Positions 1 through 54,565 of a stretch of DNA of 54,565 nt are shown piece after piece. Every line of letters begins with the position of its first letter. Position 1 is the first letter of the stretch. The stretch spans positions 1 through 54,565 of the forward strand of contig JAITVV010000075.1 in NCBI GenBank assembly GCA_031285625.1, read 5' to 3'. This stretch comes from Prevotella sp. GTDB lineage: Bacteria; Bacteroidota; Bacteroidia; Bacteroidales; Dysgonomonadaceae. The notes under the pieces are model-generated. The model was not told the DNA's origin. It ran no database searches and worked only from the letters and a program-made list of their open reading frames with translations. The translations under genes and the position numbers were made by a program.

Positions 1-56
1 GTACACGTAAGGGTAGAAAGAAAACTGTTGCTAACAAGAAAAAAGCTACAAAATAA
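1..56 (+). CDS. rpsM: 30S ribosomal protein S13, C-terminal fragment (partial)
   Basis: Frame reads TRKGRKKTVANKKKATK-stop (TAA 54-56), directly upstream of rpsK as in the alpha operon. Confidence 0.9.
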   Translation, partial: TRKGRKKTVANKKKATK

Positions 57-66
57 TTAATTTGAT

Positions 67-456
67 ATGGCAAAAAAAACAGTCGCAGCGAAAAAAAGAA
101 ATGTTAAGGTGGATGCAATTGGTCAAGCCCATGTGCATTCTTCTTTCAACAATATTATTATCTCGCTTACAAACAGCGATGGCCAGGTTATCAGTTGGTC
201 ATCAGCAGGGAAGATGGGTTTCAGAAGTTCTAAAAAGAACACCCCTTATGCAGCTCAAATGGCAGCTTCAGATTGCGCTAAAGTTGCGTTTGACTTAGGA
301 TTGAGAAAAGTAAAAGTATTTGTAAAAGGACCCGGAAATGGACGTGAGTCTGCTATCCGTACCATCCATGCAGCAGGTATTGAAGTAACAGAAATCGTTG
401 ACGTTACTCCACTTCCTCACAATGGATGTCGTCCTCCAAAACACAGAAGAGTTTAA
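67..456 (+). CDS. rpsK: 30S ribosomal protein S11
   Basis: [20 protein letters not shown] and PHNGCRPPK motifs. Confidence 0.99.
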
Positions 457-480
457 TCAAGTTTAAAAATTTGGATCTTC

Positions 481-530
481 AATTGTGATTTGATTACAAT
501 GACCCTCTCTGTAATCGCGGCTGCACAATT
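481..530 (+). promoter_or_regulatory. Structured leader upstream of rpsD, putative S4 autoregulatory RNA
   Basis: Nested stems AATTGTG(481-487)/CACAATT(524-530) and GATTACA(492-498)/TGTAATC(510-516) with a GCGGCTG internal loop, in the rpsK-rpsD spacer. Confidence 0.6.
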
Positions 531-562
531 TTAGCTTCATTAATTATTAATTAGTAAAGAAA

Positions 563-1171
563 ATGGCAAGATATACTGGACCAAAATCAAAAATCGCCCG
601 TAAATTCGGAGAGCCAATATTCGGACCTGACAAAGTTCTGTCAAAAAAGAACTATCCTCCGGGACAACATGGTAACGGTAGGAAGAAAAAATCGTCTGAG
701 TACGGTATTCAGCTACGTGAAAAACAAAAAGCCAAATATACTTATGGAGTTCTTGAAAAACAATTCCGTAACATGTTTGACAAAGCTTTGAGCTCACGTG
801 GTATCACAGGGGAAGTATTACTTCAAATGCTAGAATCAAGATTAGACAATGTTGTTTTCCGTTTAGGTATTGCTCCTACAAGAGCAGCAGCACGTCAGCT
901 TGTTTCTCACCGTCATATTGTAGTTGACGGGTCTGTAGTAAATATTCCTTCATATTCACTAAAACCAGGACAATTAGTAGGTGTTCGCGAAAAATCAAAA
1001 TCGCTTGAAGTGGTTAGCGAAGCTCTATCTGGTTTTAATCATAGCAAATACCCTTGGATCGAGTGGGATCAGGCTACAATGACAGGAAAATTCTTACATC
1101 TTCCTGAAAGAACAGACATCCCAGAAAACATTAAAGAACAGTTGATCGTAGAGTTGTATTCTAAAAATTAA
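563..1171 (+). CDS. rpsD: 30S ribosomal protein S4
   Basis: MARYTGP start; YPPGQHG, LREKQK and [10 protein letters not shown] motifs. Confidence 0.99.
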
Positions 1172-1179
1172 TTAAATTC

Positions 1180-2172
1180 ATGGCTATATTAGCATTTCAA
1201 AAACCGGATAAAGTATTGATGTTAGAAGCGGATGATTTCTTCGGGAAATTCGAATTTCGTCCGTTAGAACCCGGGTATGGTATCACCGTGGGTAATGCTT
1301 TGCGCCGTATTTTGCTTTCTTCTCTTGAAGGTTTTGCTATCACTTCTATAAAAATCGACGGTGTCGAACATGAATTTGCCACTGTACCAGGTGTTATAGA
1401 AGATGTAACAAACATTATCCTGAACTTGAAACAAGTTCGGTTTAAGCAAATCGTAGAAGAGATTGAAAACGAAAAGGTAAGCATTACTATTTCAGGTACC
1501 GAAGTATTCAAAGCTGGAGATATCGGAAAGCATCTGTCAGGATTTGAAGTATTGAACCCTGATCTTGAAATTTGTCATTTAGACAAAAGTGCTAACTTCC
1601 AAATCGAGTTGAATATTAACAAAGGCCGGGGATATGTACCTGCTGATGAAAATCGTAGTCTGTCCGACGATGTTAATGTTATAGCTATTGATTCTATTTA
1701 TACTCCTATCCGTAATGTAAAATACTCGATAGAAAACTATCGTGTAGAACAAAAAACGGATTATGAGAAACTCGTTATAGAAATAGCGACCGATGGATCT
1801 ATTCATCCGAAAGATGCTTTGAAAGAAGCAGCTAAGATTCTTATACACCACTTTATGTTGTTCTCTGATGAGAAAATTCTTCTTGAACAAAATGAAGTTG
1901 ATGGAAATGAAGAATTTGATGAAGAAATCCTGCACATGCGTCAGTTGCTGAAAACCAAGTTGGCAGATATGAACCTTTCGGTTCGTGCGCTTAACTGTTT
2001 AAAATCGGCAGAAGTGGAAACACTTGGGGAATTGGTTCAATTCAACAAGAACGACCTGCTTAAATTCAGAAACTTTGGTAAAAAATCACTTACCGAGCTT
2101 GATGAATTACTGGATAGCCTGAGCCTGTCTTTCGGGATGGATATTTCTAAATATAAATTAGATAAAGATTAG
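1180..2172 (+). CDS. rpoA: RNA polymerase alpha subunit
   Basis: [21 protein letters not shown]; alpha-[12 protein letters not shown] and NFGKKSL. Confidence 0.99.
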
Positions 2173-2180
2173 TAAGCGAC

Positions 2181-2786
2181 ATGAGACATAATAAAAAATT
2201 TAATCATTTAGGGCGTACAAGCTCACACAGAAAAGCTATGCTCTCTAATATGTGTGCATCTTTGCTGCTTAGTCCTAACAAACGTATTTTTACAACTGTA
2301 GCGAAAGCTAAAGCGTTGAAAAAAGTTGTAGAACCTATCATCACTAAGTCAAAAGAAGACACAACTCATTCAAGACGTTTGGTTTTCCAAGACTTGCAAA
2401 ATAAAACTGCAGTTACTGAGTTGTTTCAGAATATATCTCAAAAAGTGGCAGACCGTCCGGGTGGATACACTCGTATTATCAAGACAGGTGCTCGTTTAGG
2501 AGATAATGCAGCAATGTGCTTTATTGAGTTGGTAGACTATAACGAAAACATGCTTAAAGAGAAGAAAGCAGCTTCGAAAGGTAGAACTCGTAGGTCTAAG
2601 AAAAATGCTGATGCTGCAGAGGTAGCTCCTAAAGCAAAGGAAACAGCGAAAAAAGCAAAAGCTGAAAAGGTAGAAGAAGTGGAGGCTCTTGAAGCAGCTC
2701 CGGAATCTTTGCCTGTAGTCGATGCAGCTCCAGAGGCAACTCCGGAAGCTCCTGCTGTAGAAGAACCGAAAAAAGAGGAAGAATAA
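2181..2786 (+). CDS. rplQ: 50S ribosomal protein L17 with Ala/Glu/Pro-rich C-terminal extension
   Basis: [12 protein letters not shown] and [10 protein letters not shown] motifs; low-complexity tail. Confidence 0.98.
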
Positions 2787-2808
2787 ATATTTCCTTATAA
2801 TATGAAAT

Positions 2809-2841
2809 AAAAAAAGTATCCGGAGCCGGATACTTTTTTTT
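2809..2841 (+). terminator. Intrinsic terminator of the alpha operon (bidirectional-type)
   Basis: A-tract, GTATCCGG/CCGGATAC stem, T-tract. Confidence 0.9.
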
Positions 2842-3111
2842 GCTTATAAAGCACTAATGTTGCAAGTAGTAATCGGAAATAAAGACTAGTTGTGTCAATC
2901 AATCTTTATCTATTGTAATTTTGTAGTTTCTCTGTACTAAGATTGGAAGTCCCTTTGTTATAAGTATTACTTATTCCGATATTACTAAGATGCACTTTTA
3001 ATATAAATGTTGCATAGTAATATAGAAAAAAATGAAAAATATATTATAAAAAATCAATGATTATGTATAATATGTTGATGTACAATTTGTTATATTATTG
3101 TTAAAATATTC

Positions 3112-5505
3112 CTATTTAATAGAAAATTTTATAGATAGGCTTGCGCCTGTTTCATCCACTACAGTTAATGTGTGCTCTCCTTTGTCCGGAGCATATTCTT
3201 TTTTATGGAAAATTTCCGTTTCTCCAATATATTGACCATCCAAATGCCAGAAAACACGACTTTGCGAAGATCTGTGGGCTAACTCAAAAATAATTTGTCC
3301 GGGAGTGCCGTCCAATTGTTTAGGAAGACTGATAACAGCATTTGGAAAAGGATAAATAAATTCCATTGGCCTGATGTCTGTATCCTTTCTGCATTCGGGC
3401 GAATAAGGAGGTAATGAGCGATAGGCAGGATGTTGTTCCTTATAATACCATTCCCAGGATGGAGGCAAAACAAACCAGGAAGTATGCGTAATACCCCTGC
3501 TTCCGGCACAATCTTCATAAACCTGATAACGCATATCTTCTGATAGGTGCACTAATTTGTGGTAAGTGCATACAGAAGCATCCAGTCCTTTTTTACATAC
3601 CCATGCTGTATCCGTTCCTGTCTCAGGGCAATTCATACTCTTCAGGCAACCGCTCTCATGACATATCTCTGCTTGTATGAGATCTCTGTCAGGGCGTTCA
3701 AACCAGCGTCCTTGTGGTAATGAATTGAAAATGTCAAACATTACCATGCCGGCAGTTCTAGCTCCGGTAAGGCCTGGGCGTCCTTCACCGTCCGAGTTGC
3801 CTACCCATACTCCTACTACATATTTTGAACTGACTCCTACTGCCCAGCCATCACGAAACCCGAAACTTGTACCTGTTTTCCATGCAATTTTCTGGATAGA
3901 TGGGATTGACCGCCAGTCTATTTCTTCAGGACGATTTACATTCGTTAAGGCATCGAAAGTAAGCCAGATAGCTCCGGCGGAGAATAGGGGATTGCGTATT
4001 CTATCTCCCTTTTCATTGTTATCGTTTTTGAGTATATATGATGGTTGTTGTAAATCGTAATATCTGCCGTCTTCGTTGAACATATTGAGCCGCTGCGCCA
4101 TCTGTAAGTACATAGAACTTATATCCCATAACTTACCTTCAGCACCTCCCAGAATGAGTGATAAACCATAATTATCTGCAGAACGGTCAAGAGTGGTCAT
4201 CCCAGCTTTTTTCAAGAGATTATAGAACTTAGGGACACTATAATTCCTTAATGATACTACAAATGGTACATTCAGGGACCGTGCCAGGGCTTCCGATGCA
4301 TGTACCGCACCATCATATTGCAGGCTGAAGTTTTTGGGTGCAAACCCTTTAAGATTAATAGGTACATCAGGGAGTAGTTGCTCTGGTAATAGCTCACCCT
4401 CCTGTAGCATAGCACAATATAGAAATGGTTTGAGGATACTACCTGTACTACGGGGTGATTGTATCACATCAACTTGATTTGCAGAAATATCTTTCTCGAA
4501 ATCAACATTCCCACAATAAGCTAATACTTCATTCTTATCTACATCAAGAATCAGGGCTGCAATATTTTTGACTCCGTTTTGGGCAAATTCGGCATTCCAA
4601 CGGCTGAGTATAGATTCGGTACGTTCTTGCTGATATTTATCTATAGTAGAAGTAATGTGTTTGCCCCCATTTTCTTTATATATTTTTGTTACCAGATGCG
4701 GTGCAATTTGGGGTAGGGGATGTGGCTGAAAAGGTAATGGTTCGCCCATAGCAAGTTCATAATCCACTTTCTCGATAATATTGCGTTCATGGAGTTGTTG
4801 GAGCAGTTTGTTTCTCTTATTCAATAGCTTGTCTCTGTTGCGTCCAAAATGCATCAGGCTGGGCGAATTTGGGAGCACAGCCAGGGTGGCAGCTTCAGCC
4901 CATGATAATGTCGCTGCTTGATGTCCGAAGTAACGCCACGACGCAGCCTCTATACCAACAACATTTCCTCCCATAGGAGCATGCGATGCGTAAAGGCTTA
5001 ATATCTCATCTTTTGAATAAGAGAATTCTAACCGGGTAGCAAGAATCATTTCTATAAATTTCTCACCGAATGTGCGGCTTTCTTTACGTGATAACCGGAT
5101 AGTTTGCATGGTGATAGTGCTGGCACCACTGACAATTCTGCCGGTGCTTATATTTTGCTTGATAGCGCGGGCTAAGGCCAGAGGGTTTACGCCCCAATGA
5201 GAGTAATAGTGCCTGTCTTCAAACTCTATCAGGCAGGTTTTATATTTATCAGGCACAGAGTCTGATGTAGGAAATCGCCATTGCTGATCGTCAGCTATAC
5301 GGGCTCCGAGTAGTTCTTCATGCCTGTCGGAAACAACAGTGCTATATGATACATGAAATAGGGGAGAGGGCAAACATAAGATATACCAAACAAGCAGAAT
5401 AATACAAACGGGTATCCCTATTTTGTATTTCATCTTACTCTTCTTATATCTGTTGAAGAGGTTAATAATTGCCTGCCTGATGATATTTATGTAATGTTTG
5501 ATCAT
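3112..5505 (-). CDS. pbpC: Penicillin-binding protein 1C
   Basis: Transglycosylase motifs FEDRHYYSHWG and GASTITMQ; transpeptidase SILK, SLN and KTG; C-terminal beta domain; start overlaps the GNAT stop (ATGA). Confidence 0.95.
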   Translation of the reverse strand: MIKHYINIIRQAIINLFNRYKKSKMKYKIGIPVCIILLVWYILCLPSPLFHVSYSTVVSDRHEELLGARIADDQQWRFPTSDSVPDKYKTCLIEFEDRHYYSHWGVNPLALARAIKQNISTGRIVSGASTITMQTIRLSRKESRTFGEKFIEMILATRLEFSYSKDEILSLYASHAPMGGNVVGIEAASWRYFGHQAATLSWAEAATLAVLPNSPSLMHFGRNRDKLLNKRNKLLQQLHERNIIEKVDYELAMGEPLPFQPHPLPQIAPHLVTKIYKENGGKHITSTIDKYQQERTESILSRWNAEFAQNGVKNIAALILDVDKNEVLAYCGNVDFEKDISANQVDVIQSPRSTGSILKPFLYCAMLQEGELLPEQLLPDVPINLKGFAPKNFSLQYDGAVHASEALARSLNVPFVVSLRNYSVPKFYNLLKKAGMTTLDRSADNYGLSLILGGAEGKLWDISSMYLQMAQRLNMFNEDGRYYDLQQPSYILKNDNNEKGDRIRNPLFSAGAIWLTFDALTNVNRPEEIDWRSIPSIQKIAWKTGTSFGFRDGWAVGVSSKYVVGVWVGNSDGEGRPGLTGARTAGMVMFDIFNSLPQGRWFERPDRDLIQAEICHESGCLKSMNCPETGTDTAWVCKKGLDASVCTYHKLVHLSEDMRYQVYEDCAGSRGITHTSWFVLPPSWEWYYKEQHPAYRSLPPYSPECRKDTDIRPMEFIYPFPNAVISLPKQLDGTPGQIIFELAHRSSQSRVFWHLDGQYIGETEIFHKKEYAPDKGEHTLTVVDETGASLSIKFSIK

Positions 5506-6029
5506 TTTCCTTTCATCGAATACTTATATTCAATACTCTCTTCTCCCTTGCAAATTACCCTATTCTCAAAATCAGGGTTCTTTTTCATCCCTAATGATTC
5601 CATTAGCTTTATTGACGCTGAATTATTAGAATCAGTAATACCTATTATTTGGTTTACATCCCGGTTCTTAAAACAATAATTTATCAGAATGCATAATGCT
5701 TCCTTTGCCAGCCCTTGGTTTTGGTATTCAGGAGAAATATTACATCCTATTTCGGCTGTTCCATCGCTAATCTTAAATGCACAATCTCCGATAAGATTAC
5801 CCTCTTTCTCAATGGCAAGTCCAATCCATTCGTCCTGTTTATCTAATTGTGGATGCTTACATTTACTTACAAAATCAACGGTTTGTTCTTTAGTAAAAGG
5901 TTTCCAGTATTGATATCTGGCTATCTCAGGCAAAGATCTGTATGAGTAGATGGCTTCAATATCCGCATCCTGCATTTCTCTTATAATAATCCTTTCCGAC
6001 AAAATGTGAAAATCTTCCATATATTTCAT
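5502..6029 (-). CDS. GNAT family (RimJ/RimL-like) N-acetyltransferase
   Basis: EIGCNISPEYQNQGLAKEA and NSASIKLMESLGM motifs. Confidence 0.9.
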   Translation of the reverse strand: MKYMEDFHILSERIIIREMQDADIEAIYSYRSLPEIARYQYWKPFTKEQTVDFVSKCKHPQLDKQDEWIGLAIEKEGNLIGDCAFKISDGTAEIGCNISPEYQNQGLAKEALCILINYCFKNRDVNQIIGITDSNNSASIKLMESLGMKKNPDFENRVICKGEESIEYKYSMKGK

Positions 6030-6077
6030 TATAAGTCGTAAATGTACAAAAGAAAAGAAAAAGACGAAATGTTTTCT

Positions 6078-6085
6078 TATTTTTG
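6078..6085 (+). promoter_or_regulatory. Bacteroidota -7 promoter box
   Basis: TATTTTTG matches TAnnTTTG, about 33 nt upstream of ATG 6118. Confidence 0.55.
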
Positions 6086-6117
6086 TACGTTTTCTAAATA
6101 CTTACTGTTACTTAAGG

Positions 6118-7152
6118 ATGGAAAAGGAATCTCATGGATTTAGCATATGGAAGATACTGTTGCCAACTTTCATTGGTATAGGTGTCATTGTATTTATGCT
6201 TACCAGAGAGCTCGATGCGGATGATCTCAAACAAATAGAAATAACAGGGCAGACTGTTTTCTGGATTTTCATTGCTTTTTGTTTTATGCTTGGAAGGGAT
6301 ATTGGTTTTACTATCCGTTACCGTTATCTGACGGAGAAGCAATTGTCTTGGAAGCAATGTATAAAAGTAACTCTGTTAGCCGAATTTGGAACAGCTATTA
6401 CTCCCTCTGTTGTTGGGGGGTCTACAATGGCAGTTGTTTTTCTGACAAAAGAAAAAATACCTGTCGGGCGCAGTACAGCAATGGTATTTGTTACACTGTT
6501 GCTCGATGAGATGTTCTTTGTCGTAACTTTCCCTATTCTCCTTTTTTTTATACCCTTCAATACACTATTTTCCGATCATACTGCTTTGGGATCGGGAGTA
6601 CTTGTCTTATTTATTGTTGCGTATATTATAAAAATGCTCTTATGTACCCTGTTGGTTGTTGGCCTTTTCTTCAGACCTCAAGCTATCCGTTGGCTGATTA
6701 TTAAATTATTCAGGTTGCCATTTCTGCGGCGTTGGCACAAAAGTGCGGTAAAGGCTGGTGATGACCTTGTTGTGAGCTCTAAAGAAATCCGGGGAAAGGG
6801 AATAACGTTCTGGTGGCCGCTGATTACTGCTACCATTCTTTCTTGGTGTTCACGTTATCTGGTAGTAAATGCTTTGTTTATGGCTTTCTTTGAGGTGCAT
6901 AACAACTTGCTTATATTTGCCCGCCAGTTTATAATGTGGATTGTGATGGTAGTTAGCCCAACTCCGGGAGGTAGCGGATTCAGTGAGTTTATATTTAAGC
7001 AATACCTGAGTGAGTTTATTCCTTTGGCTGGTGTAGTGCCTTTGATTATATTGTTATGGAGATTACTCACTTACTATAATTATCTGTTTGTTGGTGCACT
7101 GATTGTTCCTCGATGGGTGAAAAGATCATTTGGGAAGAAGGAGCAGGAATAG
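6118..7152 (+). CDS. Lysylphosphatidylglycerol synthase TM / flippase-like (UPF0104) membrane protein
   Basis: Multiple TM helices; ITPSVVGG, PTPGGSG and LLWRLLTYY motifs. Confidence 0.85.
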   Translation: MEKESHGFSIWKILLPTFIGIGVIVFMLTRELDADDLKQIEITGQTVFWIFIAFCFMLGRDIGFTIRYRYLTEKQLSWKQCIKVTLLAEFGTAITPSVVGGSTMAVVFLTKEKIPVGRSTAMVFVTLLLDEMFFVVTFPILLFFIPFNTLFSDHTALGSGVLVLFIVAYIIKMLLCTLLVVGLFFRPQAIRWLIIKLFRLPFLRRWHKSAVKAGDDLVVSSKEIRGKGITFWWPLITATILSWCSRYLVVNALFMAFFEVHNNLLIFARQFIMWIVMVVSPTPGGSGFSEFIFKQYLSEFIPLAGVVPLIILLWRLLTYYNYLFVGALIVPRWVKRSFGKKEQE

Positions 7153-7235
7153 GAGCCCTATTTCAGCATAGAATAATTATCTATACTTATAGCTGTAACT
7201 AACAATAATAGTAACAATACAAATTGTTTAAAGAA

Positions 7236-7258
7236 CTGTTACTTTTGTCACCTTTTAT
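7236..7258 (+). repeat. 23-bp dispersed repeat, copy 1
   Basis: CTGTTACTTTTGTCACCTTTTAT is the exact reverse complement of 34610-34632. Confidence 0.85.
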
Positions 7259-7278
7259 ATATAAATGATTGAATATAA

Positions 7279-7482
7279 ATGGAATTGTATGTAAACAATG
7301 ACGACCATTCTGTAACCTCAAAGAATGAATTGGAAAGTATTCTGAAGCTATATGAATCTGTTACCTATAGAGAATTCTCTATAAGCAATGGCAAAACATC
7401 GTTGTTGGTGGTAATGAATGAAAAACATTCATTGTGCATTTATTTTAAAGATATGGATGGTGGCGAAAACATGCATAAATAA
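7279..7482 (+). CDS. Small hypothetical protein, possibly a truncated immunity (Imm1-like) protein
   Basis: 67-aa ORF between a TAnnTTTG box and glycerate kinase; family resemblance by eye only. Confidence 0.45.
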   Translation: MELYVNNDDHSVTSKNELESILKLYESVTYREFSISNGKTSLLVVMNEKHSLCIYFKDMDGGENMHK

Positions 7483-7484
7483 TT

Positions 7485-8630
7485 ATGGAGAAACATATTT
7501 TTGTAATAGCGCCCGATTCATTCAAAGGCTCTATGACGGCCAAACAGGTGTGTGATGCGGTCGAAAAAGGTATAAAAAACGTTTTTCCGGAGGCAAAATG
7601 TATAAAAGTGCCAATGGCAGATGGAGGTGAAGGCACTGTTCAGTCTTTAGTAGATGCTACAGAAGGTAAAGTATATGAAGCGAGAGTAACAGGGCCTTTG
7701 GGTACTCCTGTAATGGCTCAATATGGCATATTAGGTGGCGCGGAAACAGCAGTAATTGAGATGGCCTCGGCCAGTGGTATCCAGCTGGTTAATGAGGATA
7801 CGCGCAATCCGCTTATAACAACAACTTTTGGTGCCGGAGAGTTGGTGAAAGCCTGCCTCGATAGAGGGGTTACCCGGCTTATGATGGGAATAGGCGGCAG
7901 TGCTACCAATGATGGAGGGGCAGGTTTCGCTCAGGCTCTCGGGGTTCGGTTTCTCGATAAGAAAGGAGAGGAACTACCCTTTGGAGGCCTGGCCTTAAAA
8001 GATTTGGAGAGAATAGATATCTCAAATCTGGATAAAAGACTCCAATATACAACATTAAAAGTAGTTTGCGATGTATCAAACCCGTTATGTGGTGAAAATG
8101 GTGCTTCCTTTATCTTTGGTCCGCAAAAGGGAGCTACACCCGAAATGGTAGAATCCCTGGATAATGCTTTATTACATTATGCCGGAATCGTTAAGGCTCA
8201 GTTCGGTAAAGATGTAAAAGATATTCAGGGAGCTGGTGCTGCAGGTGGATTGGGAGCGGGATTACTAGCCTTTACAAATGCTAGCCTTGAAAGAGGGGTG
8301 GAAATAATAATTGACTATACCCGATTGCGGGATATCATAAAAGATGCAGATTTTGTTTTTACCGGTGAAGGAAAGATCGATATACAGACGCAATATGGAA
8401 AAACTCCTTATGGAGTAGCACAAATAGCAAAGGAAGAGAATAAGAAAGTAATAGCTATAGCCGGATATATAGAAAAAGGTATGTGTGAATTATATACCCG
8501 TGAATTTGACTTTATGCTGAGTATTGTTGATAAAACAATATCTGAGGAAGAGTCTATGAAGAACGGAGAGTTGAATATAGAAAAAAGAGTAACACAATTT
8601 ATTATTGATAATAAGTCGATATTTTGCTAA
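7485..8630 (+). CDS. glxK: Glycerate kinase (GlxK/GarK family)
   Basis: APDSFKGS, PMADGGEGT, GIGGSATNDGG, GAGAAGG and TGEG motifs. Confidence 0.96.
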   Translation: MEKHIFVIAPDSFKGSMTAKQVCDAVEKGIKNVFPEAKCIKVPMADGGEGTVQSLVDATEGKVYEARVTGPLGTPVMAQYGILGGAETAVIEMASASGIQLVNEDTRNPLITTTFGAGELVKACLDRGVTRLMMGIGGSATNDGGAGFAQALGVRFLDKKGEELPFGGLALKDLERIDISNLDKRLQYTTLKVVCDVSNPLCGENGASFIFGPQKGATPEMVESLDNALLHYAGIVKAQFGKDVKDIQGAGAAGGLGAGLLAFTNASLERGVEIIIDYTRLRDIIKDADFVFTGEGKIDIQTQYGKTPYGVAQIAKEENKKVIAIAGYIEKGMCELYTREFDFMLSIVDKTISEEESMKNGELNIEKRVTQFIIDNKSIFC

Positions 8631-8658
8631 TTTTGTTCCACTTAAAATTAAACTGTAT

Positions 8659-9477
8659 ATGAAAAAGTTAAGTGTCTTATTTTTGTTGATCGTACTCACT
8701 TTAGCCTCTACACAGGCTCAGGTTGTTGATACAATTGAGGTTTTCAGCACTAAAATGAATCGTAGTATTAAAAATGTAGTAGTGCTTCCTGCCGGTTATG
8801 ATAAATCGGGAGATGTAAAGTATCCGGTACTATATCTGCTACATGGACATGGAGGACGTTACAACTCATGGATTGATCTGAAGAAAACACTTCCCCAGGA
8901 TATTACGAGACTAGGAATGATAGTGGTTTGTCCTGATGGACAGAATAGCTGGTATTGGGATAGCCCTGTAGATCCGTCTTTTCAGTTTGAGACTTATGTA
9001 AGCAAAGAACTGGTGGAATACATTGACCAAAACTATAATACAATAACTTCTCCTAAAGGTAGGGCAGTAACAGGTCTTAGTATGGGTGGTCATGGTGGCC
9101 TGTGGTTAGGTATAAATCATCCTGATGTTTTTGGCGCATGTGGCTCTATGAGCGGAGGTGTGGATATACGTCCTTTCCCAAACAATTGGAATATGAAGCA
9201 ACGGATCGGTACTTATAAAGAAAACCCTGAAGTCTGGGATAACCATACTGTGATCACACAATTGCACAAAATAGAACCGGGTACACTGGCTATTACCTTC
9301 GACTGTGGAAAAGATGACTTCTTCTTCAGGGTAAATGAAGAACTACATAAAGAAATGATGGACCGTAATATCTTACATGACTATACTGTACGGCCTGGAG
9401 CACATACTGGTGAATACTGGAGTAATTCTCTGGATTATCAGATGTTGTTTTTTTATAAGTTTTTCAATCAGAAATAA
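8659..9477 (+). CDS. Secreted alpha/beta-hydrolase (esterase family)
   Basis: Signal peptide from ATG 8659; YPVLYLLHG, nucleophile GLSMGG, C-terminal catalytic His (GAH). Confidence 0.9.
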   Translation: MKKLSVLFLLIVLTLASTQAQVVDTIEVFSTKMNRSIKNVVVLPAGYDKSGDVKYPVLYLLHGHGGRYNSWIDLKKTLPQDITRLGMIVVCPDGQNSWYWDSPVDPSFQFETYVSKELVEYIDQNYNTITSPKGRAVTGLSMGGHGGLWLGINHPDVFGACGSMSGGVDIRPFPNNWNMKQRIGTYKENPEVWDNHTVITQLHKIEPGTLAITFDCGKDDFFFRVNEELHKEMMDRNILHDYTVRPGAHTGEYWSNSLDYQMLFFYKFFNQK

Positions 9478-9503
9478 CTATCTTTAGGTTCTCAAACTAT
9501 CAA

Positions 9504-10160
9504 ATGGAACGGAAAGAAATTATAATAGCTGACAAACAGGATATAACCCGTATCGGTATAGAGGCATTGGTAAGAGAGGCAAAAAATGTATCTGCGATTT
9601 CCTATGCTGATACCAAAGCCGAATTGGTTAAACAGTTAACCCAGTACCCTGAAGCTGTTATAGTTCTGGATTATACATTATCTGACTTTGCCGGAGTTGA
9701 TGAACTGCTGAATGTTGGGTATCGGTTCCCTCAAGCCAGGTGGCTGTTGTTTTCTGATGAATTAAGCTATGATTTTATTCGTCGGTTAACCACCAGCAGC
9801 GAAGTGTATAGCATTGTCCTTAAGTCCTGTGACTTAGATGAAATCAATATGGGACTTGTACACGCATTCCGTGGTGAGCGGTTTATTTGTGGCAGGGTTA
9901 CTAATCAGTTATTACAGGCACAGAAACCTGCTTCCGATACATTAGATCATATATTGACTACCACCGAAAGAGAAATACTTAAGGAGATTGCTATTGGTAA
10001 GACTACGAAAGAGATAGCCGCTAATCGTAATCTTAGTTTTCATACCATTATAACTCATCGGAAGAATATTTTTCGCAAGCTGGATGTAAATAATGTGCAT
10101 GAAGCCACAAAGTATGCTATGCGAGCCGGGTTGGTAGATATGGCAGAATATTATATCTAG
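9504..10160 (+). CDS. LuxR/NarL-family response regulator
   Basis: N-terminal receiver-like domain; LTTTEREIL...TTKEIA...HRKNIFRKL HTH. Confidence 0.92.
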   Translation: MERKEIIIADKQDITRIGIEALVREAKNVSAISYADTKAELVKQLTQYPEAVIVLDYTLSDFAGVDELLNVGYRFPQARWLLFSDELSYDFIRRLTTSSEVYSIVLKSCDLDEINMGLVHAFRGERFICGRVTNQLLQAQKPASDTLDHILTTTEREILKEIAIGKTTKEIAANRNLSFHTIITHRKNIFRKLDVNNVHEATKYAMRAGLVDMAEYYI

Positions 10161-10225
10161 AACCTGGAATCTGGAGGTAAAAGAAAACTTTCCCTTCCAT
10201 ATATCCAACTAAGAACTATTATCCT

Positions 10226-10233
10226 TATTTTTG
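10226..10233 (+). promoter_or_regulatory. Bacteroidota -7 promoter box
   Basis: TATTTTTG about 22 nt upstream of ATG 10256. Confidence 0.55.
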
Positions 10234-10255
10234 TACAAAACATTTATATAAGGAC

Positions 10256-11668
10256 ATGAAAAAAATCACATTGCTATTTGGTTTGCTCATTGCTGCTTCT
10301 GGTATTTTTTCGCAAGAGTATAACTATAAATTCCGCTTAACATTAAAGGATAAAGGTAAGACTTCCTATTCAGTAGATAAACCGGAGAAATTCTTAACAT
10401 CAAAGGCTTTAGAAAGAAGACAAAGACAAAATATAAAAATAGATGAAACTGATTTGCCTATTTCTCAGGAGTATATAAATGCAATTGAGGCTATCGGTGG
10501 TAAAGTTGTAGCTAAAAGCAAATGGATGAGTACAGTAGCTGTACATTGTTCTGATAGCATGATGGTAGACAAATTCAAAGAATTACCTTTCGTGTCCGAC
10601 GCCTTGTTTGTATGGAGAGGAAAACCAAAAGGAGAAGCAAAAACAGATAGTATCCGAAAATACCCTGCTGTAGAGACTGTTGTATTCGGAGACTATTATG
10701 CACGCGGCAATAGCAATATAAAATTGAATAACGGCCAATATCTTCACGATGCAGGATATAAGGGAAAAGGTATGACAATTGCCGTGATAGATGCAGGCTT
10801 CAACCATCTGCCTGAAATTGGTATGCTGGATAATCTTGACATAAAAGGATATAAAGGCTTTGTATATGAAAATGAGGACCTGTTTAATAATGCGAATCAA
10901 CATGGTTTGAATGTTCTGTCTTGCATTGGTACAAATAAACCGATGCAATTTGTAGGAACGGCACCCGAAGCAAGTTTCTGGTTACTGGGATCGGAAGATG
11001 CACGCAGTGAATTTCCCATTGAAGAAGATTATTGGGCTACAGCTATCGAATATGCCGATAGTTTAGGTGTCGATGTGGTTAATACCTCATTGGGTTATAA
11101 TAATTTCGATTTTCCGGCAACAAGTTATACACATAAAGATATTGACGGAAAGACTGCCTTAATCTCACGGGCTGCCGGACTTGCCGGCCAGAAAGGAATG
11201 CTTGTGGTAATCAGTGCAGGTAATTCGGGAGACTCGGAATGGGAAAAGATAACCCCTCCGTCCGATGCATTTAATATATTGACTGTGGGAGCTATCCAAC
11301 GCGACTCTACGATAATTTCATTCAGTTCCCGTGGTATGACAGAAGATTTGCGCGTTAAGCCGGATGTAATGACTTTAGGGGCAAACTCTGTTGTTGTAGG
11401 AGATAACGGATTGGTGACATACAAAAGTGGGACATCATTCTCATCGCCTATAATGTGCGGTATGGCTGCTTGCCTGTGGCAGGCATTTCCAACCCTGACC
11501 AATAAGGAGATTATTGATGTGATCCGTGAGTCATCTAACAACTATGAGCATCCTAACAAAGACTATGGCTATGGAATCCCTGATATGAAAAAGGCGATGG
11601 ATATAGCACAGGTGCTAGCTGATAAAAAAGCCATTTCAACGAAAGATTCAAAGAAAAAGAAAAAATGA
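10256..11668 (+). CDS. S8 (subtilisin-like) serine peptidase
   Basis: Signal peptide; catalytic triad VIDAG, HG and GTSFS; oxyanion SAGN. Confidence 0.93.
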   Translation: MKKITLLFGLLIAASGIFSQEYNYKFRLTLKDKGKTSYSVDKPEKFLTSKALERRQRQNIKIDETDLPISQEYINAIEAIGGKVVAKSKWMSTVAVHCSDSMMVDKFKELPFVSDALFVWRGKPKGEAKTDSIRKYPAVETVVFGDYYARGNSNIKLNNGQYLHDAGYKGKGMTIAVIDAGFNHLPEIGMLDNLDIKGYKGFVYENEDLFNNANQHGLNVLSCIGTNKPMQFVGTAPEASFWLLGSEDARSEFPIEEDYWATAIEYADSLGVDVVNTSLGYNNFDFPATSYTHKDIDGKTALISRAAGLAGQKGMLVVISAGNSGDSEWEKITPPSDAFNILTVGAIQRDSTIISFSSRGMTEDLRVKPDVMTLGANSVVVGDNGLVTYKSGTSFSSPIMCGMAACLWQAFPTLTNKEIIDVIRESSNNYEHPNKDYGYGIPDMKKAMDIAQVLADKKAISTKDSKKKKK

Positions 11669-13032
11669 ACAACCAGGCGATCTCCCTTTATGAATTGAAT
11701 AATCTGATAAGAGGGGTTCTGGAAGATACTTTGCCCGAAACATTCTGGATACGGGCAGAAACAAGCGATGTCCACGTAAATCAGAATGGCCATTGTTATC
11801 TCGAATTTATAGAGAAAGACAATAAAGGTAGGACTCTGATAGCAAAGGCGCGCGGTATGATTTGGTCTAATACTTTTTTTATGCTAAAAGCATATTTTGA
11901 AAAGGCTACAAATCAAACATTTGGCTCAGGAATAAAAGTTCTGGTACAGGTTAGTGTTGAGTTTCATGAACTATACGGTTTTAGTCTGACTGTACATGAT
12001 ATCGATCCAAGCTATACACTTGGTGATCAAGCGCTAAACCGGGCTGCAATACTTAAGCAGCTGGAAGAAGAGGGAGTCCTCAATATGAATAAAGAGTTGG
12101 AGTTACCTGTTCCTGTAAGCAGGATTGCGATAATTTCTTCTCCAACAGCTGCCGGATATGAGGATTTTCTGGAACAGCTGAATAACAATGCTTATGGCTT
12201 CGTATTTTATACAAAACTCTTCCCGGCTATTATGCAGGGAGACAGGACTGAAGATTCAATTATATCAGCTCTTGAACGTATATACGAGTATCTCGACTGT
12301 TTTGATGTTGTTGTTATTATACGGGGTGGGGGAGCTACTTCTGATCTGAGCAGTTTCGATTCTTACCTGTTAGCTGCCAGTTGTGCCCAATTCCCATTAC
12401 CAATTATAACCGGAATAGGTCATGAAAGGGATGATACGGTTTTGGATATTGTAGCTCATACACGGGCTAAAACACCCACTGCTGTTGCTGAATTTTTGAT
12501 TAGTAATATGGCTGAGATAGCTCTCGAATTGGATGATACAACACAAAGTATAGTATCTTTAGTGACTCAGAGGTTACAGGAAGAAGCAGTGAGACTGAGT
12601 GTCTTTGAAACGAAAAACTCATTTATACTTAAAAACTGGTATAAAGAACAGAATACAATACTATCTTCGGCAAAGAATGTCCTGAGCAGAAACTTGTTGA
12701 GAACAGATAAAGAAAATAAGAGCAAACTTGCAGTTTTGGAAAGCGTTTTGATAAAAGAATCACAACAAATTATAAAGGATAGCCAGAACCACTTTTCCTC
12801 AATAGAAAATTCTTTAAAGCGAATAACACAACAATCGTTTAAGAACGAAACGATTCGACTTAATGCTTTTGAGAAGCATCTGGCATTAGCCTCTCCCGAA
12901 AATATATTAAAGAAAGGCTATACATTGACTATGAAAGATGGGAAAGTAATAAAGCAAAGTAAGGCTTTGAAGAAAGGTGATGAAGTAGCAATTGTCTTTT
13001 CTGACGGAGAAATCAAATCTATAGTAGAATAA
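11665..13032 (+). CDS. xseA: Exodeoxyribonuclease VII large subunit
   Basis: GHCY OB-fold, IIRGGG, TGIGHERD, TPTAVA and LKKGY motifs. Confidence 0.96.
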   Translation: MNNQAISLYELNNLIRGVLEDTLPETFWIRAETSDVHVNQNGHCYLEFIEKDNKGRTLIAKARGMIWSNTFFMLKAYFEKATNQTFGSGIKVLVQVSVEFHELYGFSLTVHDIDPSYTLGDQALNRAAILKQLEEEGVLNMNKELELPVPVSRIAIISSPTAAGYEDFLEQLNNNAYGFVFYTKLFPAIMQGDRTEDSIISALERIYEYLDCFDVVVIIRGGGATSDLSSFDSYLLAASCAQFPLPIITGIGHERDDTVLDIVAHTRAKTPTAVAEFLISNMAEIALELDDTTQSIVSLVTQRLQEEAVRLSVFETKNSFILKNWYKEQNTILSSAKNVLSRNLLRTDKENKSKLAVLESVLIKESQQIIKDSQNHFSSIENSLKRITQQSFKNETIRLNAFEKHLALASPENILKKGYTLTMKDGKVIKQSKALKKGDEVAIVFSDGEIKSIVE

Positions 13033-13033
13033 C

Positions 13034-14071
13034 ATGAATAAGAAACCATTACCTTATATATTTCCGTTCGACTTTGAAAATGGTGTTGTGCAAATCGCGC
13101 GTCAGTCGGGAATAGGGTTTGCAGACAAAAATGGCAAGATGATTGTTCCCTGCATATACAATACGGCTTATCCTTTTATGGAAGATCTTGCCTATGTAAA
13201 AAAAGGGAAACGTAAAGGGTATATTAATAAACTGGGAGAAGAAGTATTATCTATACCGTATGAGGAAGGAGATTTCTTTTCGGAAGGGCTCGCCTCTGTT
13301 ATGCAAAATGGTAAATGGGGATTCATTGATAAATCCGGTGAATTGGCTATTCCCTGTGTGTATGATGATGTAAATTGGTTTAAAGAAGATCTTTGTGGTG
13401 TTTTTATTGACGATAAAGGAGGATTCATTGATAAGTCCGGTAAATTGGTTATCCCTTGCATATATGACGATGTAATCGTTTTTAGCGAAGGGTTAGCCAT
13501 GGTTTTTAAAGATAATAAATGGGGACTTGTAGATAAAGAAGGAAATATTATAATACCTATCGAATATGAGTCAGTTGGAGACTGTAAGGGAGGATTGGTT
13601 TGCGTAGAGAAAGGGGGACAATGGGGCGTTTTGAATAAAGAAGGGGAAATTGTGGTTCCCTTTACTTATGAGGGTATGTCAAATGAATATTCTGAAGGTA
13701 TGGCCATTGTAATAAAAGATAATAAACGAGGCTGTATAAATACTAATGGTGAAATAGTTATCCCATTTCAGTACGATTCTATGTATAGCTTTTCGGAGGG
13801 GCTTGCAGCTGTATTGCTGAATGGACGATGGGGCTATATTGATAAAGATAATAAACTGGTTATTCCTAATGAATACAAAGAAGCCAGAAGTTTCTACGAT
13901 GGATTAGCTTTTGTGAAAGGTGAGGGAAGACGGGCATATTATATTGACAAAAACAATGAAGTGAATATCTTCCTGAGAAAAGAATATACTGTAGTTGAAA
14001 AAGTGAAATTGATTGTATTGTCAGCAGCGGTTATTGGTATTATAGCGTTACTAATAAGTAAATTATTCTGA
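13034..14071 (+). CDS. WG (KWG) repeat protein with C-terminal TM helix
   Basis: Repeated FSEGLA...KWGFIDK.G.. units of about 35 aa; hydrophobic C-terminus. Confidence 0.92.
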   Translation: MNKKPLPYIFPFDFENGVVQIARQSGIGFADKNGKMIVPCIYNTAYPFMEDLAYVKKGKRKGYINKLGEEVLSIPYEEGDFFSEGLASVMQNGKWGFIDKSGELAIPCVYDDVNWFKEDLCGVFIDDKGGFIDKSGKLVIPCIYDDVIVFSEGLAMVFKDNKWGLVDKEGNIIIPIEYESVGDCKGGLVCVEKGGQWGVLNKEGEIVVPFTYEGMSNEYSEGMAIVIKDNKRGCINTNGEIVIPFQYDSMYSFSEGLAAVLLNGRWGYIDKDNKLVIPNEYKEARSFYDGLAFVKGEGRRAYYIDKNNEVNIFLRKEYTVVEKVKLIVLSAAVIGIIALLISKLF

Positions 14072-14073
14072 TT

Positions 14074-14271
14074 ATGGCAAAGAAAGAACAAACATATGGT
14101 GAGGCGATGCAGGAATTACAAGATATTATGTATCGCATAGAAAATGAAGAATTGGATGTAGACATATTGCTTGACGAGGTAAAAAAAGCTGCTACTCTCA
14201 TTAAGTTCTGTAAAGATAAGCTACAAAAAACCAATGTAGAAATACAAAAGATACTGGATAAGATAGAATGA
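14074..14271 (+). CDS. xseB: Exodeoxyribonuclease VII small subunit
   Basis: TYGEAMQELQDI...IE helical pattern; position downstream of xseA. Confidence 0.93.
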   Translation: MAKKEQTYGEAMQELQDIMYRIENEELDVDILLDEVKKAATLIKFCKDKLQKTNVEIQKILDKIE

Positions 14272-14933
14272 TAAATAATGTAATCATAGTTGCCGGAGGT
14301 AAGGGATTGCGCATGGGCAGCGATCTGCCAAAACAATTTATACCTATTGGGGGAAAGCCTGTTTTGATGCATACTATCGAGGCATTTTATAATTTTGATC
14401 AGGATATAAATATTATTCTGGTTCTCCCTTTATCGCATCAAAACTATTGGCAGGAACTTTGTGAAAAATATAATTTTAAAATAAATCACACGATTGCGAA
14501 TGGCGGACAAACCCGCTTCCATTCAGTAAAGAATGGGTTGAGTATAGTAAAAGAAGGTATTGTAGGAGTACAGGATGGTGTACGTCCTTTTGCCTCAAAG
14601 GAAATGATACAGAGATGTTTTGACGCTACAGAAAAATACCAGGCTGTAATACCTGTAATAGACTCCACTGACAGTCTTCGTGAAATGGTAGACGATGAAA
14701 AGAGTAAGATTGTAGACAGGTCTAAAATTAGATTGGTACAGACCCCTCAGGTTTTTCATTTTGAGACATTAAAGGAAGCTTATCAAACTGATTTTAAGGA
14801 GACTTTTACCGATGATGCTTCTGTTGTTGAGTCAATGGGTATAGGTATTCACTTGGTAAAGGGTGAGGTGACAAATATAAAAATAACCACTCCTCTGGAT
14901 TTAAAGATTGGAGAAGTGATTTGTTTAAAATAG
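14268..14933 (+). CDS. ispD: 2-C-methyl-D-erythritol 4-phosphate cytidylyltransferase
   Basis: AGGKGLRMG..PKQF, DGVRP, QTPQ, TDD and NIKITTP motifs. Confidence 0.96.
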   Translation: MINNVIIVAGGKGLRMGSDLPKQFIPIGGKPVLMHTIEAFYNFDQDINIILVLPLSHQNYWQELCEKYNFKINHTIANGGQTRFHSVKNGLSIVKEGIVGVQDGVRPFASKEMIQRCFDATEKYQAVIPVIDSTDSLREMVDDEKSKIVDRSKIRLVQTPQVFHFETLKEAYQTDFKETFTDDASVVESMGIGIHLVKGEVTNIKITTPLDLKIGEVICLK

Positions 14934-15085
14934 TTGTATGATTTGAGTACAGTAAGCTATGAATGTTGAGTTGTTTGAAGATATCATATTCTTTATACAA
15001 AAAGATGTGAAAAAATATCGGGAATAATTTTATTCTGACTACTTTAGCAGTATCAATTGTATAATATAATAAATTAATAATCCAG

Positions 15086-15280
15086 ATGAACACACTTTTA
15101 TTTTTAGGCAATCTTGGAACCGGAGAAATTATCATCATCGCTATAGTTGTTCTATTACTATTTGGAGGCAAAAAAATACCAGAACTGATGAAAGGAATAG
15201 GTAAGGGTATTAAGAACTTCAAGGATGGCGTGAATGGCCTTGAAGATGATATAAACGGCACGTCTACAGACAACAAATAA
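15086..15280 (+). CDS. tatA: Twin-arginine translocase TatA/TatE
   Basis: TM helix followed by [23 protein letters not shown]. Confidence 0.95.
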
Positions 15281-15317
15281 TAATATTAAGGGATACAATA
15301 CATTCTAGATATTAGAG

Positions 15318-15354
15318 GAGACCCGGATTAAATAAGTCCGGGTTTCTTTATTTT
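15318..15354 (+). terminator. Intrinsic terminator after tatA
   Basis: GAGACCCGGATT/AAGTCCGGGTTTC stem followed by a T-rich tail. Confidence 0.75.
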
Positions 15355-15390
15355 ATAAACAAAATAATTCTATTCTCTGTTTTAACTGAT

Positions 15391-15813
15391 ATGGATATAT
15401 GTATAGATTTTGACGGAACATGTGTTACACATGAATTCCCTGCAATAGGAAAAGATATAGGTGCAGTGCCTGTTCTTAAAGAACTAGTTGAGACGGGGCA
15501 TCATCTAATCCTTTTTACGATGCGTAGCGACCGTAAGAAGAAAAAGAAAGTAAATGGGGAAGAGATTATAGTTGAAGAAAAGGTGCTTAGTGAAGCTGTT
15601 AAATGGTTCGAAGATAATAATATACCGTTGTATGGTGTTCAAAAAAATCCAACCCAGCGTTTCTGGACATCTTCGCCCAAAGCATACGGACACTTATATA
15701 TAGATGATGCTAACCTGGGCTGTCCTGTAATCTATAATGAAAAAATTTGTGACAGGCCTTATGCCGACTGGCAAAAAATAAGAGAGATACTTGTGGAACG
15801 GGAAATATTATAG
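15391..15813 (+). CDS. HAD-superfamily phosphatase-like protein (BT0820-like)
   Basis: DFDGT motif I, FTMR motif II, K...YIDD motif IV. Confidence 0.8.
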   Translation: MDICIDFDGTCVTHEFPAIGKDIGAVPVLKELVETGHHLILFTMRSDRKKKKKVNGEEIIVEEKVLSEAVKWFEDNNIPLYGVQKNPTQRFWTSSPKAYGHLYIDDANLGCPVIYNEKICDRPYADWQKIREILVEREIL

Positions 15814-15816
15814 CTT

Positions 15817-16767
15817 ATGAAAAAAATATTAATGGGGCATAATTTCAAGCGTGAAGGTTTTGTGAATCTTAGTGATAAATTTGAGATTATTTATCCCGAA
15901 ACAAAAATGTTCTCCAGAGAAGAAGTTTTGGAACGTATTTCTGATATTGATGTATTTGTTCCTAACTTTTCTTTTCAGACAGATGCAGAGATTATAGACA
16001 CCGGAAAGAAGTTGAAGTTGATTGCAAATTTTGGTGTCGGATATAACAATATAGATGTGGAATATGCTGCATCAAAAGGCATAGCTGTTACCAATACACC
16101 CAAAGCAGTATTAGAGCCGACTGCTGAACTTTGTTTTGCTCTGATAATAGCTACAGCCCGTAAGGTTGCTTACTATAATCATAAACTTCATAGTGGAGTA
16201 AGACTTGATTGGGGAATATATGGAGATCTGGGTATGCCTCTGTATGGGCAGACATTAGGTATATATGGTATGGGACGTATAGGACAGGCAGTTGCCCGAA
16301 GAGCAATAGCTTCCGGTATGAAAATTATATATCATAACAGGCATCAACTGCCTAAAGAAATTGAAGAGAAGTATAATGCAGTTTATGTCGATTTTGAAAC
16401 GTTGCTTAAAGAATCGGATATTATCTCACTGAATGCTCCTGCTACAGCAGAAACTTATCATTTGATGGGGGAGGAGCAGTTTTTGAAAATGAAGAAAACG
16501 GCTATTCTGATCAATGCTGCACGAGGACAGTTAGTAGATGATAAAGCCTTGGCCAAAGCATTGCGTGAAGGCGAAATATATGCAGCAGGATTGGACGTTT
16601 TTGAGAAAGAACCTAAAATACTGCCTGAACTACTTGAACTCGATAATGCAATACTTTCTCCACATGCCGGGACAAGTACCTATGCTGCCCGTTTTGACAT
16701 GACATTGGAAGTGACTAAAAATATAATTAACTTCTATGAAGGAGGACAAATAGATAAGGTGAATTAA
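15817..16767 (+). CDS. D-isomer 2-hydroxyacid dehydrogenase (glyoxylate reductase-like)
   Basis: GVGYNNID, GIYGMGRIG, INAARG, LDVFEKEP and SPHAG motifs. Confidence 0.93.
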   Translation: MKKILMGHNFKREGFVNLSDKFEIIYPETKMFSREEVLERISDIDVFVPNFSFQTDAEIIDTGKKLKLIANFGVGYNNIDVEYAASKGIAVTNTPKAVLEPTAELCFALIIATARKVAYYNHKLHSGVRLDWGIYGDLGMPLYGQTLGIYGMGRIGQAVARRAIASGMKIIYHNRHQLPKEIEEKYNAVYVDFETLLKESDIISLNAPATAETYHLMGEEQFLKMKKTAILINAARGQLVDDKALAKALREGEIYAAGLDVFEKEPKILPELLELDNAILSPHAGTSTYAARFDMTLEVTKNIINFYEGGQIDKVN

Positions 16768-17247
16768 TTACAATTCACCTTTCTTTATCTTATCTAATAA
16801 ACCTGCACATGCATCTTCCAACAAATTGAGCACTAGTTCAAAACCTTCTGCTCCCGAATAATATGGATCGGGTATATGGTCGTGACTATATTGTTGAGAG
16901 AAATCCACCATCCGGTATACTTTCTTTTGAAACTCCACATCCGGTGAGAGGCGCAGGATATTGCGATAGTTGTTATCATCCATAGCCAGAATAATATCGA
17001 AGCGGTCATAGTCTTCTTCTATAAACATTCGTGAATAGGAATCAAAGTCATATCCTCTTCGGGCGCCATGTTGGCGCATACGGGGATCGGGCAGCTCTCC
17101 GTTATGGTATCCCGCTGTGCCGGCAGAATCAACAGTAATCTGATTACTCAGTCCCTGATCTTTTGCCATTTTCTTAAAAATACCCTCTGCCGCAGGAGAA
17201 CGACATATATTACCCAGACAAACAAAGAGCACTCTGTATTTTTTCAT
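16768..17247 (-). CDS. Low molecular weight protein-tyrosine phosphatase
   Basis: VCLGNICRS P-loop and DPYY; TAnnTTTG box on the minus strand at 17274-17281. Confidence 0.96.
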   Translation of the reverse strand: MKKYRVLFVCLGNICRSPAAEGIFKKMAKDQGLSNQITVDSAGTAGYHNGELPDPRMRQHGARRGYDFDSYSRMFIEEDYDRFDIILAMDDNNYRNILRLSPDVEFQKKVYRMVDFSQQYSHDHIPDPYYSGAEGFELVLNLLEDACAGLLDKIKKGEL

Positions 17248-17502
17248 AATTCCTCGTATTTATTTAATATGCCCAAAGATAGAACTTTTGTTTTGTATTT
17301 TATCTTCTTTAGATATACCGGGGTCTATATTCAAAAATAGACTATATGGAGAAATCTGATAAATGATGATAAAAAATTCTTAACTTTATCGGCGTGCCTT
17401 GTTTCTTACGCCAATATGTGAATAACTTTTTTGTGTAGGAAACAATTTCGATATGAGTATGTTATTGAATTATGTAGAAACAAATCTTATAACACATACA
17501 TA

Positions 17503-19545
17503 ATGATAAACAATAGAGAACTAAGCTGGTTAACGTTCAATGAAAGAGTATTACAGGAAGCACAGGATAAAAGTGTGCCTCTGATGCAACGGTTGCGTTT
17601 TCTCGGTATTTTCTCTAATAATCAGGATGAATTTATAAAGGTTCGTATTGCCAATATTGTTCGCTTAAGCCAGATAAAAGGGAAGAAAATCCCCCTTTTT
17701 ACCGGAAATTATACAGCTAAGGAATTGCTCCCTCTGATTAACTCTCAGGTATCGGAAGGTCAGAAAAAATTTGTACAAACATACACTGATGTTCTGTCAG
17801 AAATGGAAAGCCATGGTATTTTTGTTATTAATGAGAAGCAACTGAATAAAAAGCAGAAACAATTTTGCCATGAGTATTTTACATCAATAGTGAGCCCGCT
17901 ACTGGTTCCGCTTATTATCCGTAAATCCACTCAGATGCCTTTCTTGAGGGATAACAATATATATCATGCTGTAAAGATGTCTTCGGGAAGTAATAATGCA
18001 GATTCCCGATATGCAATTATACAAATCCCTGTTACTAGCTCATGTCCCCGCTTTGTGGTGCTGCCGTCTGCAAACAACAGAAATGAAATAATCTTTCTGG
18101 ACGATATTATACGCTTTTGTCTGGATGAGATATTTTTTATGTTCAATTATAAAAAAATATCTGCTTATACATTCAAACTGATGCGTGATGCACAGCTTAC
18201 CATTGATGACGATATATCGAAAAGTCTTGTTGAAAAAATGGAGACAGGTTTACAAAACCGTTTACATGGGCAACCGGTACGATTGATTTATGACCGTGAA
18301 ATGCCTGAAGACTTATTAAGTATGATCGCTTCAAAACTCCGGCTGAAAGGTCGTGGTGAACTTGATGCAGGGGGAAGGTATCATCTTATGCGCGATCTGA
18401 TGAAATTCCCGAAAATACGCCCCGATTTGGAGAGTTCCAGTCCTGAGCCATTACAACATCCAGACATAAAGCCCTTTTCCAGCATACTGAAGGTTATTGG
18501 CAGGAAAGATATATTACTCAATTATCCTTATCATACATTTAATCACTTTATTGATTTTCTTCGCGAAGCTGCTATCGATCCCAAAGTTGAGAGTATTTAT
18601 ATCACACTGTATCGTACAGCAGAACGATCAAAGGTTATTAATGCTCTGATCAATGCAGCAAAGAATGGTAAGACAGTTGTTGTATTGATGGAATTATTAG
18701 CACGATTTGATGAGGAACAAAATGTTGAATATTCCGAAATACTACAAAAGGAAGGGGTAAAAGTGATACATGGGGTTGCCGGATTGAAAGTGCATAGTAA
18801 ACTTGTGTTAATACAGCGTAAGAACAAAGATTATGTATATATTGGTACAGGGAACTTCAATGAAACCACTGCCCAGATATATGGAGACTTCGGTCTGTTT
18901 ACTTCCAATCCACAAATTGCTGCTGATGCAGTAACAGTGTTTGATTTTCTGATAAATACTCATAAGCATTTTTTGTGCAAGCAACTGATGGTTTCCCCTT
19001 ACTATATGAGAAACCAGTTTGTAACTTTAATCAAGAAAGAAATTAAGAATGCACAGAGTGGTAAAAGGGCGTATATATTTGCAAAACTCAATAGCCTTAC
19101 AGATGAAGAGATGATAAGGCTACTTTATAAAGCCAGCCAGGCAGGAGTGGAGATCCGGCTTATAGTACGCGGCTCATGCTGTCTACAGCCACAGGTAAAA
19201 AAGCTAAGTGACAACATACGCGTCATAAGTATAGTTGACCGGTATTTGGAGCATGCCCGGATGGCTATTTTTTATAACGGAGGCGACGAAAAAGTTTATA
19301 TCATGAGTGCTGACTGGATGACTCGTAATTTGGACCGTAGGGTTGAAGTCGGCGTACCTGTTTTGGATAAAAAAATAAAGGAAACTTTAAAAGATTTTTT
19401 TGATATACAGTGGGCAGATAATGAGAAGGCCAGAGATCTGACTGTTTTTGGCCGCAATGAGTATGTACCAAAAGGAGAAAACCTGCCTTGTCGTTCTCAA
19501 ACAGCTTTATATGATTTTTACAAAGGAATGATTGATACAAAATGA
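17503..19545 (+). CDS. ppk1: Polyphosphate kinase 1
   Basis: NRELSWL.FN.RVL, LARFDEE, KVHSKL (phospho-His), GTGNFN, RYLEH and SADWMTRNLDRRVE; start taken at ATG 17503. Confidence 0.96.
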   Translation: MINNRELSWLTFNERVLQEAQDKSVPLMQRLRFLGIFSNNQDEFIKVRIANIVRLSQIKGKKIPLFTGNYTAKELLPLINSQVSEGQKKFVQTYTDVLSEMESHGIFVINEKQLNKKQKQFCHEYFTSIVSPLLVPLIIRKSTQMPFLRDNNIYHAVKMSSGSNNADSRYAIIQIPVTSSCPRFVVLPSANNRNEIIFLDDIIRFCLDEIFFMFNYKKISAYTFKLMRDAQLTIDDDISKSLVEKMETGLQNRLHGQPVRLIYDREMPEDLLSMIASKLRLKGRGELDAGGRYHLMRDLMKFPKIRPDLESSSPEPLQHPDIKPFSSILKVIGRKDILLNYPYHTFNHFIDFLREAAIDPKVESIYITLYRTAERSKVINALINAAKNGKTVVVLMELLARFDEEQNVEYSEILQKEGVKVIHGVAGLKVHSKLVLIQRKNKDYVYIGTGNFNETTAQIYGDFGLFTSNPQIAADAVTVFDFLINTHKHFLCKQLMVSPYYMRNQFVTLIKKEIKNAQSGKRAYIFAKLNSLTDEEMIRLLYKASQAGVEIRLIVRGSCCLQPQVKKLSDNIRVISIVDRYLEHARMAIFYNGGDEKVYIMSADWMTRNLDRRVEVGVPVLDKKIKETLKDFFDIQWADNEKARDLTVFGRNEYVPKGENLPCRSQTALYDFYKGMIDTK

Positions 19546-20438
19546 ATACAGATATTTTTGCGGCAATAGATATTGGCTCTAATGCTATTCGTTTGCTTAT
19601 AAACAACATAGAAGAGAGTGACAATGTCCCTGACTTTAAAAAAGTGGCGTATTTGCGCGTTCCTATCCGTTTGGGAGATGATGTGTTTACTAAAGGGAGG
19701 ATAAGTGAGGATAAAAAGTACAGATTGATTCATGCTATGCAAGGTTTTTCACATATAATGAAAGCTTATTGTGTAATGGATTTCCGGGCTTGTGCTACAA
19801 GTGCAATGCGTGATGCCGAGAACGGCAAGGACATTGTGAAAGCGATACGCAATGGTAGTGGAATCAATATTGATATAATAACAGGCCGTGAAGAAGCTGA
19901 AATGATCTATGAAGCCGGCGAGCTGGACAGGCTGATGGATAAAAAGCTTAACTATCTGTATGTTGATGTTGGAGGTGGTAGTACAGAGATTGTAGTATAT
20001 AGTAATCAACAAAAGATTACATCCAACTCATTCCAGTTAGGTACTGTACGTATGCTTGTAGATGCAGTTCAGGAGAAAGAGGAAAAGCGGTTTAAAGCAT
20101 GGCTTAAGGAAATATATGAAGCCCATGGGGCCCTGAATATAATTGCATCGGGAGGTAATATAAACAAAATACATAAGGTGCTTGAAAAGCGTGAACGGGA
20201 ACCGCTTAATTATAGCGAACTGAAAGCTTTTTATGATACTCTCAAAGAGATGAGCTATGAAGAACGGGTACAAAAATTTAAACTGAACACTTATCGAGCG
20301 GATGTTATTGTGCCGGCATTAAAGATATTTTTGACAATTAGTAAGATTTGTAAGGTGAACCAAATCTATGTTCCCAAAATTGGTCTTGCCGATGGTATTA
20401 TTCATCATTTGTATTATGAAAGGAAGATTAAACTTTAA
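19542..20438 (+). CDS. ppx: Exopolyphosphatase (Ppx/GppA family)
   Basis: AIDIGSNA, ATSAMRDA, EEA and DVGGGSTE; overlaps the ppk1 stop. Confidence 0.94.
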   Translation: MNTDIFAAIDIGSNAIRLLINNIEESDNVPDFKKVAYLRVPIRLGDDVFTKGRISEDKKYRLIHAMQGFSHIMKAYCVMDFRACATSAMRDAENGKDIVKAIRNGSGINIDIITGREEAEMIYEAGELDRLMDKKLNYLYVDVGGGSTEIVVYSNQQKITSNSFQLGTVRMLVDAVQEKEEKRFKAWLKEIYEAHGALNIIASGGNINKIHKVLEKREREPLNYSELKAFYDTLKEMSYEERVQKFKLNTYRADVIVPALKIFLTISKICKVNQIYVPKIGLADGIIHHLYYERKIKL

Positions 20439-20818
20439 ATGTCTAATACAAATGATGTTATTTCTATAAATTTTCCATAGCTTGTTAAAGACCTGTCTTT
20501 ATATATGATTTGTCCAGACATTATAGCTCCGTTTCTGTCAAAATATTCCTTGTCTTCTATTATAAAATCTGCTCGGGGAATTATTAATAAAGAAGCTAGG
20601 GCATCATAAGGTAATAGTACCTCCTTAGACCAATCTTTATTTGTAGATAGGATTACATAATCTTTAGAGTCTTTGTAAGCTATAAATACAGGGTGTATAT
20701 TTTCCGATAAGAAAGTGAGCTTGTAAGTAATATGGAAGAGTTTTTCTTCTTTTCTTGTGCAAGCAGAGAAAGTGAAGGTTATTATCAGTATAATTAAGGT
20801 TTTGCATACTGCTTTCAT
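20435..20818 (-). CDS. Hypothetical lipoprotein
   Basis: Signal peptide with lipobox FSAC. Confidence 0.7.
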   Translation of the reverse strand: MKAVCKTLIILIITFTFSACTRKEEKLFHITYKLTFLSENIHPVFIAYKDSKDYVILSTNKDWSKEVLLPYDALASLLIIPRADFIIEDKEYFDRNGAIMSGQIIYKDRSLTSYGKFIEITSFVLDI

Positions 20819-20831
20819 CTATTTTTTCTTA

Positions 20832-21017
20832 TTATGGATTTCCCCATTTTTTTATTGCAACGAATTTAATTCTTTCATAAGTAGAACCTTTTCCAGCCTT
20901 TAAAGCATTCGTAACAGTATTGATATGGATACCTAAAGTATTTGCTACTTCTTTTTTCCATCCGTGTGGTAAAAAGTCTGGTAGGCTTGTTTTTTTTACG
21001 ATTACCGTTTTCGCCAT
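20832..21017 (-). CDS. Small Cro-like HTH protein
   Basis: KKEVANTLGIHINTVTNAL helix-turn-helix; divergent from a CI-like gene; ATG at 21017. Confidence 0.7.
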   Translation of the reverse strand: MAKTVIVKKTSLPDFLPHGWKKEVANTLGIHINTVTNALKAGKGSTYERIKFVAIKKWGNP

Positions 21018-21042
21018 AGATTTCAATTTAAAAAATTTATAT

Positions 21043-21118
21043 CTTTACACCGTTGTGAATATTTACAATTACAAATATACTCAATTGAGTATAAATTAAC
21101 AAATAAAAAGGTGTAAAG
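21043..21118. promoter_or_regulatory. Divergent cro/cI-type control region with operator palindromes
   Basis: Perfect 18-bp palindrome TATACTCAATTGAGTATA (21076-21093) overlapping a minus-strand -7 box TATATTTG (21072-21079); 9-bp IR CTTTACACC(21043-21051)/GGTGTAAAG(21110-21118). Confidence 0.65.
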
Positions 21119-21138
21119 TTCACATTTAAGTATAAAAT

Positions 21139-21837
21139 ATGACTATTAATCAACGTATCCAGAAAATAATAGATGAGCTTTTCTCTGGAAATAAGAGGGC
21201 TTTCTCTTTTGCAGTGGGAATTTCTCCTACTGTTACCGAAAATATTGTCGGTAAGAGGCAGAGTAATCCTTCTTTTGATGTAACAAGTAAGATTGCATAC
21301 TCAATTGATAATATTAATAGCGAATGGTTGTTGACAGGTATTGGAGAAATGCTTAAATCTCGCATCTTTCAAAATGGAGATTCCTTACTTGTTTCGGAAG
21401 GGCAGTTTCCCTACGGAAATATGTTGGATATGGCAAAACCTCATATTGAATCTGAATCTGATAGCTTTAGTAAAATAATTGAATCTCAGGAGTGTAAAAG
21501 AATTATTATTCCTTTTATTGAAAATTACGATTTCTCTTTGCGTCAATATGGAGACAGTATGGTTAATCCGGGCAATCCACTTAAGAGCATTAATGATCAG
21601 GATATAGTTGTTTGCAGATTGTGGAGAAATACCTCATACATTCGTTGGGGTGAGGTATATGCTTTGGCTACATCTCAGGGGAATACTATCAAGAAAATTA
21701 TACCTTCAGAAAAGAACGGATACGTAAGATGTGTTTCTCTCAATGAAAGAGCAGGATACGCCTCCTATGATTTGCCTACAAAAGAGATATCCGATTGGGC
21801 TATAGTTGTTGGTGTCACATATGTGAGGATTTGGTAA
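21139..21837 (+). CDS. Phage CI/LexA-like repressor (HTH + S24 peptidase)
   Basis: N-terminal HTH ending in EWLLTGIGEM; GDSM (Ser) and IKK (Lys) S24 catalytic motifs. Confidence 0.88.
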   Translation: MTINQRIQKIIDELFSGNKRAFSFAVGISPTVTENIVGKRQSNPSFDVTSKIAYSIDNINSEWLLTGIGEMLKSRIFQNGDSLLVSEGQFPYGNMLDMAKPHIESESDSFSKIIESQECKRIIIPFIENYDFSLRQYGDSMVNPGNPLKSINDQDIVVCRLWRNTSYIRWGEVYALATSQGNTIKKIIPSEKNGYVRCVSLNERAGYASYDLPTKEISDWAIVVGVTYVRIW

Positions 21838-21838
21838 A

Positions 21839-22489
21839 TCAAAGGATAATGTAGATTGCAGCCATATGGCAGATGCTCCCAGCCAGTACAAATAAATGAA
21901 ATACGGTATGCATATACTTTTTCTTTGTCCACGAATAGAATAAAGCTCCTACAACATAGGCTACACCCCCCACAATCAGCCAATACAACGATTCGAGACG
22001 TCCTGTTTGGGATAAGATATCGGCTAAAGGCTTAAATGCAACTAAAATAGCGCCCCCCATAAGGACAAAACAGATGGTCTCCAGGTTGCTGTGATCCTTT
22101 AGTCTCACAAAACTAACTATCAGTCCGGCAATTGCAGCTATACAGATAAAGGCAAACAGACTCCATCCCCAAGCGCCTTCATTGCGGAGTACAATTAAAG
22201 TAAAAGGAATATAGGTTCCTGCAATGTGCAGATAAATAGCACTATGGTCACATTTACGAAGAAGGCTTTTTCGTCTTTCATGTGTACAACCATGATAGCA
22301 AGTAGATGTTACGTAAGAAGCTAACATTCCGAACAGATACGCTAATACGCTACCTATGGCCCAGCCATCGCCGCTACCAATGGCTTTAGATAATAGAATA
22401 TAACCGCCGACTATACCCAGAATAATTCCTGCTCCATGTGAGATTGTATTTGCCAGTTCTTCTTCTTTAGTATAGTATTTGGATGCCAT
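21839..22489 (-). CDS. Hemolysin III / PAQR family membrane protein
   Basis: EELANTISH, ST.YH, DHSAIYLHIAGTY.P and HTVFHLFV; start at ATG 22489 below a -7 box at 22505-22512. Confidence 0.93.
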   Translation of the reverse strand: MASKYYTKEEELANTISHGAGIILGIVGGYILLSKAIGSGDGWAIGSVLAYLFGMLASYVTSTCYHGCTHERRKSLLRKCDHSAIYLHIAGTYIPFTLIVLRNEGAWGWSLFAFICIAAIAGLIVSFVRLKDHSNLETICFVLMGGAILVAFKPLADILSQTGRLESLYWLIVGGVAYVVGALFYSWTKKKYMHTVFHLFVLAGSICHMAAIYIIL

Positions 22490-22528
22490 TCTATATTTTT
22501 TCAACAAAAATACAACTGTTTTTCTTAT

Positions 22529-22954
22529 TCAGAAAAGTTTTTCTTTATCAATAGGAACACGATTTTTTACTAATTGTCTGTCCTTATTATAGAAATTATA
22601 CCTTTCGAAGGTACAATCTGTGAGACTGACTGATTTTTCCCCGGAAGTTACAAATGTTTTCCCATCCTTAATAATTCCAATATCTAGTTTGAGTAAACCT
22701 GCACCATATAGTATTTGTTGTCTCCAGCCCTCAATGTCTTTGTTATACGATAGCCCGAAATAAGTTGTTCCGTTGGGTATAATTATTATAAAATTCTCAG
22801 ATATGACCCCGCCTTCCTGAGGTATTATCGGTTTGTGTTGTGTGGTAATTTTATGGAATAATTCTTCCTCAAATTTTTTATCAGGTGGAACTTCAATATA
22901 AATTACTTCTCTCCATTCATATTCTTCTTTACCCGGAATCTTTATCTCTGCCAT
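22529..22954 (-). CDS. Hypothetical protein
   Basis: 141-aa ORF filling the gap; no recognised motif. Confidence 0.65.
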   Translation of the reverse strand: MAEIKIPGKEEYEWREVIYIEVPPDKKFEEELFHKITTQHKPIIPQEGGVISENFIIIIPNGTTYFGLSYNKDIEGWRQQILYGAGLLKLDIGIIKDGKTFVTSGEKSVSLTDCTFERYNFYNKDRQLVKNRVPIDKEKLF

Positions 22955-22988
22955 CTCATTTTTTTAGCAAGGTAAATAATTATTTTCA

Positions 22989-23008
22989 AATCACTACATC
23001 TAGTGATT
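22989..23008. promoter_or_regulatory. Candidate operator palindrome
   Basis: AATCACTA-catc-TAGTGATT between divergent genes. Confidence 0.5.
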
Positions 23009-23058
23009 GATAGATATTCGGGAAAACTGTTCCTTTGTGTTATTAATAAATAAAATCT

Positions 23059-25362
23059 ATGAAAATATATAGCCTAATAAGAAAAATATTCGTCATCGTA
23101 TCATTGTTATTCTGTTTTGCTTATGCATCTGCCAAAGGAGGATCCCCTAAAGATACATTATACACCGAGCTCAAAAACGATATTGTAATTTTATCGAGCA
23201 CTAAAGAAACGAACAGCCTGAGATCATTACCTGCTGCTGTTTCGGTTTTCTCTCCAAAAAACCTGGATGCTTTACAGGTACATTCTCTAAAAGACCTCAG
23301 TGCTATTGTTCCCAATTATTTTGCGGCTGACTATGGGTCGAAGATGACCTCTCCTCTATATATCCGGGGCGTTGGTGCACGATCGGGTGATCAGACAGTA
23401 AGTATGTATATTGATAATATCCCTTACTTTAATACAACATCATTTGACACCGAGCTATTCGACATACAGCGTATTGAAGTTCTCAGAGGTACACAGGGTA
23501 CATTATATGGACGTAATGCAATGGGAGGAATCATAAACATTTATACTTTCTCTCCTCTTACATATGAAGGTACAACTATCAAAGCCGGAGGTGGCAGCTA
23601 TGGATATTTTTCTGCAAATGCATCTCACTATCACCGTTTAAATAACAAAATGGGAATCTCTATCGGAGCATATTATCATCGTGGCAATGGTTACTTTAAG
23701 AACCTATATACAGGAAATAAAGTGGATGATATGAAAAATGCAGGAGGAAGGGCTAAATTCGTATGGGATATTACATCACGTTTATCTGCAAATTATAGTG
23801 TAAGTTTCGATTATGTTGATCAGGGTGCATTCCCATATGCTAATATAGAGACAGGTGATATTGATTACGATTCAGAAGGGTATTATAAAAGAAAGCTGTT
23901 GACTAATGGTCTGGCTTTACGGTATGCCGGAAACGGATATGAAATAAACTCAACAACAGGTTATCAATACCTGAATGACGAAATGAATATGGATCAGGAC
24001 TATACACGGCAATCACTGTTCCAAATCAATCAGGGACAGAAGCAAAACTCTCTGAGTCAGGAAATTACTATAAAGTCAAATAATGCTGCTAATTATCAAT
24101 GGTCGATCGGAGGATATGGTTTTTATGATTACTTGCATAACACTCCACCTGTGTATATGATGAAAGATGGTATAAAAAGATTTTTACAGGATCCTTTAAC
24201 AAGCATGGGTGCACCTATCACATTCACTGATGAACAAATAGATCTTAATGGACAATACAAACGTCCTACATATGGTGTAGCAATTTTTCATCAATCAACC
24301 TTTAATAATATTTTTCATACTGAGGGATTATCAGTTACGCTGGGGCTGCGGTTAGACTATGAAAAAACGAAACTGGACTATAATGCCAGTACAACAGCAA
24401 ATTTTGAAGTTCAGGGCCGGCCGGGAACGGCACCGATCCCTTTTAGTGCAGATACTGCTATTGTGGGAAGCTCGTCTAACGATTTTCTGGAATTGTTACC
24501 TAAAGCTCTGGTTAAATACCAGATTAGCCCGAATTCATATATGTACATATCTGCATCGCGCGGTTATAAGACCGGAGGGCATAATATACAGATATTTGCA
24601 GATCTCCTACAAGAGGCTCTCGAAGCTAAAATGATGGGTATGATGCCTGGAATGGGGAGTCAGCCTTCTGGTAAGATGGAGTCAATAAGAGACCGGATAT
24701 CATATAAACCGGAATATAGCTGGAATTATGAGCTGGGTGGGCAACTGGACATCATTGGCAATACTCTATCTACAAACTTCGCGTTCTACTATATTGATGT
24801 TCGTGATGTGCAGATTACCCAATTTATTAAAAGCGGTGGAGGACGCATGGTGAGCAATGCCGGAAAGGCTGTAAGCAAAGGCATTGAAGTGGGATTGAAA
24901 GCCCGTCCGTGTAATGGGTTTTATCTCTATGCAAATTATGGTTTTGCGGATGCCAGATTTAAAGACTATGAAATAGAACAAACTGATCGTAAAGGAAATA
25001 CTTCTGTAGTAAGCTATACAAATAATCATATTCCATTTGCCCCTACTTCTACATTCAGTGTAGGAGGCAGTATATCTTGTAATTTTAGGAATAATCCTAT
25101 TGTCGATCGTTTGACACTTAATTCTAATTTTGCCGGAATAGGTAAGATATATTGGGCAGAAGATAATATGATGTCCCAGAGCTTTTATGGAACATTGAAT
25201 GCTCATTTAAGCCTTGATAAAAGTATTTTTACTGTAGAAGTATGGGGTAAAAATATTCTTGACCGCGATTACAATACATTTCTTTTCGAATCATTGGGGG
25301 ATCATTTTGGACAAAAAGGAAAGCCTGCACGTTGGGGAGCCTCATTGAAGATTAAATTGTAA
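23059..25362 (+). CDS. TonB-dependent receptor
   Basis: Signal peptide; plug motif IEVLRGTQGTLYGRNAMGGIINI; beta-barrel pattern; C-terminal beta strand. Confidence 0.95.
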   Translation: MKIYSLIRKIFVIVSLLFCFAYASAKGGSPKDTLYTELKNDIVILSSTKETNSLRSLPAAVSVFSPKNLDALQVHSLKDLSAIVPNYFAADYGSKMTSPLYIRGVGARSGDQTVSMYIDNIPYFNTTSFDTELFDIQRIEVLRGTQGTLYGRNAMGGIINIYTFSPLTYEGTTIKAGGGSYGYFSANASHYHRLNNKMGISIGAYYHRGNGYFKNLYTGNKVDDMKNAGGRAKFVWDITSRLSANYSVSFDYVDQGAFPYANIETGDIDYDSEGYYKRKLLTNGLALRYAGNGYEINSTTGYQYLNDEMNMDQDYTRQSLFQINQGQKQNSLSQEITIKSNNAANYQWSIGGYGFYDYLHNTPPVYMMKDGIKRFLQDPLTSMGAPITFTDEQIDLNGQYKRPTYGVAIFHQSTFNNIFHTEGLSVTLGLRLDYEKTKLDYNASTTANFEVQGRPGTAPIPFSADTAIVGSSSNDFLELLPKALVKYQISPNSYMYISASRGYKTGGHNIQIFADLLQEALEAKMMGMMPGMGSQPSGKMESIRDRISYKPEYSWNYELGGQLDIIGNTLSTNFAFYYIDVRDVQITQFIKSGGGRMVSNAGKAVSKGIEVGLKARPCNGFYLYANYGFADARFKDYEIEQTDRKGNTSVVSYTNNHIPFAPTSTFSVGGSISCNFRNNPIVDRLTLNSNFAGIGKIYWAEDNMMSQSFYGTLNAHLSLDKSIFTVEVWGKNILDRDYNTFLFESLGDHFGQKGKPARWGASLKIKL

Positions 25363-25366
25363 AATC

Positions 25367-26554
25367 TTATTTCCGAAAAGGATTCTTACACCATGTACCT
25401 CGCCGCCATAATGTTTCGAGCGGCCCCTGTTTATGGATAGATAACCAGTAACTACTAAAAAGCCATTGGATTGTAAATATGCCTATTGCTATAAGTATAG
25501 AGATGGTTGCTCCTGCATATTGTGCCAACCCAAAACCATATCCGAGATAGAGTATGCTTCCTATAATAGATTGTCCGATATAATTGGTCAGACTCATTCT
25601 CCCATATGGAATAATAAAACGCTGGAATTTGTACCCATCTTTCTGGAACCAGAACAATACAAATGCCGAAACGAGCAATGCCATGAAATTGAAATTGAAA
25701 AAAGATGGCAAAATTATATGTAAAGGCGTTTTAACAGCTTGTATATCGGTCATGTCAGGAATAAATACACTAAGCAAATAAAGGGGAATGAATGCTATAG
25801 CTGATATCAATAAAATTCTCTTCCATGCCCTGATTGAATTTTCACTTTTGATAAAATAATTGCATCTTCCGAGCAGCATACCAAACATAAATAGTGCAGG
25901 AATCTGGAACAGCCGTCCGTTCTCTACTTGCCACAGGTTGCTGTAAAGCTGACCGTCTGTAATATTAGAATATAAAATTTCAAAGAATGTTCCGTCTTTC
26001 ATTACAGGCAGCGCTAGCTGGAAGTATTTATAAAAATACATGCCATAAGTTTCTACATCAGGATAGATAAAGCCGCATATTACCCGTATCCATTCTACTG
26101 GCTGTAACAAGCAAATAGTAGCAATAATAAATACTGTCCGATTACTTAAGTCACATACCAAAATCAAAACAAATCCCATAAGGGCATATAGAAATAGAAT
26201 ATCCCCATTATAGAAGAGTGCATGAAGTTGAGAGAACAGAATCAATAGTACCATACGCCATGCAAAGCGCCCTTTGAAACTTTCACCTCTGGCTTGTCTC
26301 TTACTTAACTGAATGTAAAAGCTAAAGCCGAATAGTAATGAGAAGGTCGCATATGCTTTACCGGCGAGTAAAAACATAATGACATTTGAAATTATGGTAT
26401 CAGCGCCTTTAAGCCATTCCGGAGCATATGGTACAGGTGCAATCAGATTATAATGCTCAATATTATGGATCAATACAATTGCCAGGAGGGCAAACCCGCG
26501 AAGGGCATCTACAACTTGAAGACGTGGGCTTTCTTTCAGTAACTTAGTACTCAT
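25367..26554 (-). CDS. DUF418 (YeiB-like) membrane protein
   Basis: DALRGFAL, FSLLFG, GDIL..YA, GRMSLTNY and GPLE.LWR; start at ATG 26554. Confidence 0.9.
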   Translation of the reverse strand: MSTKLLKESPRLQVVDALRGFALLAIVLIHNIEHYNLIAPVPYAPEWLKGADTIISNVIMFLLAGKAYATFSLLFGFSFYIQLSKRQARGESFKGRFAWRMVLLILFSQLHALFYNGDILFLYALMGFVLILVCDLSNRTVFIIATICLLQPVEWIRVICGFIYPDVETYGMYFYKYFQLALPVMKDGTFFEILYSNITDGQLYSNLWQVENGRLFQIPALFMFGMLLGRCNYFIKSENSIRAWKRILLISAIAFIPLYLLSVFIPDMTDIQAVKTPLHIILPSFFNFNFMALLVSAFVLFWFQKDGYKFQRFIIPYGRMSLTNYIGQSIIGSILYLGYGFGLAQYAGATISILIAIGIFTIQWLFSSYWLSIHKQGPLETLWRRGTWCKNPFRK

Positions 26555-26691
26555 CTCAAATAAATTTCCCCAAAGATATATTAAAATTAAGAGTATGAAA
26601 GTAGAAAATACCAGTATTATATAATCTAAAAAATGAATTAAAGCACAATTCAAATAAAATACGTAATTTTGAACTCTCATGTTGATCAATT

Positions 26692-27879
26692 ATGAATTAT
26701 AGAAAAATAAAACTAAGACCTAAAAAAGAAGAGTCGCTAAAACGCTTCCATCCATGGATATTTTCCGGGGCAGTACAACAAAAAGACGATGACCTTACAG
26801 AAGGAGAGGTTGTTAATGTATATACAGCTAACGATGAGTTTATTGCTGTCGGACATTATCAGATAGGAAGCATAGAGGTAAGGGTCTTGTCGTTTGAGGA
26901 AGAAGAGATTAATCCGGATTTTTGGAAAAAGCGATTGGCTTCAGCCTTTGAACTGAGAAAATCGATAGGTCTTGTGTCCACTAATAATAATTCATATCGT
27001 CTGGTACATGGAGAAGGGGATCATCTTCCCGGATTGATTATTGATATGTATGCCGAAACGGCTGTTATTCAGTCGCATTCTGTTGGTATGCACGAATCAA
27101 GAATGATGATTTGTGAAGCCCTGAGAAATGTAATAGGAGATAGTCTGAAAAATGTATATTATAAGTCTGAAACAACGTTGCCCTACAAAGCAAATCTTGG
27201 TGCGGAGAATGAATACCTCTATGGAGGTAAAGATGTAAACGAAGTAGCTATAGAAAACGATCTGAAATTTTATCCGGATTGGGTAAAAGGGCAAAAAACA
27301 GGATTCTTCGTAGATCAACGTGACAACAGGGCTTTACTTGAGAGATATTCGAAAGACCGTTCTGTTCTGAATATGTTCTGTTATACAGGTGGATTTTCAT
27401 TCTACGCTTTGCGTGGAAATGCTAAGTTAGTACATTCCGTAGATAGCTCTTCCAAAGCTATAGCATTGACAAACCGGAATGTAGAATTAAACTTTCCTGA
27501 AGATAAGCGACATGAAGCTTTTGCTGAAGATGCATTCAAATTTTTAGGCAATATAAATAAAGGGGATTATGATCTGATTGTTCTTGACCCTCCGGCCTTT
27601 GCTAAGCACAGAGGGGCAATAAGAAATGCACTCCAAGGTTATAAACGGCTTAATGCAGTTGCATTCGATAAAATCGCTGCTGGAGGAATTATTTTCACTT
27701 TTTCTTGTTCGCAGGTAATCTCTAAAGAAGCTTTCCGCCTTGCAGTATTTAGTGCTGCTGCTATATCAGGCAGAAAGGTTAGGATATTACATCAGCTTAG
27801 TCAGCCGGCAGACCATCCGATCAATATTTATCACCCTGAAGGAGAATACCTGAAAGGATTGGTGTTATATGTAGAGTAA
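26692..27879 (+). CDS. rlmI: RlmI-family SAM-dependent rRNA methyltransferase
   Basis: PUA domain HPWIF, GQKTGFFVDQR, NMFCYTGGF, LDPPAF, SCS and YLK; -7 box TAATTTTG at 26664-26671. Confidence 0.88.
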   Translation: MNYRKIKLRPKKEESLKRFHPWIFSGAVQQKDDDLTEGEVVNVYTANDEFIAVGHYQIGSIEVRVLSFEEEEINPDFWKKRLASAFELRKSIGLVSTNNNSYRLVHGEGDHLPGLIIDMYAETAVIQSHSVGMHESRMMICEALRNVIGDSLKNVYYKSETTLPYKANLGAENEYLYGGKDVNEVAIENDLKFYPDWVKGQKTGFFVDQRDNRALLERYSKDRSVLNMFCYTGGFSFYALRGNAKLVHSVDSSSKAIALTNRNVELNFPEDKRHEAFAEDAFKFLGNINKGDYDLIVLDPPAFAKHRGAIRNALQGYKRLNAVAFDKIAAGGIIFTFSCSQVISKEAFRLAVFSAAAISGRKVRILHQLSQPADHPINIYHPEGEYLKGLVLYVE

Positions 27880-27923
27880 ATCTATATATAATCCCAAGGA
27901 AACACAACTACTATTCTATTCTT

Positions 27924-28642
27924 ATGGCTTCGATATGGAATCCGTGGCACGGCTGTCACAAAATAAGTGAGGGATGCCGATATTGTTATATGTATCGGGG
28001 CGATGCAAGGCGAGGTGTAGATAGTTCTATTGTAACCCAAACAAAAAACTTTGATATCCCGATAAGAAAAAAAAGAGCGGTGAATATAAAATTCCGTCAG
28101 GAACAGATGTATATACTTGTTTTACTTCCGATTTCTTCAATAAAGATGCTGACCAATGGCGTCCCGAAGCATGGAATATGATAAGAGAAAGAAGTGACTT
28201 GAATTTTCTGATGATAACAAAAAGGATAGATCGTTTTGAAATAGGTTTACCTTCCGATTGGAGAGAAGGGTATGATAATGTTACAATTTGCTGCACTGTT
28301 GAAAATCAGGACCGTGCAGATTACAGATTACCAATCTATAAAGAGGCTCCGATAAAGCACAAAATAATAATATGCGAACCATTATTAGAAAGGATAGACC
28401 TGAAACCTCATATTGGCAAGTGGGTAGAACATGTGACGGTGGGTGGAGAATCAGGGACAAATGTCCGTATATGCAATTATGACTGGATAAAAGAAATCCA
28501 TCAGCTTTGTATGGAAAATAATATCTCTTTCTGGTTTAAACAAACAGGAGCGAGATTTGTCAAAGATGGCAGATTATACAATATCCCCAGAAGAATGCAA
28601 CATGCCCAAGCCAGAAAAGCGGGATTGAATTATAAGAAATAA
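27924..28642 (+). pseudogene. DUF5131 (phage Gp37/Gp68-like radical SAM) gene split by a frameshift in an A8 run
   Basis: ORF1 has WNPWHGC...GC..CY and ORF2 has TKR, EPLL, GGESG and FKQ; one extra A at 28067-28074 gives continuous KKSGEYKIPSGTDVYTCFTSDFF...WNMIRER. Confidence 0.85.
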
Positions 28643-28674
28643 GTATTACTTTTATTACTTCAAAAAATGAGATA

Positions 28675-29742
28675 ATGAATACGGATATCGATGCACTATA
28701 CTATAATGCAGTAGACCTGTTGAAGGAGATGATCAGCACTCCTTCCTTTAGTAGGGAAGAACATAATGTGGCTGAAATAATAGCTGCATGTATGAAGAAA
28801 ATGGATTTTGAACCAAATAGAAAAGGAAATAACTTATGGATTCAATCACCGGATTTTGATTCTTCGAAACCAACAATTCTTCTTAACTCGCATATGGATA
28901 CCGTACGTCCAGTATCTGGCTGGACAAAAGACCCGTTCTTCCCCGAAATCGAAGACGATACCCTATATGGCTTAGGCAGTAACGATGCCGGGGCCAGCCT
29001 TGTTTCATTATTGCATACATTTTTCGTATTAACAAGTAAGGAGCAGGATTATAACCTGATCTTTCTGGCTTCTTGCGAAGAAGAAGTTTCGGGAAAAGAC
29101 GGAGCTGAGGCTACTGTACCACTCCTGCCAAAGATAGAGTTTGGTATTGTAGGTGAGCCTACCCAGATGAACCCTGCCATTGCAGAAAAAGGGCTTCTTG
29201 TCCTTGATTGCACATCTTACGGAAAGTCCGGACATGCTGCCCGGAATGAGGGAGATAATGCCATCTATAAAGCCCTGAAAGATATAGATTGGTTCAGGAT
29301 ATACCAGTTTCCGGAAATAAGTGATCTCTTAGGCCCGGTAAAGATGACTGTGAGTATGATAAATGCAGGTACACAACATAATGTAGTTCCTGATAAATGC
29401 GACTTTGTAGTAGATGTCCGCAGCAACGAACTTTATAGTAACGAAGAACTGTTCAAGATAATAGATAAACATACTGATTGCGAGGTCAGACCACGTTCTT
29501 TTCGCTTGAATTCTTCCCGTATAGCATTAGAGAATCCTTTTGTACAACGGGCGGTTATGATAGGTAAAGAACCATATGGTTCCCCTACTTTGTCCGATCA
29601 GACATTTATGCCTTTTCCTACATTAAAAATGGGGCCAGGCGATTCTGCTCGTTCACATACCGCAGATGAATATATCCTGCTGAGTGAAATCAGAGAAGCA
29701 ATAGAGCTTTATGTAAAACTGTTGGATGGTTTACGCCTCTGA
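28675..29742 (+). CDS. M20 metallohydrolase (ArgE/DapE-like deacylase)
   Basis: NSHMDTV, GLGSND, CEEE, GEPT and HTADE motifs. Confidence 0.92.
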   Translation: MNTDIDALYYNAVDLLKEMISTPSFSREEHNVAEIIAACMKKMDFEPNRKGNNLWIQSPDFDSSKPTILLNSHMDTVRPVSGWTKDPFFPEIEDDTLYGLGSNDAGASLVSLLHTFFVLTSKEQDYNLIFLASCEEEVSGKDGAEATVPLLPKIEFGIVGEPTQMNPAIAEKGLLVLDCTSYGKSGHAARNEGDNAIYKALKDIDWFRIYQFPEISDLLGPVKMTVSMINAGTQHNVVPDKCDFVVDVRSNELYSNEELFKIIDKHTDCEVRPRSFRLNSSRIALENPFVQRAVMIGKEPYGSPTLSDQTFMPFPTLKMGPGDSARSHTADEYILLSEIREAIELYVKLLDGLRL

Positions 29743-31704
29743 TTCCTCTGCCGATTGCTTCAGTAATTCTTTTAACTGATCCTCGGTATGATCCAGTTGC
29801 CTCAAAGGCACTGTTTCCACTACAGCCAATGAAGGATCGATATCATACATCTGAGTATCTGATGTTGTCAATTTCTTTACCAGATTATAGCATGCAAAGA
29901 TAATCTGTCGTGAAGGGTTCATATGTACATTACGGAAAATCCGGTCAACAACCATAAACTTAAAGTCGCCGCGCTTATCTATTGCATCCTGCATAGACGG
30001 GTAACGGGTAGAAAGGTCAACAAGGCCATGACGTTCCAGTTCGTTCGCTATCAGGTTCACATATTTATCTGTATGGATACCCAGCTTAAATCCGGCGCGT
30101 ATGTTGATACGGAATATCTTTTTAGTCGCATATACAGTTGTCTCATAACTAAACTCATAAGGTTCATCTGTCCTTTTTATACGTACAAACCAATAGGTGT
30201 CGGCACGTTTAGGAGTCCGTTTAAAAAGAGAATAAGCTATCTTGCTTTCCAGAAAATTCTTGTTATTAGCTTTTACAATATACACAAGATGCGTGGCAGC
30301 TTTCGGGATACTGGTATCTTCACTGATCTTGACTATCTGGTTGATATATTGTTCGTCTACCTGATCATAAACAGTATAATGCCGTTTAATCCTTCTTCCA
30401 TTATACCAGGAATACATAAACAAGACAAGCACTCCCGCTATGAGAATAGGAACAAAGCCACCGTGTGCAAATTTCTGCATATTGGCTATGAAGAAGCTAA
30501 ATTCAATAACAACAAAAAACAATGTAAGAGGAATGCTAAACCATAATGGCCTGTTGTTCTTCATAAAATACAGGAAGAGCAGCACACTGGTCATGAGCAT
30601 ACTCAATGTTATAGCCAATCCATAGGCAGCTTCCAGTTTCATGGAAGATTGCATGGTAAGAATAATAATAATACAAAGTACCATCATCATGTGGTTGATG
30701 GACGGAATATATAATTGCCCCTTTATATTGGTTGGGTATTGTATCTTTACATTTGGCCAGATGTTCAGGGAGATAGCCTCGCTAATAACAGTAAACGAGC
30801 CACTGATCAGCGCCTGACTGGCAATAATAGCCGCCAACGTAGCCATTATAACACCTACAAGGCTAAACCATTCGGGCATCATGGCAAAGAATGGGTTAGT
30901 ATCATGAGTCACATGATGGCTGTTGATAATCCATGCAGCCTGACCTAAATAATTAATGATGAGTGCTGACTTTACATATATCCATGACACGCGTATGTTC
31001 TTCAATCCGCAATGTCCAAGATCGGAATATAATGCTTCTGCACCTGTGGTACAGAGGAATATGGCACCGAGCATAAACATTGTCTGTGGAACCTCTATAA
31101 GGAAGTTAATAGCATACATTGGGTTGAATGCCCTGAATACACTGAAATCTGTAATAACCTGACTGATACCCATTACAGCCATCATAGTAAACCAGATAAT
31201 CATCAGCGGCCCGAAGTATTTCCCTAAAGAGCCCGTACCAAAGGGCTGTACCAGAAATAAGATAAGTACAATGGCTATAGTAACCGGTATCACCGGGATA
31301 TGCGGCGCTATTGTATTTAATCCCTCCACTGCAGACATCACAGTCATTGCAGGAGTGATAATGCCATCGGCAAGTAATGTAGCAGCACCTATACCTGCAA
31401 GGATATATGCCCAACGGTATTTTTGACGGATAAGTGCATATAAAGATAGAATTCCACCTTCACCTTTATTATCGGCCCGAAGGGTAATAATCACATATTT
31501 TAATGTGGTTTGTATGGTTAATGTCCATATAACACACGAGACCGCTCCTAATATATATTCTGGTCGGCTTAATTGTCCGGCGGGCAAGGCATTTAATATT
31601 GCCCTCATCACATACAGAGGAGATGTACCTATATCACCAAATACGATTCCAATGGCTAGTACAACTCCCAGGGCACTAAATGGGACTTTGTGATTCTCTT
31701 TCAT
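29731..31704 (-). CDS. kup: KUP/HAK/KT potassium transporter
   Basis: GIVFGDIGTSPLY, DNKGEGG, DGIITPA, GAEALYSDLGH and AAYGLA motifs. Confidence 0.97.
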   Translation of the reverse strand: MKENHKVPFSALGVVLAIGIVFGDIGTSPLYVMRAILNALPAGQLSRPEYILGAVSCVIWTLTIQTTLKYVIITLRADNKGEGGILSLYALIRQKYRWAYILAGIGAATLLADGIITPAMTVMSAVEGLNTIAPHIPVIPVTIAIVLILFLVQPFGTGSLGKYFGPLMIIWFTMMAVMGISQVITDFSVFRAFNPMYAINFLIEVPQTMFMLGAIFLCTTGAEALYSDLGHCGLKNIRVSWIYVKSALIINYLGQAAWIINSHHVTHDTNPFFAMMPEWFSLVGVIMATLAAIIASQALISGSFTVISEAISLNIWPNVKIQYPTNIKGQLYIPSINHMMMVLCIIIILTMQSSMKLEAAYGLAITLSMLMTSVLLFLYFMKNNRPLWFSIPLTLFFVVIEFSFFIANMQKFAHGGFVPILIAGVLVLFMYSWYNGRRIKRHYTVYDQVDEQYINQIVKISEDTSIPKAATHLVYIVKANNKNFLESKIAYSLFKRTPKRADTYWFVRIKRTDEPYEFSYETTVYATKKIFRINIRAGFKLGIHTDKYVNLIANELERHGLVDLSTRYPSMQDAIDKRGDFKFMVVDRIFRNVHMNPSRQIIFACYNLVKKLTTSDTQMYDIDPSLAVVETVPLRQLDHTEDQLKELLKQSAEESEA

Positions 31705-31717
31705 TTAATTCTATATT

Positions 31718-32257
31718 TTAAACCATCACTTTATCATTAAGATGTTCAACTGCTTCCTCTTTGATGTCTTTTATCCAGTCAAATTTGAGGTAAGGAATTA
31801 CAGTTTGTGCAATATCAGTTATAATAGGGTAGGTTAGGGCCTCTTTCCGGATATCCTCTTTTATTATTTGTTTATCCTGATCGAATTCGACAACCAGATT
31901 GATCAATATACTGAAAACAATGAGCCATTTAGCACAACAGAACAATGCTCCTGCGAACCTGTTCAAGGTATTCATCTTTATGGCATCGACAAAAGACTCC
32001 AGTAGCTTTCCGGCAAAAAGTAATGCGACAATTATAATAACAAATGCTATAATATAAGATAAAGGCCCGATAATATGGGGAGAGGCATTCGTAAGTGAGA
32101 TCAATTTTGGGGCTAATATTGCAGATAGCTGTCCGGCAAAGATAGCTCCTAACATCAAACCAGCCAGAGATGCTATTTGCATAACCAGTCCTGAGAAAAA
32201 GCCTTTTACAAGCGTGATTAAAACCAATATAACTACAACCAGATCAAACCAATTCAT
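31718..32257 (-). CDS. CvpA (colicin V production) family membrane protein
   Basis: MNWFD...KGFFSGL and LNRFAGALF; four TM helices; ATG at 32257. Confidence 0.88.
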   Translation of the reverse strand: MNWFDLVVVILVLITLVKGFFSGLVMQIASLAGLMLGAIFAGQLSAILAPKLISLTNASPHIIGPLSYIIAFVIIIVALLFAGKLLESFVDAIKMNTLNRFAGALFCCAKWLIVFSILINLVVEFDQDKQIIKEDIRKEALTYPIITDIAQTVIPYLKFDWIKDIKEEAVEHLNDKVMV

Positions 32258-32344
32258 ACAATACAATTTGCTATAAAAAAACAAAAGTAAGAATTAATAA
32301 TAATTCTTACCTGTATGCTTTAGCAAAATATCTTTTATAGACTC

Positions 32345-32497
32345 TTATTTGCTGTATTCGTCAGAGACAGTTAGTTTAGCTCTACCCTTAGCTCTACGGG
32401 AAGCAAGTACTCTGCGTCCGTTTGCTGTAGCCATTCTTGAGCGAAAACCATGTTTGTTTTTTCTCTTTCTGTTTGATGGTTGAAAAGTTCTTTTCAT
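32345..32497 (-). CDS. rpmH: 50S ribosomal protein L34
   Basis: [22 protein letters not shown]...; start at ATG 32497; -7 box at 32546-32553. Confidence 0.98.
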
Positions 32498-32581
32498 CGC
32501 TGTATATATTATTCTGTTATTATTTCTTTCCTGAGTTTCGGGTTGCAAAAATAGGATGTTTATTTAATATAAGCAAGGATA

Positions 32582-33079
32582 TTAACGTTTTATTTTTTCG
32601 AAAGTTATAAAACTATATGCATATTTATGCTTCTCATCAGGCTGAAAATCTTCTTTAGATATTTTTTTCCACAAAGATGCATCGATGGCAGGAAAAAATG
32701 TATCAGCCTCAAACTGATGATGGATGCGGGTGAGGTATAATTTATCAGCAAAAATAATAGCTTCATTATAGATAGTACCCCCTCCTATAAAAAATATCTC
32801 CTGTTCATCCTTACATAAGTCAATTGCCTCCTGTATAGAAGATACCATCTCACAACGATCAAACTGCAATTCTCTATTTCGGGTGATAACGATATTCCGC
32901 CTATTAGGTAACGCCCCTTTAGGTAAAGATTCGAATGTTTTACGCCCCATGATAACCGGATGCCCTTGTGTAACTGCCTTAAAGTGTTTCAAGTCATTGG
33001 GCAAATGGCAAAGCAGATTGTTATCTTTACCTATTGCATTATTTTCGTCTACTGCTACTATAATCGATTTGATTGTCAT
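32582..33079 (-). CDS. folA: Dihydrofolate reductase
   Basis: [32 protein letters not shown] and ADTFFP motifs. Confidence 0.97.
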
Positions 33080-34521
33080 AAATTATTTTTTTTCGGTTCC
33101 AATCCTATTTTCCTCGCCTTTTCCACCAGATATTTATAGGCAGCATCATATTCGTTTGGTATCACTCCGTCCATAATAGCATCTTTTATCGAAGATTTTA
33201 GTCTGCCTACTTCTTTTCCCGGAGGAAGGCCAAAAATCTCCATTATTTCTTCTCCTTTGATCGGAGGCTGGAAGTTACGGACATGGTCTTTCTCTTCTAT
33301 ATCTTTGAGTTTCTGATGTACAATTTCAAAGTTTCGCAGGTAGCGGTGTACTTTTTCCGGATTCTTCGATGTGATATCTGCCTGACACAAAGTCATCAGA
33401 TCGTCGATATCATCCCCGGCTTCGAATAATAAACGGCGGACAGCTGAATCGGAGATCTCTTCATCTACCAGTACTTGTGGCCGCATGTGTAATGTTACCA
33501 TTTTTTGCACATACTTCATCTTTTCATTTAGCGGAAGTTTCAGCCTGCGAAAAATACCCGGAATCATCTTTTCTCCAATGAAATTATGATTATGAAAAGT
33601 CCATCCTAATTTATTATCCCATCGTTTGGTTGCAGGTTTTGCAATATCATGTAAGATAGCAGCCCAACGCAGCCATAGGTCATTTGTTTTCTTAGATATA
33701 TTGTCCAGAACAATGAGCGTATGATAGAAATTATCCTTATGTCCTACGCCCTCTTTTGTTTCAGCGCCTTTCAAGGCTACTAATTCAGGAAATATAATCT
33801 GAAGTAAGCCTGTCTGATCCAGCTGAATAAATCCTATAGATGGTTTTGGAGATAATATAATTTTATTTAGCTCATCTATGATGCGTTCTTTTGAAATAAT
33901 CTCGATACGCTCTTTATTTCGTGTAATTGCATCAAAAGTTTCAGGTTCGATATCAAAACCCAATTGTGATGAAAAGCGTATTGCCCTTAACATCCGCAAA
34001 GGGTCGTCACTAAATGTAATATCAGGATCCAGAGGGGTCCGGATGATCAGATTCTCCATATCCTTAAGCCCTCCAAAAGGGTCGAGTAACTCCCCAAATC
34101 TATCTTTGTTGAGGCATATAGCCAATGCATTGATTGTAAAGTCCCGGCGGTTCTGGTCGTCCTCAAGTGTGCCATCTTCCACAATCGGTTTGCGGGAATT
34201 CCGCTCATAAGATTCTTTACGAGCACCTACAAACTCTATTTCAGTATCTTTATATTTTATTTGTGCGGTACCGAAATTTTTAAAAACCGAGAGCTTAGTC
34301 TTTTTTCCCAGCGCTTTCTTTACTGCTTCAGCAAGTTCTATTCCTTTTCCGACAGTGACAATATCAATATCTTTAGATGGGCGATACAAGAATATATCAC
34401 GTACATATCCACCAATAGCATAACATTCTAGATGCATCTCGTCTGCTACGCGTGAAACAGTTTCAAAGACTTCTCCTGAAAATTTTTCTTTTATTATATC
34501 GTTAAAGTTGTTATCCAACAT
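33076..34521 (-). CDS. cca: CCA tRNA nucleotidyltransferase / poly(A) polymerase family, HD domain
   Basis: [26 protein letters not shown] and LHDIAK motifs; -7 box at 34547-34554. Confidence 0.9.
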
Positions 34522-34609
34522 TTTATTATAATGTGCATTAGGATTGCAAAGATAATAATTATTTCAGGGTATTTTGTTTGCTGTTTGTGACTCTGTAATT
34601 ACATAATGA

Positions 34610-34632
34610 ATAAAAGGTGACAAAAGTAACAG
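34610..34632 (-). repeat. 23-bp dispersed repeat, copy 2; left arm of an imperfect hairpin
   Basis: Exact reverse complement of 7236-7258; GGTGACAAA can pair with TTTGTCACT at 34650-34658. Confidence 0.8.
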
Positions 34633-34693
34633 CTTTTTCACCGTTTACATTTGTCACTTTGGGCTAATTCATTTCCTTATAATAGATAATTCT

Positions 34694-35608
34694 TTATTTA
34701 CTTATCGAAAGTTCGGGAGCAGCCTCCTGATAGAAGTGGGTAAGGTAAAGGTCTTTTATAATTCCATCGGCTACACCAATAATAGGGGTCTCGATTACTA
34801 AAGCGCGTGCCAGTTTCATCACCCTTAGATAGATTTCTATGGCAGGTAAAATTACCTCTGCCCTGTTTCGATTTATTTTCAGATTAACAAGCCTCTCTTC
34901 ATAGCTCATCTTTTTCAATTTAGCGGAGAAACTTACCAATTCTTCTCTTCTAATGCGCCCACATCGGCGAAGCAGCGAATCCAGTTTGTTTATATTTCCT
35001 CCTGAACCTATAAGTGACACTTTAACAAAATCTTTACTGTACTCCGTAATCCAGTTTTTCATTCTTTCCCATTCACCCTTTTCTTCGTCAGGAGACAAGG
35101 TACGCAAAGTTCCCAGTTTAAATGCTTCAGTAGCTATTTCTTTATTTTTATGGAATATGATCAGTTCAGTATTGCCTCCCCCTACATCTGTATAGATATA
35201 AGCACGGTTTTCTTCCAGTAGCTCATCTATATTATTAGCTAAGATAAAACGTGCTTCTTCTTTACAATCGATCACGTCTATATCTATTCCCGATTTTGCT
35301 GTAACATACTTCAATACATCCTCTGAATTGAGAGCCTCCCTTATAGCCGATGTGGCACATACACGCCATAGTTCAACATCATTTACCTGAATGAGGCCAC
35401 GAAAAGATTGCATTAAAATGGCAAGCTTTTCTTTTTTTTGTTCACTGATATAACCTGTAGAAAAAGTATCTTCCCCTAATTTTAAAGGAATGCGAACTAA
35501 TGAGTCTTTTTTGAAAACCGCACGTCCGTTATAATCAAGCACATCTGTAATTAACAGGCGTACAGAATTTGATCCAATATCGATTGCTCCTAAACGTCTT
35601 ACATTCAT
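34694..35608 (-). CDS. Second Ppx/GppA family phosphatase
   Basis: AIDIGSNS, ATSAIREA, EEA and DVGGGNTE; ATG 35608 below a -7 box at 35624-35631. Confidence 0.9.
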   Translation of the reverse strand: MNVRRLGAIDIGSNSVRLLITDVLDYNGRAVFKKDSLVRIPLKLGEDTFSTGYISEQKKEKLAILMQSFRGLIQVNDVELWRVCATSAIREALNSEDVLKYVTAKSGIDIDVIDCKEEARFILANNIDELLEENRAYIYTDVGGGNTELIIFHKNKEIATEAFKLGTLRTLSPDEEKGEWERMKNWITEYSKDFVKVSLIGSGGNINKLDSLLRRCGRIRREELVSFSAKLKKMSYEERLVNLKINRNRAEVILPAIEIYLRVMKLARALVIETPIIGVADGIIKDLYLTHFYQEAAPELSISK

Positions 35609-35849
35609 ATTTATTTTTTGTACCAAAAATATATGAAGAAGATTACAATCTAATTACTAAATAACTGAGAATAGGTTAAGTTTTTACAACAAAAAACATA
35701 TCCTTCGCTGTTTAACAATTTATAATTACAAGAAACCGACTTCTCATTTATTCCGATTATCTTTGTCGGCAATTAAGGTCTCAGACCTGTTTACTAAATA
35801 TTTACAATCAGTCATTGAACAAAATCAGAGCTTTACAGATTATATATAC

Positions 35850-37574
35850 ATGAAAAAATATTGGCATATACTAAAAAGATACAAGATAAGCTTGCTTATA
35901 AGCCCTTTCCTTGTCCTTATCACTGTGTTGTGCGAAACAATACAGCCCTGGTTTATGGCAAAGATCGTTGATGATGGTGTAATGCATCAGGACTTATCCG
36001 TAATCACCGAAATTGGCGCCTATATGGTGGGGGTATCTATTCTGGGATTAATAATCAGTATTATTAATGTGTATGTATCTTCGCGAGCGGCAATCGGATT
36101 TGGGACTGATCTTAGAAGCACTTTGTTTGAGAAAATACAACAGTTGTCATTTACCGAGATTGATAAGTTTAATTCAGCTTCACTTATTACCAGATTAACA
36201 AATGATATTACACGTATGCAGCAGGTAATACTTATGGGTATGCGGTTGATGTTGCGGTCTCCATTGATGCTGGTAATGGCTGTCTTTTTTGTCATTAAGA
36301 TTAATACCGATCTCGCTCTGATTATGATTGGGGCCATACCAGTATTAGGTATCAGTGTTTTTCTCATTTTACGAAAAGGGTTTCCTCTCTTTATGAAAGT
36401 ACAACAAAAACTGGATCAGTTGAATGCTGTTGTAAGAGAAAATCTTATTAACATACGTGTCGTAAAATCTTTTGTAAGGGAAGATTTTGAAACAAAGAAG
36501 TTTGAAAAGAGTAGTGAAGAATTACGGGATATGGTTATTAATGCATCCAATGTGGTAGTTTCTATATTCCCGGTTATGCAGCTCATTATGAATGTTTCGG
36601 TTATCGTCATTCTTTGGGTAGGTGGAGGAAAAGTAATGACAGGCGAGTTAAAGGTAGGTGAACTTATCTCTTTTGTCAATTACCTGATGCAAATACTCAT
36701 GGCGCTGATGTTGTTGTCAATGGTTATTATGAATGTGGCCAGAGCTTCAGCTTCATCAGAACGCATCCTGGAAGTCTTGAATACAGAACCGTCCTTAGAG
36801 AATACAACCGAAGGTATCGCTAACACGCATAAAATAAACAAAGGTGAAGTCATTTTCCGCAAAGTTTTCTTCCGCTATAGTGGCGGCGAAAATGATGTGC
36901 TGAAAGACATTAACTTTCATATACATCAGGGTGAGACAATAGCAGTAGTAGGTGCTACAGGCGCAGCAAAAACATCTATGCTTCAGTTGATACCCCGTCT
37001 TTATGATACTACAGCGGGTGAAGTTCTTATTGATGGTGTAAATGTAAAGGATTATAATCTGGATGAACTTCATGCCGAAATAAGAATGGTTTTGCAAAAG
37101 AACGAATTATTTACAGGTACAATTATTGAAAATCTGCGGTGGGGTAAGCCGGACGCTACCATCGAGGAAGTTGAGGAAGCTACAAAGGCTGCACAGGCCC
37201 ATGATTTCATTATGTCATTTACGGATGGATATAATACACTCCGTCTTCAAGAACTATGACCCTGTCTGCCGATTGCATAGTATTGATACGCTGGGTAATA
37301 ATAAAGACCGTAGTATCATGTAAAAGCTGACTCAGATTGTGCCGAATCTTTTGCTCCGTATCCGAATCTACCGCACTGGTACTGTCGTCAAGAATTAATA
37401 TTTTAGGCTTGCGTAGTAATGCCCGTGCAATACAGATACGTTGTTTTTGTCCCCCGGAAACATTGATGCCCCCGCGACCCAGCAGAGATCGATGCAATTG
37501 GAAAACCGGATGAACTGATAGAAAAGTCGAAAGTTTATCAGGAAATTTATAACTCACAGCAAATAGCTTTTTAA
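35850..37574 (+). pseudogene. Heterodimeric ABC exporter subunit A (TMD+NBD), disrupted by an internal inversion
   Basis: TMD and Walker A on +; signature, Walker B and switch on - within 37239-37485; C-terminal EIDAIGKPDELIEKSKVYQEIYNSQQIAF on + again. Re-inverting restores a 574-aa ORF. Confidence 0.92.
37239..37485 (-). other. 247-bp inverted DNA segment inside the ABC gene
   Basis: Minus strand encodes LLGRGGINVSGGQKQR...ILDDSTSAVD...ITQR...ADRVIVLEDG; ends are CT and AG. Confidence 0.93.
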
Positions 37575-37577
37575 GAT

Positions 37578-39350
37578 ATGGCACACGGAGATCAATATAA
37601 ACATAGCGGAAAAGCGGTGGAAGGCAAAAAAACCTTCATGAGACTGATGTCATATCTATCGAAAGATAAAAAACTATTATTGATCATTGGTTTTCTCATT
37701 ATTATCAGTATTGTGGCCAACTTACTGGGCTCATATATGATACGTCCGATCATCAATGATTATATTATACCCGGTAACTTCAACGGACTTGTAAATATTC
37801 TGCTTGTTTTGGCCGGTATATATCTGATAGGGGTAGCCGCTGTATATATTCAATACAGGCTGCTGAATAAAATCGGGCAACGCGCTGTAACCCGTATGCG
37901 TACTGATCTGTTCCGGAAGATGGAAAAACTCCCTATCAAATATTTTGACACGCATCAGCATGGAGACCTGATGAGCCGTTATACAAATGATATAGATCAG
38001 GTAAGTAACACCCTTACAGACAGCCTATCTGATATGTTGTCAAGTGCGCTTATGCTGATAGGTATTTTCGTTCTTATGATATATATAAGTCCTATACTTA
38101 CGTTGGTGACGCTTATTACCATACCTCTTATGTTCCTTAGTGCAAAGACAATTGTAAAACGAAGCAAGAAATACTTCAAAGAGCAACAGAATACACTGGG
38201 AGAAACAAACGGATATATTGAAGAAATGATCAGCGGGCAAAAGGTTATCAAAGTATTCGGTCATGAAAAGAAAGTCGAATCAGACTTTGATATACTAAAT
38301 CAGAGCCTGAAAGATAAATCCGAGAAAGCACAGTTCTATTCGGGTATGATGATGCCTGTCATGCAAAATCTGAATACACTGAATTATGTCATTATTACTA
38401 TTGTAGGAGGTCTATTAGCTATTTTCCGTGGATTTGATGTTGGGGGATTGGCAGCCTTTCTTCAATATTCACAACAATTCGGACGACCAATCAACGAACT
38501 GGCCAGTCTCTATAATAGTATCCAGGCAGCTATAGCAGGTGCGGAACGTATTTTCCAAGTTATTGACGAAGCTCCGGAACAGGAAGATGGACCAGAGGCT
38601 ATAGCCGTAAAAGATGTGAAAGGCGATCTGGAAATGAAAGATGTTTATTTCGGATATAAACCCGAGAAACTTATTCTTAAAGGGGTTTCGCTACATGCGA
38701 CACCTGGTACTAAGATTGCACTGGTAGGAGAAACAGGTGCCGGAAAAACGACAATACTAAACATGCTTCCGCGTTTTTTTGATATCAAATCGGGTGAAAT
38801 AAACATAGATGGAGTATCTATACAAAATATAAAACGTGATAACCTGCGACAATCAATGGCTATCGTATTACAAGATACTCATCTGTTTACCGGAACCGTA
38901 TGTGAAAATATCCGATTCGGAAGACTTGATGCTACTGACGAAGAGGTAATAGAAGCTGCTAAACTAACCGCTGCGCATTCCTTCATAAAACGTCTGCCAA
39001 AAGGATATCATACTCAACTGGAGAATGACGGGGCAAATCTCAGCCAGGGACAACGCCAATTATTAAACATAGCCCGGGCGGCAGTAGCCGATCCTTCTAT
39101 TTTGCTTTTGGATGAAGCTACCAGCAATATCGATACCCGTAGTGAGCTATTGATTCAAAGAGGGTTGGATAAGTTGATGGAAGGACGTACAAGCCTTATT
39201 ATAGCACACAGGTTATCTACTGTTCGTAATGCTGATAGGATTCTGGTACTCGACCATGGCCAGATTATAGAACAAGGCACTCACAAAGAACTTCTTGCCC
39301 TCAAAGGAAAATACTATTCGTTATACGAAGAGCAATTTGAGGAGTTTTAA
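37578..39350 (+). CDS. Heterodimeric ABC exporter subunit B
   Basis: TMD; GETGAGKTT, LSQGQRQ, LLDEATS and IAHRLST motifs. Confidence 0.95.
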   Translation: MAHGDQYKHSGKAVEGKKTFMRLMSYLSKDKKLLLIIGFLIIISIVANLLGSYMIRPIINDYIIPGNFNGLVNILLVLAGIYLIGVAAVYIQYRLLNKIGQRAVTRMRTDLFRKMEKLPIKYFDTHQHGDLMSRYTNDIDQVSNTLTDSLSDMLSSALMLIGIFVLMIYISPILTLVTLITIPLMFLSAKTIVKRSKKYFKEQQNTLGETNGYIEEMISGQKVIKVFGHEKKVESDFDILNQSLKDKSEKAQFYSGMMMPVMQNLNTLNYVIITIVGGLLAIFRGFDVGGLAAFLQYSQQFGRPINELASLYNSIQAAIAGAERIFQVIDEAPEQEDGPEAIAVKDVKGDLEMKDVYFGYKPEKLILKGVSLHATPGTKIALVGETGAGKTTILNMLPRFFDIKSGEINIDGVSIQNIKRDNLRQSMAIVLQDTHLFTGTVCENIRFGRLDATDEEVIEAAKLTAAHSFIKRLPKGYHTQLENDGANLSQGQRQLLNIARAAVADPSILLLDEATSNIDTRSELLIQRGLDKLMEGRTSLIIAHRLSTVRNADRILVLDHGQIIEQGTHKELLALKGKYYSLYEEQFEEF

Positions 39351-39420
39351 GTTTTAATCCTTGTAATTTCTCCAGATAATAGATTGGCAGAAAAGAAGTT
39401 TTTTTATCATATTATCATAA

Positions 39421-39452
39421 AAAATAGCTGCAATTATTATTGCAGCTATTTT
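39421..39452. terminator. Bidirectional terminator between convergent ABC and ppdK genes
   Basis: AAAATAGCTGCAAT/ATTGCAGCTATTTT perfect stem. Confidence 0.85.
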
Positions 39453-39470
39453 CATTATCTAATACAAAAA

Positions 39471-42206
39471 TTAGTCTTTAAATCTGATTGCTGATTGAGC
39501 AGCAGCCAGACGTGCGATTGGCACACGGTATGGAGAACAACTCACATAGTTGAGACCAACACAGTGGCAGAATTCAATAGAAGAAGGTTCACCTCCATGC
39601 TCACCGCAAATACCGACTTTCATATTCGGACGAGTCTGACGGCCTTTCGTTACTGCCGATTTAATCAGTTCGCCAACACCTTCACGGTCTATCGACTGGA
39701 ATGGGTCTACTTTCAGGATGCCTTTTTCCAGATAGATAGGAAGGAATTTACCAACATCGTCACGCGAGAACCCGAATGTCATTTGCGTTAAGTCATTTGT
39801 TCCTAAAGAGAAGAACTCCGCAGATTCGGCCAGCTTGTCAGCGGTAATAGTTGCGCGTGGTGTTTCTACCATAGTACCCACTTCGTAATGTATGCTATCA
39901 CCTGTTTCTGCAAATACTTTTTCTGCTGTAGCACGGATGATATTTTCCTGATATTTCATTTCTGTCAATGATGTAGTCAATGGAACCATGATTTCAGGAT
40001 GAGTTTCGATACCTTTCTTCTTCAGAGCCAGGGCAGCCTGTAAGATCGCGCGTGTCTGCATTTCGGTAATCTCAGGATAAGTGTTTGCAAGGCGGCAACC
40101 ACGGTGCCCCAACATCGGATTCACTTCATGCAGAGCAGATATCTTTTGTTTAACCTTACTTTCTGAAATTTGCATAGCATCCACCATTTCTTCTATACCC
40201 TTAATATCATGAGGCAGGAATTCGTGCAAAGGCGGGTCTAACAGACGAACAGTAACAGGCAGGCCTTTCATGGCAATAAATATACCTTCAAAGTCTTTTT
40301 GCTGCAAAGGAAGAAGTTTTTTCAATGCTTCTTTGCGTTCCTCTGTTGTATCAGCCAGAATCATTTCGCGCATAGCGATAATTTTATCCCCTTCAAAGAA
40401 CATGTGTTCTGTACGGCAGAGTCCTATTCCGATAGCCCCAAAGTTGCGGGCAACATCAGCATCATGCGGAGTATCAGCATTCGCTCTTACTTTCAGGCGG
40501 GTATATTTATCTGTTAGCTTCATCATTTCGGCAAAGTCAGCACTAAGTTCTGCATCTTTAGTACCTACTTTTCCGTCATATACTTCCCCGGTAGTACCAT
40601 TTATAGAAATCCAGTCTCCTTCGCGGTATTCACGATCGCCTACCATTAGTGAACGTCTCTTATAGTTGATGCGCAAGTCTGATACACCCGATACGCAGCA
40701 CTTACCCATACCACGGGCAACTACGGCAGCATGCGATGTCATACCTCCACGCGCAGTAAGAATACCTTCGGCTACTGCCATACCTTTGAGGTCTTCGGCA
40801 GAAGTTTCAATTCTGACAAGGATAACTTTCTTATTTTTATGGTGGCTTGTCTGCCATTCAGCATCATCGGCGAAGAATACGATTTGTCCGGATGCAGCTC
40901 CCGGAGATGCAGGAAGCCCTTTAGCTATAACGGTAGCTTCTTTCAGCGCTTTCGGTTCGAATATAGGGTGCAACAGCTCATCTATCTTTTCAGGTTCCAC
41001 ACGTAGCAAAGCTTCTTCTTCGGATATTAATCCTTCTTTTAACATATCCATTGCAATCTTTACGGCTGCAGCACCTGTGCGTTTTCCGCTACGTGTCTGT
41101 AGCAACCATAGTTTGCTGTCCTGTATAGTGAACTCGAGGTCTTGCATATCTTTGTAGTGAAGCTCGAGTTTCTTCTGTATTTCATTCAGGCTCTTGAATG
41201 TTTCAGGCATCACTTCTTCCAGAGACATACCTCTTTGTTTTCTTTCTTCTTCGGTAACACCCTGTTGCCTTGCCCAGTCATATGAGCCTTGCAGTGTGAT
41301 TTGTTGTGGCGTACGTGTTCCGGCAACTACATCTTCTCCCTGCGCATTGATAAGGAATTCGCCATTGAATACAGGCTCTCCTGTTGCTGCATTACGCGTA
41401 AAGGCAACTCCCGAACCGGAATTATCATTCATATTACCAAATACCATTGCCTGTACATTTACGGCTGTTCCCCATTCGGCAGGAATATTATTCAGTTTGC
41501 GGTAGAAGATAGCACGATCATTCATCCAGCTTTCAAATACAGCCATAATGGCGTTCCAAAGCTGAGTCCAGGGGTCGGTTGGGAAATCCTGCCCTGTTTT
41601 TTCTTTTATTATTTTCTTGAAACGTACAACAAGTTCCTGCAGATCTTCTGTTGTAAATTCAGCGTCTTGTTTTATCCCTTTTTTTTCTTTCAGTTCATCT
41701 ATGATTTCTTCAAATAGATCTTCATCGTCTTTTTCAACAGGCTTCAATCCCATTACAACGTCTCCGTACATCTGGATAAAACGGCGGTATGAATCCCATG
41801 CAAACCGGGGAGTCCCGCTCTTGCGTGCAATGGCTTCTACAGCTTTTTCGTTCAATCCCAGGTTAAGGATAGTATCCATCATACCTGGCATGGAAGCTCT
41901 TGCTCCCGAACGAACTGAAACTAAAAGTGGATTTTCTTCGTCTCCGAATTTTGGGCCGCCCACTACGCGTTCTATATGTTGTATTGCATCTTTTACTTCG
42001 TTTGCCAGAAGTTTAATAACATTTTCTTTTCCTTCTGTGTAAAACAAGTTACAAACTTCTGTAGTAATCGTAAATCCAGGGGGCACCGGTATGCCCATTA
42101 GGCTCATTTCAGCTAAGTTAGCTCCTTTTCCTCCTAATAATTCCTTCATTTTCGCGTTTCCCTCGGTAACTGTACCGCCAAAGACATAAACTGACTTTTC
42201 ACTCAT
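39471..42206 (-). CDS. ppdK: Pyruvate, phosphate dikinase
   Basis: LGGKGANL, SVRSGA.SMPGMMDT, GGMTSHAAVVAR, GLCRTEHMF, GTNDLTQ and CGEHGG motifs. Confidence 0.99.
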   Translation of the reverse strand: MSEKSVYVFGGTVTEGNAKMKELLGGKGANLAEMSLMGIPVPPGFTITTEVCNLFYTEGKENVIKLLANEVKDAIQHIERVVGGPKFGDEENPLLVSVRSGARASMPGMMDTILNLGLNEKAVEAIARKSGTPRFAWDSYRRFIQMYGDVVMGLKPVEKDDEDLFEEIIDELKEKKGIKQDAEFTTEDLQELVVRFKKIIKEKTGQDFPTDPWTQLWNAIMAVFESWMNDRAIFYRKLNNIPAEWGTAVNVQAMVFGNMNDNSGSGVAFTRNAATGEPVFNGEFLINAQGEDVVAGTRTPQQITLQGSYDWARQQGVTEEERKQRGMSLEEVMPETFKSLNEIQKKLELHYKDMQDLEFTIQDSKLWLLQTRSGKRTGAAAVKIAMDMLKEGLISEEEALLRVEPEKIDELLHPIFEPKALKEATVIAKGLPASPGAASGQIVFFADDAEWQTSHHKNKKVILVRIETSAEDLKGMAVAEGILTARGGMTSHAAVVARGMGKCCVSGVSDLRINYKRRSLMVGDREYREGDWISINGTTGEVYDGKVGTKDAELSADFAEMMKLTDKYTRLKVRANADTPHDADVARNFGAIGIGLCRTEHMFFEGDKIIAMREMILADTTEERKEALKKLLPLQQKDFEGIFIAMKGLPVTVRLLDPPLHEFLPHDIKGIEEMVDAMQISESKVKQKISALHEVNPMLGHRGCRLANTYPEITEMQTRAILQAALALKKKGIETHPEIMVPLTTSLTEMKYQENIIRATAEKVFAETGDSIHYEVGTMVETPRATITADKLAESAEFFSLGTNDLTQMTFGFSRDDVGKFLPIYLEKGILKVDPFQSIDREGVGELIKSAVTKGRQTRPNMKVGICGEHGGEPSSIEFCHCVGLNYVSCSPYRVPIARLAAAQSAIRFKD

Positions 42207-42434
42207 ACTGTCAAGATTTTTAAAAGGTTAGATAATATTATTAACGTGTTTTTTATGATATCAGTAACTTTTTCTTTTCTTAGACATCCTTTTTCTGGTT
42301 TTTTGAGCATCTTTTTCCCTCTTTTTCATGGTTTAGCCTGCTAAAGCTTGTGGGTAAGAATTAAAGAATCTATCTCAAAATAATCCGAAGGAGAATGTTA
42401 GTAATTTTTAAATAGTTACTTCGTATTGTGTAAA

Positions 42435-42469
42435 AAATCGATTGACTATCTGGTATAGTCAATCGATTT
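42435..42469. promoter_or_regulatory. 15-bp perfect inverted repeat upstream of ppdK
   Basis: AAATCGATTGACTAT-ctggt-ATAGTCAATCGATTT. Confidence 0.6.
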
Positions 42470-42536
42470 CAATATTAGGAAAAAATAATCGGAAAACAAA
42501 GTATTTTAGTGTAAATTAATATGGTTATAAAACATA

Positions 42537-42567
42537 ATAAACCCGATACAACTTGTATCGGGTTTAT
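42537..42567 (-). terminator. Terminator after the NCS2 permease
   Basis: ATAAACCCGATACA/TGTATCGGGTTTAT stem. Confidence 0.8.
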
Positions 42568-42618
42568 ATGAAATTGCTAGTATTTATTCGTAAAATAAGT
42601 TGATTTAACAAATGCCGG

Positions 42619-43941
42619 CTAACCGATTACATGCATTGCATCCAATACAATTTTCAATAAGAACAGAACAGCTATAACATACACTGTGACAGATACATCT
42701 TTGAATTTCCCGGCACACACCTTAATAAACGCAAAGCTCAGCATACCAAATACTATACCTTCGGCGATGCTGTATGTGAAAGGCATAAATACGATAGTAA
42801 GGAATGCGGGTAGCCCCTCACTCATATCATTGAAATTGATTTTTGCAACTGATGATATCATAAATAGCCCGACGATAATCAGTGCAGGTGATGTAGCAGC
42901 TGCCGGAACCATCAGGAACAGTGGTGCAAAAAATAATGCCAGAATAAAGAAGAAAGCGGTGCTTACGGAAGTCAGGCCTGTACGTCCGCCGGATGCTACA
43001 CCCGATGCACTTTCTACATATGCGGTGATGGTACTTGTTCCCAGAATAGAGCCTACGGTGGTCCCCAGGGCATCGGAGAACAAGGCTCTCTTCATTTGAG
43101 GAAAATTTCCATCTTCGTCTGCAAGTCCGGCTTTAGATACAACGCCAATGAGTGTACCTACCGTATCGAACAGGTTTACAAATAGAAGAGTGAATACTGC
43201 CACGACCATATTGAATGACAGGATATGATCCCATTCGAATTGCGCAAATATGGGAGCAATAGATGGCGGTGTAGTGATTATACTACCATCAGGGAATTTG
43301 ACATCTCCCAATATAATGCCAAAAACAGTGGCTACAACTATACCAATCAGTATGGAGCCGTTAACGTTTCTGACAAACAAAACAGCAGTAATCAGAAGTC
43401 CCAGGAATGCAATCCATATACTATGTTGTGAAAAGTCGCCCAGTGCAACCAGGGTAGCCGGACTTGAGACCACTATACCTGCATTTTTTAATCCTATCAG
43501 TGTAATGAATAGGCCTATTCCGACCGGTATCGCGTCTTTCAGTACTTTTGGTATACTTTTTACTATCAGTTCACGTACATTGAAGAATGTGAGCAGAATA
43601 AATATGATTCCCTCGATGAATACGGCTGTCAGGGCAAATTGCCACGAGTATCCCATTACGCCACATATTGTAAATGCAAAGAATGCGTTTAATCCCATGC
43701 CCGGTGCCTGAGCTATAGGTATTTTTGCGTATAACGCCATCATCAGGGTAGCAAAAATAGTGGCGAGGGCTGTAGATGTGAATAGAGCATCTTTATCCAT
43801 TCCTGTGGTCGACAATATGCTTGGATTGACTATCAGGATGTATGACATGGTGAGGAAAGTAATAAGGCCGGCAATGAACTCCTTGCGTATGGTCGTATTA
43901 TTTTCTGCGAGTTTGAATGTTTTCTCTAATAGATTTTTCAT
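42619..43941 (-). CDS. NCS2 family (AzgA-like) purine permease
   Basis: FLTMSYILIVNP, APGMGLNAFF, FDTVGT and YVESASG..SGGRTGL motifs. Confidence 0.96.
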   Translation of the reverse strand: MKNLLEKTFKLAENNTTIRKEFIAGLITFLTMSYILIVNPSILSTTGMDKDALFTSTALATIFATLMMALYAKIPIAQAPGMGLNAFFAFTICGVMGYSWQFALTAVFIEGIIFILLTFFNVRELIVKSIPKVLKDAIPVGIGLFITLIGLKNAGIVVSSPATLVALGDFSQHSIWIAFLGLLITAVLFVRNVNGSILIGIVVATVFGIILGDVKFPDGSIITTPPSIAPIFAQFEWDHILSFNMVVAVFTLLFVNLFDTVGTLIGVVSKAGLADEDGNFPQMKRALFSDALGTTVGSILGTSTITAYVESASGVASGGRTGLTSVSTAFFFILALFFAPLFLMVPAAATSPALIIVGLFMISSVAKINFNDMSEGLPAFLTIVFMPFTYSIAEGIVFGMLSFAFIKVCAGKFKDVSVTVYVIAVLFLLKIVLDAMHVIG

Positions 43942-43953
43942 TATTCTTATGTC

Positions 43954-44667
43954 TTAGAAGTTCCACTTGGCTGCAATAGTTGGATTCATATAAACCTTAT
44001 TTGTTCCTGTAATAAAGTTGTTACTTATTTCAATCTCCGTTCCTAATGCCAGATTTGAAGAAACATTATACCAGAATTGAGGTTCTGTAAGGAGGATTAT
44101 TTTTTTTCCGTCACGGTCTACTCCATGAACAGTATTTTTATCCTGCGTCCATAAGTCAAAGAAGCCATTTACGCGAACCTTATTATTAAACAAATCAACG
44201 CCCCAGGTAAATGTCCATTGCACATCATTACTTACTCTTTGGAATGCATTATATTTATAAACTAAATATGTGCTCAGCGTTAGTCCTTTTATATTTGTAG
44301 CATAAGATGCTCCGGCCATATAAGCATTTGCAATAGAAAATCCGAAATTTTCGGCTTTACCGACGCCACCATTAAACTCAACGTGAGCCATAATGGGACT
44401 CTTTCCTAATTTCAGGTCACGGGCAATCTCTAGATACATAGTTCCGATATTTCCCCGGCTCTGGTTAAAGTCTAAATCAACAAACATGAACGTAGAACCC
44501 CATTTATCCGGTTTGAACATTTCGAATGTTGCCGTGAAATAATTCTTCTCCGAAACTTTGTCTCCATGCAGGCCATGACGAGGGTCGAAATGTAACTGCA
44601 GATTCTGTGCATACACTGAAAAAGAAGACACTAGTAAGATTAAAAGAAAGAGTGTTTTTTTTAGCAT
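43954..44667 (-). CDS. DUF5020 / Tsx-like outer-membrane nucleoside channel
   Basis: Signal peptide, QNLQLHFD, EMFKPDKWGSTFMFVD, EPQFWYN, terminal WNF; -7 box at 44694-44701. Confidence 0.85.
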   Translation of the reverse strand: MLKKTLFLLILLVSSFSVYAQNLQLHFDPRHGLHGDKVSEKNYFTATFEMFKPDKWGSTFMFVDLDFNQSRGNIGTMYLEIARDLKLGKSPIMAHVEFNGGVGKAENFGFSIANAYMAGASYATNIKGLTLSTYLVYKYNAFQRVSNDVQWTFTWGVDLFNNKVRVNGFFDLWTQDKNTVHGVDRDGKKIILLTEPQFWYNVSSNLALGTEIEISNNFITGTNKVYMNPTIAAKWNF

Positions 44668-44835
44668 TGTTGTATTATTTATGAATTAAGATGCAAAAAT
44701 AAATAAAAAATAGTTTTAAAAACATAACTATACTTATTTAACAGAAGAAATTTATTAACAACAATTTAAGGGCTTCTGGGTATTGGCTTTTATAACTTTG
44801 TTGAATGAATTATTTCTAAAAAATTATATATTTGT

Positions 44836-44865
44836 TTTGAAATATAAAAAAATGTCATACCTTTG
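44836..44865 (+). promoter_or_regulatory. Primary-sigma promoter of the tRNA
   Basis: TTTG (44836-44839) and TACCTTTG (44858-44865). Confidence 0.8.
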
Positions 44866-44883
44866 CACCGCTATAAGCAAAAA

Positions 44884-44958
44884 CGGGATGTAGCGCAGTC
44901 CGGTTAGCGCACCTGCTTTGGGAGCAGGGGGTCCCAGGTTCGAATCCTGGTATCCCGA
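44884..44958 (+). tRNA. tRNA-Pro(TGG)
   Basis: Acceptor CGGGATG/TATCCCG, anticodon arm CCTGC-TTTGGGA-GCAGG, T arm CCAGG-TTCGAAT-CCTGG; CCA not encoded. Confidence 0.98.
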
Positions 44959-44966
44959 CGATTGAA

Positions 44967-45006
44967 AAAGAGACACTTACAGAGATGTAAGTGTCTCTTT
45001 ATTTTT
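44967..45006 (+). terminator. Hairpin terminator after the tRNA (left edge of the island)
   Basis: 15-bp stem AAAGAGACACTTACA/TGTAAGTGTCTCTTT with GAGA loop and T tail. Confidence 0.85.
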
Positions 45007-45120
45007 ATGGGCGTGACGAATCCGTGACGTTTCAGAATGTTAAATAATACAAACACCCTACAATCTACACCTCTATTTTACCTAATTTTCAGCTTTAGAT
45101 TTAATTGATTTTGGTTGAAT

Positions 45121-46098
45121 ATGACAGCAGAAGAAAAGGCTTATTTACTAAAATGGAATATCGAGATTGAGAATGCTCCATTTGAAGATGCTCATTTTAT
45201 TGAAATAATGAAGAAATATAAGGGCTTAAAAGATGATGATATAGATATTCTATTTCGATACGGATATAATATTATTTCGGGAGTGTTTAAAAATTGTATT
45301 TCCTTGTCAAAGGATGGTATTTACCATAAATGCAAAGAGTATTATAGCTTGTTGAGATATTTAGACGAAAATCCCAAGACAAATATTAAATTCACCCCTT
45401 TCAATTCCAGCCGAGAAGAAAAGCTATTTCCATATAATACTATGATTAACGAAACTTTATACGATGGGATAAAGTTAATATTGGAAAATGAGATAATCCG
45501 ATTTTTTATGATTGGATTTAGTGAGAGTTACGTTAAAAAATTGTATTCCAAAGAAAAATACTCTTCAATCCCAGATATTCAGTACTTAAAAGAGAAATAT
45601 CCAAAGCAAGATGATTTTGTTATAAAATTTAGAGAAGACATAGAATATTTGTCTTCCGATTTAGAATTTGTTAAGTCCATGCTCCAAGTCTTAGAGTTGG
45701 ATATTGACGATTTAGAAAGAGAACCAAAAATGTCTAATAGATTTGCAGACACATATAATGTGATATATACTTTGATTGACCCACAAAAAGCATCAAGAAT
45801 TTGTCATTTACAGATTCAAGAAATTGCATTATTCTTGATGATAGATGAATTTCTTAGTTCCGATGTTCAATCCATACAAGAAATAACATTACAAGATTGG
45901 CAATGTAAAGTTATTTTTGAAGTGTTGTCTTTTTTCAAATTGTATAGCTTTTCCAAGAATAATATTGCTAAATCTGTGAGAAGACGATTCAACCATTTCA
46001 AAGAACTTAAAAATATGGAAAAAGAACAAGCTATTATTGAGGAAAAGATCATTACAGTTGATAGCTATATAATTAAGAAAAGATTTTCAAAAAAATGA
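45121..46098 (+). CDS. Hypothetical protein (island)
   Basis: Long AT-rich ORF, ATG 45121, no recognised motif. Confidence 0.75.
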   Translation: MTAEEKAYLLKWNIEIENAPFEDAHFIEIMKKYKGLKDDDIDILFRYGYNIISGVFKNCISLSKDGIYHKCKEYYSLLRYLDENPKTNIKFTPFNSSREEKLFPYNTMINETLYDGIKLILENEIIRFFMIGFSESYVKKLYSKEKYSSIPDIQYLKEKYPKQDDFVIKFREDIEYLSSDLEFVKSMLQVLELDIDDLEREPKMSNRFADTYNVIYTLIDPQKASRICHLQIQEIALFLMIDEFLSSDVQSIQEITLQDWQCKVIFEVLSFFKLYSFSKNNIAKSVRRRFNHFKELKNMEKEQAIIEEKIITVDSYIIKKRFSKK

Positions 46099-46205
46099 AT
46101 TGAAACTTTGTACATAAATTTATATTAAAAAGGTTTCATTATCACCGTGTATTTTTACTTGCATCTGGTTGTATGTTTGCGAAAAGAATTCAAAAATATG
46201 CAATT

Positions 46206-46547
46206 ATGAATACAAGATTTGAAGAATTAAGAAACAAGCCTTTAGCTTTGCTTACAGTTGAAGAATTCCTTGAATTACAACAAGGACAGAAACAGGAATC
46301 TCCCCGACAAACCTATATATCGGATATTATAGGAATTGAAGAAGCCGTTATTCTTACAGGCTATAAAAAATCTACCCTATATAGGAAAACATCAACCAAT
46401 GCTATTCCTTTTCATAAGCGAAGCAACAAAGTTGTATTTAAACGTTCCGAACTTGAAGCATGGATGCTTGAGAATCGACAAGAAACAATTGACGAAAGGG
46501 TGAAAAGATTAGACCAACAATTCTTATCCAAAAAACAAAAAGCATAG
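46206..46547 (+). CDS. Excisionase-like HTH (HTH_17) DNA-binding protein
   Basis: IGIEEAVILTGYKKSTLYRKTS..IPFHKR..FKRSELEAW; -7 box TATGTTTG at 46172-46179 supports ATG 46206. Confidence 0.88.
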   Translation: MNTRFEELRNKPLALLTVEEFLELQQGQKQESPRQTYISDIIGIEEAVILTGYKKSTLYRKTSTNAIPFHKRSNKVVFKRSELEAWMLENRQETIDERVKRLDQQFLSKKQKA

Positions 46548-46640
46548 GGTTAGCCGACCTTATGCTTTAATTAATTACTCATTGTTTAATAATTATTTTC
46601 GCTTTTTTCAGAGAAAGCGAAGATACAAAATAATCTGTAT

Positions 46641-47858
46641 ATGATTGAGAATCCATATATAAGAGTTGCCACATCTTACTTAAAAAAAGTAGAAAAACCT
46701 CTGATGTCAAAAGATACAGTAGAGATTCTTATTCCATGGAATAAGGATACTATTATATCAGACCACGGCAAAGACTATTTATCTAAAATACCCTGTTTTG
46801 ATGGGTTTTGCTGTATTCCGTCACATATAAATTATCAACAACAAATAGGGACATTCTATAATCAGTATTATGAGCTTAAATATAAACCAAAAGCAGGCGA
46901 TTGTAGTCTGACATTAGAATTTATCAGACATATATTTCAGTCTCAATACGAAATAGGCTTAGATTATTTAAAAATACTATATGAGCATCCGCATCAGATA
47001 TTGCCTATTTTGTGTTTAGTCAGTTCAGAGAGAGGTACAGGAAAAACAACATTTTTAAATTTCTTGAAAATGATTTTCGATAAAAATATGACGCTCAATA
47101 CAAATGATGATTTCCGTTCGCAATTCAATTCTGATTGGGCAAACAAGTTAATTATTGCAATTGATGAAGTCTTATTGGATAAACGGGAGGATTCAGAACG
47201 AATCAAAAACTTGTCAACTGCCCGACAATTTAAAGCAGAAGCCAAAGGAAAAGACCGCCAAGAAATTGAGTTTTTCGGAAAGTTTATATTGTGTTCCAAT
47301 AATGAGACCAGTTTCATTTATCTTGATAAAGAAGAAATTCGATATTGGGTAATACAAGTGCCACCTTTTTGTGAGTCACTTAAAAATAAATTAGATACTC
47401 TGATGGATATTCTTAAATCTGAAATACCTATGTTCCTGTATTTTTTGATAAATAGAGAATACTCAACACAAAAACAGTCAAGAATGTGGTTCACGCCTAA
47501 GCAAATAGAAACAAAGGCTTTATTTCGCCTTAAACAATCAAATACAAGTTTTGTGGAACGGGAAATTGCCGATATCCTATTTTATATTTTGGAACGAAGA
47601 GAATTGGATAAAGTACAATTTCAGATACAGGATATAGTTATATCAATGGAAAATCGGAGAGTCAGAAAAAGTATATCATATTCAGACATTCAATCTGTCG
47701 TCAAAACAAATTGGGGGCTAATCTCGAAAAATTCATCATACACAAAGTATATAATATGTTATGATGGAGAAATAATATCTTCGGTTCAGAAAGGGCGATT
47801 CTATACAATAACTAAACTCTTTCTTATTGAAAATTTTGTTGACTTGTTGAACTTATAG
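46641..47858 (+). CDS. Primase-helicase family P-loop NTPase (DUF5906-like)
   Basis: Walker A ERGTGKTT, Walker B IAIDE, CSNN and IRYWV; typical of Bacteroidota mobilizable elements. Confidence 0.85.
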   Translation: MIENPYIRVATSYLKKVEKPLMSKDTVEILIPWNKDTIISDHGKDYLSKIPCFDGFCCIPSHINYQQQIGTFYNQYYELKYKPKAGDCSLTLEFIRHIFQSQYEIGLDYLKILYEHPHQILPILCLVSSERGTGKTTFLNFLKMIFDKNMTLNTNDDFRSQFNSDWANKLIIAIDEVLLDKREDSERIKNLSTARQFKAEAKGKDRQEIEFFGKFILCSNNETSFIYLDKEEIRYWVIQVPPFCESLKNKLDTLMDILKSEIPMFLYFLINREYSTQKQSRMWFTPKQIETKALFRLKQSNTSFVEREIADILFYILERRELDKVQFQIQDIVISMENRRVRKSISYSDIQSVVKTNWGLISKNSSYTKYIICYDGEIISSVQKGRFYTITKLFLIENFVDLLNL

Positions 47859-48003
47859 TTTATTGAATTGATATACAGCAGTATAATGGTCAACAAAAAG
47901 TCGACATCTCTTCAACAGAAGTAACAATTATCCATTGTTGACATTAATGTTGACTGTAAATCATTGAATATCAATCCCTGTCAACAAATCAACAGATTCA
48001 ACA
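47837..48003. repeat. Array of TGTTGA/TCAACA hexamers
   Basis: TGTTGA at 47837, 47845, 47936, 47948; TCAACA at 47890, 47912, 47981, 47989, 47998; TCGACA at 47901. Confidence 0.85.
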
Positions 48004-48232
48004 ATAAATTTATCCGTTAGCAGAAGAGAAGACAGTTTTATCACCTTTTTTCTTTTGTTTCTCTCTCATATATTTTGTAGAGTTGATTAGCAAGAGGGGA
48101 ACGTCACAAAGTAACATTCCGAAGACTAAGCATAGCTTAATCAGTTAATTACAATATAACATAAAACCCGATAAAGTAACATTTAAAACAAAAGGGAAGA
48201 AAAATGACTGTTTCACAGAAGATTATAAAATT

Positions 48233-48700
48233 ATGGAACATAAAATAATACGAATCTCGCCTACATTACATGCAGAATTTAAGAATCTCGTAAAAAAGCA
48301 CTCTGACTTAAACCTATCACTTGCAACAGAGATATTGATAAAAGATGCACTTAAACGAGGTGAAATAAAAGAATCGAATCAGACAGCATATAAGGCAATA
48401 AAAGAATTAGACCAGACTTTTCGTAAATGGATGCGACAACAAGAGAAAACTCATTTGAGTAAAATATCAGAAGAATTACTTGCTTTAGCCCATGAGTTGC
48501 GAGATACTACAACTAAACAGGATTTGAAGCTACAAAGTGAGAAAATAGCTAATGCTTTTGAAAAATCCTATGAGTATATATCAAAAATTATAATTGAAGA
48601 CTATTCAAAGACAAAATCAGAACTAATAGAATTAAAGTCTGCGATTGACGAGTTATCCAAAATTATAGATAAAAAGCTGACAAAGAAATTACTTAGCTGA
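48233..48700 (+). CDS. Mobilization accessory protein (RHH-like N-terminus, BfmA/MobC-like)
   Basis: KIIRISPTLHAEFKNL followed by coiled coil; coupled to the relaxase by TGATG overlap. Confidence 0.65.
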   Translation: MEHKIIRISPTLHAEFKNLVKKHSDLNLSLATEILIKDALKRGEIKESNQTAYKAIKELDQTFRKWMRQQEKTHLSKISEELLALAHELRDTTTKQDLKLQSEKIANAFEKSYEYISKIIIEDYSKTKSELIELKSAIDELSKIIDKKLTKKLLS

Positions 48701-49455
48701 TGTATACTAAAATCATAAATCCTAAAGTTCATGGGAAATCAGCTTATAATAATACTGGCTCATGTGTTGCTTTGGTTAATTATCTGAATAAAGAGAATAA
48801 AGCATTACAACTTATTGATAATGAATTATTCTTCGACCAATATCGGAATAATGCAACATCAAATGAAGTACTGCAAACCATAGACAACAGTCATAAAGGA
48901 TTAAGAAAAGACACCCTAAAATTTCATAGCCTTGTTATTGCTCCAACGGCTCAAGAGCTATATCATATCAGACAAAGTACGGAGTATATGAAAGATTATA
49001 CACGGGCTGTTATGGAACAATATGCACAAAGTTTCAATTTGCCGAATGGAAAACGATTATCAAGTGATGATTTAGTTTGGTTTGCTAAGTTAGAGTATAT
49101 GAGAAATGGCGAACTATCCGCTAATAGTATGCATATTCATATTATCGTTTCAGCACGGGATAAAAGCCAAAGTATTACCCTCAATCCTAATATCAATAAC
49201 CGAAATCGCTTTAATCGAGTACAGTTCTATTTGAAAAGTGAGAAAATATTTGATAATATGTTCGGATTCAAGCGGAAAGAATCTCTGTTGTACAATCATC
49301 AAGTAAAAAGATATGGTTCTCTCTCGGAAAGATTATCTTTATATAAAGATAACCAAAAGTCAAAAGAAGCTATTCATAACTTAGTAGGTATATTTGAAAA
49401 TCTTGATTATGGAAATGAACAGGATAATACGAGAAAGAGGAGGAGAACAAGATAG
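48700..49455 (+). CDS. Relaxase (DUF5712/MobB-like)
   Basis: N-terminal LVNYLNKE, KFHSLVIAP, HUH motif MHIHIIVS. Confidence 0.85.
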   Translation: MYTKIINPKVHGKSAYNNTGSCVALVNYLNKENKALQLIDNELFFDQYRNNATSNEVLQTIDNSHKGLRKDTLKFHSLVIAPTAQELYHIRQSTEYMKDYTRAVMEQYAQSFNLPNGKRLSSDDLVWFAKLEYMRNGELSANSMHIHIIVSARDKSQSITLNPNINNRNRFNRVQFYLKSEKIFDNMFGFKRKESLLYNHQVKRYGSLSERLSLYKDNQKSKEAIHNLVGIFENLDYGNEQDNTRKRRRTR

Positions 49456-49499
49456 CTTAAAAGATAAATCATTCTTTATTTACACTTTAAAAATGTAAA

Positions 49500-49581
49500 T
49501 GGATTACAAATATTAGACATGAAATAGTGTAATTTCGATTTTTATCTTTAAATTTACAATTGGATTACAAATATTAGACAT
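49500..49581 (+). repeat. Two perfect 21-bp direct repeats upstream of rloA
   Basis: TGGATTACAAATATTAGACAT at 49500-49520 and 49561-49581. Confidence 0.9.
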
Positions 49582-49584
49582 AAA

Positions 49585-50823
49585 ATGATTATCAACTTTA
49601 GTGTACAGAATTTTGGTTCAATTAAAGATAAACAGACTTTATCTTTTGAGGCTGACAGGTCAGAGCATTTAGAGGATTATTATATAATTCCGATTAATGG
49701 CTTGAGATTATTGAAATTGGGATTAATATATGGAGCTAATGCTTCGGGGAAAACTACAATATTGAAAGCTCTCGACTTTTTGAGTAATATCGTGCTAAAC
49801 CCTAAAGAGAAGAAAACTGATATTTTTGACTTTAATCCATTCTTATTTGATTCTGAAACGCCTAAGCAAAACACGATTTTATCTATTGAGTTCATACAGA
49901 ATTCAGTACGATATTATTATGAGATTGAGTTGAATAAAAAAGCTATTGTAAATGAGACACTTGATTTCTATAATTCACATAAAGCCAATGTTTTTAAAAG
50001 AACAACCAATTTAGAAACTCAATTTTCTGAAATAGCCTTTGGTAGCAAGATTAAAACAGATAAGGTTTTTGAGAAAACTTTAGAATCAAATACTTTATGG
50101 AATAATACTGTATTAGGAGGATTCCTTAAAACCAATATTGAGTTGAAAGAGTTAAAGGATGCAACGGATTGGTTCGCTAATCATTTAAACTCATTAATCC
50201 ATCCTAAAACACAGCTGGATACATTTGTTATAACTCAACTCAATAACTCGACTATTAAAAAAGATGATGTTATTCAAATCTTGCAAAAAGCGGATTTAAA
50301 CATATCCGATATACATATAAAAGAGGGTAATAAAAGGATTCTACTTGATTCTATGAAATCATTTCAAACTTATAACTTAGAGTTTGAGCATACATTAAAT
50401 AATGAAAAATATAATTTGCCTTTTGAATTTGAATCACAGGGAACTCAACGATATTATGGGTTTGCGGGGATATTGAGTCAAGCAATTAGAGAATCTTTTG
50501 TTTTTCTCATAGATGAACTTGAATCTTCTTTACATCCCGATTTATTTACTCATTTTCTATTATCATTCTTGGTAAATTCAAAAAACTCCCAAATTATTGC
50601 GACGACACATAATCGGGAAATATTGAATAATAAAGATATCTTCCGAAATGATGCTGTTTGGATTACTGATAAATCCGAAAATTGCGCTACTGAACTTTAT
50701 TCTCTATCTGACTTTGATACTTCGGTAATCAGAGATACTAGTAATATTTACAATGCGTACAAGATAGGTAAACTTGGCGGTATTCCTAATTTGGGAGACT
50801 ATTATATTGATATTGAAGAATGA
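49585..50823 (+). CDS. AAA_21 / RloA (AbiLi-like) ABC-type ATPase
   Basis: NFGSIKD, YGANASGKTT, ESQGTQR, IDELESSLHP, TTHN and GKLGGIP motifs. Confidence 0.92.
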   Translation: MIINFSVQNFGSIKDKQTLSFEADRSEHLEDYYIIPINGLRLLKLGLIYGANASGKTTILKALDFLSNIVLNPKEKKTDIFDFNPFLFDSETPKQNTILSIEFIQNSVRYYYEIELNKKAIVNETLDFYNSHKANVFKRTTNLETQFSEIAFGSKIKTDKVFEKTLESNTLWNNTVLGGFLKTNIELKELKDATDWFANHLNSLIHPKTQLDTFVITQLNNSTIKKDDVIQILQKADLNISDIHIKEGNKRILLDSMKSFQTYNLEFEHTLNNEKYNLPFEFESQGTQRYYGFAGILSQAIRESFVFLIDELESSLHPDLFTHFLLSFLVNSKNSQIIATTHNREILNNKDIFRNDAVWITDKSENCATELYSLSDFDTSVIRDTSNIYNAYKIGKLGGIPNLGDYYIDIEE

Positions 50824-51467
50824 GACAGAATAGAAGAATCCCCATACAAGTAAAACCTAAATACGCAGTTGTTGTAGACGGTGAGACAGAATTTTGGTAT
50901 ATACAAATGCTGAAACGGAACGAAAGGCTTATCAGTGTTGATTTAAAACCCGAAATTCCTCAAAGAAAAAAAATATCAGAGCAATATTCAAAAGTCGTTG
51001 ACCTATCAAAAGACTATGATAAAGTCTATTGGATTATTGATTTTGATGTTATTAATAAAGAAACCCGTGAGGCAAAGAGAGGAACAAAAACCGCATTACA
51101 AGAGCTAAAAGAGTACTGGGATAATATTGAGAAAAACCATAAAAATATTGTTGTTGTCATTGTAAATAATCCTTGTTTTGAATATTGGTTATTATTACAT
51201 TTTGAAGCAACATCTAAGTTTTATAACTCTCATGATGAATTAATTAAACAATTAAAGAAACATCTTTCGGATTATGAGAAGTCGCAAACTTATTATACAA
51301 AACAAAATAGAGATATTTATTTGCGTCTTACCTCAAAATTAGCTGATGCAATTTCTAATGCAAAAAGATTAACCGAATTCGATTTTGAGAATCCCAGTCG
51401 AGGTTTAAGCCAAATGCACTTGCTTTTTGAAGATATAGGAATAAGTCCAACAAAAGACGGAAAATAA
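50820..51467 (+). CDS. RloB (AbiLii-like) TOPRIM-fold protein
   Basis: VVDGETE..Y, IIDFD, NNPCFEYWLLLHF and ENPS motifs; ATGA overlap with the ATPase. Confidence 0.92.
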   Translation: MRQNRRIPIQVKPKYAVVVDGETEFWYIQMLKRNERLISVDLKPEIPQRKKISEQYSKVVDLSKDYDKVYWIIDFDVINKETREAKRGTKTALQELKEYWDNIEKNHKNIVVVIVNNPCFEYWLLLHFEATSKFYNSHDELIKQLKKHLSDYEKSQTYYTKQNRDIYLRLTSKLADAISNAKRLTEFDFENPSRGLSQMHLLFEDIGISPTKDGK

Positions 51468-52091
51468 ATGCACTCACTCTATTTCTTACGCCATGCCGAA
51501 ACAGACTATAACGCCAATAATCAATTTATTGGTGGTCGTTCCAATCATTTAGAATTATCAATCAAAGGAAAAATACAAGCCAAAGAAATAGGCATATTAT
51601 TGAATCAATCCGATACTCAATTTGATAAAGTATTCTGTTCCATTGCTAACCGCACACGGCAGACACTTGATATTATTTTATCTCAAACCAATATAACAAA
51701 TAATTCTATTACCTATTCAGAAGAAATACAGGAACTCTCTCAAGGAGATTGGGAGGGCAGACTTCGTTCTGAAATCTATACTCCCGAACGATTAGCCGAA
51801 ATAAATTCTAATCAATGGATTTTCAAAGCCCCGAATGGTGAATCTCAAAGAGAGGTAGAAGAGCGGATGATGTCTTTTATAGAGAATAATATAGTCAGTC
51901 AATATTCAGAAGGTAATTTTCTGATTGTCGGGCATGGAATGGCATTCAAATGCTTATTGAGAGGCATTCTCGGTATATCCTCTCAAATGGCATATAAACT
52001 TCTGATTGACAATGTTTCTTTGACAAAATTACGCTACGATTCAAATAATGGTTGGTATCTTGATTATCTGAACAAGACTACTTCTATTTGA
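51468..52091 (+). CDS. Histidine phosphatase (PGM-like) family protein
   Basis: LRHAET, RTRQT, E..QGDWEG, NGES and VGHG; ATG immediately follows the RloB stop. Confidence 0.92.
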   Translation: MHSLYFLRHAETDYNANNQFIGGRSNHLELSIKGKIQAKEIGILLNQSDTQFDKVFCSIANRTRQTLDIILSQTNITNNSITYSEEIQELSQGDWEGRLRSEIYTPERLAEINSNQWIFKAPNGESQREVEERMMSFIENNIVSQYSEGNFLIVGHGMAFKCLLRGILGISSQMAYKLLIDNVSLTKLRYDSNNGWYLDYLNKTTSI

Positions 52092-52242
52092 AAGAGTGTG
52101 TTTTCAAAGCATCCATAGATTCATGATAAACTAATTTGAAAGTTGTTTGATTTTTCCATGTTACAAAAATCTCTTGAGTTTTAGATAAACTGATATATTT
52201 TTTCAAATTATTGCGAAGTTCGGTTGCAGTTATTGTTATCAT
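52084..52242 (-). CDS. Phd/YefM-like antitoxin, 52 aa (not in the ORF track)
   Basis: Hand translation MITITATELRNNLKKYISLSKTQEIFVTWKNQTTFKLVYHESMDALKTHSFK. Confidence 0.7.
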   Translation of the reverse strand: MITITATELRNNLKKYISLSKTQEIFVTWKNQTTFKLVYHESMDALKTHSFK

Positions 52243-52292
52243 ATTGAGGAATTAATAGTTAAATGATTAAGTAGTTTAATAATAAAATAGTT

Positions 52293-52832
52293 TTATTGCT
52301 TTATCATTTTATTACATTTCTTACCATCGGCAGATAGTATAAATATAGCATTTATTTCTTGACGGGTCTGCAAACGAGGATTCAGAAATGAAAAACGACT
52401 TCCAGCTTTCTTAGCTAAAATATCGGATGGATTATGAGAATTATAACGATACAGATAATCGGGCTTCCATTCTTGAGCAACTTTAAAATCATTCTCGGCT
52501 TTTGCTAATTTCTCGGAATAATCAGAAATAAGTGCTTTTGCAACAACATGATTCTTCTTTCCCTTTTGTTTTTCTATGGCATTTTTCCAATGGGTAATAC
52601 TTTTTTCTGCTGATTCTATCTACTTCTCTGACTCATATTGAGTTTGTAAAATACTGATGCTATCGGAAACAGTTATATCAGAAGTATCAAAACTTAGAAA
52701 TTCTATTTTTAAATCCGTTCTGACACTGTTTTGAGTTTGTAGGTAATCTATGATAGCTTTTTTAGAATCGGATTGAGCGGAACAGGAAGAAATAACCAAA
52801 GGGAAGAAAAATATTATAAATAGCTTTCTCAT
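52293..52832 (-). pseudogene. Lipoprotein gene interrupted by one in-frame TAG
   Basis: Lipobox ISSC; TAG at codon 71 (52620-52622); the same frame continues 108 codons (IESAEKSITHW...NKMIKQ) to TAA at 52293. Confidence 0.75.
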
Positions 52833-53062
52833 GATTTACAGGATTTAGTGAGGAAAAGATTAAAGGCTTCATTTGTTGCTTGTGGTTCTGTTTTGCCGTT
52901 CTCTATGGCTTTATCATAGATAGCGCATGCAGACCAAAGCAATTTCCAGACAAGAGGTAATGCTTCTATATCGTCAATGTTCTTATGTCGTTCCTTTACA
53001 ACACAAAAAGCACAGGGCATAAATAGCTCTTCGATAAGTTTGATTGATTCTGTTTTAATCAT
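52829..53062 (-). CDS. Hypothetical protein
   Basis: 77-aa ORF with ATGA overlap to the lipoprotein gene. Confidence 0.6.
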   Translation of the reverse strand: MIKTESIKLIEELFMPCAFCVVKERHKNIDDIEALPLVWKLLWSACAIYDKAIENGKTEPQATNEAFNLFLTKSCKS

Positions 53063-53266
53063 AAGCTGTTTATTTTGTAGTTAATACTTACTGATTGTTT
53101 ATTCACTATTTCACAATAGCTATTCACTTAACCACAAAAAGAAGACTCTAAGTTTGCAGAAGCAAGATAAGAGATCGGAAATTTATCTTAAAAATGCCAA
53201 GCGAGGCGAATAAATACCTCTGTATCTTATCACAATAGAATATCGGTCTTATTACCTTTGTCGTAT

Positions 53267-53420
53267 AAAGGGAAAGACAGATAGGTGGAGAGAGGAAACC
53301 TGTAAGAAGCAAGCACTTGAGGCTACCCCACGTAACGGCCTCTCTCCACCAAGCTGCAAAACTCCGATAGAATATTAAGGCCGCGAGCCTATTTAGAGTT
53401 TAGAGTCAAAAACAGCGTTT
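53267..53420 (+). ncRNA. Putative IS110 bridge/guide RNA
   Basis: -7 box TACCTTTG at 53253-53260; 12-bp stem GGTGGAGAGAGG/CCTCTCTCCACC enclosing a large loop; second stem AAAACTC/GAGTTTT with inner AGGC/GCCT; loops match the right junction. Confidence 0.65.
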
Positions 53421-53449
53421 ATCCGTCTTAAAACAAACACAACAAAGTT

Positions 53450-54526
53450 ATGAAAAAGTTATTCATTGGCATCGATTTTTCAAAGGAGAAGCTCGATGTG
53501 ACGATTATCCTTGCATGCGGAATGAAGGAGATTGGTTCCAGGGAATATGGAAGTTTTCCTAATGACACCAAAGGCTATCGCAAGCTCATGGGGTGGGTTA
53601 AGACCAACGCATGGGATACAAACCCTGAAGAATGGCTGTTCTGCGGAGAAGACACCGGTTCATGCAGTATCGGCCTAAGCAAATGGCTTTATGGCAGAGG
53701 CTGCGACACCTGGATTGAGAACGCCTATGCCATTAAACACAGTAGTGGAATCCAACGTGTCAAGAACGACAAGGCAGACTCAGCTGCTATTGCTGAATAT
53801 GCCTGGCGGTATCAGGACAAGGCTATAACCTTTGAACCATTAAGCGATTCCTTGTTTCAACTACGAGAGGTTTTCCTGTATCGTCATAAACTGGTTCAGC
53901 AGAGAGTAGCCATGGAGGTACGAAAGATGGACAAATCCAACACCGGAAAGTGCAAAGCCCTATCGTTTATAAATCGTAAGAGCAAGCATCTTATCACAGA
54001 GATAAACAAATCCATCAAGGAATGTGACAAGATGATTGATGCGATAATAGATGCAGACGAAGAACTAAAGGAGAATTATGCCATTATAACCTCAATCAAA
54101 GGCGTAGCACGGCAGAATGCAACTTGTATGATAATATACACCAATAACTTTAAGAAATTTAACGGTAATCCTCGAAAAATTGCCTGTTATTATGGTGTCG
54201 CTCCCTTTGGTAAACAATCCGGTACAAGCATTAACACACCGGCTCGTACAAGCCACTTTGCAAACAAACTTATCAAGTCTTTATTGGGGCAGGCTGCCCA
54301 TATCGCAAAGATATTTAATCCTGAAATTAAGGAATACTATCAACGGCTGATAAGTAAGGGAAAGAAACCGCAAGTAGCTCTAAACAATGTCAAGAATAAG
54401 CTAATCCGAATAATTGTGGCTCTGGTTAGGAAAAAAGTACCGTATGATCCATACACGTACAAGTTTTATGCATCCCGCATACAAGAGAGGACAACTGAGA
54501 ATAATAAACAGTTAATTTATTGTTAA
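53450..54526 (+). CDS. IS110 family DEDD recombinase/transposase
   Basis: GIDFSK (D), GEDTG (E), KNDKADS (DD), SIKGV, YYGVAP and QSGTS (catalytic Ser). Confidence 0.96.
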   Translation: MKKLFIGIDFSKEKLDVTIILACGMKEIGSREYGSFPNDTKGYRKLMGWVKTNAWDTNPEEWLFCGEDTGSCSIGLSKWLYGRGCDTWIENAYAIKHSSGIQRVKNDKADSAAIAEYAWRYQDKAITFEPLSDSLFQLREVFLYRHKLVQQRVAMEVRKMDKSNTGKCKALSFINRKSKHLITEINKSIKECDKMIDAIIDADEELKENYAIITSIKGVARQNATCMIIYTNNFKKFNGNPRKIACYYGVAPFGKQSGTSINTPARTSHFANKLIKSLLGQAAHIAKIFNPEIKEYYQRLISKGKKPQVALNNVKNKLIRIIVALVRKKVPYDPYTYKFYASRIQERTTENNKQLIYC

Positions 54527-54565
54527 ATCAAATAAAACATTAGGATATTAGCATAGAATACGTGG

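Follow-up and report, generated by a model that had tools for sequence, protein, structure and literature searches.

Two adjacent half-transporter genes, A and B, span positions 35850-39350 of the window, the whole stretch of 54,565 nt that was analysed, which is contig C20 of a draft genome (96 contigs, 4.84 Mb, N50 103 kb, 94% complete, 3.85% estimated contamination). Each gene encodes both a transmembrane and an ATPase domain, the organisation of a heterodimeric exporter, and the best PDB matches are 3qf4_A (TM287, 8.7e-112) for A and 3qf4_B (TM288, 1.9e-162) for B. Gene B is intact and its translation contains the consensus ATPase motifs GETGAGKTT, LSQGQ, LLLDEATS and IAHRLS. The coding sequence of gene A is divided into three pieces, the middle one lying on the opposite strand (Table 1). 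The + strand ORF, which starts at 35850 or alternatively at a TTG at 35763, carries in this left piece the Walker A motif GATGAAKTS and the Q-loop region, matching Pfam ABC_membrane (3.4e-46) and positions 1-96 of the 137 positions of the ABC_tran model. The minus strand of the middle piece encodes the VSGGQ signature (VSGGQKQR), a degenerate Walker B motif (ILILDD, then S), the D-loop and a degenerate H-loop (ITQR). The reverse complement of 37239-37485 is stop-free and reads LLGRGGINVSGGQKQR...ILILDDSTSAVD...FIITQRINT...VLEDG, ILILDDSTSAVD being encoded on this strand along with VSGGQKQR and ITQR. The + frame is taken up again from 37488 as IDAIGKP...QQIAF and terminates at a TAA (37572-37574), the ATG of gene B (37578) following 3 nt further on.

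Table 1. Positions of the exporter genes, the inversion junctions and the IS110-family element in the window
Feature	Position	Strand	Remarks
Subunit-A left piece, codons 1-463	35850..37238	+	ORF; transmembrane domain and first part of ATPase domain
CT at left junction	37239..37240		inverted microhomology with AG
Flipped 247-bp piece	37239..37485	-	minus-strand frame without stop; ABC_tran model positions 106-137
Premature TGA made by the inversion	37257..37259	+	after ...FTDGYNT, 6 codons beyond the left junction
AG at right junction	37484..37485		partner of CT
Gene A right piece	37486..37574	+	last 2 bases of split Glu codon, then 28 C-terminal codons
Subunit-B gene, intact	37578..39350	+	590 aa; Pfam ABC_membrane 2.6e-62, ABC_tran 2.8e-29
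IS110-family element, complete, at contig end	53147-54559		3 or more genomic copies; leader 53147-53449
IS110 transposase	53450-54526		Pfam DEDD_Tnp_IS110 and Transposase_20
Left target guide-like segment	53303-53311		TAAGAAGCA
Right target guide-like segment	53328-53333		CCACGT
Left donor guide-like segment	53367-53375		ATAGAATAT
Right donor guide-like segment	53393-53399		TTAGAGT

Read from the translations, the pair combines one degenerate ATP site (A) with one consensus site (B), which is the TM287/288 arrangement. The residues concerned are the catalytic Glu, absent after ILILDD in A and present as LLLDE in B, and the H-loop His, replaced in ITQR of A and retained in IAHR of B. Adjacent half-transporter genes with one degenerate ATP site are likewise found in TM287/TM288 of Thermotoga maritima (3qf4) and in EfrCD (7ocy), the difference being that subunit A is broken in the window strain. 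The PDB records name TM287/288 only as an ABC transporter, and the drug exporter of the preliminary description of this DNA is an assumption. Scanning 35500-39500 for promoters and terminators gave a result at chance level, with 17 found and 15.2 expected. A Ppx/GppA-family phosphatase gene (34694-35626) immediately precedes the broken exporter operon and has a paralogue 14 kb away on the opposite strand (19542-20438).

The inverted segment and its junctions

Computational flipping of 37239-37485 restores a frame of 574 codons in gene A, and all three pieces of the gene remain open, with no further stop or frameshift observed. Since any flip with an equal (left+right) mod 3 also opens the frame, as about a third of nearby junction pairs do, an open frame alone does not fix the position of the junctions, which were therefore placed by comparison with relatives. 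Compared with L020, a metagenome contig of the same species, the junctions fall between 37238 and 37239 and between 37485 and 37486, with 0 bases gained or lost. The inversion is reciprocal and base-conserving, with a microhomology of 2 bp. This microhomology, CT at the left junction and AG at the right, is the sole inverted one present and leaves a small ambiguity, 37241-37483 being an equally valid placement of the flipped piece. Inverted microhomology of at least 2 bp is expected by chance, on our calculation, in ∼16% of random inversions, and the CT/AG pair is therefore weak evidence for anything. No inverted repeats with one arm at each junction were detected among the 25 longest of 34 pairs (seed 6), and comparison of the junction strings revealed no motif common to both sites. 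Counted on the site strings, the two sites match each other around the core at 3/12 positions to the left and 4/12 to the right, and dyad symmetry is absent at either site. As a separate consequence for annotation, the inversion gives rise to a minus-strand ORF (37219-37584; 121 codons, starting with GTG) that is spurious.

The preliminary description had placed a base-precise intragenic inversion of 247 bp at 37239-37485, and this is borne out by the strand-split ORFs and Pfam matches as well as by the exact junctions against L020. The early stop it read after TDGYNT at 37259 corresponds to the TGA in Table 1, and ORFs and Pfam agree with its assignment of the signature, Walker B and switch motifs to the opposite strand and with a C-terminus resuming at 37486. 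The 574-codon ORF that it obtained by flipping, without any base change and ending 3 nt before gene B, was reproduced, the frame on its own being non-specific, and its statement that junction homology amounts to the 2-bp CT/AG, without long inverted repeats, holds among the 25 longest of 34 pairs.

Orientation in relatives and in the assembly

The names carried by the best protein matches assign the genome to Dysgonomonas. The orthologue comparison proposed in the preliminary description was performed with window positions 36900-37800 as the query against 34 other congeneric species (Dysgonomonas) at a cut-off of E<=1e-20. The gene was found in 23 of the 34 species, a first draw having given 17 of 24, and in 23/23 the middle piece is in the intact orientation, defined as a match of the middle 247 bases on the strand opposite to both flanks; only the window genome is flipped. 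The three pieces follow one another with neither gap nor overlap at 11 congener loci. Metagenome contigs, scanned once with a wobble-degenerate pattern situated just left of the junction, yielded seven loci. Those holding the gene were intact in 4/4 cases, L014-L016 representing other species and L020 the species of the window. L017-L019 were discarded as chance matches to the pattern, as they have no DNA or protein similarity to the gene.

L020 is the single same-species comparator, allowing at most 1642 bases to be compared, and its frame continues as far as the C-terminus of the restored gene. It differs from the window at 13 of 1551 bases, distributed as 9/939 in the left, 0/247 in the middle and 4/365 in the right part. 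Because L020 is intact, the inversion is younger than the ∼0.8% divergence separating the two sequences. As judged from these alignments, the inversion is absent from the 99%-identical L020 and from all congeners holding the gene. At the protein level, 107 of the 120 best matches are exactly 574 aa in length, the shortest among these 120 being 516 aa; no protein of the same species was found in a collection of 5.8 billion proteins, in which the best match is 89% identical. The recent one-off event considered in the preliminary description is thus supported by the low divergence from L020 (0.8% differing), the intact state of 23/23 congeners and the lack of a second lesion.

Both same-species copies carry a substitution at a near-invariant Gly, G in 36/37 orthologues in each case: a derived G412R in the window copy and a comparable change, G265D, in the intact copy of L020. 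Evidence for decay of the broken copy is thin and yields no date for the event. The window-L020 differences nearest to the inversion are at 37229, 10 bases beyond the left junction, and at 37488, 3 bases beyond the right one. One difference so near both junctions has, on a rough estimate, a chance of ∼3%, and this nearness is probably a coincidence, because the orthologues suggest that the window state at 37488 is ancestral. No DNA match to the exporter stretch (E<=1e-20) was observed in 11 of the 34 congeneric species; a third of the genus may lack the pump or possess a much diverged version of it, and gene A is possibly dispensable given these 11 species.

The orientation data bear on the proposal that the locus is a programmed, reversible ON/OFF switch, in which a repeat-free intragenic inverton would phase-vary the exporter. 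Bacteroides does possess intragenic invertons that introduce premature stops (PMC10028968). Both orientations occur within the species, in the window and in L020, and the broken copy is free of a second lesion. However, the two orientations reside in strains that differ at 13/1551 bases rather than in one clone, a single orientation was assembled without a branch or alternative contig, and the intact orientation in 23/23 congeners, in three other metagenome species and in 120/120 best proteins gives no indication of recurrent flipping. There is also no recombinase gene beside the operon. Known invertons are defined by flanking inverted repeats and were found with einverted (PMC10028968), the thiC example having an 11-nt repeat, whereas such repeats are missing here among the 25 longest of 34 pairs. 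The intragenic invertons of B. thetaiotaomicron (Chanin et al., PMC10028968) resemble the present case in belonging to the Bacteroidales, in being wholly intragenic and in having a flipped state that contains a premature stop, but they are bounded by inverted repeats and occur in both states in one culture, neither of which is seen here. A switch is accordingly the least credible of the explanations considered, with only a very slight chance of being correct, and we infer a fixed knock-out.

A further possibility, also raised in the preliminary description, is that the organism has an intact gene and that the segment was flipped in library preparation or assembly. The genome is a draft of 96 contigs with 3.85% estimated contamination, the sole same-species sequence, L020, is intact, and the flipped piece lies inside a stretch free of window-L020 differences, the nearest being those at 37229 and 37488, all of which would fit an artefact. 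The structure of the assembly argues against it. Contigs break inside the IS110 repeat and contig ends overlap by 115 nt, overlaps which point to k-mer graph assembly. Reversal in such a graph needs inverted repeats roughly as long as k or longer, and at the junctions none was present among the 25 longest of 34 pairs; as a k-mer graph cannot flip a repeat-free segment, we think, from the sequence at hand, that the inversion is real and not a graph artefact. Chimeric reads yield single junctions, not two that are reciprocal and base-exact, and the 247-bp segment has a single genomic occurrence, without a branch or alternative contig. On this structure an artefact is unlikely. Backwards placement of a shared unitig was tried as a specific form of error and rejected: the stretch that the window and L020 have in common without differences, 37230-37487, is centred differently from the flipped 37239-37485, and a backwards unitig would not give the window sequence because the two centres differ.

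Recombinases and the IS110 element

The genome contains five serine-recombinase matches, none of which is in the window, and six IS110-type matches, one of which is in the window at a distance of 16 kb from the inversion. These enzymes are candidates for a one-off, off-target event, in which a small serine recombinase or a bridge-RNA-guided IS110 recombinase, each with a crossover core of 2 bp, would have acted at a pair of inverted pseudo-sites. The exchange is reciprocal and exact, and the crossover dinucleotide is CT at both sites when one of them is read on its opposite strand, as enzymes with a 2-bp core require; such enzymes are encoded in the genome, and a CT core is used by IS621 (PMC11208160). 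Against this, a 2-bp match arises by chance in ∼16% of random inversions, and the sites are dissimilar (3/12 and 4/12) and without dyad symmetry. For an invertase of the Hin/Gin type, a crossover dinucleotide is available in CT/AG, weak as it is given the ∼16% chance, and no similar dyad-symmetric pair of half-sites was found at the junctions. No inverted repeats (E<=0.05) were detected in the 5 kb around any of the three small serine-recombinase genes. Tyrosine recombinases were rejected as candidates. Their sites contain an overlap region of 6-8 bp that is identical in both sites, and only 2 bp are common to the two junction sites. Ku (PF02735) had no match in the 94%-complete genome, and Ku-dependent end joining is therefore unlikely.

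The IS110-family element at the contig end allowed the bridge-RNA form of this idea to be examined. Its ends were defined by three left flanks (C20, C49 and C27) and two right flanks (C40 and C6), AC (53145-53146 and 54560-54561) is taken as its core, AC or GC occurring across the copies, and the conserved target implied by the guide-like words has the form AAGAAG-RC-GTGG. The 300-nt leader folds (z = -2.4) and has no match in Rfam 15, either at the gathering threshold or at E<=10, and because of this the assignment of guides rests on matches to the element's own flanks and on the leader fold. IS621 has a left guide of top-strand sense and a right guide complementary to that strand, and this element, whose core is CT, is able to invert DNA, inversion having been demonstrated experimentally (Durrant et al., PMC11208160). 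Leader segments of the window element fit this geometry (Table 1), their positions being inferred from flank matches and not from a covariance model. The guide-like segments match the element's own sites at 12/15 (target) and 15/16 (donor) positions. At the inversion sites the maximum is 7/15, obtained for one of them (J1) with the target loop, and the other site gives 3/15 and 3/16; in the null model a match of at least 7 has a probability of ∼5%, in a set of eight comparisons covering both sites and both orientations.

The cores also differ, AC in the element against CT/AG at the inversion. The IS110/IS621 bridge-RNA system (PMC11208160) thus shares with the present inversion a 2-bp core and an exact, reciprocal exchange, with an IS110 element present in the window, and differs in that the guide-like loops of this element misfit the junctions and its core is AC. 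An origin through the IS110 bridge RNA was rejected as far as it is testable, and the misfit agrees with the preliminary description, which had seen no obvious match of the junctions to the RNA loops. No left/right pair of guide-like words with at most one mismatch each was found in the flanks of the other five IS110-type loci. Combined, these observations make an off-target recombinase of either type quite improbable.

Two right flanks of the IS110 copies (C6:94870-95316, and the start of C40 and end of C6) are ∼70% alike over some 40 bases, and one of them lies ∼600 bp from a gene for a 214-aa serine recombinase. The element may target a repeated sequence belonging to another mobile element. 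In the window it terminates an apparent integrated element, which follows a tRNA gene (44884-44958) and reaches 53146. This region encodes an HTH_17 protein, a DUF5906/VapE-like protein of primase type, DUF5712 and a histidine phosphatase; its first ORF (45115-46098, 327 aa) has no Pfam match, and an AAA_21 ATPase and RloB-like pair (49585-51467) is a candidate defence pair.

A search for further inversions, likewise suggested in the preliminary description, was run as a crude screen of 4169 ORFs for short ORFs tightly sandwiched between ORFs of the opposite strand, a design blind to inversions with looser spacing or without a resulting ORF of 60 aa or more. Eight candidates were obtained, the ABC exporter being the only one with a split Pfam domain; Pfam analysis of 19 proteins from the other seven candidates revealed no split domain, and no second case emerged. 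With no repeats, no common motif, guides and core that misfit and no second inversion in this screen, the recombinase-made ON/OFF switch free of inverted repeats that had been entertained at the outset finds no footing in these data.

Origin and consequences of the inversion

The data are best accounted for by a recent, strain-specific inversion that arose without homology, by illegitimate recombination, and left a pseudogene, an explanation that we regard as probably correct. The 247-bp stretch of the TM287-like subunit gene would have been cut at two points and rejoined the opposite way, in a single event of homology-independent recombination. The closest parallels are spontaneous knock-out inversions, attributed to illegitimate recombination or to a template switch in replication between short inverted repeats, in which, like here, a few hundred bases of a conserved gene are flipped, relatives are intact, no recombinase is involved and a fresh pseudogene results. 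Two points count against this explanation: small gains or losses of bases are the commoner outcome of illegitimate events, and a serine or IS110 recombinase would leave precisely such a clean, reciprocal product around a matching 2-bp core.

Two candidate routes to illegitimate recombination can be envisaged. In route (a), the exchange would take place between two cleavage complexes of a type-II topoisomerase (gyrase). PMC11164529 (Germe et al., eLife 2024) cites work of Ikeda on illegitimate recombination through exchange of gyrase subunits or interfaces, and itself considers 'micro-deletions or -inversions' where gyrases are closely packed; as events in vivo, such micro-inversions are so far proposed only. 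Gyrase-mediated exchange resembles the present case in that homology is unneeded and every base is conserved (PMC11164529). It differs in that each junction would be predicted to pass through a heteroduplex, given the 4-nt stagger; on our own working from the junction strings, the best-placed windows here match at only 3/4 positions. With a 3/4 match, the product would therefore need mismatch correction at both junctions. In route (b), a double template switch at a replication fork would have been primed by the 2-nt CT/AG. Two nucleotides are a very weak primer for a template switch, and no short inverted repeats (∼5 bp or more) were found at the two ends; as only 2 bp are common to the ends, the repeat-primed form of the template-switch model fits poorly.

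A more general reading is that the junctions are the natural footprint of an enzyme-made, homology-free and base-conserving exchange between sites ∼250 bp apart, made either by swapping of gyrase interfaces or by a 2-bp-core recombinase acting off-target. We consider this doubtful, though a little less so than an assembly artefact. If it is true, and if many exact, repeat-free micro-inversions exist, their junction spectrum could reveal the enzyme responsible, and collected events could be mined for its junction signature.

Whichever route produced the inversion, the product would be a truncated subunit A without signature motif, Walker B, D-loop and H-loop, alongside an intact gene B. The A/B pump should be dead, because truncated A lacks all four of these elements. 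In itself, it carries little weight that a single strain of a Dysgonomonas species, itself uncultured or seldom sampled, has lost one of its ABC exporters. The locus nevertheless illustrates very cleanly how a micro-inversion that is exact to the base and free of repeats can knock out a gene. Gene callers would annotate a truncated gene together with the spurious 121-codon ORF, which would probably be labelled a small ABC ATP-binding fragment, and pseudogene finders that score only stops and frameshifts would misread such inversions.

At the other end of the window, where the contig begins, the cluster of ribosomal-protein genes and rpoA has an S4-Bacteroidia ribosomal-protein leader (492-523; Rfam RF03139, 39.2 bits) upstream of it.
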